Assembly: GCA_016707705.1 (NCBI GenBank)
Contig: JADJHD010000001.1
Span: 382,646-446,645, forward strand
Reading direction: 5' to 3'
Origin: Bacteroidales bacterium
GTDB taxonomy: Bacteria > Bacteroidota > Bacteroidia > Bacteroidales > UBA4417
DNA length: 64,000 nucleotides
Below, one piece after another: positions 1 to 64,000 of this stretch. A program made the translations under genes and the position numbers. How positions within the stretch are numbered: position 1 is the stretch's first letter; each line of letters begins with the position of its first letter. Below the pieces are notes generated by a model, which made no database searches, was not told the DNA's origin, and saw nothing but the letters and a program-made list of their open reading frames with translations.

Positions 1-1
1 A

Positions 2-2812
2 GCTGCTGTAATAAAACCGGCTGATGTTGCCGATCTGAAAGCACTTGTGAAGTTTGCAAGGGAAATGAAGATTCCTCTGATTCCAAGGACTGCTGGAACC
101 TCACTTGCCGGACAGGTGGTTGGAGAAGGATTGGTAATTGATTTATCCCGTAATTTTCAATCAATTCTTGAGATTAATTCTGAAGAACATTGGGTTAGAG
201 TTCAGCCCGGGGTTGTTCTGGATGAATTAAACAAGGTTCTTGAACCCTTGGGATTATTCTTTGGACCTGAAACCTCTACATCAAGCAGATGCATGATCGG
301 AGGCATGGTTGGTAATAATTCCTGCGGCTCACATTCATTGGTTTATGGAAGCACCAGAGATCATACTCTGGAAATAAAAGCCCTTTTAGGTGATGGTAGT
401 GAAGCACTTTTTGGTCCACTAACCAAGGAACAGTTTGAACAAAAGTGTCTTCTTGAAGGAAATGAAGGCTCGGTTTACAGAAATATCAAATCCATTCTTT
501 CAAACAGTAAAAATCAGGAGGAAATCCGGGCTCAATTCCCTGATCCCTCTATACATAGAAGGAATACCGGCTATGCCATTGACCTTCTATTGGAATCTGA
601 ACCATTTACTGAAGACAAGGAAGCTTTCAATTTCTGTAAACTTATTGCCGGTTCTGAAGGAACTTTATGCCTGATTACTGAAATCAAGCTTAATCTTGTC
701 CCATTACCACCTAAGAACAAAGCACTTATCTGCGTTCATTGCGATTCGCTGGAAAAGGCATTCAAGGGGAATCTGATTGCTCTGAAACATAATCCTGTTG
801 CCGTTGAATTAATGGATGACATAATTCTTCAGCAAACCAAATCAAATATTTCGCAAAGAAAGAACCGGTTCTTCCTTCAGGGAGATCCGGCAGCAATTCT
901 CATTATCGAACTTGCAGAAGAGAATAAGGAAGATATACTTTCAAAAGCCTCGGCAATTGAACGTGAGATGAGAGAGAAGGATTATGGGTATCATTTTCCT
1001 ATGGTTGAAGGTGCCGACATAGGCAAGGTATGGGCTTTGCGTAAGGCAGGACTTGGTTTACTCAGCAATGTTCCCGGAGATGCCAAGCCTGTAGCAGTGG
1101 TTGAAGATACAGCGGTTAATCCTGAAGTACTTCCTGAGTATATGGCTGAATTCAAGGCAATGCTTGATCAATACGGCCTTAGCTGCGTTTACCATGCCCA
1201 TATCTCAACTGGAGAACTGCATTTACGTCCGGTCCTCAATCTCAAGGATCTAAAAGATGTTGAACTCTTCCATACTGTAGCTCTTGAGACAGCTAAACTT
1301 GTTAAGAAATACAAGGGATCACTGAGTGGCGAGCATGGTGATGGAAGATTAAGAGGTGAGTTTATTCCATTGATGATTGGAGAGCAGAACTATCGTCTGC
1401 TAGAGGATATAAAATCTGTTTGGGACCCTGAGGGCATATTCAATCCCGGTAAGATCACCCAAACTCCGAAAATGAACAGCAGTCTGAGGTTCGAACCTGG
1501 TGCTGCCATTTCTGAGCCATCAACCATATTCGATTTCTCCTCAACACATGGTTTGCTTAAAGCTGTTGAGCAATGTAACGGATCAGCTGATTGCCGTAAG
1601 TCTTCGATTATGGGTGGGACAATGTGCCCAAGCTACATGGCTACCTTTGATGAGAAGAATACCACACGTGCCCGGGCAAATATTTTAAGGGAATACCTAA
1701 CCCGATCAAACCGCGACAATCGATTCGACCATAAGGAGATATACGAGGTAATGGACCTTTGCCTCTCATGCAAGGGATGCAAGAGCGAGTGCCCTTCAAA
1801 TGTAGACATGGCGCGCTACAAGGCAGAATTCCTGCAGCAATGGTACAAGTCGCACAGAATTCCACTCAGGACCCTGTTAATTGCCAATATAACAAAAATC
1901 AACCGATTGGGGATGATACTTCCCGGAGCGTATAATCTTGTTACCGGAAATGCAGTTACCGGGGGATTACTAAAGAAAGTTCTGGGTTTTGCTCCTCAAA
2001 GAAGTATTCCATCCTTGTACAAATCAACTCTGCGCAGCTGGCTGAAAAAGTATGCCAACAGCATTGAAGGAGAAAACAAAGGCAAGGTATACCTCTTCGT
2101 TGATGAATTTAGTGACTATAACGATGTTGAAATTGGAATCAAGGCAGTAAGGTTGCTAAATAAACTTGGATATACGGTCTTGTTTCCAAAGCATTCTGAA
2201 AGCGGAAGAACCTATCTTTCAAAAGGCCTGGTTGAAAAAGCAAAAATACTAGCCATTGAAAATGTTCAGATATTCTCCGGACTCGTTACCAATGATACGC
2301 CTATGATTGGTATTGAGCCCTCTGCAATTCTTTCATTCAGGGATGAATACCCAGACCTTGTTGGAGAAAAGCTGAAAGCTGAGGCTCTGGAATTAGGCAA
2401 GAACTGCCTGTTATTTGAAGAGTTCATTATGGCAGAAGCTGCAAAGGGTAAAATCAACAAAAGCCAGTTTACTCTAGCTGAATCTAAGATTATGTTGCAT
2501 GGTCATTGCCATCAAAAGTCTTTATCATCGACTGGTCCGACGAAAGAAATGCTTTCATTGCCGGCAAACTATAAAGTTGAAGAGATAAAATCAGGATGTT
2601 GTGGCATGGCTGGCTCTTTTGGTTATGAGAAGGAGCATTTTGATTTGTCACAGAAGGTGGGTGAAATGGTGCTTTTCCCTGCAGTAAGGGCTACTGAAAG
2701 CTCGGTTATTATTTCAGCACCAGGGACTTCCTGCCGTCATCAGATTAAGGATGGAACAGGAAGAAAAGCATATCATCCGATTGAAATCCTTCACGATGCT
2801 TTAATCAATTAA
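2..2812 (+). CDS. FAD-binding oxidase (GlcD/PCMH-type) fused to Fe-S/CCG cysteine-rich domains, YdiJ-like oxidoreductase; 5' end cut by the window edge
   Basis: ORF 47..2812, but the frame stays open back to nt 2. The upstream residues AAVIKPADVADLKALVKFAREMKIPLIPRTAGTSLAGQ are the start of an FAD-binding PCMH domain, so the true start lies upstream of the window. Ferredoxin-type motif CLSCKGCKSECP and C-terminal Cys clusters (HGHCHQK, SGCCGMAG). Confidence 0.85.
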   Translation, partial: AAVIKPADVADLKALVKFAREMKIPLIPRTAGTSLAGQVVGEGLVIDLSRNFQSILEINSEEHWVRVQPGVVLDELNKVLEPLGLFFGPETSTSSRCMIGGMVGNNSCGSHSLVYGSTRDHTLEIKALLGDGSEALFGPLTKEQFEQKCLLEGNEGSVYRNIKSILSNSKNQEEIRAQFPDPSIHRRNTGYAIDLLLESEPFTEDKEAFNFCKLIAGSEGTLCLITEIKLNLVPLPPKNKALICVHCDSLEKAFKGNLIALKHNPVAVELMDDIILQQTKSNISQRKNRFFLQGDPAAILIIELAEENKEDILSKASAIEREMREKDYGYHFPMVEGADIGKVWALRKAGLGLLSNVPGDAKPVAVVEDTAVNPEVLPEYMAEFKAMLDQYGLSCVYHAHISTGELHLRPVLNLKDLKDVELFHTVALETAKLVKKYKGSLSGEHGDGRLRGEFIPLMIGEQNYRLLEDIKSVWDPEGIFNPGKITQTPKMNSSLRFEPGAAISEPSTIFDFSSTHGLLKAVEQCNGSADCRKSSIMGGTMCPSYMATFDEKNTTRARANILREYLTRSNRDNRFDHKEIYEVMDLCLSCKGCKSECPSNVDMARYKAEFLQQWYKSHRIPLRTLLIANITKINRLGMILPGAYNLVTGNAVTGGLLKKVLGFAPQRSIPSLYKSTLRSWLKKYANSIEGENKGKVYLFVDEFSDYNDVEIGIKAVRLLNKLGYTVLFPKHSESGRTYLSKGLVEKAKILAIENVQIFSGLVTNDTPMIGIEPSAILSFRDEYPDLVGEKLKAEALELGKNCLLFEEFIMAEAAKGKINKSQFTLAESKIMLHGHCHQKSLSSTGPTKEMLSLPANYKVEEIKSGCCGMAGSFGYEKEHFDLSQKVGEMVLFPAVRATESSVIISAPGTSCRHQIKDGTGRKAYHPIEILHDALIN

Positions 2813-2848
2813 TTCTTTCAGTTTACATCCATTAAACTCATCAATCTA

Positions 2849-3376
2849 ATGCCAACAGCACATTTCCCTATTAATGTGTTAAAGTTCTGCCCGGAGTGTG
2901 GCTCAGAGAACTTCAACGCTGATTCAAGCAAGTCGATGAAGTGTGGAAGTTGCGGATTCCTGATATACTTTAATGTTGCAGCTGCTGTAGCGGCTCTCAT
3001 TTATGATGAAAACGACAATCTGCTTTTCACAATCAGAAAGCGTGACCCGGCAAAAGGGACCCTGGATCTTCCCGGAGGATTTGTAGATGCTGATGAAACA
3101 GCTGAAGGTGCTTTAAAAAGGGAGATTCTGGAAGAGCTGAATCTTGAAATCAGTGATTTGAAATATCTGGCAACCATTCCCAATATTTACCTCTATAGAG
3201 GAATTACTTACAGAACTCTCGACCTGTTCTTCAAATGCAGGGTAGCTGATATGTCAGTAATAAAGGCTAATGATGATGTGGAAGATTATTGCTTCCTGAA
3301 GCCAGAGGATGTAGATCCGGAGAAGGTTGGATTGCTTTCAATAAGGTCTGTGCTTGAAATGATCAGGAAAGGCTAA
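2849..3376 (+). CDS. NUDIX hydrolase with N-terminal zinc ribbon
   Basis: Nudix box GGFVDADETAEGALKREILEELNL. CPECGS...CGSCG zinc-ribbon pair at the N-terminus. Confidence 0.85.
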   Translation: MPTAHFPINVLKFCPECGSENFNADSSKSMKCGSCGFLIYFNVAAAVAALIYDENDNLLFTIRKRDPAKGTLDLPGGFVDADETAEGALKREILEELNLEISDLKYLATIPNIYLYRGITYRTLDLFFKCRVADMSVIKANDDVEDYCFLKPEDVDPEKVGLLSIRSVLEMIRKG

Positions 3377-3416
3377 ATTTTCAATACACTTTCCATTACT
3401 TACAAGAAATACCTTC

Positions 3417-5252
3417 TTATCTGTAAGGTATCACTTCAGGTTTTCCAATATCAAAATCTCTCAATTTGAAGTCAGTATTGCTGAAAGTATTGGGAACAAA
3501 GATATTTGTTCGCTGTCCCGGCAAAATTGGAAAATAGGAAAACGACAATTGAAAAGTGCTGGCGTTCAGATAATCATTTCGAATAAGGATACCAGCGCCG
3601 ATATGAAAATAGGGTGTTGAATTGAAATATGTGCCTTCACTCCCACCCAGAAACCCCACGGTCCCTGAAATGAAGGGTCCGATTCTGAAGCCCAGCAAGT
3701 TCCAGGGAGCATATGATTGAGACTGAAGTTTAACAATCAATTTCCTGTTCGCCCCGGGCAATACATCACTAAATCCTGAATGACCAATATCTGACTCAAA
3801 CTGTAGCATTTCATAGGATGCACGGTTAAAGCCATGAGTGTACACAATACTTGTGAATTGCCTGAATTTCCAACTTTTGTAAGTCAACAGATTTGTAAAA
3901 CCACTCATTGTGGCTGTAAAAGTTCCCTCCTCCCATTGATCTCCTCTTCGAAAAAAGCCCAATTCAAAAGTAGAGGAACCATATCCATACTTAAACATAT
4001 CTCCAAAGCCAATTGAAACACCTGAATATTGAGAATACAGTCCAGACCTGTTTCTGCCTCCAATAATCACGGAATAGACTCTGCCCACAGGAATATACTC
4101 AGTTACTCCATATTTAAACAAGAAACGATCCTGCACATATTTTCTTGAATTGAGGCCGATACTAAAAAGTAAATCTGTTTCCGACAAAAACATACCCGCA
4201 GTATCTGTAGATTCCGGGATCTTCTCAATATAACTCAATTTATTCCAGCGTCCAGCCAGAACCAGGTTGCTGATTCTTTCAATTTCCGAATTCCCTTTAA
4301 AAACCTGCCATGCACCCGCCATCCACAGTTCTGTAGTGTTGAATTTTCGGGGAAGATAAAAGGTCCGAATGCCCGGCACCACGACAGAATCCTTCAAATA
4401 CTGCTGTTCCACAAGGAACCCTCCAGCCCACCTTGCAAAGGGAGAATAGAATTTTCTTTCAACTGAAGCGAATTTTCTGAAGCTTTGATCAAAACCTCTT
4501 GAATAACCCAATCTGGAAGTGATATAGGTATTGTAGATGTTAGGAATCTCATATCCCAGACTACTGGCATTCTGGAAAGGGTTAACCTTCCAGTTGGTAG
4601 TTCCCTCAAATTGCTGGCCTGTACCCAGGAAATTCTGTTCCCGAAGTTTTATCATCAGGTGGTCAGAACCCAGGGAAGCATCCGGGACTATACTCCAGAC
4701 ATCCTGTTCTTCAATAAATACATCAACTGAATCATTCCCTGCAGTTTCAAAATGGAATGCAACCTCCCGAATAAATCGCTGACTTCTTAAAAGTCGTTCG
4801 GATTCAGCAACGAGCAATGAATCAAACCTTTCATTCCTGCTGAACAGAAGATAGTTCTTTATAGCAATGGGGATGGATTTAACGTGAAGATTGTTGGCTG
4901 CTGACCTGATGAAATTCTTTGACTGAGCAACACTGTCCTCAATATCTGTTGTGAATGGGTCTCTTGTCTGGATTGCTATTTTCCTGATTATCCTGCCTTC
5001 AAATTCAGCGTAATTTGATGGCTTCGGGCTGTATTCAGATGTCTTTGGTTTGGATGCTAATTCAGTAGGCAATGGATTGAAAACCAATGGATAGATTAAC
5101 CTGGTAAACTTCCGCTTATTGGAAATCTCTTCAATTCTCGAATAGAATCTGACTGAATCCTTGGTCTTTTCTCCAGCAATGTAAGATTGAGCAAAAGTGA
5201 AACTTTGCAATGCACTTACAAGCAGAAGGACCGATAAGATTCTGAGATTCAT
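3417..5252 (-). CDS. Omp85/BamA-like outer-membrane protein, last gene of adhesin locus A
   Basis: ORF 3417..5324. The likely start is the Met at 5252, which gives signal peptide MNLRILSVLLLVSALQSFTFAQS. NFLGTGQ motif and an aromatic-rich, alternating-hydrophobic C-terminal half typical of Omp85-type barrels. Family call is from pattern only. Confidence 0.55.
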   Translation of the reverse strand: MNLRILSVLLLVSALQSFTFAQSYIAGEKTKDSVRFYSRIEEISNKRKFTRLIYPLVFNPLPTELASKPKTSEYSPKPSNYAEFEGRIIRKIAIQTRDPFTTDIEDSVAQSKNFIRSAANNLHVKSIPIAIKNYLLFSRNERFDSLLVAESERLLRSQRFIREVAFHFETAGNDSVDVFIEEQDVWSIVPDASLGSDHLMIKLREQNFLGTGQQFEGTTNWKVNPFQNASSLGYEIPNIYNTYITSRLGYSRGFDQSFRKFASVERKFYSPFARWAGGFLVEQQYLKDSVVVPGIRTFYLPRKFNTTELWMAGAWQVFKGNSEIERISNLVLAGRWNKLSYIEKIPESTDTAGMFLSETDLLFSIGLNSRKYVQDRFLFKYGVTEYIPVGRVYSVIIGGRNRSGLYSQYSGVSIGFGDMFKYGYGSSTFELGFFRRGDQWEEGTFTATMSGFTNLLTYKSWKFRQFTSIVYTHGFNRASYEMLQFESDIGHSGFSDVLPGANRKLIVKLQSQSYAPWNLLGFRIGPFISGTVGFLGGSEGTYFNSTPYFHIGAGILIRNDYLNASTFQLSFSYFPILPGQRTNIFVPNTFSNTDFKLRDFDIGKPEVIPYR

Positions 5253-5416
5253 AGAGTAATGGAAAAAGCTGGCAGTTAAGTTTTCAACTGCAAAATTACT
5301 CTTTTGAACCATCAATGGCTTCAAAGACTTCTTAACTCAGAAATGAAGTTGAGAACTTTACTATTCGCCATTAAAGGCAAATATTAAGAGTGTTACTTTA
5401 GAGAAATTATATCTGC

Positions 5417-6409
5417 TTAGAAACTGGGACATTTAAGTTCCCTGATATGGAAATTCTTGCGGGGAGCATTGAACAGCCAGGCTACTGAAACCTCATGGGC
5501 TCCTCCTGAATGAATTCCCAGTCTTGAAAGAGTATAATCGAAACTATAGCCTAATTTATATTGCTTTTGCTGGAAGCCAAGTAAAACGATAAGAGCATCA
5601 GCACTTTCAAAATTATTGCGGAACCATAAGCCACCAACGAACGGGAACATATTGATTGACATTCCCAGATTCAACTGATGGAATTTCCCCTGTTGCTGAT
5701 AAACTACATTTGGTGACAGGGAAAAGTTGCGCAAATCTTCACCATCCATTCCTTGCACAAAGTCAAAAATTGCACCGGCATGAAGGGTTAAACGCATTGG
5801 CAAGCGGCTTGATGGATCATCATAGAAGGACATAATCGGTTTGTTCAAATGATCTACAGCCAGTCCGAAATAAACACTTTCCTTATATCCGCCAAGCAAG
5901 CCAAAGGATAAATCAACATCACCAATGTTTGGAGTTATGGGACGAGCTTCTGCTGTGATATCAAGTACACCGGTATGGACATTAATCTGATCACCGAATA
6001 CAAGTTTGTCCCAATCTAGTCGGTATTGTGTATATCCGGCCTTTATTGCAGCATTTATAACAACAGTTTTGGAGGCTTGCAACCTATAGGAATAAATTCC
6101 AGCACCGCTAAAACAATCATAAATCCCCCCTCCTGCTACACTTGAATTAGCTATGAATCCAATTCCACCTCTAAGGGCTTCAATATGATCATCATATGTA
6201 GCGCTATAAGTTACATATCCATTGCTGATACCTGGCCATTGGTTCCTGAAATTCAGGGTAAGTCTTGGACACAACTTAGCACCTGCCAGTGCAGGATTCA
6301 GATATAATGGATTTGCATAGAACTGGGAAAAGACCACATCCTGACCACGAAGGCTTGTGTTTACAAGTATCAGCAGTGAAACAAGAATGACGAGTAGTCT
6401 GGATTGCAT
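5417..6409 (-). CDS. PorP/SprF-family type IX secretion system membrane protein
   Basis: 330 aa. Signal peptide followed by the family-defining N-terminus QDVVFSQFYANPLYLNPALAG. Located downstream of a type-B-CTD cargo gene, as sprF follows sprB. Confidence 0.9.
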   Translation of the reverse strand: MQSRLLVILVSLLILVNTSLRGQDVVFSQFYANPLYLNPALAGAKLCPRLTLNFRNQWPGISNGYVTYSATYDDHIEALRGGIGFIANSSVAGGGIYDCFSGAGIYSYRLQASKTVVINAAIKAGYTQYRLDWDKLVFGDQINVHTGVLDITAEARPITPNIGDVDLSFGLLGGYKESVYFGLAVDHLNKPIMSFYDDPSSRLPMRLTLHAGAIFDFVQGMDGEDLRNFSLSPNVVYQQQGKFHQLNLGMSINMFPFVGGLWFRNNFESADALIVLLGFQQKQYKLGYSFDYTLSRLGIHSGGAHEVSVAWLFNAPRKNFHIRELKCPSF

Positions 6410-6984
6410 TTTTAGTAGAATAAAAGAAAAGGTAACTAAGGTCTTGGATAGAGCCTGCTGATATTAACCTTCTTCACGAAACAATCCCGGCTGAACTACG
6501 ATGAAAAGAACAAAGAGCGGTGTGGTTCAGATTATCTTCAAGCATTATCCTGTTTTTCCAAAAAGGTCATACGGTTTTATGAACTTTTCTTCTAATATAA
6601 TTGCAATCCGCATGCCAATATATATATATAACTGATAATCATATTATTACAACACTTTTCCCAATACAATAAAAAGAGTTTTGTTCACAAATAGAACAGT
6701 TGTTTCTTTTCGGAATAGGAAAAAGATGATTAAATGATTAATCGCCGGAGAATTAAGATTCAGAATCTGGAAATGAAAGTATCCATTAATAAGTGGAAAT
6801 GAATAAGATAGAATTCAAGAAATTTACAGTCTGGCTCTATTGAATCCCAATGAAATTCGCTGAAAGACTGTTTGTCAGGAAAGCAATTTTGGGAACTGGT
6901 TATCATGAAAATTGCTGATCCGGGCTCAGGAAATAATCACTGAACCAACAGAACAGAAAGCACTTATACATTTGATAACAGGCT

Positions 6985-8586
6985 TTATCGCAGCAGCATC
7001 ACTACTCCCCTGATTGGGGATTCCTGCAGAATCTGAATGTAGCCAGGGACCTTGAAGTATACTACCCAGGTGTACAAATCTGATTGGCAAGGTTGTCCCT
7101 TATAGGTTCCATCCCATCCGTTGTTGATATTGTCAGATTCAAATATCAGCTCACCCCACTTATTGTATACCAGCATCTTATATTCAAATGGAATATCCAG
7201 ATTTGTGTATGCCATAAAATCGTCATTCAATCCATCAGCATTTGGAGAGAAACCGGTCGGAACTTCAATTCTTGCCAATTGCCTGCTTCCAACGCTAACC
7301 AAAACAGTGTCATTGGCAAGGCAGCCATTCCTGTCAAGTACCTTGATTATATAATCTCCCTGATCAGTTTCACCCACATGCTCAACCTTGTAGCTAAATC
7401 CGCTGGCAGTATTATCAGAAGGTGTAATCCACTGATAGGTCATTGGATTCCCTGTCCAAACCATTGCCATCAATTCAAGAGGATCTCCAAAGTCAAGAGT
7501 CTTATTTCCGATAATTTCAACTACTGCCGGCACAATTATTTTGGCATTTCCTGAATTGAACTGTACCGGAATCTCCTGATTGTAAACATTGTAGAATACA
7601 TTCATTCCTGCTGAATCATTAAATATGAGACCCGATTTACCTTGAGCAAGAGTCTTGAAAATCAGCTCAATAACCTGACCACTATCAGCAATTGTAACAG
7701 GCGTTGCATCATGCCAAAGAATACTGATCTCTCCCTGTATTGAATCATGATAAATTTCAACTCCTGAATAGATTGAAGGATCAACATTCCTGAATCCGGT
7801 GCAATGGAGTAAGGATGTATTATATCCCATATTCATTTTAAATGAAGCAATATCCTTAAATCCAAACACGTAAATAGGTATCGACAAATGATCTCCCAAA
7901 CATGCAGAGGTATCACCGGTAAGGATTTTACCTGCATCCGGGACGTTGATGCTTACATTTGCGGTACAGCCATTCGTATCTGAAACGTAGAACGTCTGAT
8001 AGCCAGGACTTACAAAATACTCCCCTATTCCCTTATAAGGTTCTGTGCCACCTGTAGCTGTAACCATCACTGTTGCAGAGCCACCCATGCTCATTATTGG
8101 ATTAATTATCTCAGCTTCCGCAACAAGTAATTGAGGTTGTGATATTACAATGAGAGTGTCAAATGTGCAACCGATTGCATCAGTTATACTTAAGGTAAGT
8201 GCACCTGCTGATAATCCAAGCAGTTGATTACCCAGCATGCCATTGCTCCATGAAAGCGTGTAGGGAGAAATTCCACCAGAAACAGTAACATCAATTGAGC
8301 CATTTGATGCTCCGAAGCAGCTGACTGGAACCATTGTAACCTGAACGGCAATAGAAGAATCTGGCTCGCTGATCTGCAGGGAATCAATAAGCTGACATCC
8401 ATTGGCATCCAAAACAACTACAGTATAAACTCCAGCAGGGAGGTTTAATGCTTTTGCATTGGTTTGATGAAGGGTATCGTTCCACGAATATGAGTATGGT
8501 GCCGTGCCTTGAGCAACTGTAAATTCTGCCCATCCATTATTTCCGCCATGGCAACTTACATCACCATACTGGTTTCCTGAAATCAC
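6985..8586 (-). CDS. C-terminal fragment of a frameshifted giant adhesin: SprB-type repeats, cohesin-like module, T9SS type B (CHU_C / gliding-motility-associated) C-terminal sorting domain
   Basis: SprB-repeat signatures (CHGGNNGWAEFTVAQGTAPYSYSWND; CFGASNGSIDVTVSGGISPYTLSWSNG). Type B CTD at aa 441-533, nt 6988-7266 (VPTGFSPNADGLNDDF...YNKWGELIFES...GWDGTYKGQPCQSDLYTWVVYF). The frame is open upstream of the annotated start (VIVVIPVPVISGNQ) and continues the 8598..8807 fragment after a frameshift. Confidence 0.9.
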   Translation of the reverse strand: MISGNQYGDVSCHGGNNGWAEFTVAQGTAPYSYSWNDTLHQTNAKALNLPAGVYTVVVLDANGCQLIDSLQISEPDSSIAVQVTMVPVSCFGASNGSIDVTVSGGISPYTLSWSNGMLGNQLLGLSAGALTLSITDAIGCTFDTLIVISQPQLLVAEAEIINPIMSMGGSATVMVTATGGTEPYKGIGEYFVSPGYQTFYVSDTNGCTANVSINVPDAGKILTGDTSACLGDHLSIPIYVFGFKDIASFKMNMGYNTSLLHCTGFRNVDPSIYSGVEIYHDSIQGEISILWHDATPVTIADSGQVIELIFKTLAQGKSGLIFNDSAGMNVFYNVYNQEIPVQFNSGNAKIIVPAVVEIIGNKTLDFGDPLELMAMVWTGNPMTYQWITPSDNTASGFSYKVEHVGETDQGDYIIKVLDRNGCLANDTVLVSVGSRQLARIEVPTGFSPNADGLNDDFMAYTNLDIPFEYKMLVYNKWGELIFESDNINNGWDGTYKGQPCQSDLYTWVVYFKVPGYIQILQESPIRGVVMLLR

Positions 8587-8597
8587 AGGAACAGGGA

Positions 8598-8807
8598 TTA
8601 CAACAATAACTGAGGATTCTGTTGGAATTTAGTCTCACAATAATCATTCTTTACTGATACAGAATAGTTTCCTGGTGCCAGATTCAGGAATACTGAATCA
8701 TTGCTCCAGCTAACACCATTATCAATACTGTACAGGAGGTTACCTGTACCTGAAGCAGAAATGGTTATAGTTCCGTTTGAGAGACCGCAGGTTGCACCGG
8801 AGGGCAC
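8598..8807 (-). CDS. Middle fragment (repeat unit 11) of the same adhesin
   Basis: PSGATCGLSNGTITISASGTGNLLYSIDNGVSWSNDSVFLNLAPGNYSVSVKNDYCE is one more copy of the 78-aa repeat. The frame is open upstream to about 8880 (…YPNNPVIISDNPGVHVASVV). Confidence 0.8.
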   Translation of the reverse strand: MPSGATCGLSNGTITISASGTGNLLYSIDNGVSWSNDSVFLNLAPGNYSVSVKNDYCETKFQQNPQLLL

Positions 8808-11191
8808 TACAGAGGCAACATGAACACCCGGATTATCACTGATGATAACAGGATTGTTTGGATAGGTCTGTTCTGAAAGTTCGCATCCTTGACTTTAATG
8901 AAGTATGAACCAGAAAGCAATGAACCGAAAGAACCGCTGGTTGACCAATGAACTCCATTGTCGATGCTGTAAAGTATATTACCTGTTCCGGTTGCTGTAA
9001 TGGTTATACTTCCATTTGCATTACCACAACTGGCATTGGTGAATGTTACATCTGTTATCTGAGGTCCACCCACACTGTTGATTATGACAGGGTTGTTTGG
9101 ATATATGGATTCGCATAAATTATCCTTGACCCTAATGAGATAAGTGCCTGCATCCAAAGAAGTAAAGGTGTTGGAACCCGACCAGCTTAATCCATCATTG
9201 ATGCTATAAAGCAGAGTCCCTGTTCCGGATGCATTTATGGTAACGTTTCCGTTTGACTGTCCGCAAGTTGCGTCAGTTGAATTGACAGCTATAATCTGAG
9301 GACCGCCAATACTGTTGATTATAACAGGATTATTTGGATAAGTCGCTGTACAATAATCATCTTTCACCTTAACCAGATAATTTCCTGCAGGCAAGGAATT
9401 GAAAGTACCAGAAGCAAACCAATTGATTCCATTATCAATACTGAACGATAAAGTACCTGAGCCGGAAGCTGTTATTGTAATCGTACCGTTCGACTGACCA
9501 CATGTTGCATCTGTTGATATTACACTTGATATCAGAACTCCTCCAAGGTTTTCAATATTTACAGGATTATTTGAATAAATGGTTTCGCAGTTATCATCCT
9601 TAACTCTTACATTGTAGATGCCTGCGGCCAATGCATTGAAGAAACTGCTTGTTGACCAGTTGATTCCATTATTGATGCTGTAGAGTAATGTACCTGTTCC
9701 GGATGCGGTTATTGTGATGCTGCCGTTTGATTGTCCGCAACTCGCATTGGTAGATGTTACGGATGCAATCACCGGACCACCAACGCTGTTGATAATGACA
9801 GGATTGTCAGGGTTAATGGCCTCACATAGATCATCCTTAATCTTTATTGTATAAGATCCGGCAGGTAAAGCATTAAAATTGCCTGATCCTGACCAATTAA
9901 TTCCATTATCAATACTGTATAATAGGGTACCAGTGCCTGAAGCTACTATTGAAATTGTACCGTTTGAAAGTCCGCAACTTGCATCGGTTGAAGCAACTGA
10001 TATTATTTGAGGGCCTCCAATGCTATTTATTATTACTGGATTCCCGGGATACAGTGTCTCACAATTGTTATCCTTCACACGGATAAGATATGACCCTGCC
10101 GGAAGCGAATTGAAAGTGCTATCAGTTGACCAGTTTGCTCCATCATCAATACTAAATAGCAGGCTGCCTGTATTTGTAGAACTAATCACAATACTGCCGT
10201 TTGTTTGGCCACAACTTGCATCTGTAGACAAAACATTCAGAATTTGTGGGCCGCCAATGCTATTGATAATTACAGGATTATTCGGATACACTGATTCGCA
10301 GTCGGAATTTCTAACCTTAATCATGTAAGATCCAGCGGGCAATGAATTAAAGATACTGTCAGTGTACCAGTCTGCACCATCATTGATACTAAACATCATA
10401 GGTGCTGTTCCGGTTGCACTGATTGTAATTATTCCATTGTTTTGTCCACAACTTGCATCAGACGAAGAAACACTTACAATTACAGGGCTTTCAGTACTAT
10501 TAATGATTACCGGATTATTCGGGTATACAGATTCGCAATTGGCATTCTTGACCCTAACCAAATAATTTCCTGCAGAAAGTGAGTCGAAATCACCAGAATT
10601 TGACCAGCTGAATCCATCATCTATGCTGAATAACAGACCCGATCCGGAAGCACTGATTGTAATAATTCCATTTGAAAGTCCGCAACTTGCATCCGAGAAT
10701 GCCACTCCAACAATCTGTGGTCCTCCAAGATTATTGATTATCACAGGATTATTAGGATATACTGATTCGCAGTTGTCATCCTTTATCCTGACAAGGTAGT
10801 TCCCTGCTGCCAATGAATCAAAGGATGAAGAAACAGACCAGTTTGTACCATTGTCAATACTGTATAACAGTGTTCCTGTGCCATTACCTTCAATAATAAT
10901 TGTTCCATTTGAAAGACCACAGCTGGCATCTGTACTCGAGGCAGAGACTATTCCTGGTCCCGCGATGGTATTGATAACCAAAGGATTTTGCACAAATGGA
11001 AGCTCACAGTTTCCATCTTTAATAGTCAACCAGTAACTACCGATTGGAAGGTTATTGAAGATGCTGTCTGAACTCCAGTTTGTTCCGTTATCAATACTGA
11101 ACATCAGATTGCCATTACCTGAGGCGCTGATACTGATAACACCATTATTCAACCCACAAGAAGCATCAGTCTTGACAACAGAAACAAATTG
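8600..11191 (-). repeat. 11 tandem coding repeats of ~78 aa (~234 bp)
   Basis: Unit: S-x-DASCG-[LQ]-SNG-x-ITI-x-ASGTG-x-LLYSIDNG-x-NWS…F-x-SL-x-AG-x-Y-x-[IV]-[KR]-VKD-x-NCE-x-x-YPNNPVIINS-x-GGPQI. I read it 11 times in the translations. The DNA copies are diverged, not identical. Confidence 0.9.
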
Positions 11192-11779
11192 AGGATTCAT
11201 GAAATTGATAATTCTTGAGGATGTAGCAGGCAAGCAACTGTTCCCATTTCCAAGACCATTGGCAGTAAGATTTAACTGAACAGATCCGTTAATCAAATCA
11301 GCTGGTCCAGGAGTATATACCGGATTAATGTTCAGCACATTGTCGAAGGAACCATCGCCTGAACTTGTCCACATTACAGAAGCTGAATTCAAAGCATATG
11401 CACTAGATAATGACAGAGCTGATCCGGAACATAAAATAGTATCGTTGCCGGCATAAGCCAAAGGCTGAGCAAATACTTCTATCGTGCCAAGTTCCAGCGT
11501 TGCATCGCAGGCATTGGAAGAATGTTGGATAGCAGTGAGATAGTATAATCCAGGGGACATATTCCAGCTAATCTGAACTGTATCAGCATTTGAAGGCAGG
11601 GTTACTATTGAACCTGACTGCTCCCTTATCTCCCAAGTATAGGTAGACTGTGGTTCACCATCTATTCGATACCTTCGGATTGAACCGGTACATACCTTGT
11701 CAATACTATACTGAGCTGTCACCTGAAATGCCAGGAGCAGTTGTATAGTCAACAATAAGTATTTCAATCCGTTAGTCAT
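8807..11779 (-). CDS. N-terminal fragment of the adhesin: signal peptide, PKD-like head, AG-x-D module, 10 tandem 78-aa repeats
   Basis: Signal peptide MTNGLKYLLLTIQLLLAFQVTAQ. Repeats are listed under the repeat feature. The ORF ends in out-of-frame junk (FQNRPIQTILLSSVIIRVFMLPL) right where the repeat consensus expects CE-x-x-YPNNPVII. Confidence 0.9.
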   Translation of the reverse strand: MTNGLKYLLLTIQLLLAFQVTAQYSIDKVCTGSIRRYRIDGEPQSTYTWEIREQSGSIVTLPSNADTVQISWNMSPGLYYLTAIQHSSNACDATLELGTIEVFAQPLAYAGNDTILCSGSALSLSSAYALNSASVMWTSSGDGSFDNVLNINPVYTPGPADLINGSVQLNLTANGLGNGNSCLPATSSRIINFMNPQFVSVVKTDASCGLNNGVISISASGNGNLMFSIDNGTNWSSDSIFNNLPIGSYWLTIKDGNCELPFVQNPLVINTIAGPGIVSASSTDASCGLSNGTIIIEGNGTGTLLYSIDNGTNWSVSSSFDSLAAGNYLVRIKDDNCESVYPNNPVIINNLGGPQIVGVAFSDASCGLSNGIITISASGSGLLFSIDDGFSWSNSGDFDSLSAGNYLVRVKNANCESVYPNNPVIINSTESPVIVSVSSSDASCGQNNGIITISATGTAPMMFSINDGADWYTDSIFNSLPAGSYMIKVRNSDCESVYPNNPVIINSIGGPQILNVLSTDASCGQTNGSIVISSTNTGSLLFSIDDGANWSTDSTFNSLPAGSYLIRVKDNNCETLYPGNPVIINSIGGPQIISVASTDASCGLSNGTISIVASGTGTLLYSIDNGINWSGSGNFNALPAGSYTIKIKDDLCEAINPDNPVIINSVGGPVIASVTSTNASCGQSNGSITITASGTGTLLYSINNGINWSTSSFFNALAAGIYNVRVKDDNCETIYSNNPVNIENLGGVLISSVISTDATCGQSNGTITITASGSGTLSFSIDNGINWFASGTFNSLPAGNYLVKVKDDYCTATYPNNPVIINSIGGPQIIAVNSTDATCGQSNGNVTINASGTGTLLYSINDGLSWSGSNTFTSLDAGTYLIRVKDNLCESIYPNNPVIINSVGGPQITDVTFTNASCGNANGSITITATGTGNILYSIDNGVHWSTSGSFGSLLSGSYFIKVKDANFQNRPIQTILLSSVIIRVFMLPL

Positions 11780-11795
11780 CTCAATATTATATTTA

Positions 11796-12440
11796 CTAGT
11801 ATTGGTAAATATGTGAACTTACAGGTCTTGGCTTCACCATTAGTTGTACTGGCAGGCCGGGTATTGAATTGGTTCCATTCATATCAGTAACCTGCATGAT
11901 TTGGTAATTAGTTGTGGATGTTGGATTTACCAAAAGCATTGCAGGACTGCTTGTAATATTATCGTACACAATAGTATTAGATCCATCAGATAGGGTTATA
12001 CTCCAGGGCCCCAAACCAGTCAGAGTTACCTGAAGTTGTGTCGAATCGCCAGTACAAATTGGGTTAGGAGCAGCAATTACTGCTGTTGGAAGTGAGGATT
12101 GAACAGTAGCCTTACCGATTCGGTAGTTCATGCAACCCTGGTCGCTATGGATTATTATCTTGTAGAAGTACACTCCCGACTTCTTCCATAATACATCAAC
12201 TGTCGCCTGATCAGGTGAGCTTATGTATTGAATTTCATCATTGGTTGCCAATGTGGTAAGGTCTGTTTCATCATAGATAATCCATTCATAGGTATAACCG
12301 GGAGTTGGTTGTACACCCAATGTATAGGTTTGTCCTTCAGAAATAACAATTCCTGACTGGGCTACTCCTCGCAGAGAACCCAGGAACACTGGTAAGAATA
12401 CCAGCATTACACGGAATATATTATTTAAGGACAATTTCAT
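11796..12440 (-). CDS. Secreted two-domain PKD/Ig-like protein, no recognisable T9SS CTD
   Basis: Signal peptide MKLSLNNIFRVMLVFLPVFLGSLRGVAQ. The head domain carries the Y-x-[LV]…Y-x-W…G-x-Y…C pattern shared with the neighbouring genes. Ends MVKPRPVSSHIYQY. Its stop is 16 nt upstream of the next gene's start (11779). Confidence 0.75.
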   Translation of the reverse strand: MKLSLNNIFRVMLVFLPVFLGSLRGVAQSGIVISEGQTYTLGVQPTPGYTYEWIIYDETDLTTLATNDEIQYISSPDQATVDVLWKKSGVYFYKIIIHSDQGCMNYRIGKATVQSSLPTAVIAAPNPICTGDSTQLQVTLTGLGPWSITLSDGSNTIVYDNITSSPAMLLVNPTSTTNYQIMQVTDMNGTNSIPGLPVQLMVKPRPVSSHIYQY

Positions 12441-13175
12441 CTATTAATTCTATTACACACCTGTTTAATAACTACTTAATCAGTGTTATTTAAGGCAATA
12501 CTTAAACATAACCAAACAGATTTCTCCGCTCGTTTAAAGACATGGTTCTTCCATTCCCGGTTAATAACCAGGTTGACAATTGCCGCCAATATCAGTGTCG
12601 GCCCTCGACTATTCGGGATAAGGTCACTTCTGGGCCTTCCCCTGTTCCTGTTTTGGAGTACGGGCGGACTACTCCCGGTAAACAACCGGTCTGGACTGTT
12701 TTCCATCCATATATATATTAATAAGGTGGTACATATGAGCTTATATCCCAAGCCGTCACCAGCTTGATGAATACAACCAATCAATGCCTAATTGCAAGTC
12801 AAACTCATAGTTTCTCTTGCTTGTGCACTATCCGGGATCGTATGCACCCATGCAGGCACATATACCCATGATCGATATTGTGAACAATTCACCAGTGTTT
12901 ATCCAACAAGAAAAACAACTTGGAAGAACTTACCGGTAAAATTGTTGCAGGCAGAAATTTCCAGGAAACATGTTTCCGGACAGGATTCGCATTATCCTTA
13001 TGCAGCAAGGCATCCGGCAATCAGATTGCAGCCGGCATTTACCTATGCATTCACAGGATGAACGATCAGAAGTTGTTCATACAGATGCTATTCTCCAGAC
13101 CCGCATCTTCGGCCAGGGAAAGATATTCCCTGGCCGAAAAGGGTCAGAAAAAGCAAACTTTATGAATAAGACTTG
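12441..13175. other. GC-rich, ORF-free, hairpin-dense 735-bp spacer: candidate structured ncRNA or long leader (family unknown)
   Basis: The track gives only mutually overlapping 80-100-aa ORFs on both strands, with no recognisable motifs. Hand-counted G+C is 35-53% per 60-nt line (mean about 45%), against 15-30% in the other intergenic lines I counted. Multiple stems: 13108-13138, 13058-13080, 13014-13035, 12823-12847, 12655-12675, 12675-12689. Palindrome at 12964-12977. Confidence 0.35.
13108..13138 (-). terminator. Perfect 12-bp GC-rich hairpin 38 nt after the stop of the 372-aa gene (attenuator/terminator or RNA-stabilising stem; no U-tract)
   Basis: TTCGGCCAGGGA-aagatat-TCCCTGGCCGAA. 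No T-run follows the stem on either strand, so it is not a canonical intrinsic terminator. Confidence 0.35.
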
Positions 13176-14294
13176 TTATGGTCTAACAGGCAAGAATGGC
13201 AGTACTGGCAATCCAGTATTGCTGATCACGTCTGGTCTGGCTTTAAGTGTCTGAGTTGCAATATCATTTGCAAATGCATCAATCCATGGACAGGTAGATG
13301 GTGTTCCACCGGCATCGGTGTGAACGTCGCCTACACCTGTGCCAGCTGCTGGAACTGTAACTCCATCAACAGCAAGCAATATGGTTTGATCTGTCAGACC
13401 CAAGGCTGAAGGAGTAACAAGATCGGAATGGTCCAAGGTAACCCGGATGTATATTGATTGTCCGGCTGAACCGACAAATGACCCTGAAGCAGGTGTTACT
13501 GTAGCTGTTGTAGTATACAGTCCACCACCAGCATCTGTCATTGCAACTGGCGTTGTCCAGGCAGCATCGGTGGAGAACTCAACAGTTATACGCTCAAGCG
13601 GATCATAACCGGAGAGCATCACACTCGGCCTCCAGGCTTCTGACCAGTTGGCAGCGACAACTTCATAATAGAGTACATCCTGTCCAAAGTCATATAAGAT
13701 ACCATCATCTCCTGCTCCAACTGAACTTTCAGGAACATAAGTAGATGAAACGATATCTGAGATGCAACGAGGAATGTCGGTTCCATAACCAGGCTGTGTA
13801 ACCTGTGTTGCATTCTGGTTTGCTATATCCAGAGTAAATGCATTGAGTGGCTGAATCTTGTAGACTTTAAGATTCTGGGATACACACGCATCAGTTCCGG
13901 ATGAAGTATTTTTAACCTGGATGACTACAAATACAGGCTGTGCTGGATTGTAGGCAAAACTCTTCCAGGTGAGTGAAAGTTGTGCAGTTCCGGTAGCAGG
14001 ATCATTGTAGCCTGTTCCGGTTGCAGCAAGAAGAGAACTGGCAGGAACAGACTCACGATTTGCTGTGAGGGTTCCGGCTGCAATAAAATTAGGATCCTGG
14101 GTTACAAACCAGAGGTATTCCTTAGTACCCGGAGGGGTTGGAACATTAACCTCATATGTGTATGGATTTCCAGGAATAGGATGCAAAGCATCTGCGGAAA
14201 GACAGGTCACTGGCCTTGGAGCCAACTGACCATAGGACGAGCTAATGCCAACTGCAAAAATAACAGCTAACAAAACGAGAATTTGCTTTTTCAT
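13176..14294 (-). CDS. Secreted Ala/Thr/Gly/Pro-rich 372-aa protein of unknown function (PKD-like head), no recognisable CTD
   Basis: ORF 13176..14411. The likely start is the Met at 14294, which gives signal peptide MKKQILVLLAVIFAVGISSSYGQ. Coding G+C is about 47-52% in the lines I counted, higher than the flanking adhesins (about 37%). Preceded by a 269-bp AT-rich spacer and followed by a strong hairpin. Ends …LKARPDVISNTGLPVLPFLPVRP. Confidence 0.8.
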   Translation of the reverse strand: MKKQILVLLAVIFAVGISSSYGQLAPRPVTCLSADALHPIPGNPYTYEVNVPTPPGTKEYLWFVTQDPNFIAAGTLTANRESVPASSLLAATGTGYNDPATGTAQLSLTWKSFAYNPAQPVFVVIQVKNTSSGTDACVSQNLKVYKIQPLNAFTLDIANQNATQVTQPGYGTDIPRCISDIVSSTYVPESSVGAGDDGILYDFGQDVLYYEVVAANWSEAWRPSVMLSGYDPLERITVEFSTDAAWTTPVAMTDAGGGLYTTTATVTPASGSFVGSAGQSIYIRVTLDHSDLVTPSALGLTDQTILLAVDGVTVPAAGTGVGDVHTDAGGTPSTCPWIDAFANDIATQTLKARPDVISNTGLPVLPFLPVRP

Positions 14295-14563
14295 GTTTTT
14301 AGATTTAAGAGTTGTTTTGAAGTAATTACAAGTTTTCTTTTTTAATGTAGTTTTAAGTTGTTTTAAGTGATTTACTTGTTTTGACTGTAGAGTTGAATCC
14401 ATTTTAATCACTGCTTTTGTTTCATAGGCTACTTAATTGGTTTATAATAATTTGAGAAATCAAAATCTTTGTTGGACAATGTTGAATTACATTGATTGCC
14501 CATGATGTTTTGATGACAATCGGATGCGGTACATCTGTTTTAAGTTTTTCATGGTTCGAACTA

Positions 14564-17500
14564 TTATTGTTTTATGATATTAGGTCGTGGTTTAACTGTG
14601 AGCTGAACTGTTTTTTGAGCAGAGGAGTTCCCACTACTATCAATTAACCAATAGGTTATGGTATGAATCACATTTACCAAAGGATCTCCAGGCAACCTGA
14701 TTTCACCTGAATAAAGTGACACTGCTCCTACTCCACTGATAGGAACAGGATTTCCTCCATTGAAGTCAATTCTCCAATGAAGGACAAGTGAGCCTGTTGG
14801 CGTACAATTGTCAGTAAAACTCGAGGGATCAGGGCTGAGATTTGCCTTATCTGCAGGAGTTAAAATGTAATATTCAGGCCTGTCAGGCGTGATATCAGTA
14901 GTAGGGTCAAAGAAGGTTGCATCTATGATATCTATTACACAATATGACTGAGGAGCAGGTGCTATAAAATCAGGGGGTTCCTGATCTAGTACAATAATTG
15001 TTTGCAAACAGGTATCTGCACCTGAAGCATTGGTACCAATCCACATGATAATTGTTGTTCCCAGGTTAAACTGGTAAGGATTTGGCAATACAGAACCAGT
15101 TCCTGAACCAGTGGTGGCTCCTGTCATATTCCAGCTAATTGTAACTCCAAGGCCCTGTGATATGGTTGGTTGACCTGGATCTACCATTGCATTGCACAAG
15201 CCCGTTATTGCACCTACAGTGATATTTGCAGGACATAGAATTAGAGGTGGATCATTTTGAGTTATAGTAATAGTGAACAAGCATGATGAACTGTTCCCAC
15301 AGACATCAGTTATTGTGTATGTTATCTGGGTTATTCCAATATTGAACTGGTATGGTGAACTGATTATTCCAGATCCTGACGCATTTGTAGCTCCTGACAT
15401 TGACCAGCCTATAAGCATTCCGGCAGCAGATGAACAATCATCAGAGTATACAGGTGCAGATAATGCAATGGTTCCGTATGTTTGACCGGGATCAGATGGA
15501 GAATTTATATTAGCAGGACATGCAACAACTGGAGCTGTAATATCCTCAATTACAATCTCCTCCTGACTAATAGCAGTGCAACCATAAGTATTGCTTGCCA
15601 TCAATGTCAAAAGGAAAAGATCATTGCACGAGTTTCCTGCAGTTATATTTACACTTACCTGATTGGATTGTCCTGAAATTGCACCATTGCCTGAAATAGT
15701 CCAGGCATAGCCATTCATGGCTGGAGGTCCACTATAAATATTGCCGGTGGAATTAGGACATACAGGAGAGCTGCCTGTTATGTAGTTAACCGGAAGTGTA
15801 TGAACCTGAATCGTATAGCTGCTATTTAATGTACTTGAGCAACCCAGTGATGATGTGACACCAACCAAATTATAGATAAAAGTTCCTGCCGAACCAGTAG
15901 GAACTAATATGTAGGCAGTATTCCCGGAATTGGTTGTAACTACCTGATTCGCACCTCCATTTATATTATATGTAAATGTGTAAGGTGCTACTCCTCCCGT
16001 TCCGATAATTTGCAATTCACCAGGAAGTGAAAATTGACACAAATCGTGAGGACCTGCAAAACTGGCACCAGGCAAAGAATTGAGATGTACTTCAACTGTT
16101 CCGGTGGTTGGAGTACAACCATAACCATCAGTGACTGTTAAAGTATAAATACCTTGATTTGGAGCTTGAACATTGGGAATTATTGGATCCTGCAGGTTTG
16201 AAGTGAATCCATTTGGACCTGTCCACGAGAATGAAATCGGAGGACGACCACCTACAATATTTGCCAATAATTGAACAGTCTCACCAATACAATATGAACC
16301 GCTCGTAGTATAGGAAGGACTAATTGTAAATGGTATCTGTGCCAGGGTTCCAAAGGAAATATCATCCAGTCCGAAATCATTTCCATTTGCTGATGTGTTA
16401 AGGTCCAAAATTTCTATCACTGCGGTTGTAGCGGATCCTGAATTCCATGATCCATAAAATCGATCCTTATCCTGCCATGGGTTGGTAAGTATATTCTGAC
16501 CTGATGTCAGATAGGCTATTGTACCCACCTGTGCTCCATTTACTGAAAATTGCAGTTCTGCATATGGAGCAACATTATTCAAGCTTATAGCCCAGGCTGA
16601 AAAATAGTAATCTGTATTTGGCAGAACGGTAACTGTTTCACGCCAGACATATGGTTGTGGGGCAAATTTCGCCCCGTTTACAATCAAGAAGTTATTATTC
16701 CCTGTTCCTGACCCATTAGTATGGTCATATCCCCAAAAGTTGGTATGGGTGTAATGAGCATTACTGTTTATAGCATATTCACTCTCAGGTGCAATCAAGC
16801 CATTCGCGGTAGGATCATATGAATAGCCTGAAGTAAATCCGCTATTCCCAGTGGAGAAATCCCCATTTACAACAAGCTCAGTAGATACTGAAAGAAATGC
16901 AGTTGCAGAACAACCATCGGAATTAGTGACAGTTACACTATACATACCTGCAACATCTACATAAATTTCCTGAGTACTCTCTCCTGTATTCCAGTAGTAT
17001 GTCTCTGCAGGACTGCTAGTCAATTTTATTTTTCCGGGAGAGGAACAATAGTCTGCATTAATAACCGGATCAGGCACAGGTAAAGTACTGACTGAAACTG
17101 TTGCACTATTCCCGCAAAGGGTAGCTGAATTTACATAAGTAACAGTATAATTTGTTGTTACAGTGACAGGAACATTTATAGGATTCGCAAGGTTAGAAGT
17201 AAATCCGGGAGGATCTGAAATCCAGGAAATCTGGGCAGTTACGCTTGGAGTGCCAGTCAGGCTAACATTATCTATTCCCCAATATCGTCCCCTGTTTGAA
17301 CCGCAGTAATAATTGAACCTGAGTTGAAAGTTGGAGGAGTTTATATAGGACGCACCCAGATTTATTGACTCATTCTGGAAGGATCCCGCTGATCCCCTGT
17401 CATTATTGTAAGTAGCAACTGTCGTCCAGGTTGACCCACCGTTTGTTGTAACCTCAACTTTTGCATATTCACCTGATGTACTATTATAATCATAGTATTG

Positions 17501-20500
17501 CCAGAACGACAGCGATAAGTTTGAATATCCGTTTGTGTTAAGAACCGGAGAAACGAGTGTAGTCGCAGTTACTGTTCCATTCTGAGACCTGCTGTCTGAG
17601 AGGTAAAACTGACTGGCATCATTGGAATGAAAGGTATTTGAATTTGTAACATATCCATCAGGACGTAAAGTCCATGTTGCATTTGCAGTTGTTCCTCCAC
17701 TTGAAGAATTCGATTTTGTCCAGGTGTTTGATGCAGCGTTAAAGTTTTCAGAGAGGATTGAGCTGCTTGAGACGATATTGGAAGAACTTGTCAGGTTAAC
17801 TGTAGATCCCGGGCAAACTGAAGATGAAGAAACTCCTGCAGTTACTGTTGGTATTGGATTTACTGCAACGGTGATGGTATAAGGATTTCCCTGGCAGGAA
17901 TTTCCTGTTGAAGTTGGAGTTACTATGTATTGCACACTGCCGGGGTTGCTGCTGCTTGAATTAACCAAGGTTTGATTAATGGTGGCTCCTACACCAGAAC
18001 TATAGCCTGAAACACTGCCAGTAATTGTTCCAATAGCCCATGAGAAGTTGCTTGATATACTGGAGGTTAATGAAATATTAACAGTTGAACCACTGCAGAT
18101 TGAATAGGTATTTAGACTAGTCACAACCGGCAAGGGATGTACAGTTACGATTATACTTGTTGATGTCCCAATACAACTGCCAGCCGATGAAGTAGGTACA
18201 ATCAGATATTCCACGCTGCCATCTGTCAAACTTGAAGGATTAGTCAATGCCTGATTGATTGATGAGCCGCTTCCTGCTGAAGCTCCGGTAATGCTGCCCG
18301 TAATTGTTCCAATTGTCCATGCGAATGATGATGGGATGTTAGCCAGCAGACTGATGCTAGTGGATGCTCCACTACATATAGCATATGCGGATGGATTTTG
18401 TAATACAGGTTTGGGATTGATCGTAATGGTAACCGTAAATGAAGAACCATCGCATCCTAAACTACTTACAGGTACAATAGTGTAGGTAACATTTACAGGA
18501 TTAAGTCCTGCATTGGTCCATGCATCATCAGCAATTACAGTTGATGTGAACCCATTGCCAGTTACCGGATTGCCAGCGGAAGCAGTTAAGCCATTGCTGT
18601 TAATTGAGGTAATATTGTATGTTGAAGCACTTACTCCATTTGTACTGGATCCTAAATTCATTGCAATTGCAACATCACTGCACAAATTCTTGCTTTGATT
18701 TGAAACTATTGGTACAGGTTGGATTGTAACTGTTACATCTGTTGAAGTATTGGTGCATACATCAGCAGTAGCAGTAATATGATATATCACAGTAGAATTC
18801 AGGGATGAGGTATTGGTGATAATTTCACTAATCTGGTTGCCTGAACCGTTTGTATTGAAAGTTGTATTGCTTCCCGAACTTAACACAGCATTCCAGGTAA
18901 ATACTGTTCCTGTAATGTTACTTGTTAAGCCGATATTGGTTGCTGTTCCTGAACATATAGTTTGAAGTTGTGAAACAGGATTTACAGTGACATTAATGAC
19001 CTGATTCAATGTTATCAGGGCAGAATGTGTCTGACTGCATCCACTTGTGGTATTCGTTTCAACTAAAGTATATTCCGTACTTACTGCAGGTGTAACTACA
19101 GGATTTGAAATGCTTGAAGTGAAGCCAGCTGGGACAGAAGTCCAGGAATAAGTATTCCCCGGAACTGCTGCAGCACCAAGTTGTATGCTTGCCCCTTCAC
19201 ATATGGTAGAATTTGGGCCGGTTACAGCTAAGGGCAAAAGGTTAACAACAACTGAATAAACTGAAGAAGGTCCATTTCCACAGCTATTTGAAGGAGTAAC
19301 AACTACATCTCCTGTTAAGGCTCCAATAGTTGAAGTAATGCTTGAAGTTCCTTGTCCTGAATTAATTATCCAATCGGAGGGTGTTGCCCAGGTGTAAGTT
19401 ATACCCAAAACAGGAACTACGCTGTAAGTTTGGCTCGTCCCTTCACAAACTGGAGTAATTCCTGAAATTACACCAGTTGCAGTTGGCAGAGGAGAAACTG
19501 TCACACTGATAGACACACTGCTTCCTGTTCCGCAGGAATTCGACGGAACTACTTGAATAACACCCGATTGCGAGCCAACCGTAACCTGAATTTCGTTACT
19601 CCCCTGTCCTGAGATAATTGACCAGCCTACAGGGAGTGACCAGGAATATTCTACACCTGAAACTGAGGTTACGTTATAGATCTGAGTAGATGCCTCACAA
19701 GGATTCAGGTTTCCGGAGATTGGTGAGGGTTGAGCTGGAATTGCAGCCTGAACCTGCACGGCCAGTGTACTTCCGGTTGCAGTTCCGCATGAGTTTGAGG
19801 GTATTACGGAAATTGATCCAGAACTTGCACCTACATTTACAGTTAAGCTATTGGTCCCTTGTCCGCTTGAAATCGTCCAATCTGCTGGCACAGTCCAGGT
19901 AAAAGTAGTATTGGCTGTATTAAGAACTGAATATACCTGAACAGAGCCGGCACAAACTGGATTGTTCCCGCTGATTGGAGATGATGCTGCGGGAATTGCT
20001 GAAACAACTGATACAGCAAGATTTCTTGAAAGTCCTCCCCCACAAGTATTGAAAAGACTGACACTTATTGTCCCCGAATTTGGTCCAACCGTTACAGAGA
20101 TCGAATTTGTTCCCTGTCCTGATTGAATTGACCAACCTGCTGGAAGTGACCAGGTATAGGTTACTCCGGAGACATTAACAGTGCTGTATGTAACCGTTGT
20201 CCCGGCACATGGCGCAGTATTTCCGGTAATAGGTGCGGGTTGTGCAGGAGTTGAGGTCTGAATCGTTACTGCAATGCTTTGAGAGGGTCCATTTCCACAA
20301 CTGTTTGAAGGTGTTACCGTGACGTTTCCTGAAGCATTTCCTGTTGTTACCAGAATGGAATTAGTGCCTTGTCCTGAGGTTATTGCCCAACCAGCAGGTA
20401 CCGTCCACGCATAAACAATGCCTGCAACATTAGTTACGCTAAAAACCTGTGGAGTGAGCTTGCAGGCCATACTTACCCCATTGATTGTCGAGGGCTGGGA

Positions 20501-20971
20501 CGGCAGGTTTAAGATAGTGACAGCCAGTGTTTGAGCTGTTCCGGAGCCACATGCATTGGATGGAACTACCTGAATATTTCCGGCTAAAACTCCTGCCGTA
20601 ACTGTAACTGATGATGTCCCCTGCCCTGAAAGAATTATCCAGTCTGCAGGAAACGACCATGTATAGGTAACCCCGGCAATCAAAGTGACAGAGTAAATTT
20701 GTGTGCTATTTGCACAACAGCTGGAACTGCCGGAGATGGCTGAGGGTTGGGAAGGAATATTCAAAACACTAACAGCAAGATTGCTTGCAGTTCCATTCCC
20801 ACAAGCGTTTGAAGGAGTTACAGTTACTGATCCTGAGTTTGCTCCCACTGTAACTGAAATGGTATTAGTTCCTTGCCCCGAATTGATTGTCCATCCTGAA
20901 GGGCAACTCCAGGTATAGAGGTGACACCAGCAATGTTGGTAACACTGTAGGTTTGAATAGTACCCAAACAA
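14564..20971 (-). CDS. C-terminal 2,135-codon fragment of a giant adhesin: PKD-like repeats, Ig-like domains, MAM/CBM-like modules, HYR-like domains
   Basis: The first ~22 residues are out-of-register junk, then …YTWSCPSGWTINSGQGTNTISVTVGANSGSVTVTPSNACGNG continues the repeat broken at the end of ORF 20824..22149. HYR-like segments (ITAPVVACPANI…DDCS; DPPLILCPANI…). CBM-like segment (ELVVNGDFSTGNSGF…). Ends TVKPRPNIIKQ without a type A or type B CTD. Confidence 0.9.
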   Translation of the reverse strand: MFGYYSNLQCYQHCWCHLYTWSCPSGWTINSGQGTNTISVTVGANSGSVTVTPSNACGNGTASNLAVSVLNIPSQPSAISGSSSCCANSTQIYSVTLIAGVTYTWSFPADWIILSGQGTSSVTVTAGVLAGNIQVVPSNACGSGTAQTLAVTILNLPSQPSTINGVSMACKLTPQVFSVTNVAGIVYAWTVPAGWAITSGQGTNSILVTTGNASGNVTVTPSNSCGNGPSQSIAVTIQTSTPAQPAPITGNTAPCAGTTVTYSTVNVSGVTYTWSLPAGWSIQSGQGTNSISVTVGPNSGTISVSLFNTCGGGLSRNLAVSVVSAIPAASSPISGNNPVCAGSVQVYSVLNTANTTFTWTVPADWTISSGQGTNSLTVNVGASSGSISVIPSNSCGTATGSTLAVQVQAAIPAQPSPISGNLNPCEASTQIYNVTSVSGVEYSWSLPVGWSIISGQGSNEIQVTVGSQSGVIQVVPSNSCGTGSSVSISVTVSPLPTATGVISGITPVCEGTSQTYSVVPVLGITYTWATPSDWIINSGQGTSSITSTIGALTGDVVVTPSNSCGNGPSSVYSVVVNLLPLAVTGPNSTICEGASIQLGAAAVPGNTYSWTSVPAGFTSSISNPVVTPAVSTEYTLVETNTTSGCSQTHSALITLNQVINVTVNPVSQLQTICSGTATNIGLTSNITGTVFTWNAVLSSGSNTTFNTNGSGNQISEIITNTSSLNSTVIYHITATADVCTNTSTDVTVTIQPVPIVSNQSKNLCSDVAIAMNLGSSTNGVSASTYNITSINSNGLTASAGNPVTGNGFTSTVIADDAWTNAGLNPVNVTYTIVPVSSLGCDGSSFTVTITINPKPVLQNPSAYAICSGASTSISLLANIPSSFAWTIGTITGSITGASAGSGSSINQALTNPSSLTDGSVEYLIVPTSSAGSCIGTSTSIIVTVHPLPVVTSLNTYSICSGSTVNISLTSSISSNFSWAIGTITGSVSGYSSGVGATINQTLVNSSSSNPGSVQYIVTPTSTGNSCQGNPYTITVAVNPIPTVTAGVSSSSVCPGSTVNLTSSSNIVSSSSILSENFNAASNTWTKSNSSSGGTTANATWTLRPDGYVTNSNTFHSNDASQFYLSDSRSQNGTVTATTLVSPVLNTNGYSNLSLSFWQYYDYNSTSGEYAKVEVTTNGGSTWTTVATYNNDRGSAGSFQNESINLGASYINSSNFQLRFNYYCGSNRGRYWGIDNVSLTGTPSVTAQISWISDPPGFTSNLANPINVPVTVTTNYTVTYVNSATLCGNSATVSVSTLPVPDPVINADYCSSPGKIKLTSSPAETYYWNTGESTQEIYVDVAGMYSVTVTNSDGCSATAFLSVSTELVVNGDFSTGNSGFTSGYSYDPTANGLIAPESEYAINSNAHYTHTNFWGYDHTNGSGTGNNNFLIVNGAKFAPQPYVWRETVTVLPNTDYYFSAWAISLNNVAPYAELQFSVNGAQVGTIAYLTSGQNILTNPWQDKDRFYGSWNSGSATTAVIEILDLNTSANGNDFGLDDISFGTLAQIPFTISPSYTTSGSYCIGETVQLLANIVGGRPPISFSWTGPNGFTSNLQDPIIPNVQAPNQGIYTLTVTDGYGCTPTTGTVEVHLNSLPGASFAGPHDLCQFSLPGELQIIGTGGVAPYTFTYNINGGANQVVTTNSGNTAYILVPTGSAGTFIYNLVGVTSSLGCSSTLNSSYTIQVHTLPVNYITGSSPVCPNSTGNIYSGPPAMNGYAWTISGNGAISGQSNQVSVNITAGNSCNDLFLLTLMASNTYGCTAISQEEIVIEDITAPVVACPANINSPSDPGQTYGTIALSAPVYSDDCSSAAGMLIGWSMSGATNASGSGIISSPYQFNIGITQITYTITDVCGNSSSCLFTITITQNDPPLILCPANITVGAITGLCNAMVDPGQPTISQGLGVTISWNMTGATTGSGTGSVLPNPYQFNLGTTIIMWIGTNASGADTCLQTIIVLDQEPPDFIAPAPQSYCVIDIIDATFFDPTTDITPDRPEYYILTPADKANLSPDPSSFTDNCTPTGSLVLHWRIDFNGGNPVPISGVGAVSLYSGEIRLPGDPLVNVIHTITYWLIDSSGNSSAQKTVQLTVKPRPNIIKQ

Positions 20972-21534
20972 GGTGAGTTACTTCCTGTTATGGTACCTGG
21001 TTGTGAGGGAACTGCTGCAACAGGTGTTACAGCGAGTGTCCGCGAAGTACCACTACCACAAGCATTTGATGGTGTGATTGTAATATTTCCTGAGGATGCA
21101 CCAACTGTTACCTGAATGCTGTTCGTTGTTCCACCAGATGTTTGAACCCAACCCGAAGGGAAGCTCCATGTATAGGTTACACCAGCAATATTCGGCACTG
21201 AATAGGATTGGCTTGACCCAACACAGGGTGAAGAATTTCCGGTAACAGTTCCTGGTTGACCGGGAATTGCAAGAATGGTAACCGCCTTGGTTGAAGCTGT
21301 TCCACTTCCGCAGGAATTTGAAGGTGTAACTGTAACATTACCAGGTGTTGAGTTGGTGGTCACAGTTATGGAATTACTTGTTCCACCTGCTGTTTGCACC
21401 CATCCTGCTGGAAATGACCAGGTATAGGTAACACCTGCAACATTGATAACGCTGTAGTTTTGAGAGGATCCGGCACAAATGGATGCATTGCCTGTAATGG
21501 TTCCGGGTGGATCTGGCAATTTACAGCCAGCAAC
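19276..21534 (-). repeat. About 10 tandem PKD-like coding repeats (~78-85 aa each)
   Basis: Unit: P-x-P-x-x-I-[TS]-G-x-x-x-x-C-x-G-x-x-x-x-YSV-x-x-V-x-GVTYTWS-x-P-x-GW-x-I-x-SGQGTNSI-x-VT-x-G-x-x-SG-x-[IV]-x-V-x-PSN-x-CG-x-G, read repeatedly in both ORF fragments. Boundaries are approximate. Confidence 0.8.
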
Positions 21535-22149
21535 TGTAAAATCATCCAGCCTGTAAGCACCACTATTCCCATCGGTATCGCATGTCCAGCGAAAACTAAG
21601 ATTCGAAGCCCCAGCAGCACCAACTGGCAATGATACAGCTGTTCCGGTACCACCGTTTATCCATGCCCAGGTGGAGTTGGAAGGAACATCGGTAATGGAC
21701 AATGTATTCCAATTAGAACCATCAGCAGACCATTCAAATGTCAATGTTTTGGCACTGCTTCTTCTCGCAGACCAAATAACAGTAATCGAAGTATATCCAA
21801 CTGTAGATAAATTATTCGAATAACTTACGCTTCGTGAACTTGTGCTGCTTCCACCTGCCATATTGGAACCTCCTGAAAACGGAGGGGCTGGAGTAGATGA
21901 AGAAGCATTAACAACAGTCCATGAAGAAGATCCGGAAGGAGTCCACCCGGTAGGGAAAGCTGTTCCTGTTCCGAAATTTTGAGAGTAGATGGTAGTTACC
22001 TGGGCTTGAACACCAACAAAACCAATACTTGTAAGCAAAAATATGGCTGATAGGAACCGATAATATTGCTTCAAATTTGAAAATGAAAGTTTAATACCAC
22101 CCAAAGGCAGTACCTGGAAAATAAAATACCGAAACCTTTTCAGTTTCAT
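20824..22149 (-). CDS. N-terminal 441-codon fragment of the same giant adhesin (signal/anchor, MAM-like module, first PKD-like repeats)
   Basis: Hydrophobic N-terminus …FLSAIFLLTSIGFVGVQAQ. Repeats …ITGNASICAGSSQNYSVINVAGVTYTWSFPAGW…. The last ~30 residues (SIPGVALQDGQSIRGKELIPFQLQWEQTQDQ) are off-frame. Confidence 0.85.
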   Translation of the reverse strand: MKLKRFRYFIFQVLPLGGIKLSFSNLKQYYRFLSAIFLLTSIGFVGVQAQVTTIYSQNFGTGTAFPTGWTPSGSSSWTVVNASSSTPAPPFSGGSNMAGGSSTSSRSVSYSNNLSTVGYTSITVIWSARRSSAKTLTFEWSADGSNWNTLSITDVPSNSTWAWINGGTGTAVSLPVGAAGASNLSFRWTCDTDGNSGAYRLDDFTVAGCKLPDPPGTITGNASICAGSSQNYSVINVAGVTYTWSFPAGWVQTAGGTSNSITVTTNSTPGNVTVTPSNSCGSGTASTKAVTILAIPGQPGTVTGNSSPCVGSSQSYSVPNIAGVTYTWSFPSGWVQTSGGTTNSIQVTVGASSGNITITPSNACGSGTSRTLAVTPVAAVPSQPGTITGSNSPCLGTIQTYSVTNIAGVTSIPGVALQDGQSIRGKELIPFQLQWEQTQDQ

Positions 22150-22610
22150 GTAACGAGATATATGGAAGCAAGCAGCACATCTGGCATTTCAGTATTACCT
22201 GAAATTCAACCAAATGCACACATACTACAGTCAGCAAGCGATACGAGTCAGCCGGGTTTTAAAACTGAGTTCGGTACTATAATTCAACTCATCACTATAT
22301 CCATAAATACTAATAAGGTAATACCGGAAAACGACTGAAAATCAAATATTTTTACACTTTCACTGAAAATATTTCTCCCTTGAACTCAACAGTAAAATTA
22401 TTTTACTATTTTGTTGATTTTCAAGGAACAAAAGTCAAATTTGAATATTGAGTATTATAAATATATCTCTTAGAGAATCATATTTATATAGCAATTATTA
22501 AATTGCTTAATTACTATATTATTAATATATTTAATTTAAACTTTGTATCTATTTCTCATGATTTGTGCGTTTGGCTTTATTTCTTAATTTTGCGACCTGA
22601 AACTGCTCAT

Positions 22611-22697
22611 GGAGAGATGCCAGAGTGGTCGATCGGGGCGGTCTCGAAAACCGTTGACCCCTCACGGGGTCCCAGGGTTCGAATCCCTGTCTCTCCG
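22611..22697 (+). tRNA. tRNA-Ser (anticodon CGA)
   Basis: Acceptor GGAGAGA/TCTCTCC + G. Anticodon stem GCGGT/ACCGT with loop CTCGAAA. Long variable arm. T-arm CAGGG-TTCGAAT-CCCTG. 87 nt. Confidence 0.95.
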
Positions 22698-22707
22698 CTT
22701 TAAGTTA

Positions 22708-22735
22708 AGACCTGCAAATGCGGGTCTTTTTTTTT
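22708..22735 (+). terminator. Rho-independent terminator after tRNA-Ser
   Basis: AGACCTGC-aaat-GCGGGTCT followed by T8. Confidence 0.85.
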
Positions 22736-22819
22736 AATAAATCTGAAGTATTTCGATTTTTGAATGTTGCTTAAACTAAGTGAACTCTTACTTTATCATT
22801 AACAATATTCTTTCTAAAA

Positions 22820-24001
22820 TCAAGGCTCAAACGTTTTGTATTTCAGAAAATAATGCAAACTGGTTAGACATAATACTCCAAAAATAAGACCTGCAAAAAA
22901 GAATGCTTTCGATAACCCATACAAGTCTGTGATCCATCCAAACAGTGGGCCCAGAACGGCAAATGTGAATCTTATTACCAGATTCCTTACTGATAATACT
23001 GTTGCTCTAACATCTGAGGTGGTAACAAGATTTATATAGTTACGCAGCGTCGGAGTTGCAATTCCCCTTGCAAGGTAGAAGACCACCAGAATAAGTAATG
23101 AAGCTTTCACTGAAAAAAACGAAAGCAAGAAATATCCAGAAATGAGAATAATAGTAAATATTAGGACTGTCTTAGCCGGCCCAAATTTCTCTTCAAATTT
23201 CCAGGCTCTCATTGCGGCTAATCCAACTGAAAGGTTAAGTATAGCCCAGATTGCTCCATACCATGAAAGTGGAATGTTTATCGTCTTAAAAAAAGGTTGT
23301 GCGAACCAGGCCATGGTCAAGGTAGCTGAACCTATAAATGCTGAAAACAGGGTATTCCAGCGAAGCTTTCGGTCAGTAATCAGTGTATTTCTGACAATTC
23401 CAATAACATCTACCCAGCCAGGTTTTCTGGCAGCAAGTCGAACAGGAGGCTCCTTTAATAATAGTGCGGCTGGTAAAGCAATAAAGGCAACAGAAGCCTG
23501 AACAAAAAAGGGAGTCCGAAGGGAAATCAGGGCCAGCATCCCTCCTATTATACCAGCTAAGGCTTCAGCAAAATTCCCTATTGAGGTAATCCTTCCCTCC
23601 AGCCTGGTGTATTTTGGAGTTAACCGTTTTGCTGCAAGTGTATCGTACAGCATTGCTGAGTCGGCACCGCTGATCAGACTCTGACCTATGCCCAAAATAA
23701 CTTCGGCCAATGCAAATATCCAGAAACCACTGAAACATGAGTATATAAGATAACCGCTGAACCCAAACATTGAACCAAGTAACATACTTGTCTTCCTGCC
23801 TGCAATATCAGCAAAATAACCGGTAGGTATTTCCAAGGCCATGAGCGTCAGCGAATAAACGCCCTGCAGCATGAAAATATCCTGCATGTCAAGCCCGTTG
23901 GAGTTATAGAATAGCACGATAATAGGCATCACAAGGTTCATCCATTTGGCAACCTTAATGAGGTAGAGTGCTATTAGATTCCTTCGGACTGAGAAACTCA
24001 T
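22820..24001 (-). CDS. MFS transporter
   Basis: 393 aa, about 12 hydrophobic segments. MFS-like loop motif GYFADIAGRK between TM2 and TM3. Confidence 0.8.
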   Translation of the reverse strand: MSFSVRRNLIALYLIKVAKWMNLVMPIIVLFYNSNGLDMQDIFMLQGVYSLTLMALEIPTGYFADIAGRKTSMLLGSMFGFSGYLIYSCFSGFWIFALAEVILGIGQSLISGADSAMLYDTLAAKRLTPKYTRLEGRITSIGNFAEALAGIIGGMLALISLRTPFFVQASVAFIALPAALLLKEPPVRLAARKPGWVDVIGIVRNTLITDRKLRWNTLFSAFIGSATLTMAWFAQPFFKTINIPLSWYGAIWAILNLSVGLAAMRAWKFEEKFGPAKTVLIFTIILISGYFLLSFFSVKASLLILVVFYLARGIATPTLRNYINLVTTSDVRATVLSVRNLVIRFTFAVLGPLFGWITDLYGLSKAFFFAGLIFGVLCLTSLHYFLKYKTFEP

Positions 24002-24155
24002 AATCTATCGATGGTATTATCAGTCAGTAGCCTGAATATTTGGATTAGCGAGCTTAATCCAAAGCCAATTTCAGAATATTATCAATTGCATTAACCCTTT
24101 TTATGTAAAATTCAGGAAAGCATTAGTTAATATTATTCGAAAGAAGGTCTGGACT

Positions 24156-24194
24156 AAAAACAGCAAAAGCCTTGTAAATACAAGGCTTTTGCTG
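24156..24194 (-). terminator. Rho-independent terminator after tRNA-Ser (minus strand)
   Basis: 14-bp stem CAGCAAAAGCCTTG / CAAGGCTTTTGCTG with a 6-nt loop, followed on the minus strand by T5. Confidence 0.85.
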
Positions 24195-24198
24195 TTGG

Positions 24199-24285
24199 CG
24201 GAGAGAGAGGGATTCGAACCCACGGACCCCTTGCAGGGTCAACGGTTTTCAAGACCGCCGCGATCAACCACTCTGCCATCTCTCC
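24199..24285 (-). tRNA. tRNA-Ser (anticodon UGA)
   Basis: The minus strand reads GGAGAGATGGCAGAGTGGTTGATCGCGGCGGTCTTGAAAACCGTTGACCCTGCAAGGGGTCCGTGGGTTCGAATCCCTCTCTCTCCG. Anticodon loop CTTGAAA, long variable arm. One U-U mismatch in the T stem. Confidence 0.9.
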
Positions 24286-24442
24286 GGAGGTGCAAAAGTA
24301 AAAAAAAATGAAATAAATACTATAGTGATGATGTAAATGGTGAAAAAACTTTTGAACTCGATCAAATCGGGTCATATTATTCACTTAAAGTTAGCCTGAA
24401 AGGTTTGTTTATGAGTATTTTTGTACAATAAACGTTTGCCCC

Positions 24443-25924
24443 ATGAAGAAATTTATTCTTTTCACACTTATACTCTCAGGAGTATTTCTGAACGGATATT
24501 CAAAAACAGATAACCTTCGTGCTTATCTCTCTTACTCTACTTTCTATTCTCCTAACCATGGGCCCTATCTGGAAACCTACCTTTCAGTGTTCGGAAAAAG
24601 TGTAGTGTATATAAAAAAGGAAAACGGGAAATATCAAGCTTCTGTTCTGGTAACAATGCTTTTCAAGCAAAAGGATTCGATCAGGGATTTCAGAAAATAT
24701 GAACTTTTCAGCCCGGAGATTGATGATACAACGTCCATTAACTTCAGTTTTCTGGATCAGCAACGAATTCCAATTTCTCAAGGAACATATAACTTTGAAC
24801 TTTTGGTTTCTGATAAAAACCGGGATAAAGCACCTTTCAAGATAGAGGAGCAACTGGATATCAATTATCCTGCAGGTAAAATCAATATATCAGGGATAGA
24901 ACTGGTTGAATCATTCAAAAAGGTTGAAGCAGAAACAGAGCTTTCAAAAAGCGGTTATGAGTTCATACCTTTCATGGACAACTTTTATCCAGGCTCAATA
25001 AACAAACTTGTTTACTACTCAGAAATCTATAATACAATAACAGCATTGCCTCAGGAAGAAAAATTCGCAGTCAGTATCTCAATTCAATCTTATGAAACTG
25101 GTAAACTAATTAGCAATTATCTTAAAATCAAGAGGGAATCTCCAAAGCAAGTAATAGTAGCCTTTGGAGAATTCGACATACAAAACCTTCCCTCCGGAAA
25201 TTACAATCTGGTTGTTTCTGTCAGAGATAAGGAAAACAAGGAGCTGGCTACCAACATGCTCTTCTTCCAGCGCAGTAATCCTGAAGCTCATTTCGATCTG
25301 CAGAGCCTTTCAAACATTGATGTAAGAAATAGTTTTGTTTCATCGATTCAAAGTCTGGATACACTTAGGGAGTATATAAGATCTTTATACCCCATTTCAT
25401 CCTCTGAAGAGAAGCTGTTTATACGCTCTCAGATCAAACTGGCGAATCTTGAGACATTACAACAGTTTTTCCTGAGTTTCTGGGTTAGCAGGAATAATGC
25501 AGATCCATCCAAAGCCTGGGAAGAATACTATGTTCAAGTTCAGGCAGTAGATAAAGAGTTTCATACTGTGAATAAAAGAGGATACGAAACAGATCGTGGA
25601 AGAGTATATCTTCAGTACGGTCCTCCTAATGCCCGTTCACAATCTTACGACGAACCCAGAGCATACCCCTATGAAATCTGGCAATATTACAAATTGGGGA
25701 TTCAGTCGAACAGAAAATTCGTCTTCTTCGCACGAGATTATGCTTCCGGAGAATTTGAACTTCTGCATTCAGATGCTCAGGGTGAAATCAATAATCCCCG
25801 ATGGGAAATAGCTTTGCATTCCCGTGATACAGATAGGTATAACAGCCCCCAGCAAATTGACCGAATGAGTGAAGACGGTTATTTCGGAAAGCACTCCGAT
25901 GATTTCTATAACCTTCCCCGATAA
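24443..25924 (+). CDS. GWxTD domain-containing protein
   Basis: Signal peptide. C-terminal GYETDRGRVYLQYGPPNARSQSYDEPRAYPYEIWQYY matches the GWxTD-domain signature. Confidence 0.8.
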   Translation: MKKFILFTLILSGVFLNGYSKTDNLRAYLSYSTFYSPNHGPYLETYLSVFGKSVVYIKKENGKYQASVLVTMLFKQKDSIRDFRKYELFSPEIDDTTSINFSFLDQQRIPISQGTYNFELLVSDKNRDKAPFKIEEQLDINYPAGKINISGIELVESFKKVEAETELSKSGYEFIPFMDNFYPGSINKLVYYSEIYNTITALPQEEKFAVSISIQSYETGKLISNYLKIKRESPKQVIVAFGEFDIQNLPSGNYNLVVSVRDKENKELATNMLFFQRSNPEAHFDLQSLSNIDVRNSFVSSIQSLDTLREYIRSLYPISSSEEKLFIRSQIKLANLETLQQFFLSFWVSRNNADPSKAWEEYYVQVQAVDKEFHTVNKRGYETDRGRVYLQYGPPNARSQSYDEPRAYPYEIWQYYKLGIQSNRKFVFFARDYASGEFELLHSDAQGEINNPRWEIALHSRDTDRYNSPQQIDRMSEDGYFGKHSDDFYNLPR

Positions 25925-26330
25925 ATGTTCCATTCCTTCAGGCTGTAGAAATGATTGAGTTGGGATTATCAAGACTGTATGGTTTGATTTAGGGTACTAA
26001 ACAGTCCTTTTCAATTGCAACTATTCCAGCCTCCGGTCAACACATGGATGAGGCAGAATTTTCATTGTGTCCGGTCAATGTTACATTATTTTCTAATTTA
26101 GCCGTTCCTTTATCTGCAAGGTAGCACTGAAGCAGTTTGTTTCTGCAGAAGGGCATTTCAACTCCTAAGTAGCATTTTGTAACTACAAGGGAAGTATTAC
26201 ATTTACAATATTTCGAAATTGACTTAGAAAGTGTCTTTTATTGAGTCATCGAAGTTATTGTGGATTTCATTTTATCGACTCAAAACAAGACTGAGAACCA
26301 TTTAGCCATCAACACCAAAAAGAGAAACTC

Positions 26331-27347
26331 TTGTCAAAGGTTGCTGTTGTAATATTGAATTGGAATGGCAGGGAATTTCTGAGGAAATTTCTACCATCTG
26401 TCATAGAGCATAGTCAGCTTGATGCAGAAATCATTATTGCTGACAATGCATCCACTGACAGTTCACTGGAGTTCATGCAGGAGTCTTTCCCCAACATACG
26501 TGTAATTCAGAACAGAACCAATGGCGGATTTGCCAAAGGCTACAATGACGCATTAAAGCAAGTAGAAGCAGAATACTACATTTTACTAAACTCTGATATT
26601 GAAGTTACTTCCAACTGGATAAATCCTGTTATAGAGCTCATGGATTCAGATCCAAAAATTGGAGCATGCCAACCGAAGATAAGATCATTTCACCATCGGG
26701 AAACATTTGAATATGCAGGCGCGGCCGGTGGATACATCGACAAATATGGATATCCTTTCTGCAGGGGTCGAATTTTTCAGCATCTGGAAGAAGATCTGGG
26801 GCAATATAACGATACACGTGAAATCTTTTGGGCAACAGGAGCTTGCCTATTTGTGAGATCTGAGTTGTTTCATGAATTTGGAGGTCTCGACGAGGATTTC
26901 TTTGCACATATGGAAGAAATAGACTTCTGCTGGAGGTTAAAGAATGAAGGATATAAGATCATGTACTGCCCTGACTCCTATGTATTTCATGTTGGAGGAG
27001 GTACATTACCCAAAAAATCAGCAAGAAAGACATATTTGAACTTCCGGAACAACCTCTCTTTGCTTTACAAAAATCTGCCTTCTAATCAGCTTTTTCGTGT
27101 GTTTCTGGTACGTTTTCCCTTGGATGGAGTTGCCGCTTTGAAATTTTTACTGGAAGGAGGATTTGAGGACTGTCTGGCAGTATTGAGGGCCCATTTATAC
27201 TTTTATCGGAATTTTTCGCACCTGAATCTAAAAAGGAAAGCCCGGAAGCATAACGCAGTAGACTGCATCTATAAGGGACATCTCATAACCGATTATTACA
27301 TTCACAAAAGAAAGAGGTTCAGTCAATTAGACGAAAGCAAATTCTAG
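26331..27347 (+). CDS. Family 2 glycosyltransferase
   Basis: VAVVILNWNGREFLRKFLPSV…IIIADNASTDSS…GGFAKGYN… are typical GT2 N-terminal motifs. TTG start in the track; the exact start is uncertain. Confidence 0.8.
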   Translation: MSKVAVVILNWNGREFLRKFLPSVIEHSQLDAEIIIADNASTDSSLEFMQESFPNIRVIQNRTNGGFAKGYNDALKQVEAEYYILLNSDIEVTSNWINPVIELMDSDPKIGACQPKIRSFHHRETFEYAGAAGGYIDKYGYPFCRGRIFQHLEEDLGQYNDTREIFWATGACLFVRSELFHEFGGLDEDFFAHMEEIDFCWRLKNEGYKIMYCPDSYVFHVGGGTLPKKSARKTYLNFRNNLSLLYKNLPSNQLFRVFLVRFPLDGVAALKFLLEGGFEDCLAVLRAHLYFYRNFSHLNLKRKARKHNAVDCIYKGHLITDYYIHKRKRFSQLDESKF

Positions 27348-27361
27348 TTCGGGGCAATCTG

Positions 27362-27799
27362 TTAAATTTTCTTTTCCATCTGAATGATCGCCCTGATTCC
27401 CAAAGAATAAGAATTCAGACCAAAGCCGGATATTATCCCGCTAACAGAAGACGAGATCAATGAAATCCTCCGGAATTCTTCTCTTGCCATTACATTTGAT
27501 ATATGGACTTCAATAACCGGCACTTTAATAGCTTTGATGGCATCTCCAATTGCAACTGAAGTATGGGTATAACCTCCTGCATTCAGGACAATCCCATCGT
27601 ATGAAAGAAAATGGGCCTCATGAATTTTATTCACGATTTCTCCTTCTATATTCGATTGATAGTAGCTCAAAACAACTTCTGGAAATTCTGACTTCAATGA
27701 TTCCAGAAAGGACTCAAAGCTTTGTTCCCCATAAATTCCGATTTCCCTGCTTCCAAGCAGATTCAGATTAGGGCCATTGATAATGAGCACGTTCATCAT
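27362..27799 (-). CDS. aroQ: Type II 3-dehydroquinate dehydratase
   Basis: NVLIINGPNLNLLGSREIGIYG… and …NAGGYTHTSVAIGDA…PVIEVHISN are AroQ signatures. 145 aa. Confidence 0.9.
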   Translation of the reverse strand: MMNVLIINGPNLNLLGSREIGIYGEQSFESFLESLKSEFPEVVLSYYQSNIEGEIVNKIHEAHFLSYDGIVLNAGGYTHTSVAIGDAIKAIKVPVIEVHISNVMAREEFRRISLISSSVSGIISGFGLNSYSLGIRAIIQMEKKI

Positions 27800-28192
27800 T
27801 CTATTGAATTATTTAAGGTGACAGTCAGGATAAAGACCTAAATGCAATTTATTCAAATTTATAACTATACATGGAGTTTTACAAGAAATGAATAAAGATC
27901 CTGAAAATTAGGAGCTATTCAAGAATCGATAAAATAATGCCGTTTTGTTCATTTTGCAATAACACAATCTATTTGTTAACAATAGAATGAGAATAACTAT
28001 TTAAATCAATTCGTTGAATCAACAGACTTTAATTCGTATATTCGTGTTATGATTGTGAATAGTTTATTCATTCATATCTATCTCGAAATCTACTAGTTCT
28101 ACTATTCCTTACTCTTATTAGCTTATCAGGATGAAATTGAGTGATGGTGGGGGGAAGAAAGCCAACACGATTCTCATCTTTAATAGGCGTTT

Positions 28193-28579
28193 ATGGAAAC
28201 GAACAGATTTGATATCTCTTTTGATGATATTAATAAAATCATCATATATAAGCATTATGGCATTCTAAGTATTGATCAGATTGGCGAAGCCTGGCAAAGT
28301 CTATTGAAGACTGAGCAGTTTCTTCATCATGGTTATAACTTATTATCTGATTATACTGAAGCTGATTTTGGTTTTTCCGTGAATAGCACTGAAAAAGCCT
28401 GGAGCTTTTTTCATTCCATTCAACACATTCTTGACGGTAAGAAAGAGGCTGTTGTTACTTCAACCCCTCTAACTACTGCAATAAGTGTTTTGTTTGAACA
28501 TGAGACTTTGAAGGAGTTAAACTTTGAAGTGAAAACATTTTCCACTAAAGAAGTTGCAATTGACTGGCTTTTAAAATAA
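28193..28579 (+). CDS. Hypothetical protein (128 aa)
   Basis: Isolated ORF with normal composition and no motif I recognise. Confidence 0.45.
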   Translation: METNRFDISFDDINKIIIYKHYGILSIDQIGEAWQSLLKTEQFLHHGYNLLSDYTEADFGFSVNSTEKAWSFFHSIQHILDGKKEAVVTSTPLTTAISVLFEHETLKELNFEVKTFSTKEVAIDWLLK

Positions 28580-28694
28580 GAACATCCTTTTTCATTCTAC
28601 TCCATCACCTCAATTCCAATTGCTCATTTCATCAGGACTTTTTTTAGTTCCGTATTCGGAATTGTGAATGCTTTATTCTTAATTTTGTCCAATC

Positions 28695-28782
28695 ATCTAA
28701 ATAGGGGTGCCTTAATATTACGGGCTGAGATCAAACCCATATAACCTGATCCGGGTAATGCCGGCGGAGGGAAAGAATAGCA
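28695..28782 (+). promoter_or_regulatory. TPP (THI-box) riboswitch
   Basis: GGGGTGC (28704-10) … CTGAGA (28725-30) … ACCC … AACCTGATCCGGGTAATGCCGGCGGAGGGAA (28743-73) matches the conserved TPP aptamer core. It lies about 160 nt upstream of the TonB-dependent receptor start. Confidence 0.85.
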
Positions 28783-28938
28783 ACTGTTTTCAGGCTGCAA
28801 TTTTCGGGCACTCATAATTAGATTACTTATTTTACTAACTGCAAATAAGCGGCTTAGCTTTTATTTGGCAATCGTCAACATTGGAGATTTCTGAATGGAA
28901 AACCAGATGCCGAGTTTTTGCACTAAAGAAATCTCAAA

Positions 28939-31365
28939 ATGAAGATTACTGCAATTATTGGATTAATGCTATTGGTTTCTGTGCAAGTTTTTGCTCAGCA
29001 CACACTTACCGGCACAATTTACAATTCGGCAACTGGAGCCCCTTTGGAAGGTGCCAATCTGATAATCCGTGATCTTCAGAAGGGCACAACCTCTGACAAT
29101 GCAGGCCGATTTAAATTAAATGGGATACCCGATGGATCGTATACCATCACCATCAGCTATATCGGATTCAGAACATACGAACAATCTGTAAAAATGTTTA
29201 AAGATGCAGATTTAGAAGTTCAACTTGAAGAATCAGCAATATTATCGCAGGAGGCTGTTATCAGGGCAACTAGAGCTGCTGATAATGAACCGATAACCTT
29301 TCAGAATCTCAGAAAAAAAGATCTAGAGAAAAGCAACCATGGTCAGGACCTTCCTTTTCTGTTATCAGAATCAGTATCAGCTGTTTCCACCTCCGACGCA
29401 GGTAATTCAATAGGCTATTCTTCCCTTCGCATACGAGGAACTGATCTGACCAGAATCAATGTCACAATGAACGGCATTCCGCTCAATGATCCAGAATCGC
29501 ATAATGTGTTCTGGGTTGATTTGCCGGATGTAGCGGCCTCTTCACAGAGCATTCAGATACAACGGGGTGTTGGAACATCTTCCAATGGGGCGGCAGCTTT
29601 TGGAGCAAGCATTAACCTCTTAACTTCTTCTATTTCTCCTGATCCGTCAGCAGATATAGAAGCTGCAATTGGTTCATTTAACAGCAAAAGAGTATCTTCT
29701 ACTTTTAACTCCGGACTCATAAATAAACATTTCAATTTCCGGGGAAGAGTTTCTTCAATCGCTTCGGATGGCTTTATTGACCGGGCAGCTTCCGCCCTAT
29801 TCTCCTACCATCTTTCAGGTTCATATGTTGGCAAGAAAAGTCAGCTCACCTTTAACCTACTTTCCGGCAAAGAAAAAACCTACCAGGCTTGGGATGGTGT
29901 TCCTCATGAAATACTTGACACTAACCGCACCTTCAATGGAATGGGGTCCTACTACGACACGAATGGGAATTTGAAATTCTATGAAAATGAGACAGACAAT
30001 TATAAACAAACACATTACCAGCTCTTATATTCAAGAATCCTCAATGAACATTTGATCTTAAATACGGCACTCCATTATACAAAAGGTGCCGGGTATTATG
30101 AGCAATACAAGGATAACGATGGGTGGGATTCTTATGGAATTCAACCAATTGTCATTCCCGGTCCCTTTGTTGTAATAAACACAGATACAATCCATTATCC
30201 TGACAGTCTAATTAACTCCTCTGATCTTATCAGGCAAAAATGGCTGGACAATGATTTTGCAGGAATTACTTATTCACTTTCCTGGCAAAACAGAATTTTA
30301 GAGTCCTCAATTGGTGGGTCCTGGAATATCTATTCAGGAAATCATTTTGGCAAGATTGTCTGGTCAAACTTGAGTTATATTGATCCGGAGTATGAATGGT
30401 ACAGAAGCAAATCAACAAAAGGGGACCTAAATCTATATGCCAAAACAACACTAAAGCTAACCCAGGAATTAAATTTATTCGCAGACATGCAACTTCGTAG
30501 GATCAACTATGATATTGAAGGGATTGATGATGACCTTAGAATAATTGATCAAACGCATGATTACCTTTTCTTCAACCCCAAAACAGGACTTCTCGCTAAG
30601 CTTAACTCTAAGAATGACTTATATCTCTCAATTGCAGTTGCAAACAGAGAACCAAACAGGGATAATTTTGTAGATGCTGATCCATCCAAGTCAATCCCAG
30701 GCCGGGAAAGACTCTACGACTTTGAGTCAGGTCACAGGTATCACAATAAAATGCTTTCAATAAGTTCCAACATCTACTATATGCTCTATCGGGACCAGTT
30801 AATTCTAACAGGGGCAATCAATGATGTTGGAGCTCCTGTTATGGAAAATGTTCCGGAAAGCTATCGACTGGGGTTAGAACTCAGTTCACAAGTAAAAATC
30901 TTGAAAAAAATTCAATGGAACTTCAATGGAACTGTCAGCAGGAATAAAATCAAGTCTTATACTGAATTTGTCGATGATTGGGATACCTGGTCACAACTTC
31001 AGTTTGAGCACAAAAACACTGATATTTCATTCTCGCCTGCAGTAGTAATCAACAACTCCGTCAGCTGGGAAATCTCAAATGGCTTCTCATCTGAATTAAT
31101 CAGCAAGTACGTAAGTCATCAGTATATTGACAATACTCAGAATAATTCAAGGTCTATCGATCCATACTTTATCAATAGCCTGAGATTGAGTTACTCAATT
31201 CAGAATTTCATATTCCGGGAGATTAGATTCAACCTAATGATTAACAATCTGTTTAATCAAAAATATGAATCAAATGCTTGGGTTTACAGATACTATGAAT
31301 CAGGTAGTCAAAAAGTTATGGATGGATATTTCCCTCAAGCCGGGATCAACTTCTTCTTTGAGTAA
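28939..31365 (+). CDS. TonB-dependent outer-membrane receptor with N-terminal carboxypeptidase-regulatory-like domain; probable thiamin/precursor transporter
   Basis: Signal peptide. GTIYNSATGAPLEGANLII… (CarbopepD_reg-like), plug region, 808 aa, ends …AGINFFFE. Preceded by the TPP riboswitch. Confidence 0.85.
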   Translation: MKITAIIGLMLLVSVQVFAQHTLTGTIYNSATGAPLEGANLIIRDLQKGTTSDNAGRFKLNGIPDGSYTITISYIGFRTYEQSVKMFKDADLEVQLEESAILSQEAVIRATRAADNEPITFQNLRKKDLEKSNHGQDLPFLLSESVSAVSTSDAGNSIGYSSLRIRGTDLTRINVTMNGIPLNDPESHNVFWVDLPDVAASSQSIQIQRGVGTSSNGAAAFGASINLLTSSISPDPSADIEAAIGSFNSKRVSSTFNSGLINKHFNFRGRVSSIASDGFIDRAASALFSYHLSGSYVGKKSQLTFNLLSGKEKTYQAWDGVPHEILDTNRTFNGMGSYYDTNGNLKFYENETDNYKQTHYQLLYSRILNEHLILNTALHYTKGAGYYEQYKDNDGWDSYGIQPIVIPGPFVVINTDTIHYPDSLINSSDLIRQKWLDNDFAGITYSLSWQNRILESSIGGSWNIYSGNHFGKIVWSNLSYIDPEYEWYRSKSTKGDLNLYAKTTLKLTQELNLFADMQLRRINYDIEGIDDDLRIIDQTHDYLFFNPKTGLLAKLNSKNDLYLSIAVANREPNRDNFVDADPSKSIPGRERLYDFESGHRYHNKMLSISSNIYYMLYRDQLILTGAINDVGAPVMENVPESYRLGLELSSQVKILKKIQWNFNGTVSRNKIKSYTEFVDDWDTWSQLQFEHKNTDISFSPAVVINNSVSWEISNGFSSELISKYVSHQYIDNTQNNSRSIDPYFINSLRLSYSIQNFIFREIRFNLMINNLFNQKYESNAWVYRYYESGSQKVMDGYFPQAGINFFFE

Positions 31366-31604
31366 AGTTTAGTATATAGTACCCGGAAGAGTAAAAGTGG
31401 AAATCATTCTTGTCAATCTGAAGCACATTGAGATGGATTGAACCAGATGGCATCGTATAACAAATGAAGTGACAAACCAACTTGAAGCAGCTAAAGTTCC
31501 ACTCCTGCTCCTTTGAGCACCATTGTAAAAATCAGTTCTTCGGTATCTGCTGAACGTGTGCCGACCACTACCTCTACTTTCTTACCTTTGCAATCAGATA
31601 AAAT

Positions 31605-32057
31605 GTGATGGCAAATATTATAACCATAAAGAATAAGAAGGCGGGGTTTGAGTTTTTTCTTCTTGAGCAATATACCGCAGGAATTGTTCTGACGGGCACG
31701 GAAATTAAATCAATAAGAGACGGAAAAGTAAACCTTACTGACAGCTACTGCACATTTTCTGCAGATGAGTTGTTTGTCGTCAATATGCATATTGCCGAGT
31801 ATAAATTCGGGAATCAATTCAACCATGAGCCCAAAAGGCCAAGGAAACTCCTTTTAAAACGCAGAGAACTCCGAAAAATCTCTGTAAAATCAAAAGACAA
31901 AGGGATTACCATTGTTCCTGTTGAACTCTTCATAAATGAAGAAGGTCTTGCGAAAATTGTAATTTCTATCGCAAAGGGTAAGAAGATGTACGATAAACGT
32001 GAAACCTTAAAGAATAAGGATCAAAAGAGAGAAATTGACAGAAGGCATGAAGATTAA
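31605..32057 (+). CDS. smpB: SsrA-binding protein
   Basis: [30 protein letters not shown]… is the SmpB signature. Start is either GTG 31605 or ATG 31608. Confidence 0.9.
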
Positions 32058-32139
32058 GTTTATCGGAATTTTATTTATTACTTTTTTGCAATAATTTTTC
32101 ACTTTAAACTTCGTTGACTTCTCTAAAAATAAACTGATT

Positions 32140-32679
32140 ATGAAAGGAAGTATAATAGCTACACTTGGATTCTTGTTTATTCTAAAGTTTGCATATTCAC
32201 AACAGGAACCAAGTGCAAATGCATCTCCTCAAGAGGTTAAATGGTATTCCTTTGAAGAAGGCATGAAGCTGGCGAAGAAAAAACACAAGTACGTAATAGT
32301 AGACATTTATACCGATTGGTGCGGGTGGTGCAAGAGAATGGACAATGAAACATTCCGCAATCCGGAAGTTGTTAGAAGCTTGAATGAAAATTTCATTGCA
32401 ATCAAACTTAACGCCGAATCCAAAGAACCAATAGCTTTCAATGGCACAATCTATTCGAATCCGAATCCCGCGAAACAGAAATCAACGCATCAGTTGGCCA
32501 TTGCATTGGCTGGTGCAAGGCTAGCATATCCGACATACATCTATCTTGACTCCAAGGGAAACAACATTACCGGTTCTCAAGGCTATTCTCAGGCAGAAGA
32601 CTTGTTGCCATTGCTTTCATATATTGGTACAGGAGCATACAAAAGCAAAACCTGGAAGGAATTTACAGGGTTGAAATAG
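32140..32679 (+). CDS. Secreted thioredoxin-fold protein (CGWC active site)
   Basis: Signal peptide. DIYTDWCGWCKRMD motif. Confidence 0.8.
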   Translation: MKGSIIATLGFLFILKFAYSQQEPSANASPQEVKWYSFEEGMKLAKKKHKYVIVDIYTDWCGWCKRMDNETFRNPEVVRSLNENFIAIKLNAESKEPIAFNGTIYSNPNPAKQKSTHQLAIALAGARLAYPTYIYLDSKGNNITGSQGYSQAEDLLPLLSYIGTGAYKSKTWKEFTGLK

Positions 32680-32782
32680 TTTCAGCTAGGATTAACGTTG
32701 ATTTAAGGCGAAGAATGAATTATACTTGTTCAGCTTTACTCCTGTTGCAAACCAAAAACGATAACTAAATCCCAGGTCTAGA

Positions 32783-33778
32783 ATGGATGAAATTCTTTAC
32801 AAAGCCCTTACTGTCAGTGAAGAACCTGGAAAAGGTTTTATTTCCAGCATAGAAAATAAATCAACGGAAAGCCTTCCGCAAAATGGGACTCTGATAAATG
32901 TCCTTTATTCTTCATTAAATTATAAGGATGCATTATCTGCATCTGGGAATAAAGGAGTCACGAAATTATATCCTCATACACCTGGTATAGATGCTGCCGG
33001 TATCGTAACCAATACCAATTCAAATCATTATAAGTCTGGCGATGAGGTTATTGTCACTGGTTATGATCTGGGGATGAATACTTCGGGTGGGTTTGGACAG
33101 TATATTAATGTCCCGGAGGAATGGATTGTACCAAAACCAAAAGGCATAACGCTTGAAGAATCCATGATTTTGGGGACGGCAGGATTTACAGCTGCACTTG
33201 CTGTTCAGCTTTTGATCCGCAATAATCAAAAAGAACTGGATGGACCAATTCTGGTTACAGGAGCTTCAGGTGGGGTTGGTAGTCTTTCAGTAGCAATCCT
33301 TTCATTACTTGGCTTTGAAGTAATTGCTTGCAGTGGAAAACCCGAAGCAGAATCTTATCTAAAAATGCTTGGAGCGGCAAAAGTCATTGGAAGAGAAGAA
33401 GTTATTGACAATTCCGATCGTGCATTATTGCGTTCCAGATGGGCAGGAGCCATTGATACAGTTGGAGGGAATATGCTTTCATCAATCCTGAAATCATGTA
33501 AACCCCACGGGAATATTGCAGTTTGTGGTAATGTCAGTTCTCCTTTACTGTCAACTACTGTATTTCCATTTATTCTCAATGGAGTAAATCTACTTGGTGT
33601 AAACTCTGCAACAACTCCAATGCATTTGAGAAAAGCAACATGGGAGAAACTATCTTCTACATGGAAGCCAGGCAACCTTCATGAAATCAAGATAGTTACC
33701 ACAATAAATGACCTTAGGACCTGGATTGACGAAATTCTAATAGGAAAGGTTCAGGGAAGAGTTGTTCTGAAACACTAG
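32783..33778 (+). CDS. YhdH/YhfP-family NADPH:quinone/acrylyl-CoA oxidoreductase (MDR superfamily)
   Basis: …VLYSSLNYKDALSASGNKGVTKLYPHTPGIDAAGIV… and VTGASGGVGS are typical of the YhdH/AcuI family. Confidence 0.8.
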   Translation: MDEILYKALTVSEEPGKGFISSIENKSTESLPQNGTLINVLYSSLNYKDALSASGNKGVTKLYPHTPGIDAAGIVTNTNSNHYKSGDEVIVTGYDLGMNTSGGFGQYINVPEEWIVPKPKGITLEESMILGTAGFTAALAVQLLIRNNQKELDGPILVTGASGGVGSLSVAILSLLGFEVIACSGKPEAESYLKMLGAAKVIGREEVIDNSDRALLRSRWAGAIDTVGGNMLSSILKSCKPHGNIAVCGNVSSPLLSTTVFPFILNGVNLLGVNSATTPMHLRKATWEKLSSTWKPGNLHEIKIVTTINDLRTWIDEILIGKVQGRVVLKH

Positions 33779-33836
33779 TTATTCTCGAGCCTGCAACCTT
33801 GACGAAATAGTCACCTTTCAAATTCCCGCATTGAGT

Positions 33837-34823
33837 TTAGTTTTCCAGTAACTCATTAACAAATTCCGAAACTTTCATTGATCCGGAAAAGACCCCTTCC
33901 AATTCTTTCATCAGGTGAAAACTTGTTTCAGGAAATCCGCGAGATTCAAGTTCTTTCAGAATCACTCCCATTGCGATCTTTCCTTCTAATACTACCTTCC
34001 CTGAAATATCCTCTGTAAAGAAGCCCTTTCCTATTAATAGTCCCAGAGTTCTGTTCCTGCTTAAATCATTTAATGCCGTTAGTCCAAAATCTCCAATTCC
34101 GCAATAATTGAACATTGTTTCCTCCTTGCCTCCATAGAGGAGAAGAATACTCCTCATTTCGTTGAAGGCTTTGGTAAATATCATAAAGCGGAGATTTGGA
34201 GAATTGAAATGTGCATCGACGATACCTATTATTATTGCATAAATATTCTTCAATATACTCAATATCTCAACACCCCTGATATCATCAGTTGTATCGATAA
34301 ATAGATTTGTCCCTTTGAAAACTGAACTTAGACTGCCAGACAATTTGTTGTCCAGTCCGGAAAGAGTAAAGGCTGTTGGAGTATTATTTATTATCTCCCT
34401 GGCAAATGAGGGTCCTTTAAGTGAAAACACCGGATTTGGGAACTCCGAATGAATGCAATCTGGGATTAGCATATTATTATCACCAAATCCTTTTGCAAGA
34501 TTGATTAGTATTGAATCATCTGGTAAAGAATCCTTAACCCTTCTCAGGTAACTCATGATCGCGTTCGAAGGAATAGCAAGGATTACTATCTCAGCATCCA
34601 GCAAAACTCTATCTTCAGAAGTAGCCTCCAGTTGTGGATGTAATCTGATATTGGGAAAGTATTTCTGATTAATATGGATATCCTGAATAGTTTGAATCAC
34701 ATCCAGTTCGATTGATAACAAGCTAACAGTCAAATCTTCTCTGACTGCGAGAGAGTTTCCAATTGCGGTTCCTATTGAACCCGCTCCCACTACTACAATA
34801 TTCTTTCCTTTCACCTTTTCCAT
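33837..34823 (-). CDS. NAD(P)H-dependent glycerol-3-phosphate dehydrogenase family protein
   Basis: KNIVVVGAGSIGTAIGNSLA Rossmann motif. …LAKGF…LKGPSFAREI…PTAFTLSG resembles GpsA. Confidence 0.7.
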   Translation of the reverse strand: MEKVKGKNIVVVGAGSIGTAIGNSLAVREDLTVSLLSIELDVIQTIQDIHINQKYFPNIRLHPQLEATSEDRVLLDAEIVILAIPSNAIMSYLRRVKDSLPDDSILINLAKGFGDNNMLIPDCIHSEFPNPVFSLKGPSFAREIINNTPTAFTLSGLDNKLSGSLSSVFKGTNLFIDTTDDIRGVEILSILKNIYAIIIGIVDAHFNSPNLRFMIFTKAFNEMRSILLLYGGKEETMFNYCGIGDFGLTALNDLSRNRTLGLLIGKGFFTEDISGKVVLEGKIAMGVILKELESRGFPETSFHLMKELEGVFSGSMKVSEFVNELLEN

Positions 34824-34890
34824 TATTTGATAAGGAACAAAGTTAGTAATAACAAGCTAAAACAGAAAAGCTGGGATCCCCGGAAGGCAA

Positions 34891-36069
34891 TTATTGCCTG
34901 AAGACACCTTTGATATTTATCCCAAAATTCTTGAGAGAACTCCATTTTTCCCATCCAAATTTAATGGCATCAACTTCTGCCTTCTCGAAGAAATTAAATA
35001 AATATAAGAGTATAGGATATACTGCAATCAGAAAGGATTTAGTTATTATCCTTATAAAAAGATTAAGTTCATTAATCCAAATAACAGGTAAATAAAGCAT
35101 TATTGCAAGAAGAATCATCAACAAAAGCTTTTTCATCTCATAGGGTATTCTATATGCACGTTGAGAGTAAAAATATACGAGTAAAAAGAATATTACAGCT
35201 GCAATAAACCTTGCGAGGGCGGCCCCTTGATTTTGGAAAGCTGGTACCAATAGGAAGTTCAGAAGAATCCCAGATGCAGAAACTGCAACCACAATAGCGG
35301 CAATAACTCCTGTCTTTTTAGTTATTTGAAGTCCTATCATGGCCATATCCTTCATCATATTGAAAAGAATGGCAAGAGAGAGAATGGGTATGAGTTCGAA
35401 AGAAGCGTAATACTCTTCCCTTCTGGCAAACAGTTTAACAAACTCCTTTCCAAAAAAAGCCATACCCATTACAAATATCATTACAACAAATACAAAATAA
35501 GTCATCAATTTACTATAGAATCTCTTATTGTTGGGGTCATCCATTTTCTTATAAATAAGAGGCTGAATAGCAAAACTAATGGATGCAACAAGAAGAATAT
35601 TTAGGGTATTGCTAAGCCTGAATGCAAGGGTATATAAACCAACATCACCAAGCTGGCCATAGTACTTTATTATTAGTCTGTCAGCTTGATTCAATAAGAC
35701 TACTGCAAGAGTAGAAATAAATAAAGGCAGACAAAATACAATTATCTCCTTCAACAGTTTCGTTTCAAATCTAAGTTGAACATTGATGACTATAAATTTT
35801 GACAAAATAGCCAGATATGCGATCAGGCCTAAGATTTGTGCATAATAAATTGATTCTATCCCCCACTTAAGACCAACTATGAACCAAACTGTAAATGAGA
35901 GCATTACAATCATTTGTACGATATTCCCAAGCGTATATAGAGTAGCCTTTTCCTGAACTCTCAATAAAGTGGATGGCATTATGATTACCATCTGAATCAT
36001 TGAGGCGACAGCCATTATACGTATCACATGAGTATACTCACTTTTCCAAATACCTGCTGAGATATCCAT
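34891..36069 (-). CDS. C-terminal fragment of a Wzx-type oligosaccharide flippase (MOP superfamily)
   Basis: Polytopic membrane protein. The first residues are off-frame; the real continuation is …SEYTHVIRIMAVASMIQ…. Confidence 0.75.
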   Translation of the reverse strand: MDISAGIWKSEYTHVIRIMAVASMIQMVIIMPSTLLRVQEKATLYTLGNIVQMIVMLSFTVWFIVGLKWGIESIYYAQILGLIAYLAILSKFIVINVQLRFETKLLKEIIVFCLPLFISTLAVVLLNQADRLIIKYYGQLGDVGLYTLAFRLSNTLNILLVASISFAIQPLIYKKMDDPNNKRFYSKLMTYFVFVVMIFVMGMAFFGKEFVKLFARREEYYASFELIPILSLAILFNMMKDMAMIGLQITKKTGVIAAIVVAVSASGILLNFLLVPAFQNQGAALARFIAAVIFFLLVYFYSQRAYRIPYEMKKLLLMILLAIMLYLPVIWINELNLFIRIITKSFLIAVYPILLYLFNFFEKAEVDAIKFGWEKWSSLKNFGINIKGVFRQ

Positions 36070-36389
36070 TCTGCACTAGGCCAGATTACAATAACTGAAA
36101 GTACTGCAATCAGAAGATGGACAACAAGCAATGTGTAGAACAGTGAGGCTCTCCTGTCTAAAACAGACTTCTCAAAGTACCACCTGAAAAAGCCCTGATA
36201 GAAAGAAAAGCCCAGAATACCAATAAATATTTGTGAAACACTATCCAGGAGACCAATAACACCGAAGTCGCCTAATGGAAAGTGCTTTGTATATAATGGA
36301 ATGAGAATAAGTCCTGCTAGCTTTGGAGCCATAGTTCCCAATCCATAAATCAATGACTGACTGAAAATCTTTTTCAGGTCACTTAGCAT
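36024..36389 (-). CDS. N-terminal fragment of the same Wzx-type flippase
   Basis: MLSDLKKIFSQSLIYGLGTMAPKLAGLILIPLYTKHF is a typical flippase N-terminus. It joins to ORF 34891..36069 if the A4 run (plus strand T4, 36042-36045) is read as A5. Confidence 0.75.
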   Translation of the reverse strand: MLSDLKKIFSQSLIYGLGTMAPKLAGLILIPLYTKHFPLGDFGVIGLLDSVSQIFIGILGFSFYQGFFRWYFEKSVLDRRASLFYTLLVVHLLIAVLSVIVIWPSAEWISQQVFGKVSILM

Positions 36390-36622
36390 TCTATGTAGAA
36401 TTAGCTTGTAAAAATACCATAAAAACAGTTGCTGTATTCAGGCAGGTAACCGATGGGTAGTTAATAAATCCAATAATTAACTTACATTATAACTGTTGTC
36501 ATAGATAAGAACAAACACAAAGAATTACGATTGAGCTAACAATCAAAATTCCATTGTATACAAGAATGTCATCGTTATTTTTGGATTCATTACCTTCGCA
36601 GAGTTAAATCCTGGAAGTTACG

Positions 36623-37801
36623 ATGACTATTTTAATGCTGCTTGATAGGGAATTCCCACCAGATATCCGGGTTGAGAATGAGGCATTGAGTTTACTCAAA
36701 GAAGGCCACAGCATTCATATCTTATGTTACACTTTCAAAGGAAAAACGTCGACTGAAATCTACAAAGGCATTGAAGTCCATCGTTTTGCAATTAACGAGC
36801 AAGTTGCGAAAAAATCTTTAGGACTGATAAACATATTGCCTGCATTCAAGATAATCTGGAGCAAGCAAATCAAGCTTATTCTTAATTCTTTCCCAATAGA
36901 TGCTATTCATGCTCATGATTTGCCTCTCTGTTATGTCTTTTCTGAGTCCTTTTCCAAAAGGTATTATAAAGTAGCCGACATGCATGAGAACTATCCATCA
37001 ATGGTGGAAGGGCAGAGATATATGAATACTTTATTGGGGAAGCTAATATTTAGCAGGAACACTTGGTATCGAAAGGAACGGGAATGGTTGAATCAGGCCC
37101 AGACTGTTATTTGTGTCGCATCTGAGATGCAAAGTCGCTTAGAGAAAGTAATCGAGAATACGGGAAAGATAGTTGTAGTGCCCAACACTATAAACCTTCG
37201 CAGTTTTGAAGAATTGGAAAGTCCAGGTCCGGAGTTCAAGGAAAGATTCAAGGGAAAAAGAGTTATCTCCTATATCGGAGGTTTTGACTCCTCCAGAGGC
37301 TTAAATATCCTTTTGGAAGGATTTAGTAAAATCGTTCAGGAATACAAGGATAGTCTGCTTTTATTGGTTGGAGATGGCTCAATATCTGACGAGATCAAGG
37401 ATTATTCCAGAGAATTAGGTATCCAGGAAAGTGTTCTATTTGAAGGATGGCAGCCTTCATTAAGAATGAGGTCATATATTGAAATCTCAGATATTTGTGT
37501 CATCCCCCACCTAAGATCAGTTCAAACAGATAATTCAAGTCCCAATAAGCTATTTCAATACATGTATTTCGGCAAACCGGTAATTACATCTAATTGTACA
37601 TCTCTTGAGCGAATTGTAACTGAATCTCAATGCGGATTAGTATATAATGATAAAAGTGCAACGGATTTAGCAATCATGATAAAACAATTGTTTGACAATC
37701 CAATTATTGGAATAACCTATGGATCTAATGGCAGGGATTCAGTTATTTCAAGATACAATTGGGAGATGACGGTGAAAGGATTGATAGAGGTATACACTTA
37801 A
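36623..37801 (+). CDS. Family 4 (GT-B) glycosyltransferase
   Basis: 392 aa. C-terminal …VIPHLRSVQTDNSSPNKLFQYMYFGKPVITSN… resembles the GT4 donor-binding region. Confidence 0.75.
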   Translation: MTILMLLDREFPPDIRVENEALSLLKEGHSIHILCYTFKGKTSTEIYKGIEVHRFAINEQVAKKSLGLINILPAFKIIWSKQIKLILNSFPIDAIHAHDLPLCYVFSESFSKRYYKVADMHENYPSMVEGQRYMNTLLGKLIFSRNTWYRKEREWLNQAQTVICVASEMQSRLEKVIENTGKIVVVPNTINLRSFEELESPGPEFKERFKGKRVISYIGGFDSSRGLNILLEGFSKIVQEYKDSLLLLVGDGSISDEIKDYSRELGIQESVLFEGWQPSLRMRSYIEISDICVIPHLRSVQTDNSSPNKLFQYMYFGKPVITSNCTSLERIVTESQCGLVYNDKSATDLAIMIKQLFDNPIIGITYGSNGRDSVISRYNWEMTVKGLIEVYT

Positions 37802-37882
37802 ACTTATTAATTGTAGCAATTTGTTTCTCATACCATAATAATCTGAGGTTTTTTCAAAACAATATCTAAAATAAAGTGCTAG

Positions 37883-38959
37883 ATGAATATTCACATTTTT
37901 ACTGAAGAAAGTCTCTATAGCAAAGTGTTACTTCAGAATTACTTCAAGTATATCAATTATGACAATCATATTTTCATTTTTAGAAAACAGAAACCTAAAT
38001 ATAGAGTTGAAGGTAGCACGCTTGTTGACAAACTAGAATTTTTTGATAACATATTCACATTGATCTTCAAGCTTTTACCCTTGGCTCTTAAGGCAAATTG
38101 GGTTTACATTCATTACTTACCCTATGGTCCATCACTTCTTATGTATTGGTTATTCCCAAAAATTTCAAAAAAGGCTACTTGGATTATTTGGGGAGGAGAT
38201 GTCTACATTTACAGAAAAAAAGCAAATACTTTATATTCAAAGTTCTATGAATCCTTACGCAAAAAAGTCATTCCTATTTTCCCTGAAATTGCTTCATTTA
38301 TTGAATTTGATGCGTTAGAAGCAAAGAGAGTTTATAACTCGAATGCATTATATTTTAAAATTCTCTATCCACTGCCCATTGAACTTAATGATTTCTCTAG
38401 GACATCGGCTCCCAATATCAATGAGAATATTACTATATTACTTGGTAATTCGGCAGACCCTTCAAATAATCACATTGAAGCATTAAAGATTTTAAGTAGG
38501 TTTAATTCTCAGAGGATTAAAATAATTTGTCCTTTATCATATTATTCGGATAAAGACTACATTGAATCAGTAATTAAGTTTGGAAATGCGATCTTTGAGA
38601 ATAAGTTCATCCCGCTATTAGACCTACTTGGAGCGAATGAATATTCAGTATTGCTTCAATCAATTGATATTGCAATAATGAACCATGATAGACAGCAAGC
38701 GTTGGGTAATATTATACCTTTATTGTATCTTGGCAAAAAGGTTTTCCTGAAAGAAAGTGTCTCTACTTTTGATTATTTTCGTTCTGCTAATTGTGTAATT
38801 TATCGCATTGAATCAATTTATACTTTGAGTTTTGATGAATTCATCGCAATTGATCAAAAGACTAAAGATGAAAACAGTATGAATATTTACGAAATATCAT
38901 CAACAGGATACTCGATGCAACTTTGGAAAAACCTATTAAACAGACACTCCGATGATTAA
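37883..38959 (+). CDS. WecF-like TDP-Fuc4NAc:lipid 4-alpha-L-fucosaminyltransferase (GT56 family)
   Basis: Blocks align by eye with E. coli WecF. WIIWGGDVY vs WHIWGADLY. ITILLGNSADPSNNHIEAL vs MTILVGNSGDRSNEHIAAL. IKIICPLSY vs VKVVVPMGY. HDRQQALGNI vs ARQQGIGTL. Confidence 0.8.
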   Translation: MNIHIFTEESLYSKVLLQNYFKYINYDNHIFIFRKQKPKYRVEGSTLVDKLEFFDNIFTLIFKLLPLALKANWVYIHYLPYGPSLLMYWLFPKISKKATWIIWGGDVYIYRKKANTLYSKFYESLRKKVIPIFPEIASFIEFDALEAKRVYNSNALYFKILYPLPIELNDFSRTSAPNINENITILLGNSADPSNNHIEALKILSRFNSQRIKIICPLSYYSDKDYIESVIKFGNAIFENKFIPLLDLLGANEYSVLLQSIDIAIMNHDRQQALGNIIPLLYLGKKVFLKESVSTFDYFRSANCVIYRIESIYTLSFDEFIAIDQKTKDENSMNIYEISSTGYSMQLWKNLLNRHSDD

Positions 38960-40040
38960 TGTAACTAAAACATATTTACCAAAACTTCAAAAATATCAAC
39001 AGTATGTTGAAGAAATTTTCAGATCTGGATGGTTAACAAATAATGGGCAATTTGTTCAAGAACTCGAAAAACGATTGTCCCAATTTTTAGGTGTAAATAA
39101 CATCCTGCTTGTATCAAATGGAACTCTCGCACTGCAGATTGCCTATCGTGCACTGAAACTTGAGAAAAAGAAAAATGTAATTACCACCCCTTTTACTTTT
39201 ATTGCAACTTCTTCAAGCTTACTATGGGAAAGTTATAATCCAATTTTTGTAGACATTCACCCCGATACCTTAAATATTGATGTTAAATTAATACAGGAAA
39301 AGATAGATAAAGAAACTTGCGCTATATTGCCAGTTCATGTTTTTGGTAATGCATGCGATATTACTGAAATACAAGCCATAGCAGAAGATGCAAATATCAA
39401 AGTTATCTATGATGCGGCTCATGCGTTTGCAATTAATTATAAGAACAAAAGCATACTCCGTTATGGTGATGCCTCAATTCTAAGTTTTCATAGTACGAAA
39501 ATATTTCACACAATAGAAGGAGGTGCAATTATTTTTGAGAACGAGGAGTTATTTGAAGAAGCGAAGTTGCTAATCAATTTCGGGATTCCTGGATATGATA
39601 GAATAAGTACTCTTGGTATAAATTGTAAAATGAATGAGTTTCAAGCCGCAATGGGTCTATGTGTCCTTGATGAGTTTGAAATTATAAAACTCGGGAGAAA
39701 TAATGCATGGATAAATTACTATGAAGCATTTAAAGATAACAAGGATATAAAATTACAACATTGGAATTTCGAAGCAACTATGAACTATTCCTATTTCCCA
39801 ATAATTCTGAATTCCGAAAGGATAGCTTTACAAATTCAGAAACGGCTAAATAACATTGATATTTATCCGCGTCGTTATTTTTATCCTTCATTAGATACTC
39901 TTTCATTTTTAGGAAACTCCCCAAGAATGAGTATTTCTAATTCGGTTGCTTCTCGTATACTTTGCTTACCTCTGGCAGCTGATATAAACAGAGAAGCTCA
40001 ATCTTTAATAATTGATTCTGTCCTAAATTCATGTAAATAA
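38952..40040 (+). CDS. DegT/DnrJ/EryC1/StrS-family sugar aminotransferase (WecE-like)
   Basis: …LVSNGTLALQIA…, DAAHAF, SFHSTK (PLP lysine). Overlaps the upstream gene by 8 nt. Confidence 0.85.
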   Translation: MINVTKTYLPKLQKYQQYVEEIFRSGWLTNNGQFVQELEKRLSQFLGVNNILLVSNGTLALQIAYRALKLEKKKNVITTPFTFIATSSSLLWESYNPIFVDIHPDTLNIDVKLIQEKIDKETCAILPVHVFGNACDITEIQAIAEDANIKVIYDAAHAFAINYKNKSILRYGDASILSFHSTKIFHTIEGGAIIFENEELFEEAKLLINFGIPGYDRISTLGINCKMNEFQAAMGLCVLDEFEIIKLGRNNAWINYYEAFKDNKDIKLQHWNFEATMNYSYFPIILNSERIALQIQKRLNNIDIYPRRYFYPSLDTLSFLGNSPRMSISNSVASRILCLPLAADINREAQSLIIDSVLNSCK

Positions 40041-40615
40041 TGAAGAGTAACTTTTATAGTGTAGTGGAACTTCTATCGATAGGTTTTAAAAGCGTATCTT
40101 CAACCGCGCTTATTAGCAGAAAAGCATCAATATATGGGTCAGAAAATATAGAAATTGGGGATCATGTTAGAATTGATGACTTTTGCATCCTTAGTGGGAA
40201 GATAAGAATAGGAAACTATGTACATATCTCGGCATATACAGCCATTTATGCCTCGTTTGGTGTCGAAATTGAGGATTTCGTTACTGTCTCAGGGAGAGTT
40301 TCAATTTATAGCCAAAATGATGATTATAGTGGTGAATTCATGACTAATCCTATGGTACCAAAACAGTTTACCAATATAACGGGTGGCAATGTAAAAATAA
40401 AAAAATATTCAATCGTTGGAGCCGGCAGCATTATTCTACCATCAGTACAAATTGGGGAAGGCTCATGCGTAGCTTCACTGAGTCTAGTAAAGAAATCGTT
40501 GGAGCCTTGGAAGATTTATGGAGGTATTCCGGCTATCTATATAAAAGATAGAAAGAAGGACATAACTAAACTTGCTGCTGAATTTAACAAGAATATCAAA
40601 GATTCAAATTTATAA
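40040..40615 (+). CDS. Hexapeptide-repeat (left-handed beta-helix) sugar acetyltransferase
   Basis: Imperfect hexapeptide repeats (IGDHVRIDDFCILSGKIRIGNYVHIS…). Its start overlaps the aminotransferase stop (ATAATG). Confidence 0.75.
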   Translation: MKSNFYSVVELLSIGFKSVSSTALISRKASIYGSENIEIGDHVRIDDFCILSGKIRIGNYVHISAYTAIYASFGVEIEDFVTVSGRVSIYSQNDDYSGEFMTNPMVPKQFTNITGGNVKIKKYSIVGAGSIILPSVQIGEGSCVASLSLVKKSLEPWKIYGGIPAIYIKDRKKDITKLAAEFNKNIKDSNL

Positions 40616-40916
40616 TCCCAAAATCTTGATTCAATTGTTTATAAAAATATTCAATACATACGATTAAATTATTTCTAACAGTTAGATAATGACTTTAGTA
40701 CATTCGAAAAATAGTCGTCTAGCAGGCCCATTTAGAATTGTCGATCTGAATTAGAAACCTCCTAATGGCTGAAATAAAATATCAATATCTTGCTCTTAAT
40801 CAATTTATTGTATCCTTAATGATCTTCCAAGTATATCAAAAATACTATAATAATCATTTTTTAATGAGTCAAAGAATCTGATTCAAAAATAGATAAAAAG
40901 TGTTGTAGGCTTCCCT

Positions 40917-41834
40917 TTAAAAATATCTTGGAGTCAGCATTCTTCTATTGAAAATATCCAGATCAAACCCGAGATGAATTTCGTGAGAACCCCTATTATA
41001 AAATTGAAGTGCATTAAACCACAAATCATAGGAATACCCAAGCCTGAGAAATTCAGTTACATTGAATTCTGTCATTAATGCAACTGCCTTTTCTGTACGA
41101 TAAGAACACCCTACCAACAAAGAACTCATGATAAAGAAACTTGCATTTATATCCAGCTGTGGGGGACTATTCTTAACAAATTTTATAAGCATGGATGGCT
41201 GGAATCTCAATTGATTATTTAGAATAAAAGAAGCGCCTACCATCGTGTAAAGGTGGCGTAGCAACTTTGTATATTGATTCCTGCCATTAACCCTGACAAT
41301 GTTCATCTCATTTTGAAGCAATTCTTTGGATGAAAGGCCTAAATAGAATTTTTTGGTATAATAATAAACTCCGAAATTGGCATCTGGCACTACCCTATTT
41401 TCAAACTGTGCATTCACAATTGGGTCTCCTGCATTAAAAGTCTTAACTTTTGACCAGAAAATATCAGTGTATTTATAACCTGCTTGCAATCCAAATGAAA
41501 GTCTTGACTCAGGGAAAAGAACCTGGTATGCAAAGGTGGCAAGTGCTCCCTGGGTTATAGATGGGCCTATAATATCATTGTAAATATTCAACCCAATGCC
41601 TACATGAGGGTTACGCAGTATGCTATAAGCAGAGGCATACAAAGTTTTTGGCGCCCCGTTAACATTAACCCATTGATACCGGTAAAGCACATTTATTTTA
41701 AGGTAATCGTGGCTTCCCGCGCAGGCAGGATTTATGGCTGATTTGTTGAAAATATATTGACTGAACAGCGGATCTTGCTGAGCAAACAAATTTGTGGATA
41801 ATACTATTAGAAAGGTTATCAGAATCTTTTTCAT
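40917..41834 (-). CDS. PorP/SprF-family type IX secretion system membrane protein (second copy)
   Basis: ORF 40917..41906. The likely start is at 41834 (MKKILITFLIVLSTNLFAQQDPLFSQYIFNKSAINPACAG). Directly downstream of the type-B-CTD adhesin. Confidence 0.9.
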   Translation of the reverse strand: MKKILITFLIVLSTNLFAQQDPLFSQYIFNKSAINPACAGSHDYLKINVLYRYQWVNVNGAPKTLYASAYSILRNPHVGIGLNIYNDIIGPSITQGALATFAYQVLFPESRLSFGLQAGYKYTDIFWSKVKTFNAGDPIVNAQFENRVVPDANFGVYYYTKKFYLGLSSKELLQNEMNIVRVNGRNQYTKLLRHLYTMVGASFILNNQLRFQPSMLIKFVKNSPPQLDINASFFIMSSLLVGCSYRTEKAVALMTEFNVTEFLRLGYSYDLWFNALQFYNRGSHEIHLGFDLDIFNRRMLTPRYF

Positions 41835-41945
41835 ATAGGACTTTGATTTTTTAAAATTTGAAGAATTTCCTGGCACTTTAGGTAAGATATTGAAGACACT
41901 CCCCACTTTCGTTTCAAGATATTAGAATATATTATGCTTGGCATC

Positions 41946-43565
41946 TCAGTTGTGCCCACCCTGGACATAAATCCATCCGGTTCTTGATCCTTTATTTTTT
42001 ACAGAAAGAATATAAAAATAAGTCCCATCAGGTACAGGCTCATTTTTATTATTAGTGCCATCCCATACTGTAGTTGAATTATTATATCTGGTGAATTCAC
42101 GAATCATATCTCCCCATCGATTCAAAACTATTACATTATTCTCTGGAAATTCTTCGATGCCTTCTATAATCCATAGATCGTTCAGATCATCTTTATTGGG
42201 AGAGATGAAATTGTAGATATTCAAAAGGCCAAGCTCAGTATGGAGAGTAAAAATATTTAAGCTATCCGTCCCAGTGCAACCAGTATTATTATCCACAACC
42301 CTTAGATAGAAAGTTACATCATTGATAATATCAGATGAAACCGGATTATAGATAAAAGGATTAACTAGCAGTTCATCAGGTTTCCAAAGCCATGAATAAT
42401 CTCCCGATCCATTATTTGCCGTACCGGTTAGAGATACTGATGTTGATTCCTGAATGGTTTGATCTGCCCCAGCATTTACTTGTGGTGCTTTAACAATCTG
42501 TAGAGATATTTGGTCAAATATTTGCTTGCTTCCACATACAGGGTTGCCGGTAGCAGTTAATTTTAATTGGACATTTCCAACAAATCCATCTAAAGGAGTG
42601 AATGTTGGGGTTAACGAATTAATTCCTGTAAGTAAACCCGCAGTACTTGGGATCAACTCCCAGATCATAGAATTATAATCAGTTACTGAAACTCCAGACG
42701 CAACATAGGTATTCTTCTCACAAATTATCGTGTCTTGTCCTGCATCAACCCGGGGATTTTTATTAATTGTTAATGATATATGATCTGACTGATTGGCACA
42801 TGGTAGTATTCCAGTCAGTGTAAAGGTTAGTGTTACGTTGCCATTTGCGATATCAGTTGTCCCTGGGGTATAAATCGGGTTTAGTTTGGTAGGGTCATCA
42901 ATCATCCCTGTCCCATTGGTAGTCCACATGCATGAAGAGTAATGTTGGGCAGTTATGTTGGTAATTGCAACAGGAGTTGTATCACATGTTTCGATATTCT
43001 CCGATGAAGTATAAGTGACTGATGGAATTACCTCAAGCATTTTCTGGTCAACTCTATCTGGGCACATTGGCAATCCGATTGCTTTAAGTGTTAGGATTAT
43101 CATACCCGACTCTCCAGATGCAGGAGTATAAGACGGGGTTAGAGTATTTATACCAGTAAGTAAGCCTAAACCATCATGTGACCAGTGCAAAGCATCATAT
43201 CCACTTGCTAAGGCATCTGTTATTGTATGAACTGATAAATTACAAATGGTATCATTATACCCAGCATTAATAATAGCCTCTCTATTTATTTGAAGAAATA
43301 GGGAATCCGTTGAATCATGGCAAAAAGACTGACTGCTAGATGTCACATTTAGGGCAACCAAACCATTTTTAATATCAATAGGGCCTGGAATATACACTGG
43401 ATTAAGGATTGCAGGATTACTAAAAAATCCATCACCAGAGGAATTCCAAAGGTAAGAAAGAGCCTGCTGGGAAGTTGCGCCGTCCACTGAATATGATCCA
43501 GTTTCGCAGATGATCGCATCAGGTCCAGCATTTACTACTGCCTGCCGAGAGATAAAAAGCATCAT
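41946..43565 (-). CDS. Locus B adhesin fragment 4 (C-terminal): AGPD-type repeats + T9SS type B CTD
   Basis: CTD: IYNFISPNKDDLNDLWIIEGIEEFPENNVIVLNRWGDMI…VWDGTNNKNEPVPDGTYFYIL. The frame is open upstream to the TAA at 43725-43727. Confidence 0.85.
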   Translation of the reverse strand: MMLFISRQAVVNAGPDAIICETGSYSVDGATSQQALSYLWNSSGDGFFSNPAILNPVYIPGPIDIKNGLVALNVTSSSQSFCHDSTDSLFLQINREAIINAGYNDTICNLSVHTITDALASGYDALHWSHDGLGLLTGINTLTPSYTPASGESGMIILTLKAIGLPMCPDRVDQKMLEVIPSVTYTSSENIETCDTTPVAITNITAQHYSSCMWTTNGTGMIDDPTKLNPIYTPGTTDIANGNVTLTFTLTGILPCANQSDHISLTINKNPRVDAGQDTIICEKNTYVASGVSVTDYNSMIWELIPSTAGLLTGINSLTPTFTPLDGFVGNVQLKLTATGNPVCGSKQIFDQISLQIVKAPQVNAGADQTIQESTSVSLTGTANNGSGDYSWLWKPDELLVNPFIYNPVSSDIINDVTFYLRVVDNNTGCTGTDSLNIFTLHTELGLLNIYNFISPNKDDLNDLWIIEGIEEFPENNVIVLNRWGDMIREFTRYNNSTTVWDGTNNKNEPVPDGTYFYILSVKNKGSRTGWIYVQGGHN

Positions 43566-45105
43566 TGAATCTGAAACGACTCCACATGCGGAACTGGATG
43601 TTTCCGTTAAATTTACGCTGCCAGCGATGATATCTGCAATACTAGGGGTATAAACCGGGTTCAGAATGTTGGCATTATCGAAGGTGCCTGTACCACTGCT
43701 TGTCCAGGAGTAGGAATTAGCATTTTATGCAGTGCCACATGCACATGTAGTCAACTGATTCCACATACATGATCATCTGCTCCTACATTTACCTCGGCAT
43801 GGTTGATGATTTTAAGTACCATTGCATCAGAAATACCTACACAAGGTGCAACAGATGTGGCGTTAATAATTAGCGTAACAGAACCGTTGAGAATATCATT
43901 TACACTAGGAGTATAAACTGGGTTTAGCAAACTCGAATTGCTAAAGGACCCTGTACCACTGGTTGTCCAAATATAAGAAGTGGCATATTGGGATGTCGCC
44001 TCATTGAGTTGATATGATTCCATCTCGCAAATCGTGACATCTGGTCCGGCATTGATAAATGCCTGCCTGGTTATATAAAGAACCATCGCATCGGTAACAG
44101 TTCCACATAAGGATGAACCAGATTCAGTTAAGATTACACTACCGGATTCAATATCGCCAGTACTAGGAGTATATATCGGATTTAAAACATTTGTATTGTT
44201 GAAAACACCAGTGCCTGAAGTAGTCCAGAGAATAGAAGTCGCATATTGCGCTGATGATCCACTTAGATAATATGAACCTGAGGATTCACAAATATTAACA
44301 TCCGGACCGGCATTCACTATTGCGAGGGAAACCATATGCAGAATCATGGCATCGGAAACACTAGAACATGGTGCCACAGAGGTTACATTAATCGTTAATG
44401 TAACATAACCGATAAGTATATCATCAGCACTTGGAAAATAAACTGGGTTCAATAGGGCTGGGTTATTAAATGTCCCTGTACCACTGCTAGTCCATAAGTA
44501 TGATGTTGCGAATTGAGCTGTGGCATTGGAGAGCATGAAGGTCTCATTATTGCAAATCGTGGCATCAGGGCCAGCATCAATAACAGCCAGATGACTGATG
44601 TTCAAGATCATAGCATCGGATGCATTTCCACATGCTGCTGCAGAGATTGCTGATAAGGTAAGAATAATACTCCCGGAAGAAATGTCAGCTAAGCTTGGCG
44701 TATATATCGGATTCAATAAAGAGGGATTATTAAAGGATCCCGTACCACTAGTGGTCCAAAAGTAGGAAGTGGCATACGTTGCACTAGCAGAACTAAGCGT
44801 AAAAGATGAATTTTGACATATACCAGCATCGGGACCTGCGCTTGCTGTTGATGAATGGTTAATGCTAAGAAGCATACCATCACTAGCAGGGTTACATGCA
44901 GATAAAGGAGTTGCTGTCAGAGTGAGGATTACAGATCCGATCTGAATATCTGCTATACTTGGCCAATATGTTGGATGTAATTGGGTAGGATCACTGAAAG
45001 TTCCTGTACCTGAAGTTGTCCATAACAGGGCGGAATAGTTTGCAGCAGAAGAATTCGCTAAGAAATAAGTGTTGTTTTCACATATAGTTTCGTCCGGGCC
45101 TGCAT
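42467..45105 (-). repeat. About 10 tandem ~88-aa (~264 bp) AGPD-type coding repeats
   Basis: Read in translation across fragments 3 and 4. One related copy also occurs near the N-terminus of the locus A adhesin (AYAGNDTILC…WTSSGDGSFDN…NPVYTPGPADLINGSVQL). Boundaries are approximate. Confidence 0.75.
43751..44875 (-). CDS. Locus B adhesin fragment 3: AGPD-type ~88-aa repeats
   Basis: Repeats AGPD-x-x-IC…YATS-x-x-WTTSGTG-x-FNN…LNP-x-YTPS…D-x-x-x-GSV-x-LT. The frame is open upstream to about 45115. Confidence 0.85.
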   Translation of the reverse strand: MLLSINHSSTASAGPDAGICQNSSFTLSSASATYATSYFWTTSGTGSFNNPSLLNPIYTPSLADISSGSIILTLSAISAAACGNASDAMILNISHLAVIDAGPDATICNNETFMLSNATAQFATSYLWTSSGTGTFNNPALLNPVYFPSADDILIGYVTLTINVTSVAPCSSVSDAMILHMVSLAIVNAGPDVNICESSGSYYLSGSSAQYATSILWTTSGTGVFNNTNVLNPIYTPSTGDIESGSVILTESGSSLCGTVTDAMVLYITRQAFINAGPDVTICEMESYQLNEATSQYATSYIWTTSGTGSFSNSSLLNPVYTPSVNDILNGSVTLIINATSVAPCVGISDAMVLKIINHAEVNVGADDHVCGIS

Positions 45106-46406
45106 ATGCTGAAGAACTGCCTTTCTATCAACCGGATTTTTGCAATAAATACATCCCTGCTTCCACCGTTGAAAGAGGGATCAAATGCATTCCCTGTGAC
45201 TGGAAGGTTAGAAGATCTAGTTTCTCCTATAATAGTGGCTGTATCACCATCCATCCAAACAGCGTTTGCAATATCTGAATCTGTGCCTCCAAAGTAAGTT
45301 GAGTATAGAACCTGGGAGCACTGGGAATCAAATTTTGTAATAAAACCATCACTAGTTCCCCCGTTAAAATTTGGACTGTAACCACAACTGGTAATTGGAT
45401 AACCATAGGCAGCATAGCCCGAAAGAATAATATTATTGTTAGGATCAGTAGTTAGAGAATAACCGACATCTTCCCCTGGACTTCCAATATAAGTGGAAAA
45501 CACCAAAGCACTAAATGTTGAATTCAATTTTGTCACAAATGCGTCAAAGGATCCACCTGAGTAGTTTGTTTTATAAGCTCCTGGAGTTGTTGGAAAACCT
45601 GTCCCGCAATTACCAGTAACGATCATCTGATTTTGATAATCAAGATTCAATAATCCTCCATATCCCCTGGGTATATCGTCAACACTGCTGCCCAGATAAG
45701 TAGAATAAAGCAAACTTGTCAATGTAGAGTTCAATTTTATAAGCACATAATCATTTTGCCCCCCATTAAAAGTATTATCGTAAGCTCCTGAAATTATTGG
45801 GAACCCTCCCCCACTAGTTCCGTAAACATAATAATTACCAGAAGCATCAATTTTAAGATCATACCCCCGATCAGAAGTCATACCACCAACCATGGTTGAC
45901 ATCAGGAGAGAACTTCCGGCGGCACTGAGCTTAGATACGAATATGTCATAAGAGCCGAATTCCGAATTACTTGTCTGGTATGCTCCTGAAGTTGTGGGGA
46001 AGTCACCATTGCTATACCCGCAGATATATATTTCCTGTGATGAATTTAATTCTAATCCTACAATATAATCCTCTGTATTGCTTGAAAAGGAACCCATATA
46101 GGTTGAAAAAATAAGACCATTGCCTACGCTGTTCAATTTAAATATAAAACCATCCCTATTACCACCGAAATAAGTTTGAAAAGCCCCGCTTGTAACAGGG
46201 AAATTAGAACTAGTTGTATAACCGGTGACAACAATTTCATTACCTGGTGGGCATATTTTTATATCTGTTACATAATCATTATCTGAACCTCCGACATAGG
46301 TAGATAAAAGGATTTGGGTTGCAGAAGGATTCATTTTTACTACAAATACATCTATCAATCCATGATTTGTTGTGGAATAGGATCCTGAGGTGATAGGCAA
46401 ATTCAC
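45078..46406 (-). CDS. Locus B adhesin fragment 2: SBBP beta-propeller repeats
   Basis: Repeated …STY-[LMIV]-GG-x-x-x-D…G-Y-[TAS]-x-S-x-[DN]-FP-[TI]-[TS]-x-GA-[YF]…D-x-F-[IV]-x-K-[LI] units. The frame is open upstream to about 46575 (…YDLIIDPQLIYSSYFGGTGDDY). Confidence 0.85.
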   Translation of the reverse strand: MNLPITSGSYSTTNHGLIDVFVVKMNPSATQILLSTYVGGSDNDYVTDIKICPPGNEIVVTGYTTSSNFPVTSGAFQTYFGGNRDGFIFKLNSVGNGLIFSTYMGSFSSNTEDYIVGLELNSSQEIYICGYSNGDFPTTSGAYQTSNSEFGSYDIFVSKLSAAGSSLLMSTMVGGMTSDRGYDLKIDASGNYYVYGTSGGGFPIISGAYDNTFNGGQNDYVLIKLNSTLTSLLYSTYLGSSVDDIPRGYGGLLNLDYQNQMIVTGNCGTGFPTTPGAYKTNYSGGSFDAFVTKLNSTFSALVFSTYIGSPGEDVGYSLTTDPNNNIILSGYAAYGYPITSCGYSPNFNGGTSDGFITKFDSQCSQVLYSTYFGGTDSDIANAVWMDGDTATIIGETRSSNLPVTGNAFDPSFNGGSRDVFIAKIRLIERQFFSICRPGRNYM

Positions 46407-46528
46407 ACTAGTTGTTCTGCCGACAAAATAAAGGTTTCCCTGGGTATCTTTTATAATATTGCTTTGATATAAATAATCATCACCTGTTCCTCCAAAATAA
46501 GAAGAGTAGATTAACTGCGGATCAATGA

Positions 46529-47188
46529 TTAGATCGTAATTATGATTATACCTTTTGATCTTATATGAAACTTCCCTTGTTTATTGACCTGAAATTTCGC
46601 ACTAACATTTATTCTTTGCCCGTTAATAATTTGAAAAACCTCTGGAATCACTTCTTTAAATTCAAAGTCATCAATTTTATAAACAAGTTCCCCTTGCTTA
46701 TTTACCCATATAATATCAATTCCTTTATACTTTAAGGATATATCTTCTATTCTCCCTCCAGGGTGTACCACAAAATCATTTTCTATGAATTGGTTTGTGG
46801 CATGGTAAACAAGATCTATTGAGCTATAGATATTCTCATATACGAGAGTTTGGAAGCTTGTTACATTACTTTTCCATTTGGAAGAATCGCGACCTATCAA
46901 GAAATTGATTTTGCCAGGCAAAATATCATTTTCTTTACAAAGGGCACTGGGGTTATAGTTCAGAAATTCAATATCCAGCGAAACTCTCATAGGATCTTCT
47001 GTTGATTTCGTATTTCCTTTCAGCAAAAACTGATGAACCACCTCTCCTTTCGCAAAATAAGATGAGGTTGAAGCTGTTTTTAGGCAGTAGTTGAAACGGG
47101 AGTCGAACTGACCGGTATTTTTAATAAAAAACCAGGCAAATTGATTCCTCCAGCATGAAGCTTTTGAAGGTAGAAGCTGGAAAAACAA
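46529..47188 (-). CDS. Locus B adhesin fragment 1: N-terminal domain typical of SBBP-repeat proteins
   Basis: FFIKNTGQFDSRF… resembles the FIENKGQWD N-terminal motif of this family. The track start is a TTG artefact. A signal peptide (MNRSAIRILLLLPVICFSSFYLQ) lies in another frame starting at 47232. Confidence 0.75.
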   Translation of the reverse strand: MFFQLLPSKASCWRNQFAWFFIKNTGQFDSRFNYCLKTASTSSYFAKGEVVHQFLLKGNTKSTEDPMRVSLDIEFLNYNPSALCKENDILPGKINFLIGRDSSKWKSNVTSFQTLVYENIYSSIDLVYHATNQFIENDFVVHPGGRIEDISLKYKGIDIIWVNKQGELVYKIDDFEFKEVIPEVFQIINGQRINVSAKFQVNKQGKFHIRSKGIIIITI

Positions 47189-48033
47189 ATAACAGGTAAT
47201 AAAAGTAATATTCTGATGGCTGACCGGTTCATAATAGATGAGCGTTAAATATTAAATAATAAAGAATGAGGGTGGTTATCTTTTAACTTTCCGAAGCATT
47301 TAGCATTGGTTTGCATGGTGAACTTGCGTGTGGGAACATGCCTTGTGATCAGGCGATGCTAAACAAAGTTATTATTTACTTTTACAATTTTGCTGATAAA
47401 TTATAGTATTTCATCTGAGATTTTCGATAAGACTTTAACTAGTATTTATTAATTAAAAAGTAGCTTTACATTCTTTGAAATAATCAAATCTAGCTTAAAT
47501 TTAGAAAACCTTACCAACTTTAATGTTTCATCGCGTTTTTGTATTGATTAAATTATTGGAGCCGAATCTCATTGCGTTGCAAAATGAAAATAACTTTAAA
47601 AAACAATCAGATTCAAGTTTGAGAAACATAATTGTACCTTTAATATATTGATTACCTTTAATGGGTTCTGACTCTAATATAAAATTTGCTTGCAAGTAAC
47701 AAGTAACTAAGAATGAGAAGCAAAGAGGGAAAAGCATAAAGAAATGAATAGGATTTTTCATACAATAAAATATATTCGTTCCAAAGTGATGCAAAAAACC
47801 AATTTGTTATTGTAATATATACAACCGATAAATTCTATAGGAATCAGTATTATATTTCTCCAATTATTAAATCAACAATCTGAAACTGTTTAAATAAGAA
47901 AATTATATTGTTAACATATTTATTAAGCAAATATACAAAAGGAAGTATAATTCCAACAATGAATCAAAAAAAAAACTAAACCAATGCTCTAAAATAAAAA
48001 CTTAAATCTAATTCTAAAAACAAAGGAATACCT

Positions 48034-48981
48034 CTATTTCTTCCTCCTTTTAGCATTCTGTATACTCACATTTAACTCAAATCCAATCAATACTATCATT
48101 GCATTGAAATAGATCCATATCATCACTATGATTAAGGTACCTATTGAACCATATAATGAATTGTAACTCGATAGATTGTTCACATAGTAATTAAATCCAA
48201 CCGAGGAAGCTGCTGTTAGAATAGTTGCAAGACTTGATCCTGCTGAAATAAAACGAAACCTGCTTTTTCGGGCTGGCGCATAATAATACAGGAACGAAAA
48301 TGCAAAGAATAACAATGCAAATGTTATAAGCCACTTTCCTGCTATTACCATATAATATGCAAACACATCCTTTAGAATTCCTTCTGCAGAAAGAAAATCA
48401 ATAAAAACTGGCCCAAGTGTAATCAGGATGATTGCTAAAACAACCAATAACGAAAGAATTAGTACCAAAAACAAAGACACCAATCTGATTAATATCCAGT
48501 TTCTGGTCTCAATATCATGATGGGTTTGATTGAATGATTCTATCAGACTATGTATTCCATTCGTAGAAAAATACAAAGCCATAATAAATCCTATTGATAA
48601 CAATCCACCTCTGGGACGCTTAACTATGTCAAATAGGGTACCTTCAACTGCTTCATATGCTTTTTTGGGAAAGAGCCCCTGTATCAATTCCAATAACGAA
48701 TCCTGAAAACCGGAAATTGGAATATAGGGTATGATTGTAAAGAAGAAAATTATTGCTGGAAATAATGCCAGAAAAAAATTATAAGCAAAAGCCGCTGCCC
48801 TCATACTTAAGGATCCTCGCAATAAGCCTTTTACGAAAAATTCCCCGACATCATAAAGTGGAATTCCATCAAAACCAGGCAGGATTACTTTTCTTAAATA
48901 GCGAATTATAGAAACCAACAATACACTATTGATGATCCAAAAATAGACCCTGTTTAAGTATTCTTGAAATCGAATTCTCAC
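48034..48981 (-). CDS. YihY/BrkB-family membrane protein
   Basis: 315 aa, 6 TM-like segments. …SLSMRAAAFAYNFFLALFPAIIF… is typical of the YihY family. Confidence 0.75.
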   Translation of the reverse strand: MRIRFQEYLNRVYFWIINSVLLVSIIRYLRKVILPGFDGIPLYDVGEFFVKGLLRGSLSMRAAAFAYNFFLALFPAIIFFFTIIPYIPISGFQDSLLELIQGLFPKKAYEAVEGTLFDIVKRPRGGLLSIGFIMALYFSTNGIHSLIESFNQTHHDIETRNWILIRLVSLFLVLILSLLVVLAIILITLGPVFIDFLSAEGILKDVFAYYMVIAGKWLITFALLFFAFSFLYYYAPARKSRFRFISAGSSLATILTAASSVGFNYYVNNLSSYNSLYGSIGTLIIVMIWIYFNAMIVLIGFELNVSIQNAKRRKK

Positions 48982-49006
48982 AATAGTTAATCTAATAAGG
49001 ATTTCC

Positions 49007-49918
49007 TTAAATTGCTTTTAAACTAAGATCAAGACTACTAATATGATGCGTTAGAGCACCTATAGAAACAAAATCAACACCACATTCAGCATATTCCCGA
49101 ATCGTATCAAGCGTAATCCCACCTGATGCTTCAGTCTCATATCTTTTCCCAATTAACTCAACTGCCTTTCTTAAATCAGGATAAGCAAAATTATCCAGCA
49201 TAATTCTATCTACTCCTCCTGTTTGAAGCACTTCTTGAACTTCTGTAAGGTTTCTGGTTTCTATCTCTATATGCAATTTTAACCCGTTTTCCTTCAGATA
49301 TCGACTGGTTGAGACGATAGCTTGGGATATTCCACCGGCAAAATCTACATGATTATCCTTAATTAATATCATATCATATAGTCCAAATCGATGATTCTCT
49401 CCCCCACCAATACGAACAGCCATCTTCTCAAGTTCTCTCAATAATGGTGTCGTTTTTCTTGTATCAAGAATCCTTGTTGGTAAATCCTTAATTCTATCAG
49501 CCAATACTCTGGTTTGTGTTGCAATTCCGCTCATCCTCTGCATGAAGTTTAATACCGTCCGCTCTGCAGTCAATAATGATGCCGATGGACCTCCAACTTC
49601 AAAGACAATATCTCCAGGTTTAACCTCTTCCCCATCCTGAATAAACAATTCCAGTTTTATTGAGGAATCCAAGGCTAAAAAGACTTTTCTCGCAATATCA
49701 ACCCCAGCAATTATCCCCTTCTCCTTAACCAATAATTTTGCCTTCCCCAAATGGTTCTTTGGAACTGTTGATAGTGTTGTATGATCTCCTGCCCCAATAT
49801 CCTCCTGAAGACTGGCGGCAATAACTTCGTCTATCGTCACTGTAAGATGTATTAATGATTGCTGTTGGACATTATTCAGATTCAATTTGAATTTGCTGAA
49901 TAAGCATTTGATTTTCAA
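49007..49918 (-). CDS. nadC: Nicotinate-nucleotide diphosphorylase (quinolinate phosphoribosyltransferase)
   Basis: …AASLQEDIGAGDHTT…, TAERTVLNFMQRMSGIAT, LDTRKTTP, MILIKDNH, IEIETRNL, MLDNF. The start is uncertain: the track Met overlaps the upstream gene by 47 nt, and a TTG at 49885 is an alternative. Confidence 0.9.
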   Translation of the reverse strand: MKIKCLFSKFKLNLNNVQQQSLIHLTVTIDEVIAASLQEDIGAGDHTTLSTVPKNHLGKAKLLVKEKGIIAGVDIARKVFLALDSSIKLELFIQDGEEVKPGDIVFEVGGPSASLLTAERTVLNFMQRMSGIATQTRVLADRIKDLPTRILDTRKTTPLLRELEKMAVRIGGGENHRFGLYDMILIKDNHVDFAGGISQAIVSTSRYLKENGLKLHIEIETRNLTEVQEVLQTGGVDRIMLDNFAYPDLRKAVELIGKRYETEASGGITLDTIREYAECGVDFVSIGALTHHISSLDLSLKAI

Positions 49919-50279
49919 ATGGTTTTAGCAGGATATATGTCTTATAAGACTTATTATTGCTCTTATAGGTGCCAATCATAAATAAAGCACCTCCGGAAGA
50001 AGAACCTTTCTGATCTATTACAAATGAAGAAGGCGGATTCTTACTGAAAAAGTCTTTCATAATCAATTCTGACTGCACCTTACTGAAAGTCCCTTCCTTA
50101 GTTGGCAAACTGATTTCAATTGTTGAACTGAAATATGTAGCTAACACTTTTGAGTTACCTGAGCGAAGAGCAGCAGCAATATTGTCTTGAATTCCAGGTA
50201 TCGTTACTGTTTCTGAGTAACTTAACACATTTCCAAAGAATAGCATTCCAAGGAAAAGAATTAACGATTTTTTTTTCAT
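49872..50279 (-). CDS. DUF4783-like secreted protein
   Basis: Likely start MKKKSLILFLGMLFFGNVLS at 50279. …AAALRSGNSKVLATYFSSTIEISLP…FSKVQSELIMKDFFSKNPPSSF resembles DUF4783, which commonly sits upstream of nadC in Bacteroidota (from memory). Confidence 0.65.
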   Translation of the reverse strand: MKKKSLILFLGMLFFGNVLSYSETVTIPGIQDNIAAALRSGNSKVLATYFSSTIEISLPTKEGTFSKVQSELIMKDFFSKNPPSSFVIDQKGSSSGGALFMIGTYKSNNKSYKTYILLKPFENQMLIQQIQIESE

Positions 50280-50387
50280 GTTGAAATTTAGAACTCGCAC
50301 AAATATACAATAATCGAACCATAAATATCGGGCTTTATTGGGCTTCCTGCGCTGACTGAATCAGTATCTTTGCCAAAAATAGTTCAT

Positions 50388-50861
50388 ATGAACCTCACGA
50401 TACTGATGATAGGCAAGACCGCTGATTCGTACCTGCAAACAGGTATCGAGATTTTCACAAAAAGAATACAACACTATTTGAGCATTCGCCTGAATATTAT
50501 TCCAGATCTAAAAGACCGAAAAAACCTTTCTGCCAGCCAAGTGAAAGAAAAAGAGGCAATCCTCCTTATGAAGGAATTAACTTATGCTTCTACTATTGTA
50601 CTTTTAGACGAAAATGGTTCTCTTTATTCTTCCGTTGAGTTTTCCAACTTCTTCCAGAAACAAATGAATTCTGGCACAAAGGAGTTGTTTTTTGTTATCG
50701 GTGGAGCTTATGGAGTGGATGAATCCATCAAAAAGAAGGCACATTTTACTATTTCATTATCCAAAATGACATTTACCCACCAAATGATCCGCTTGCTTTT
50801 AACAGAACAAATATATCGCTCAATGACTATTTTGAAGAATGAACAGTATCACAACGAATAG
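50388..50861 (+). CDS. rlmH: 23S rRNA (pseudouridine1915-N3)-methyltransferase
   Basis: MNLTILMIGKT… and …LFFVIGGAYG…SLSKMTFTHQMIRLLLTEQIYRS are RlmH/SPOUT signatures. ATG at 50388 is preferred over the TTG at 50370. Confidence 0.85.
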   Translation: MNLTILMIGKTADSYLQTGIEIFTKRIQHYLSIRLNIIPDLKDRKNLSASQVKEKEAILLMKELTYASTIVLLDENGSLYSSVEFSNFFQKQMNSGTKELFFVIGGAYGVDESIKKKAHFTISLSKMTFTHQMIRLLLTEQIYRSMTILKNEQYHNE

Positions 50862-50894
50862 TCTAGTAATCAATCAAATTATATTACTGATTTT

Positions 50895-51476
50895 ATGAAG
50901 TCTCTTGTCATTGCGTCCAACAATCAACATAAGATTGAAGAAATATCACCCCTTATCTCTGACCATTTCAAATTACTATCTTTATATGATATAGGTTTTG
51001 ATGCCGAGCTTGAAGAAACAGCTTCCACCCTGGAAGGAAATGCGCTAATGAAAGCAGAAGCAATCTTCTCAAAATTTAAATCAGACTGTTTCGCAGATGA
51101 TACCGGCCTTGAAATAGAAGCTTTGGATGGACGACCTGGGGTATATTCTGCTCGTTATTCCGGAACCGCTCATGACTCCGAGGCTAATATGAAAAAGGTC
51201 CTGACAGAAATGGATGGCAAAACAAATCGCAATGCAAGATTTCGGACAGTTATTTGCTTAATAATTGAAGGTAAGTTTCACTATTTCGAAGGTATTGTAA
51301 ACGGAATCCTTACTAGTTCACCCAAAGGAAATCAAGGATTCGGATATGATCCTATTTTTCAACCCATTGGCTTTTCAAACACATTTGCTGAAATGGATTT
51401 ACAAACGAAAAATCAAATATCTCACCGGGCTATTGCTGTTCAGAAGTTGGTGAAATTCTTGAATAGTCAGAAGTAA
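50895..51476 (+). CDS. rdgB: Non-canonical purine NTP pyrophosphatase (RdgB/HAM1 family)
   Basis: LVIASNNQHKIEE…EETASTLEGNALMKA…ADDTGLEIEALDGRPGVYSARY…GFGYDPIF. Confidence 0.9.
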   Translation: MKSLVIASNNQHKIEEISPLISDHFKLLSLYDIGFDAELEETASTLEGNALMKAEAIFSKFKSDCFADDTGLEIEALDGRPGVYSARYSGTAHDSEANMKKVLTEMDGKTNRNARFRTVICLIIEGKFHYFEGIVNGILTSSPKGNQGFGYDPIFQPIGFSNTFAEMDLQTKNQISHRAIAVQKLVKFLNSQK

Positions 51477-51589
51477 TTATAGAAAATACTCATATAACTA
51501 CTTGATTATAAATACAATTGGCCTAAGGAGATGTAATTAACTCTTCTTGTACCTAACAAATCCCATGTGAAGTTGGAACTATATATCAG

Positions 51590-52588
51590 TTAAACCTTGC
51601 TTTTTTGTGATATTGCCTCAATGATTAATTGCCTGAAGAATAAATTCAATTTATTGCCAGAAGCCAGAACTTGTTTGGGAATTATGCTTCCTTCCGAAAA
51701 CCCCGGAACTGTATTTACCTCCAAAAACCACCATTTCCCTTCAGTTAGAAAATAGTCGAACCTTACAACCCCACTACAATTGAACTTATTATATAGTTCA
51801 CGTGTAATTGACTGGCAATCTTCTAGTTCTGATGTTGAGATATTAGCAGGAGTAATTTCTTCTGCCATTCCTTTTGTATATTTTGCTTCATAGTCGAAAA
51901 AATCCTTCTTCGATATTACTTCAGTTACCGGCAATACAACCACCTCACCATTGGTCCGATAAACACCGCATGCCATCTCACGTCCTTTTATGAATTGCTG
52001 TATCAGGACTTCATCATCCTCACTGAACGCTTTTTTTACTGCATCCAACAACTCAATGGATTGATAAACCTTTGTAACACCAACACTTGAGCCTGATTTA
52101 TTAGGTTTCACAAAACAGGGCAAACCAACTTCAGTAATGATTCCATTCAGGTCAAGATTGAATTCTGACCTCACAATTATAGTTTTGGCCACATTCATGC
52201 CATATTGCAATGCCAAATCATTACAGAAATACTTATTGAAGGTAATTGCTGAAGTTGTCAGATCGCAACTTGTATAAGGTATGCCAATGATATCCAAATA
52301 TCCCTGAAGCTTACCATCTTCACCTGGGGTCCCATGAATTGCAATAAATGCACAATCAAAGTAAACCTTTTCCTGTTCCAAGGTTAATGTAAAATCATCT
52401 TTATCAACCGAATATGCTGTTCCCTCCGGACTTGTATAAGTCCAATTACGGGCTTTCATCAATATTGGATATACATCAAATTCCTCTGCATCCAAATATT
52501 TGTTTACTACAGTAGCACTGCCAATAGAGACCTCGTATTCACCAGAATCTCCGCCCATCAATAAGGCAATCTTCAACCTTTGTATCAT
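51590..52588 (-). CDS. ddl: D-alanine--D-alanine ligase
   Basis: IALLMGGDSGEYEVSIGS…AFIAIHGTPGEDGKLQGYLD…PCFVKPNKSGSSVGV…LEVNTVPG. Confidence 0.9.
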   Translation of the reverse strand: MIQRLKIALLMGGDSGEYEVSIGSATVVNKYLDAEEFDVYPILMKARNWTYTSPEGTAYSVDKDDFTLTLEQEKVYFDCAFIAIHGTPGEDGKLQGYLDIIGIPYTSCDLTTSAITFNKYFCNDLALQYGMNVAKTIIVRSEFNLDLNGIITEVGLPCFVKPNKSGSSVGVTKVYQSIELLDAVKKAFSEDDEVLIQQFIKGREMACGVYRTNGEVVVLPVTEVISKKDFFDYEAKYTKGMAEEITPANISTSELEDCQSITRELYNKFNCSGVVRFDYFLTEGKWWFLEVNTVPGFSEGSIIPKQVLASGNKLNLFFRQLIIEAISQKSKV

Positions 52589-52730
52589 ATGATTCAGCTA
52601 TAATGCAAAGGTATGGAGTTATCCAGATTCACCACCAATGGAAATTCATATCTTTGCATGAAGAAACAATAATTAGGCTTAATACCTGTTCTATAAATAG
52701 TGCATTTGCCTGATCTGATGCAATCCGGTT

Positions 52731-53558
52731 ATGAATTTAATTCAATTTATTACAACCAAACGATTTGTCAAGCATCTTGGCATTTCTTTGTTATTGACAA
52801 TCGCAATCAGCTGGATTACACTGACTTTTCTTCAGAGCTATACAAAGCACGGTTCAACTGTGGAGGTCCCATCCTTTGTTGGACTCACTCTTGAAGAGCT
52901 TGACAACCTAGAAAGCGCATCAGATTTTGATCTCACAGTTGTTGATTCAGTATATGACTATGATAAAAAAGGTGGAATGATTGTCTCTCAGGACCCTCTT
53001 CCTAAGTCAAAGGTCAAACCGGGCCGCTCGATTTATCTTTCTGTAGTGGCATATGTTCCGGAACAAATCAAAATGCCTGCTTTGGTTGATTTAAGTTTAA
53101 GACAGGCAAAGGCTTTGCTACAGACTTATGGCTTGAAACTGGGAAGCGTCAGAATGATTCCTGATCCGGCTAAGAATGCCATTATTAAAATAACTTGTAA
53201 AGGCAAGTATATACAACCCGGAAGTTTGATTTCAAAAGGTTCGACTATTGACCTGTATGTTGGATCAGGAACTGGAGGAACTGATGTTCAGATTCCATTC
53301 CTTATTGGAAAATCAAGAGCTGAGGCTATTTCAGAAATAACAAGGCTTGGGCTTCTAATTGGTTCTGAGGACTTTCAATCTGGCTCTGATTCAATTAGTG
53401 GAAGGGTATACCTGCAAGATCCAACTTATGTTTATGGAAAAAGAATTCCTGTTAGTTCAGGAATTCAACTTACCTACAAATCAGATGACTCATTTGACTT
53501 TGATACCTATATACAAAATATGGTCATCGACACAATTATTAATGATAGCATTCAATAA
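52731..53558 (+). CDS. PASTA domain-containing membrane-anchored protein
   Basis: N-terminal TM segment followed by three PASTA-like units (VPSFVGLTLEEL…; MPALVDLSLRQAKALLQTYGLKLG…; IPFLIGKSRAEAISEITRLGL…). Confidence 0.8.
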   Translation: MNLIQFITTKRFVKHLGISLLLTIAISWITLTFLQSYTKHGSTVEVPSFVGLTLEELDNLESASDFDLTVVDSVYDYDKKGGMIVSQDPLPKSKVKPGRSIYLSVVAYVPEQIKMPALVDLSLRQAKALLQTYGLKLGSVRMIPDPAKNAIIKITCKGKYIQPGSLISKGSTIDLYVGSGTGGTDVQIPFLIGKSRAEAISEITRLGLLIGSEDFQSGSDSISGRVYLQDPTYVYGKRIPVSSGIQLTYKSDDSFDFDTYIQNMVIDTIINDSIQ

Positions 53559-53573
53559 TACAAAACCTGCTTG

Positions 53574-55562
53574 ATGCGATTAAAACTGATAATGTCCATT
53601 CTGTTGTTCTCCTTGTGCCTTAGCGCATGGTCACAAGAGAAAATCTACAGTCTTGAGTATAATGGATTCTTGCGCGCTAAATCTCATCTGTTGAAGTCAG
53701 CTGGATATTTATACCCTGATACCCTGACTATAACACTGCCCGTTTTTGATGACTTCTCTGTCATCTCCACTTGGCCTGACAAATTCATATGGGCTGATAA
53801 TTTCACTTATGTCAATACTGACTTTGGAGTAAATCCACCAACAATTGGTGTGGCGACCTTTGATGCAATTGATGAATCAGGCACCTTGTATTCAAATGCA
53901 GGTCCTTATCAATTTGAAGCTGACCAACTCACCTCACAGGCTATCAGACTGGATTCCATCTTCTCACCTTTTGCCAGAGCCATAAATGTCAGCGATTCTG
54001 TTTACCTGAGTTTCTATTATCAGCCGCAAGGAAGAGGATCCATGCCAGCCAAACGTGATTCGCTAATCCTTGAATTTCATTCACCGGCAGAATTTGACAC
54101 TATTACCTCAAGTTCAGGAACACAGATTAATCCAAAGTGGCATTATGTATGGTCAACACCGGGAGGAACACAGGTCGACACTTTTGCATTACAGCATAAT
54201 AGTTATTTCCAACAAGTCCTCATTCCTATCACCGATAGCTCACGCTACTATAAGAATGGTTTCAGATTCAGGTTCCGCAATTATGCAAGCCTTGCAAACA
54301 ATTATGTGCCTGATTGGCAAAGTAACGGGGATCAATGGAATATTGATGTGGTTTATCTAAACACAGGACGCAGTATTCAGGATTCTGTGTTGAAGGATAT
54401 TGCTTTCGCTGATAGAGCTCCTTCGATGCTAAAACGTTTTGAAGCAATGCCTTACAGGCAATATGGAGAGAATTTCGTTGAAGAAATGAAAGATACACTA
54501 GATATTAAGATTGCTAACCTTGATGAAGTAAATCAGAATGCATCCTATAAGTATTCAGTTCAGAAAGATTCTCAGTCGCCATTCAAGACTTATGAAGGAG
54601 GCACTTATACTCTTTTTCCTTTTAGCACAAACGGTTACTCGTCATATCAACCATTCTCACGTCCTCCGGTAAACTTCCTCTATTCTCCCTTTGAAAATCA
54701 GGAGAAGATTGTCTACCACACTACACATATCTTAACAACCGACCCTTCAATGACTGTGAAAACAAATGATACAATAAGGTTTTCACAGGTATTCAGCAAT
54801 TATTATGCATATGATGATGGAACAGCAGAGGCTGGTGTTGGTCTGAATGGAGCCTCCGGTTCCTATGCAATTCGTTTTGACCTGAATGTTTCAGATACCC
54901 TTCGTGGAATTCAATTCTATTTCAATCAGGTTTTGTCGGGTTCTGAAGAAAAATACTTTGACATTACAGTATGGAACGACTCATTTGGCAAGCCCGGCAA
55001 TATCATTAAGCAATTAAATGAAGTCACACCCACAATGTCGGATAGCCTGAATACCTATCATACTTATTGGTTTGACAGCCCCCTGGTGATGGATGCTCTG
55101 AACTTCCCTGGATTAATATTTTATGTTGGATGGCAACAGTACTCAATTGACAATCTGAACGTTGGTCTTGACAGATATAATGACTCACATCAGAACCGTT
55201 TTTATAATGTGGACGGAAACTGGCAGATGAGTGACAATCAGCATGCAGGCTCACTTATGATCAGGCCAGTTGTTGGTAAGGTCAACCCATTGGGCATTGC
55301 ACCAAAGCCAATCAATCAGGAAATTAAAATAACACCCAACCCTGTAAACAATGGAGAATTACATATAATTCTACCCACTGAATGGAACAAAGAGCCAAAC
55401 TCGATTCTTGTCAGCATTTTCTCTTCTTCCGGCTCTGTTCAATTAAACAGTGTGTGGACTGAAACAATCGACATCGGATTATTGCCCCCGGGATTATATC
55501 TGGCTTCAGTAGTAAACAAACAAACCAGTGAAAAGGCTACCATAAAATTTGTGGTTCTGTAA
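53574..55562 (+). CDS. Secreted protein of unknown function with T9SS type A C-terminal sorting domain
   Basis: Signal peptide MRLKLIMSILLFSLCLSAWSQE. C-terminus IKITPNPVNNGELHIILP…SIFSSSGSVQL…GLLPPGLYLASVVNKQTSEKATIKFVVL has the Por_Secre_tail pattern. Confidence 0.8.
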   Translation: MRLKLIMSILLFSLCLSAWSQEKIYSLEYNGFLRAKSHLLKSAGYLYPDTLTITLPVFDDFSVISTWPDKFIWADNFTYVNTDFGVNPPTIGVATFDAIDESGTLYSNAGPYQFEADQLTSQAIRLDSIFSPFARAINVSDSVYLSFYYQPQGRGSMPAKRDSLILEFHSPAEFDTITSSSGTQINPKWHYVWSTPGGTQVDTFALQHNSYFQQVLIPITDSSRYYKNGFRFRFRNYASLANNYVPDWQSNGDQWNIDVVYLNTGRSIQDSVLKDIAFADRAPSMLKRFEAMPYRQYGENFVEEMKDTLDIKIANLDEVNQNASYKYSVQKDSQSPFKTYEGGTYTLFPFSTNGYSSYQPFSRPPVNFLYSPFENQEKIVYHTTHILTTDPSMTVKTNDTIRFSQVFSNYYAYDDGTAEAGVGLNGASGSYAIRFDLNVSDTLRGIQFYFNQVLSGSEEKYFDITVWNDSFGKPGNIIKQLNEVTPTMSDSLNTYHTYWFDSPLVMDALNFPGLIFYVGWQQYSIDNLNVGLDRYNDSHQNRFYNVDGNWQMSDNQHAGSLMIRPVVGKVNPLGIAPKPINQEIKITPNPVNNGELHIILPTEWNKEPNSILVSIFSSSGSVQLNSVWTETIDIGLLPPGLYLASVVNKQTSEKATIKFVVL

Positions 55563-55577
55563 TGCAATCCGTTTCGA

Positions 55578-56612
55578 ATGATTAATGAACCCGAAGACCT
55601 GAATCTTACCGGAGAAGAAAACGACCTCTATGAACATTTCAGGTTCATAGTCGACAAAGGCCAAGCCTTGCTCAGGATTGATAAGTTCCTTCAATCCAAA
55701 CTTCCTTCAATTTCCAGAAATAAAATTCAGAATGCAGCACATGCTGGATCGATTTTAGTCAATGGAGCAGCTATTAAACCTAATCATAAGGTTCATCCAT
55801 CTGACATCATTTCAATAGTGCTGACTGTACCACCAAGGGAAACTGATATTATTCCGGAGGACTTGCCAATTGAAATAGTTTATGAGGATGATGAACTGCT
55901 GGTTGTAAATAAGGCAGCTGGAATGGTTGTTCATCCAGCACATGGCAACTTTAATGGAACTCTTCTGAATGCGCTCTTATTCAAATTCCTAAGCGACCCA
56001 AATAAAGATATTAAGCCATATCTGGTTCATAGAATTGATAAAGATACTTCCGGATTACTCCTGGTTGCCAAAAATGAAATCTCTCAGTCAATTTTAGCCA
56101 GAAGTTTCTTTGATCATAAGGTTGACAGGAGATATGTTGCATTGGTCTGGGGTGATATAAAAGAAGTTGAAGGTACTATTCATGGACATATTGGGAGAAG
56201 CCTGAGAGACCGGCAAATGATGGATGTATTTGTTGACGGTAGCTATGGAAAAGAAGCTACAACGCATTATAAGGTGATTCAGAGGTTCAATTATGTCACA
56301 TTGGTTGAATGCATTCTTGAAACAGGCAGGACTCATCAGATAAGGGCTCATATGAAACATATTGGCCATCCCCTGTTCAGCGATGCCAAATATGGAGGTG
56401 ATCAGATCCTGAAAGGAACCACATTTACCAAATACAAACAATTTGTAAATAATTGCTTTGAAATTCTTCCTAGGCAGGCGCTTCATGCCAGAACGCTGTC
56501 TTTCGTTCATCCAAAGACAGGCAAACTGATGAAATTTGAATCAGAACTTCCTGACGATATGAAGCAGGTAATTTCGAAATGGGAAAATTATTGTCTGCAA
56601 GACAGGATTTAG
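55578..56612 (+). CDS. rluD: RluA/RluD-family 23S rRNA pseudouridine synthase
   Basis: S4-like N-terminus (LRIDKFL…SRNKIQNA…G-x-ILVNG). Catalytic HRIDKDTSGLLLVAK. …GRTHQIRAHM…. Confidence 0.85.
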   Translation: MINEPEDLNLTGEENDLYEHFRFIVDKGQALLRIDKFLQSKLPSISRNKIQNAAHAGSILVNGAAIKPNHKVHPSDIISIVLTVPPRETDIIPEDLPIEIVYEDDELLVVNKAAGMVVHPAHGNFNGTLLNALLFKFLSDPNKDIKPYLVHRIDKDTSGLLLVAKNEISQSILARSFFDHKVDRRYVALVWGDIKEVEGTIHGHIGRSLRDRQMMDVFVDGSYGKEATTHYKVIQRFNYVTLVECILETGRTHQIRAHMKHIGHPLFSDAKYGGDQILKGTTFTKYKQFVNNCFEILPRQALHARTLSFVHPKTGKLMKFESELPDDMKQVISKWENYCLQDRI

Positions 56613-56640
56613 TCCCCCTTATTAATCTCTGACTAAAAGG

Positions 56641-56949
56641 CTATTCTGAAGATTCTTTTCTGAGAATTTTTCTGCACCTCAATATTTCGTCTACCCACAG
56701 ATAAGCAAGAAAAGGAATAACCAATACCACAAGTTTATTATAAGCCCAGGCTATGCTGAATTCGAAATGAATAGCGTGCATAACCGCTCTTGTTATGCCA
56801 CATCCAAAACACTCCCGGTGAAAGATTAATTTTGAAAGACAAAGGTTAGCTGTAGACTTGTCGAAAATATCAGAAGGTAAACAGAATAAAACTAAAGGGC
56901 TTACCAGAAGTAAGCCCAAATAGATTTTCGTAAGATTTTTTTTGTTCAA
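56641..56949 (-). CDS. DUF2752-like small membrane protein
   Basis: CLSKLIFHRECFGCGITRA motif and two TM segments. Confidence 0.65.
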   Translation of the reverse strand: MNKKNLTKIYLGLLLVSPLVLFCLPSDIFDKSTANLCLSKLIFHRECFGCGITRAVMHAIHFEFSIAWAYNKLVVLVIPFLAYLWVDEILRCRKILRKESSE

Positions 56950-56955
56950 TGCTTG

Positions 56956-57303
56956 TTATTTTCTGAGAACATGAACAAGTGCATGAATTACACCTGGTAA
57001 TCCACAAAGTAATGTTAGTATAACATTGACAATGAAAGGCTTGCCAGCTTCATTATACTTAAGGTAAACAGCCAATGGAGGAAGAAGGAAAGCCAGGATC
57101 ACGAGCAAAATGATATCATCATCAGATTCTGATTTTGAAGTCTGCTTTGCCTGATTTTGCTGGGTGGCATCAGACTCACTCTTAACGACTATCTCCTTCT
57201 GATTTTGCTTTCCTGGAAAAGCAGCGTCAACGGATTGAATAAAACCGAAAACAAAGAAAACGAGAAGCAGAGGTGCTACAACTTTAAGTAATAAACTTTT
57301 CAT
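56956..57303 (-). CDS. YqaE/Pmp3-family proteolipid with an N-terminal signal peptide and acidic/polar extension
   Basis: C-terminal IILLVILAFLLPPLAVYLKY…VNVILTLLCGLPGVIHALVHVL is the Pmp3/UPF0057 pattern. Likely start MKSLLLKV at 57303. Confidence 0.7.
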   Translation of the reverse strand: MKSLLLKVVAPLLLVFFVFGFIQSVDAAFPGKQNQKEIVVKSESDATQQNQAKQTSKSESDDDIILLVILAFLLPPLAVYLKYNEAGKPFIVNVILTLLCGLPGVIHALVHVLRK

Positions 57304-57366
57304 ACAAATAGGGATATAGTTTGACATTTATTTAATTTCGCTATCAAATATAACGCAAAATCGATC

Positions 57367-58245
57367 ATGCGAAACACCCTCATTTTATTTTTTTTCTTTA
57401 TTATCGAATTCACATTTGCCCAGGTAACAGAATTAACTGGAGCAATTTTGATCGGAAAATCAGAATTGATGAGTTACATGATTGTATATGAAATCAATGA
57501 GAATAATCAGATATCCGGATACTCAGTAGCTGATCTTAATGGGATATCAGAAACAAAAGCCAAAATATCTGGTGAATACAATCCAAAAAAGAAATCTTTG
57601 AGATTCGAGGAGAAGAAAATTATCAGCTCTTTGGTAAAGATTCCATTTGGAGATTTTTGTCTGATGAAAGTAAATGGAAAGTTTGAGAAAAAGAACGGTA
57701 AGCACATCTTCACTGGAAAATTTATTTCTGCCGCATCCAACACCAAGCTAAGCTGTGACTCAGGTACTATAATTATGACCACTGCACAAGAGATTTATGA
57801 AATTGCAGCCAAAGCAAGTAAAATAATAGATAAAATGCCTTTGCCTGACAGTGTCAGTAAAGCCCTTAATGAAAAGATCGGCCCAATAAAAGGTGTTGAA
57901 AAAGTAAAAACAGTTTTACCCGGAAGTATTACTGAGTACACCATTAAGACTGATACAATTCAATTGGATATTTTAGATGATATGCTGGAAGATGGAGATA
58001 AAATTTCCATTTATAAAAACAATTCGAAGATAGTTTCAGAGCTCGCAACTACCAATGAGGTGAAGACGATGAGATTTGGAGTTCCAAGGGATGAGAAAGT
58101 TGTAGTTTTTACAATTGTTGCTTGCAATGAAGGGACCTCTCCTCCTAATACCATTAAAGTAGTACTGACTAATGGCAAACAAAAGGAACTGATTATAGCC
58201 CAACTGCGCAAAGACCAAACAATCAAAATAATGCTCAAAAGATGA
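57367..58245 (+). CDS. Hypothetical secreted protein (292 aa)
   Basis: Signal peptide MRNTLILFFFFIIEFTFAQ. No recognisable domain. Confidence 0.6.
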   Translation: MRNTLILFFFFIIEFTFAQVTELTGAILIGKSELMSYMIVYEINENNQISGYSVADLNGISETKAKISGEYNPKKKSLRFEEKKIISSLVKIPFGDFCLMKVNGKFEKKNGKHIFTGKFISAASNTKLSCDSGTIIMTTAQEIYEIAAKASKIIDKMPLPDSVSKALNEKIGPIKGVEKVKTVLPGSITEYTIKTDTIQLDILDDMLEDGDKISIYKNNSKIVSELATTNEVKTMRFGVPRDEKVVVFTIVACNEGTSPPNTIKVVLTNGKQKELIIAQLRKDQTIKIMLKR

Positions 58246-58337
58246 AACTTTTCAAGCTTTCAATCTAAATATGGTTGAAAGGTCAGAAGATAATATCTGA
58301 ATGGATGATAGGATTTCAAAACGATACTGTTCATCAA

Positions 58338-58367
58338 TAAAAAAGGGGCTTGAAAGCCCCTTTTTTA
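58338..58367. terminator. Bidirectional rho-independent terminator between convergent genes
   Basis: A7-GGGGCT-tgaa-AGCCCC-T6. Confidence 0.85.
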
Positions 58368-58384
58368 TTGATTCTTATTTCAGA

Positions 58385-58948
58385 CTAAAGCTTCACCGCA
58401 ATTCCAAGGTTCAGGTAGGAAATTCCATAACCTAACTCAAGCATTCCGGCAAATTTATCTGAGAAGTAATAACGTCCTCCGGCGAACCATGACCAGGTTA
58501 CACCACCGTAACTGTCAGAAGAATAACCAGTTTGAATTGTTCCATACTCTTTGTTGGTAGCTATCCAGTAGCCTAACAGGATTCCGGTATAGGTATCCAG
58601 TTTATCCAAAAAATTATAATGCAGGTATCCTCTTGGACCTATAATAATATTGGTGTATTTCCATCCATATGTACCACCACCCCAGTTGTATTCTGATTTA
58701 AAGCCTGAATAACCAAGGTATCCGCCAACACCTAAAGCACCTTTACCATCAAACAATTCATCCTTAACACAAACTTCCAATGATGCTGATAACGGAGGAG
58801 TTGTGCTCTTATAGTATGAGCCACTATAAAGGGTTGATCCTAAACCAATACCCAAGTTCAATACTTTATCTCCCTTGGCAATTGGTTGTGCATTGGCCAG
58901 AATTCCACAGGCAAACAATGCAACTAACAATAATCCTTTAATTTTCAT
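58385..58948 (-). CDS. Small outer-membrane beta-barrel protein (porin-family/OmpW-like)
   Basis: Signal peptide MKIKGLLLVALFACGILANAQ. Gly/Tyr-rich alternating strands. Confidence 0.65.
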   Translation of the reverse strand: MKIKGLLLVALFACGILANAQPIAKGDKVLNLGIGLGSTLYSGSYYKSTTPPLSASLEVCVKDELFDGKGALGVGGYLGYSGFKSEYNWGGGTYGWKYTNIIIGPRGYLHYNFLDKLDTYTGILLGYWIATNKEYGTIQTGYSSDSYGGVTWSWFAGGRYYFSDKFAGMLELGYGISYLNLGIAVKL

Positions 58949-59163
58949 GTCTTAAAGTTTTAAGTTTAACATTTGGTTTTAACAAATATACGACTGAAAG
59001 CAGAAATAAGGAACTAGTTTGGGCAGTAATCAGAAAAAGATTTCAACATTGATTTATTAATAAATTCCATAAAAACCCCTTAAAATAGGGAGAAGTTCAA
59101 ACCCGAGATAGCTCTTTTGCAAAACAACATAAGCCTGAAAATAACCCAAAACTAAATAATTCA

Positions 59164-60309
59164 TTAAGGATTTGAATCCACATCAGATTCAATCCAGTTA
59201 TAAAGAGAATCCCTTTCAACGGGAATCATGCCTGCATCTCTGATAAGTTGTTTTAATTCTTCCGATCCCAATGCCGGATTCTGGTCATCAGCTCCAGCCA
59301 TGGAGTATATTTTTGTAGAGTCATTTATTGTCCCGTCAAGATCATCAACTCCAAAGGAAAGCGACAAAGCTGCCATTTGTTTTCCAATCATTGGCCAATA
59401 AGCCTTCAGATGAGGAATATTGTCAAGGAATATTCTCGACACTGCATAATTACGAAGATCTTCCAAAACACTCACCTCTCCTACCCAGGAGAGTTCGTTA
59501 TTCTTACTCTTAAATTTAAGAGGAATGAAGGCATTAAATCCGGAAGTTTTATCCTGAAGGTTTCTCAGTCTCAATAGGTGGTCAACCCTGTGTTCATATT
59601 TCTCAACATGTCCGTAGAGAATAGTACAGTTTGTAGGAATTCCGTTTCTATGAGCAACTTCATGAACTTCTAGCCAAGCTTCGGAAGTAGATTTTTTACC
59701 ACAAATCACCTCACGGACCTTTTCATCAAAGATTTCAGCACCACCTCCTGGCAGACTGTTCAACCCAGCTTCTTTCAGGATGGCATAACCCTCATCAAGA
59801 CTCAATCCGGCCTTCTTTACCATGTATTCAATTTCAATCGCGGTAAAGGCCTTGATATGAATTTCGGGTCGGGTTTCCCTCACTTTCCTGATCAACTCAG
59901 CATAGTAATGTATATCTCGTCCCGGATGAACTGCTCCCACGATATGCACCTCTGTTATTTCATCACCCAGGTTCCTGACAGTTTCAACCATTTCAGAAAT
60001 AGTGAGTTCCCAGGATTCTTTACTCTGATGATGAGAATAGGAGCAAAACTTGCAATCGTACACACAGATATTTGTTGGCTCAATGTGCACGTTTCTATTG
60101 TAAAAGGCATATTTGCCATTTATCGATTGCCTGACAAAATCAGCTAGTATTGATAAAAATGGCAGATCCGCATGATAATACAGCTCAATAGCTTCTTCAG
60201 CAGTGATTCGTTGTTTATTAAGAACTTTTGAAGCGATTAACTTAAGCGATTCGGTATAGTTCGGTGATTTCAATATCAGTTCAGTGTATCCCATTTCTTT
60301 TATTTGCAT
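59164..60309 (-). CDS. Radical SAM futalosine-pathway enzyme (MqnE/MqnC family; N-terminal pattern favours aminofutalosine synthase MqnE)
   Basis: NRNVHIEPTNICVYDCKFCSY (CxxxCxxC)…GGGAEIF…FIPLKF. Gene context with mqnD and mqnB. Confidence 0.8.
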   Translation of the reverse strand: MQIKEMGYTELILKSPNYTESLKLIASKVLNKQRITAEEAIELYYHADLPFLSILADFVRQSINGKYAFYNRNVHIEPTNICVYDCKFCSYSHHQSKESWELTISEMVETVRNLGDEITEVHIVGAVHPGRDIHYYAELIRKVRETRPEIHIKAFTAIEIEYMVKKAGLSLDEGYAILKEAGLNSLPGGGAEIFDEKVREVICGKKSTSEAWLEVHEVAHRNGIPTNCTILYGHVEKYEHRVDHLLRLRNLQDKTSGFNAFIPLKFKSKNNELSWVGEVSVLEDLRNYAVSRIFLDNIPHLKAYWPMIGKQMAALSLSFGVDDLDGTINDSTKIYSMAGADDQNPALGSEELKQLIRDAGMIPVERDSLYNWIESDVDSNP

Positions 60310-60311
60310 TC

Positions 60312-62231
60312 TTAATCCAGGTTATGGAAAACAACTACCTTTTCTGTTTGAACAGATTCACCCTGTACAATTTTTACAAAAAAGAAATTACCTCCTTCAG
60401 GCATGGCGATTTTAATTGCTGTCCCTTCGGCAGAAGAATGGTCTATTGTTCTCAATAATTTACCTCCTGCAGAATATATTTCTATTTTGGTAGATGCTTG
60501 ATTATTCAAATCAGTAAGCAGGGTAACTTCTCCCAGGGTCGGATTAGGATACAAAAGCGATTTCACTTCAATGTATTCCTCCCTGACCAGCGAATCAGAG
60601 CCGTAGTTATTTGTCACTGTTAGTTTTACATAGTATTTGCCAAAAGTATTATATCGAATCCCTGATGGATTCTGTTCGTTTGATGAGGAAGGTTCTCCCC
60701 CTTCAAAACTCCACCTCCATAGATTTGGCAATCCCGAGGAGCGGTCATAGAAGTTTAGTGAATTACCAATTTTTATTACGGTTGTATCAGTTTCAAAATC
60801 AGCAACAGCAAGCTTATCATTGAAAGCTCCTTCCATAGAAGTGCGACCTTCATTCATCGGATCAAGCCAGGGTTCCAATTGCATAGTATCACTCAATCCA
60901 TTTGAAATCCATGAATAACTTATTTTACCATAAAAGTCGGTGGCTGCTGTGTTACTGCAAGCTGACTCTCCTCCTGTCAAGGTACCAATTATCAATCCAT
61001 CTCCATTATAAAGTGGAGAGCCTGAGGATCCTGCTTCTGTAACACCAAAGCCATTTGCAGTTGCACCCCATTTAACAATCCAATGGGTATTGGGAGTAGA
61101 TTGCCAGGTTCCTGACCCCAAAGCTGTTGAATAGGTTGAAATCTTCTTGATATCTCCTTGAGGATGATGGATGCCGACACCAGAAGATGGAGTTGCTGCT
61201 GACAGACTCCAGCCATTGAAATAGGTGTGATAGGATGCAGGAATATCCTGCTTAAGGCGTATCAGATAAAAGTCAGAACCTATATCAGTTGGGTTTTGTG
61301 ATGCAGCCAACTTTTCAGCACCAACCATGCTAAGTTCTTCAGGCTCAGCTATAGGATCAGCACAAGTTGCTGATTCGTAAGCAAAATAGAAGACCCATTT
61401 ATTCAGATCAGAAGCACTTGAGACATTACCTGAGCTTTCAGAACAGTGGTTGGCTGTCAATACTATTGGCGAAAAGTCATTGGCTGAATTGTTCATTACA
61501 GTTCCAGTACACCAAAATGCCTGATTCTTTACTCTTGTAAGTATTCTGACCACTCCGGCTGCCTGATTCTTCCAGTTTGCACCCTCTTCGCAATTAAGGT
61601 TAACCTCGCAAGCGCCTGACCCTCCAAAATTGAACAATGATCGGTCTTGCTTTTCACCAAATCCTCTGTAGATATATAGAAGAGAAGCTATTTCAAGGTG
61701 AACTTCTTCCATGTAACCGGCAGGCTGAAAGTATTCAAGAATAATATTATCGCCCTGCACAGGCCGGGAGGTAAACCCCATACCTTTAATATTCTCATTG
61801 GATTTGAAAGCTCCTATTACATGAGTGCGATTCGAATTATAGATAAACAAATCTGATCCGGAGGGCAAATCAAATGAACTGAAGTCAAGTCCTATGGCCT
61901 CTGCTCCTTTACAACTAATTGAAACAAGCCAAATTTTACTACCATCCGGATTAATTATCCAATTCCCTGAATTAGAAATACCAATTTCAGCAGGAACAGT
62001 TACACCTATCCTGTATGGCTTTTCCAATTGAGAGTCCTGAAAATCAAGTGCTTTAAGACTATCCTTATCTGGAGCAAGAATACTCAGCTGTTGAATGCCT
62101 GAGCGCCATCCCTTCTGTTCAAAACTTCTGGGCATTCCACCATCTTCAATCTGACTGTAAACAAAACCAGGGAGACCTGCTAATCCAAACAGGAAGACAA
62201 GAATCAGACTTTGCCGAAGGTTTAAGACCAT
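60312..62231 (-). CDS. T9SS-secreted S1-family (trypsin/lysyl-endopeptidase-like) serine protease with PKD domain and type A CTD
   Basis: Signal peptide. LTANHC (His), DFYLIRL (Asp), TEAGSSGSPLY (Ser). PKD-like segment (WRWSFEGGEPSSS…YYVKLTVTNNYGSD). CTD LYPNPTLGEVTLL…IEIYSAGGKLL…FFFVKIVQGESVQTEKVVVF. Confidence 0.85.
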   Translation of the reverse strand: MVLNLRQSLILVFLFGLAGLPGFVYSQIEDGGMPRSFEQKGWRSGIQQLSILAPDKDSLKALDFQDSQLEKPYRIGVTVPAEIGISNSGNWIINPDGSKIWLVSISCKGAEAIGLDFSSFDLPSGSDLFIYNSNRTHVIGAFKSNENIKGMGFTSRPVQGDNIILEYFQPAGYMEEVHLEIASLLYIYRGFGEKQDRSLFNFGGSGACEVNLNCEEGANWKNQAAGVVRILTRVKNQAFWCTGTVMNNSANDFSPIVLTANHCSESSGNVSSASDLNKWVFYFAYESATCADPIAEPEELSMVGAEKLAASQNPTDIGSDFYLIRLKQDIPASYHTYFNGWSLSAATPSSGVGIHHPQGDIKKISTYSTALGSGTWQSTPNTHWIVKWGATANGFGVTEAGSSGSPLYNGDGLIIGTLTGGESACSNTAATDFYGKISYSWISNGLSDTMQLEPWLDPMNEGRTSMEGAFNDKLAVADFETDTTVIKIGNSLNFYDRSSGLPNLWRWSFEGGEPSSSNEQNPSGIRYNTFGKYYVKLTVTNNYGSDSLVREEYIEVKSLLYPNPTLGEVTLLTDLNNQASTKIEIYSAGGKLLRTIDHSSAEGTAIKIAMPEGGNFFFVKIVQGESVQTEKVVVFHNLD

Positions 62232-62302
62232 AAAATATCATTATTTGACAAAAATACAGATTCTTGTTGTACAAATCAGGTTTGGCGCAGCAGATGTACA
62301 CT

Positions 62303-63130
62303 CTACCCGAAGTAAACTCCATTCGGAATACCGGATATCAAACCTTTCTCTACTGCTTTAGCGAAAAGGGTATTTACCGCGGCGCGACCCCCATCACCAA
62401 GACTAAGGCTATATTTATTAACATAAAGCCTTATATGCTGCATCATTACTTCCTCACTCATCTCCTGAGCATTACATCTGATAAAATCATTTATATTATC
62501 ACTGGAGAATGCATAGTCAATACTTCTTTTCAAGGATCTCTGAAACTTTGCGATTACATCAGCAGAAAGTCTCTTATTTGCAACAATTCCACCCAAGGGA
62601 ATAGGCATCCCGGTTAAATTCTCCCAAAACTCCCCGAGATCAGCAATCTTGAGTAAGCCCTTGCTGGCATAGGTAAAGCGGTTTTCATGAATAATCACAC
62701 CTGCATCCACAACTTTATTCAGTACGGCATATTCAATGTCGGAAAAAACCATCTCCTTTCGCAGAACTTCTCCTTCCAGAGCAAGTGAAAAAAGCAAGTT
62801 GGCAGTAGTATATTTTCCCGGGACAGCGACAACTTTCCCCTTTAAATCCAGTAATTTATAAGGGAGGGAACCTATTACCAGCGGACCTGTGCCATAGCCT
62901 AGAGCAGAGCCTGCATCGAGTAAAATGTAATAATCAGTTAGATACAGAAATGCATGGTAACTCACTTTAGTGATATCAAGCAATTCAGAAAATGCCTTCT
63001 TGTTGAGCTCCTCCACATCAGCCATAATAAACTCAAAGTCAAGTCCTTCCGTGTCTATCTTATGATGGACAAGTGCATCAAATATATATGTATCATTTGG
63101 GCAGGGAGAAAACCCAAGCGTCAATTTCAT
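62303..63130 (-). CDS. mqnD: 1,4-dihydroxy-6-naphthoate synthase
   Basis: MKLTLGFSPCPNDTYIFDALVHHKIDTEGLDFEFIMADVEELNKKA is the characteristic MqnD N-terminus. Confidence 0.85.
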   Translation of the reverse strand: MKLTLGFSPCPNDTYIFDALVHHKIDTEGLDFEFIMADVEELNKKAFSELLDITKVSYHAFLYLTDYYILLDAGSALGYGTGPLVIGSLPYKLLDLKGKVVAVPGKYTTANLLFSLALEGEVLRKEMVFSDIEYAVLNKVVDAGVIIHENRFTYASKGLLKIADLGEFWENLTGMPIPLGGIVANKRLSADVIAKFQRSLKRSIDYAFSSDNINDFIRCNAQEMSEEVMMQHIRLYVNKYSLSLGDGGRAAVNTLFAKAVEKGLISGIPNGVYFG

Positions 63131-63224
63131 CAGAGAGACGATTAGTATTATTAACTCAGAAAGATCCTTAATCAGCTATATTTTAACTCCATTGATCCTG
63201 AAGTGTTGTTAAGATCAATAAATA

Positions 63225-63920
63225 TTATGCGTCACCAGCGTCCAATTGAGCGAGAAACTTTAATAAAAATGCATTTAAGTTACTGATTGCCAATTTAATG
63301 TTCCACTTCTCAGTATTTCTGACTTCAACTTTATTGGAAACTGACCTTATTTGCAGAAATTGAACTCCATATTGCAGGCAAACATACATAAAAGCTGCCC
63401 CTTCCATGGATTCAACCAATGGCTGAAAAAGCCTGGTAAATTTCTGAATACTCAATTCATTACCATGCACAGTATTCACAGTTGCACCTTCAACCCGGGG
63501 AATGTCCAATTCCTTCAGAAGTTCGTCTTTATAAGGATTAACAAGCTTTCCATCTGAGAAAGGAAACCGCTGAGGATCTTCAAGTTTCAGATCAAACCAG
63601 GGAATAAATGAGTCTGAAGATTCTGAACCAATTTCTGGAAACGAATCTGATACAACATTCACAACTGAACCAATTGAAATAGAATCGTTAAAGCAACCGC
63701 AGATGCCAGCATTAATAACCAGATCAGGTTTATTCGAATTAAGATATTTACCAAGAAAAAAAGTGGTATGAATCATTCCAACACCAGTTACAAGAACATC
63801 TATTGTATTCTCAGCATACTCATAGCGGGTGATTTCATTCGACAATCGCTGTCCCTTTCCTAAGTGAAATAAGAAAGGAGCAATCTCGATATCTGTAGCT
63901 GAAACCAGTAACAATTTCAT
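63225..63920 (-). CDS. mqnB: Futalosine hydrolase (PNP_UDP_1 / MTA-nucleosidase-like)
   Basis: Likely start MKLLLVSATDIEIAPF at 63920. …VLVTGVGM…VINAGICG…VESMEGAAF…SVSNKV. Adjacent to mqnD. Confidence 0.75.
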   Translation of the reverse strand: MKLLLVSATDIEIAPFLFHLGKGQRLSNEITRYEYAENTIDVLVTGVGMIHTTFFLGKYLNSNKPDLVINAGICGCFNDSISIGSVVNVVSDSFPEIGSESSDSFIPWFDLKLEDPQRFPFSDGKLVNPYKDELLKELDIPRVEGATVNTVHGNELSIQKFTRLFQPLVESMEGAAFMYVCLQYGVQFLQIRSVSNKVEVRNTEKWNIKLAISNLNAFLLKFLAQLDAGDA

Positions 63921-64000
63921 TTCAAAACCTTTATTGGAAATTATCCAGGCTGACTTATCAAAACCCAAATAAACTCATGCACTTCTTATAAATGTCAGTA

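Follow-up and report, generated by a model that had tools for sequence, protein, structure and literature searches.

The 735-nt gap between two genes of a type-IX-secretion adhesin operon, within a 64,000-nt stretch of a Bacteroidales genome (hereafter the window), is best explained as a local, partly eroded copy of an intercistronic module that is conserved in such operons of uncultured Bacteroidales. We put the probability of this reading at roughly 0.6. The module would comprise a long RNA hairpin directly 3′ of the gene for a 372-aa protein, a noncoding leader, and a small gene for a basic, predicted-disordered repeat protein. In the window version, the hairpin is intact and the leader of the relatives is unrecognizable. 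The small gene would have been cut to a 76-codon open reading frame (ORF) that keeps one 24-residue segment of the family and has lost the N-terminal motif and the repeats. An initial annotation of this DNA had proposed that the gap is a large noncoding RNA or a long structured leader. What stands of that proposal is a conserved hairpin of ~68 nt at the 5′ end of the gap; its extension to the 735-nt span does not. The 735-nt gap is not a large structured RNA and contains one hairpin and a worn small gene instead.

The gap occupies window positions 12441-13175. On one side is the 372-aa gene, with its stop codon at 13176, and on the other the 214-aa gene, with its ATG at 12440; these boundaries agree with the initial annotation. 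Both genes, like all others at the locus, are encoded on the minus strand. The whole gap recurs in an independent metagenome contig (L009), within 2598 nt of alignment at 99.96% identity; thus, the gap is not an assembly artefact. As had also been described before, the gap offers only small, mutually overlapping ORFs. The longest of them encode 102, 94, 94, 89, and 81 aa, and a Pfam search of the gap ORFs gave no match. The gap was likewise said to be richer in G+C than most intergenic DNA, and measurement bears this out. Its composition is coding-like (G+C of 0.426, versus 0.397 for the coding sequence of the window) and above most intergenic DNA, ranking second highest when set among the other gaps of at least 100 nt (0.27-0.45). 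A repeat search of 11500-14600 for retroelement templates, invertible promoters, and tandem repeats gave only short, chance-level repeats. We rejected a diversity-generating retroelement template or an invertible promoter, as this interval contains no repeat shared with the flanking gene and no flanking inverted repeats. The features assigned to the gap are collected in Table 1.

Table 1. Features assigned to the gap between the 372-aa and 214-aa genes, in window coordinates.
Feature	Position	Strand	Basis
Conserved RNA hairpin of ~68 nt, ~20 nt 3′ of the stop codon of the 372-aa gene	13087..13154	-	Inverted repeat, fold, covariance model R1
Fast-evolving linker with the small stems of the initial annotation and the palindrome 12964-12977	12968..13086	-	Divergence from L013
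Lineage-specific noncoding block 5′ of the small ORF	12707..12967	-	Well conserved with L013
76-codon ORF (MENSPDRLF...NNTD, stop included), inside the 102-aa TTG ORF	12476..12706	-	Putative counterpart of the small gene of relatives
Family-matching segment, residues 17-40 (LQNRNRGRPRSDLIPNSRGPTLIL)	12587..12658	-	hmmsearch and tblastx
Short hairpin CCUGG-UUAUUAA-CCGGG, then AAUGGAAGA (tentative)	12547..12572	-	Alignment with relatives
A+T-rich junction preceding the ATG of the 214-aa gene	12441..12475	-	Sequence

Comparison with homologous loci, taken from genomes and metagenomes, indicates that the operon conserves the presence of a long gap and not its sequence. Every homologous locus that is long enough to show both the 372-aa and the 214-aa family genes has 0.54-2.2 kb between them. 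Gene order in the family is a giant PKD protein, the 372-aa Ig-like protein, the gap, the 214-aa protein, an SprB/CHU_C adhesin, and PorP/SprF. Past the 214-aa homologue, the relatives carry a PorP/SprF gene along with SprB/PKD/CHU_C adhesins. The family of the 372-aa protein is large, comes from metagenomes, and lacks annotation (334 clusters at E ≤ 1e-10). The 372-aa protein itself has a signal peptide (MKKQILVLLAVIFAVGISSSYGQ), and its predicted structure is all-beta, with Ig-like domains in tandem (pLDDT 85); fold matches to fimbrial adhesins and pilins are weak (TM ≤ 0.3). The predicted Ig-like fold fits a surface structural role, without proving one.

Searches of the gap with blastn against the homologous loci gave chance-level matches only, even against L001, whose flanking protein is 83% identical. 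This apparent absence of homology was reversed once tblastx and manual comparison revealed an ORF core.

At the 5′ end of the gap, the initial annotation had reported a perfect stem at 13108-13138. We confirm this stem, with arms of 13 nt, and find that it extends into a hairpin of ~68 nt. In the core stem, 13126-13140 pairs with 13106-13120 over 15 bp, enclosing the loop UAUCU. In the outer stem, a U-rich 5′ flank, which is part of a conserved TTGCTTTTTC motif, pairs with a purine-rich 3′ flank. The gap starts in the same manner in all homologous loci: (G)TTGCTTTTTC, then a G+C-rich stem-loop of variable sequence, then a purine-rich run.

Covariation shows the hairpin to be a conserved RNA structure of the sense strand. 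The hairpin is present at the equivalent position in 15 homologous loci, and across these 15 sequences standard pairs fill 90.8% of the cells of the 11 core pairs. Compensatory changes on both sides are seen in 9 of the 11, and the covariation score is reached by none of 500 shuffles. When the partners are slid, pairing falls to 38-66% (42-66% for shifts of one to three columns). The cells include 24 G·U versus 5 A·C, so the structure fits an RNA read in gene direction, that is, from the sense strand. Between the window and L013, one A-U pair has changed to G-C by compensation. Furthermore, the TTGCTTTTTC flank is nearly invariant, which base pairing alone would not require.

The hairpin is also specific to this position in the operon. 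A covariance model built here (R1) finds exactly one site per homologous locus in the 15 loci. In the window, its only match is 13086-13160 on the minus strand (47.9 bits, E 1.2e-8), a match that arises partly by construction because the window sequence is in the R1 seed. The single R1 site per locus points to a locus-specific element and argues against a generic terminator or a dispersed repeat.

A strong G+C-rich hairpin directly past a stop codon, followed by a long gap that evolves fast 3′ of the hairpin in most locus pairs, might also mark the boundary between two transcription units. In that case, the hairpin would be the upstream terminator, the remaining gap would supply the 214-aa/adhesin unit with its promoter and untranslated leader, and the small ORF would be incidental in the window. 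We consider this unlikely. There is no U-tract 3′ of the stem on either strand (the sequence past the stem is GAUGCGGGUCUGGAGAAUAG), and the hairpin thus fails the definition of an intrinsic terminator. U-rich sequence instead precedes the stem and purines follow it, and these flanks only lengthen the stem. Nor did a terminator consensus scan list any terminator-like site at the hairpin. In addition, neither the window gap nor eight homologous gaps contain TAnnTTTG, the −7 promoter motif of Bacteroidota, from which we infer that the genes of the operon are cotranscribed. Finally, the small ORF is under protein-level selection in relatives, as described below, and is therefore not incidental there.

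The gap had been called hairpin-dense on the strength of many short stems. We find that this signal comes from the single 68-nt hairpin. Folded as a whole, the gap has z = −9.1 for the sense strand and z = −3.8 for the opposite one. Once the first 100 nt are removed, the 635 nt that are left give z = −2.3 and fold no better than their coding neighbors (z = −3.4 and −0.3 for two nearby coding stretches of equal length). The listed 5- to 6-bp stems and the 14-nt palindrome are thus what chance would yield for such a composition. The palindrome itself is present as reported, reading GGAAACATGTTTCC at 12964-12977, and is partly disrupted in L013.

Searches against known RNA families add to this picture. 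An Rfam scan, one of the checks that the initial annotation had suggested, finds no relevant family in the gap even at E ≤ 10: with 4227 models, the interval 12300-13300 gave only a chance snoRNA match (17 bits). At gathering scores, the whole window contains a TPP riboswitch and two tRNAs only, all outside the gap, and Rfam gave no match on ten homologous loci. Substitutions between the window and L013 do not avoid the paired positions of the predicted gap fold. They affect 27 predicted pairs, of which 11 are kept (2 via changes on both sides) and 16 are broken. A further check was tblastx, where the initial annotation had named frame-consistent protein similarity as evidence against its own proposal; such a match is found, in the family-matching segment of Table 1.

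It is therefore very improbable that most of the 735 nt form a large structured noncoding RNA, or a long structured 5′ leader through which the adhesin genes 3′ of it are controlled. Such an RNA would be in keeping with G+C that is coding-like or higher amid an A+T-rich intergenic background, with the folding energy of the whole gap, and with the high conservation of gap positions 209-537 between the window and L013. A candidate leader in the same gap of some relatives (six sequences only) could be cited in its favor as well. These points are set against the Rfam results, the loss of excess folding without the 5′ hairpin, the broken pairs, the protein similarity in part of the region, and the poor score in the window of a model of the relatives’ leader. 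Moreover, outside the hairpin and the ORF core, the gap is unalignable even with loci at 83% flanking-protein identity. In the reading we favor, the history of an eroded module, rather than a large structured RNA, would account both for G+C at a coding-like level and for the absence of long ORFs.

The small gene of the module is defined from the relatives. In the gaps of L001 and L011, a 141-nt block is 80% identical, above the flanking genes (70-76%). Translation shows that both loci carry a small ORF there, starting MGN..NKHGP, which explains the identity of the block; 15 of the 28 differences lie at third codon positions. A profile search of public data returned 24 called, unannotated proteins of 76-133 aa (P0121-P0144), labelled only “hypothetical protein” where the source gives a name. 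The small ORFs lie between the 372-aa and 214-aa family genes wherever the contigs are readable, and several contigs carry the 372-aa family gene.

Members of this family have an N-terminal M..I.NKHGPDFDVG motif, tandem 8-residue repeats of the form [RK]PRDGTE[RG] (24 nt each), an optional middle part (...LV.RYYYR.T..PQDVRIHGRPSSKWR), and a C-terminal ...KPA.GTGNGRG motif. The protein is basic and predicted to be disordered (AlphaFold2 pLDDT 50, pTM 0.11). A family search among 1.84 billion representatives yielded 88 at E < 1e-3, 44 of them at E < 1e-10. Pfam has no family for this NKHGP/PRDGTE-repeat protein, and a literature search for its peptide motifs gave unrelated results only.

Substitution patterns show that the small ORF evolves under protein-level purifying selection in the relatives and is coding there. 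We matched 32 repeat units from six loci, scoring every unit in five arrays and all but two in L002. In these, the codons for P-R-D-G-T hardly vary at their first and second positions and vary freely at the third, with entropies per codon position of ~0, 0.2, and 0.7-1.7, respectively. Over the first 44 codons, dN/dS in frame is 0.09-0.52 (0.16 for L001 versus L011), and in the two other frames it is mostly >1 (range 0.56-13). Length differences among members are in frame. Codon-position counts in the C-terminal half are flat (256/233/263), so the coding evidence comes from the N-terminal 44 codons and the repeats. The family is undetectable in the relatives L003, L004, L007, L008, and L012. 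Thus, the small ORF is not obligatory in the operon.

We find a putative counterpart of this gene in the window. It sits between the 372-aa and 214-aa genes and on the same strand, as in the small-protein family. We made a profile of the closest subfamily from four sequences, leaving out the window ORF. In an hmmsearch of all 2591 stop-free fragments of the 64-kb window, the 76-codon ORF was its sole match (E 1.2e-5, profile positions 17-40). The window segment also matches L001 by tblastx (E 6.5e-6). A central segment, NRG.PRSD....RGPT..L, is common to the window ORF and the family, and the degenerate pair RPRSDLIPNSRGPT in the window ORF matches the short-subfamily profile (PRSD....RGPT, E 1.2e-5). 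The initial description of the gap as ORF-free, with no recognizable motif, consequently has to be revised: its 102-aa ORF holds a 76-codon ORF with frame-consistent similarity to the small-protein family.

Other parts of the family protein are missing from the window. The N-terminal NKHGP motif is absent from the window ORF, where the aligned codons read MENSPDRLFT, and the gap has none of the tandem 8-residue PRDGTE repeats. A candidate C-terminal motif (ACCGGGAATGGAAGA, 12547-12561) reads TGNGRT, in a frame different from that of the window ORF. Relatives have a similar motif at the equivalent position, where it is read as the C-terminal ...TGNGRG of the small protein. By itself, the out-of-frame match is weak (i-Evalue 0.85; nhmmer E 1.1). 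Profiles of typical gaps found nothing significant in the window with nhmmer; a 16-nt match at 2223-2246 lies inside a gene, without a hairpin, and was discarded as chance.

The 22 codons of the ORF that are covered in L013 show only 2 synonymous and 4 nonsynonymous changes, too few to weigh for or against selection. The small ORF of the window is probably decaying, or at least freed from its ancestral constraint. The term “eroded” may overstate this, as the gap block and the ORF could still be under selection, given their conservation with L013.

The L013 locus encodes a 372-aa protein that is 96% identical to that of the window, and its sequence spans gap positions 1-537, among which it differs from the window at 48. 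There are 5 differences in the hairpin region, 29 of the 48 fall at gap positions 79-208 (~22% divergence), and 16 fall at positions 209-537 (329 nt, 4.9%). The latter interval takes in the lineage-specific noncoding block and the initial 68 nt of the small ORF. In the adjacent gene, the window and L013 differ at 38.7% of fourfold sites. We rejected the conservation of positions 209-537 as clean evidence of selection, since the reverse is seen between L011 and L014, with identities of 98.8% in the genes (2% fourfold divergence) and only 92% in the gaps. This suggests that the locus is mosaic, and recombination explains the pattern as well as selection does. The 16 broken pairs among the 27 affected also disfavor strong constraint on this interval.

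The middle of the gap (12707-13086) shows no similarity to the other loci or to the rest of the window. A protein search with all stop-free fragments of 12690-13100 among 5.8 billion entries found none at E ≤ 10. This block, which has no homologue beyond the window’s own lineage, might be the remnant of an insertion or recombination event at a hotspot for foreign or repetitive DNA, with the hairpin as the only functional element. The homologous gaps indeed differ in content: many contain tandem repeats of a heptamer, L008 has a REP-associated tyrosine-transposase-like ORF, and L016 has a Fic-domain gene. They also differ in length over the range given above, and the divergence pattern is mosaic. 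We nevertheless regard such an origin as improbable. The window has no terminal repeats, transposase remnant, or second copy of the block, the block is well conserved with L013, and the flanking hairpin and ORF core occur in a constant order at roughly constant distance. The gaps of L003, L004, and L005 contain additional ORFs, which share no similarity with one another, belong to no family, and were treated as spurious.

In six relatives (L002, L010, L015, L016, L017, and L022), a candidate three-helix leader of ~104 nt lies between the hairpin and the small ORF. In these six sequences only, pairing is 85.9%, 9 of 33 pairs show compensatory changes, and 1 of 500 shuffles reaches the covariation score. 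A leader model built here (R2) scores 74-111 bits in the six relatives. It has no match in the window gap; with filters off, the best score is 7 bits, landing on the post-gene hairpin.

Together, these elements could be read as an undescribed cis-regulatory cassette, made of the long hairpin, the ~104-nt leader RNA, and an ORF whose translation gives the repeat peptide. Expression of the type-IX-secreted adhesin 3′ of it and of the PorP/SprF anchor would be tuned by the leader or by the nascent peptide, and the window would carry a reduced but functional version. This would explain the conservation of positions 209-537 with L013. We think it quite unlikely, as a reading that draws mostly on the relatives, not on the window. 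As part of the same reading, the number of 24-nt repeats in the repeat-peptide ORF varies between strains.

If the gap is an eroded copy of the module, as we favor, the hairpin would lie in a polycistronic mRNA, where it might set how much upstream product is made relative to downstream product, by affecting mRNA processing or stability or by acting as a partial stop. This role is inferred from its position and shape. The locus illustrates that a gap within an operon can be long, G+C-normal, and ORF-poor without being a large RNA; most of the signal here is due to the hairpin and a decayed small gene. Our analysis defines three elements with no entry in Pfam or Rfam, each linked to type-IX-secretion adhesin operons in uncultured Bacteroidales: a post-gene hairpin specific to the locus, a leader RNA (as a candidate), and a family of small repeat proteins. 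How type B CTD/PorP-like gene pairs are regulated appears to be little studied (for context, see PMC9143113). Our results hint that expression within such adhesin operons is tuned between cistrons.

Like the large structured RNAs from Bacteroidota and metagenomes that are in Rfam (GOLLD, ROOL, HEARO, 6S, RNase P, and tmRNA, among others), the gap is long, ORF-poor, and of relatively high G+C amid A+T-rich intergenic DNA. Unlike them, it matches none of the 4227 models and has no excess folding energy or conserved structure outside the hairpin. The hairpin, in turn, resembles Rho-independent terminators in being a G+C-rich stem-loop just 3′ of a stop codon; it differs from them in that its U-run is on the 5′ side and is paired with a 3′ purine run.

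Pilus and fimbrial operons use intercistronic stem-loops to set differential mRNA stability or partial termination. In E. coli pap, the papA message is processed and stabilized by a hairpin, and in fimbrial operons, stem-loops after major-subunit genes separate the levels of upstream and downstream products. The operon described here differs from pap in belonging to Bacteroidota and to type IX secretion and in the near-invariant TTGCTTTTTC flank of its hairpin family. As with pap-type stem-loops, however, the hairpin in the window directly follows a gene whose product is a secreted, Ig-like surface protein and precedes adhesin and anchoring genes, and it is kept in position, with compensatory changes.

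Six homologous loci carry a candidate three-helix RNA motif of ~104 nt. Its outer helix, GUGCAUACA paired with UGUAUAGCAC, encloses two hairpins, GGGAUGC/GCAUUCC and UUUCCGG-NNNN-CCGnGAAA. Across these loci, pairing is 85.9%, with compensatory changes at 9 of 33 pairs. The motif had no match in Rfam and was not found in the window, where known RNAs elsewhere comprise a TPP riboswitch and two tRNA genes.

Coordinates of features in the window and in homologous loci (L numbers)
Feature	Location	Strand	Remarks
Candidate three-helix RNA motif	L015:1836-1937		between post-gene hairpin and small ORF
Same	L016:4869-4972		same
Same	L017:2867-2970		same
Same	L022:2867-2970		same
Same	L002:5783-5887		same
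Same	L010:2534-2637		same
990-aa SprB-repeat ORF	window 8807-11779		no C-terminal sorting domain (CTD)
533-aa ORF, next after 990-aa ORF	window 6985-8586		type B CTD
Gap between these ORFs	window 8587-8806		G+C 0.418
Second long operon gap, type B CTD gene to PorP/SprF gene	window 6410-6984		575 nt, G+C 0.334
TPP riboswitch	window 28693-28789	+	62.7 bits; upstream of 808-aa ORF (28939-31365)
tRNA gene	window 22611-22697	+	
tRNA gene	window 24199-24285	-	
REP-associated tyrosine-transposase-like ORF	L008:8572-9252		NCBIfam NF047646, E 1.6e-17, under curated cut-off
Fic/DUF4172 gene	L016:5677-6807		
Heptanucleotide tandem-repeat array	L003:7214-7308		example
Heptanucleotide tandem-repeat array	L007:8217-8315		example

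The 372-aa protein (window 13176-14294, minus strand), whose gene precedes the gap at 12441-13175, falls into a large family known from metagenomes, which counts 334 clusters at E <= 1e-10 and is wholly unannotated, with no Pfam or NCBIfam assignment. AlphaFold2 predicts with confidence (pLDDT 85, pTM 0.76) that it is all-beta and built of tandem Ig-like domains; fimbrial adhesins, pilins, and MSCRAMMs resemble it only weakly in fold. Further downstream, the N-terminus of the 990-aa ORF and the C-terminus of the 533-aa ORF were both matched by one 791-aa protein of L003. The window adhesin (6985-11779) may be split, or else duplicated. R1, the covariance model of the hairpin that follows the 372-aa gene, had no match in the second long gap.

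Over the whole of the near-identical metagenome contig L009 (2598 nt), the window shows a sole mismatch, which falls in the first gap, within the 76-codon ORF (12706-12476), and is non-synonymous (V16L). The gap tolerates insertions, because the transposase-like ORF of L008 and the Fic/DUF4172 gene of L016 both occupy the equivalent intergenic position. The genes of L011 and L014 (L011:3-521, L014:931-1449) are 98.8% identical, with a fourfold-site divergence of 2%, whereas the first ~300 nt of their gaps (L011:522-850, L014:1450-1755) are just 92% identical, with indels. This pattern is the opposite of that between the window and its close relative L013, and the reversal suggests recombination breakpoints close to the gene end.

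Heptanucleotide tandem-repeat arrays occupy a large share of the gaps in eight loci (L002, L003, L005, L007, L016, L017, L022, and L023) and overlap the small ORFs at their 3' ends; the window and L001 have none. Their units include AAAGGTT, AAATCGT, AACTCAG, and ATTGGAA, among others. Short tandemly repeated heptamers are known from cyanobacteria, and the gap arrays of these relatives look similar.
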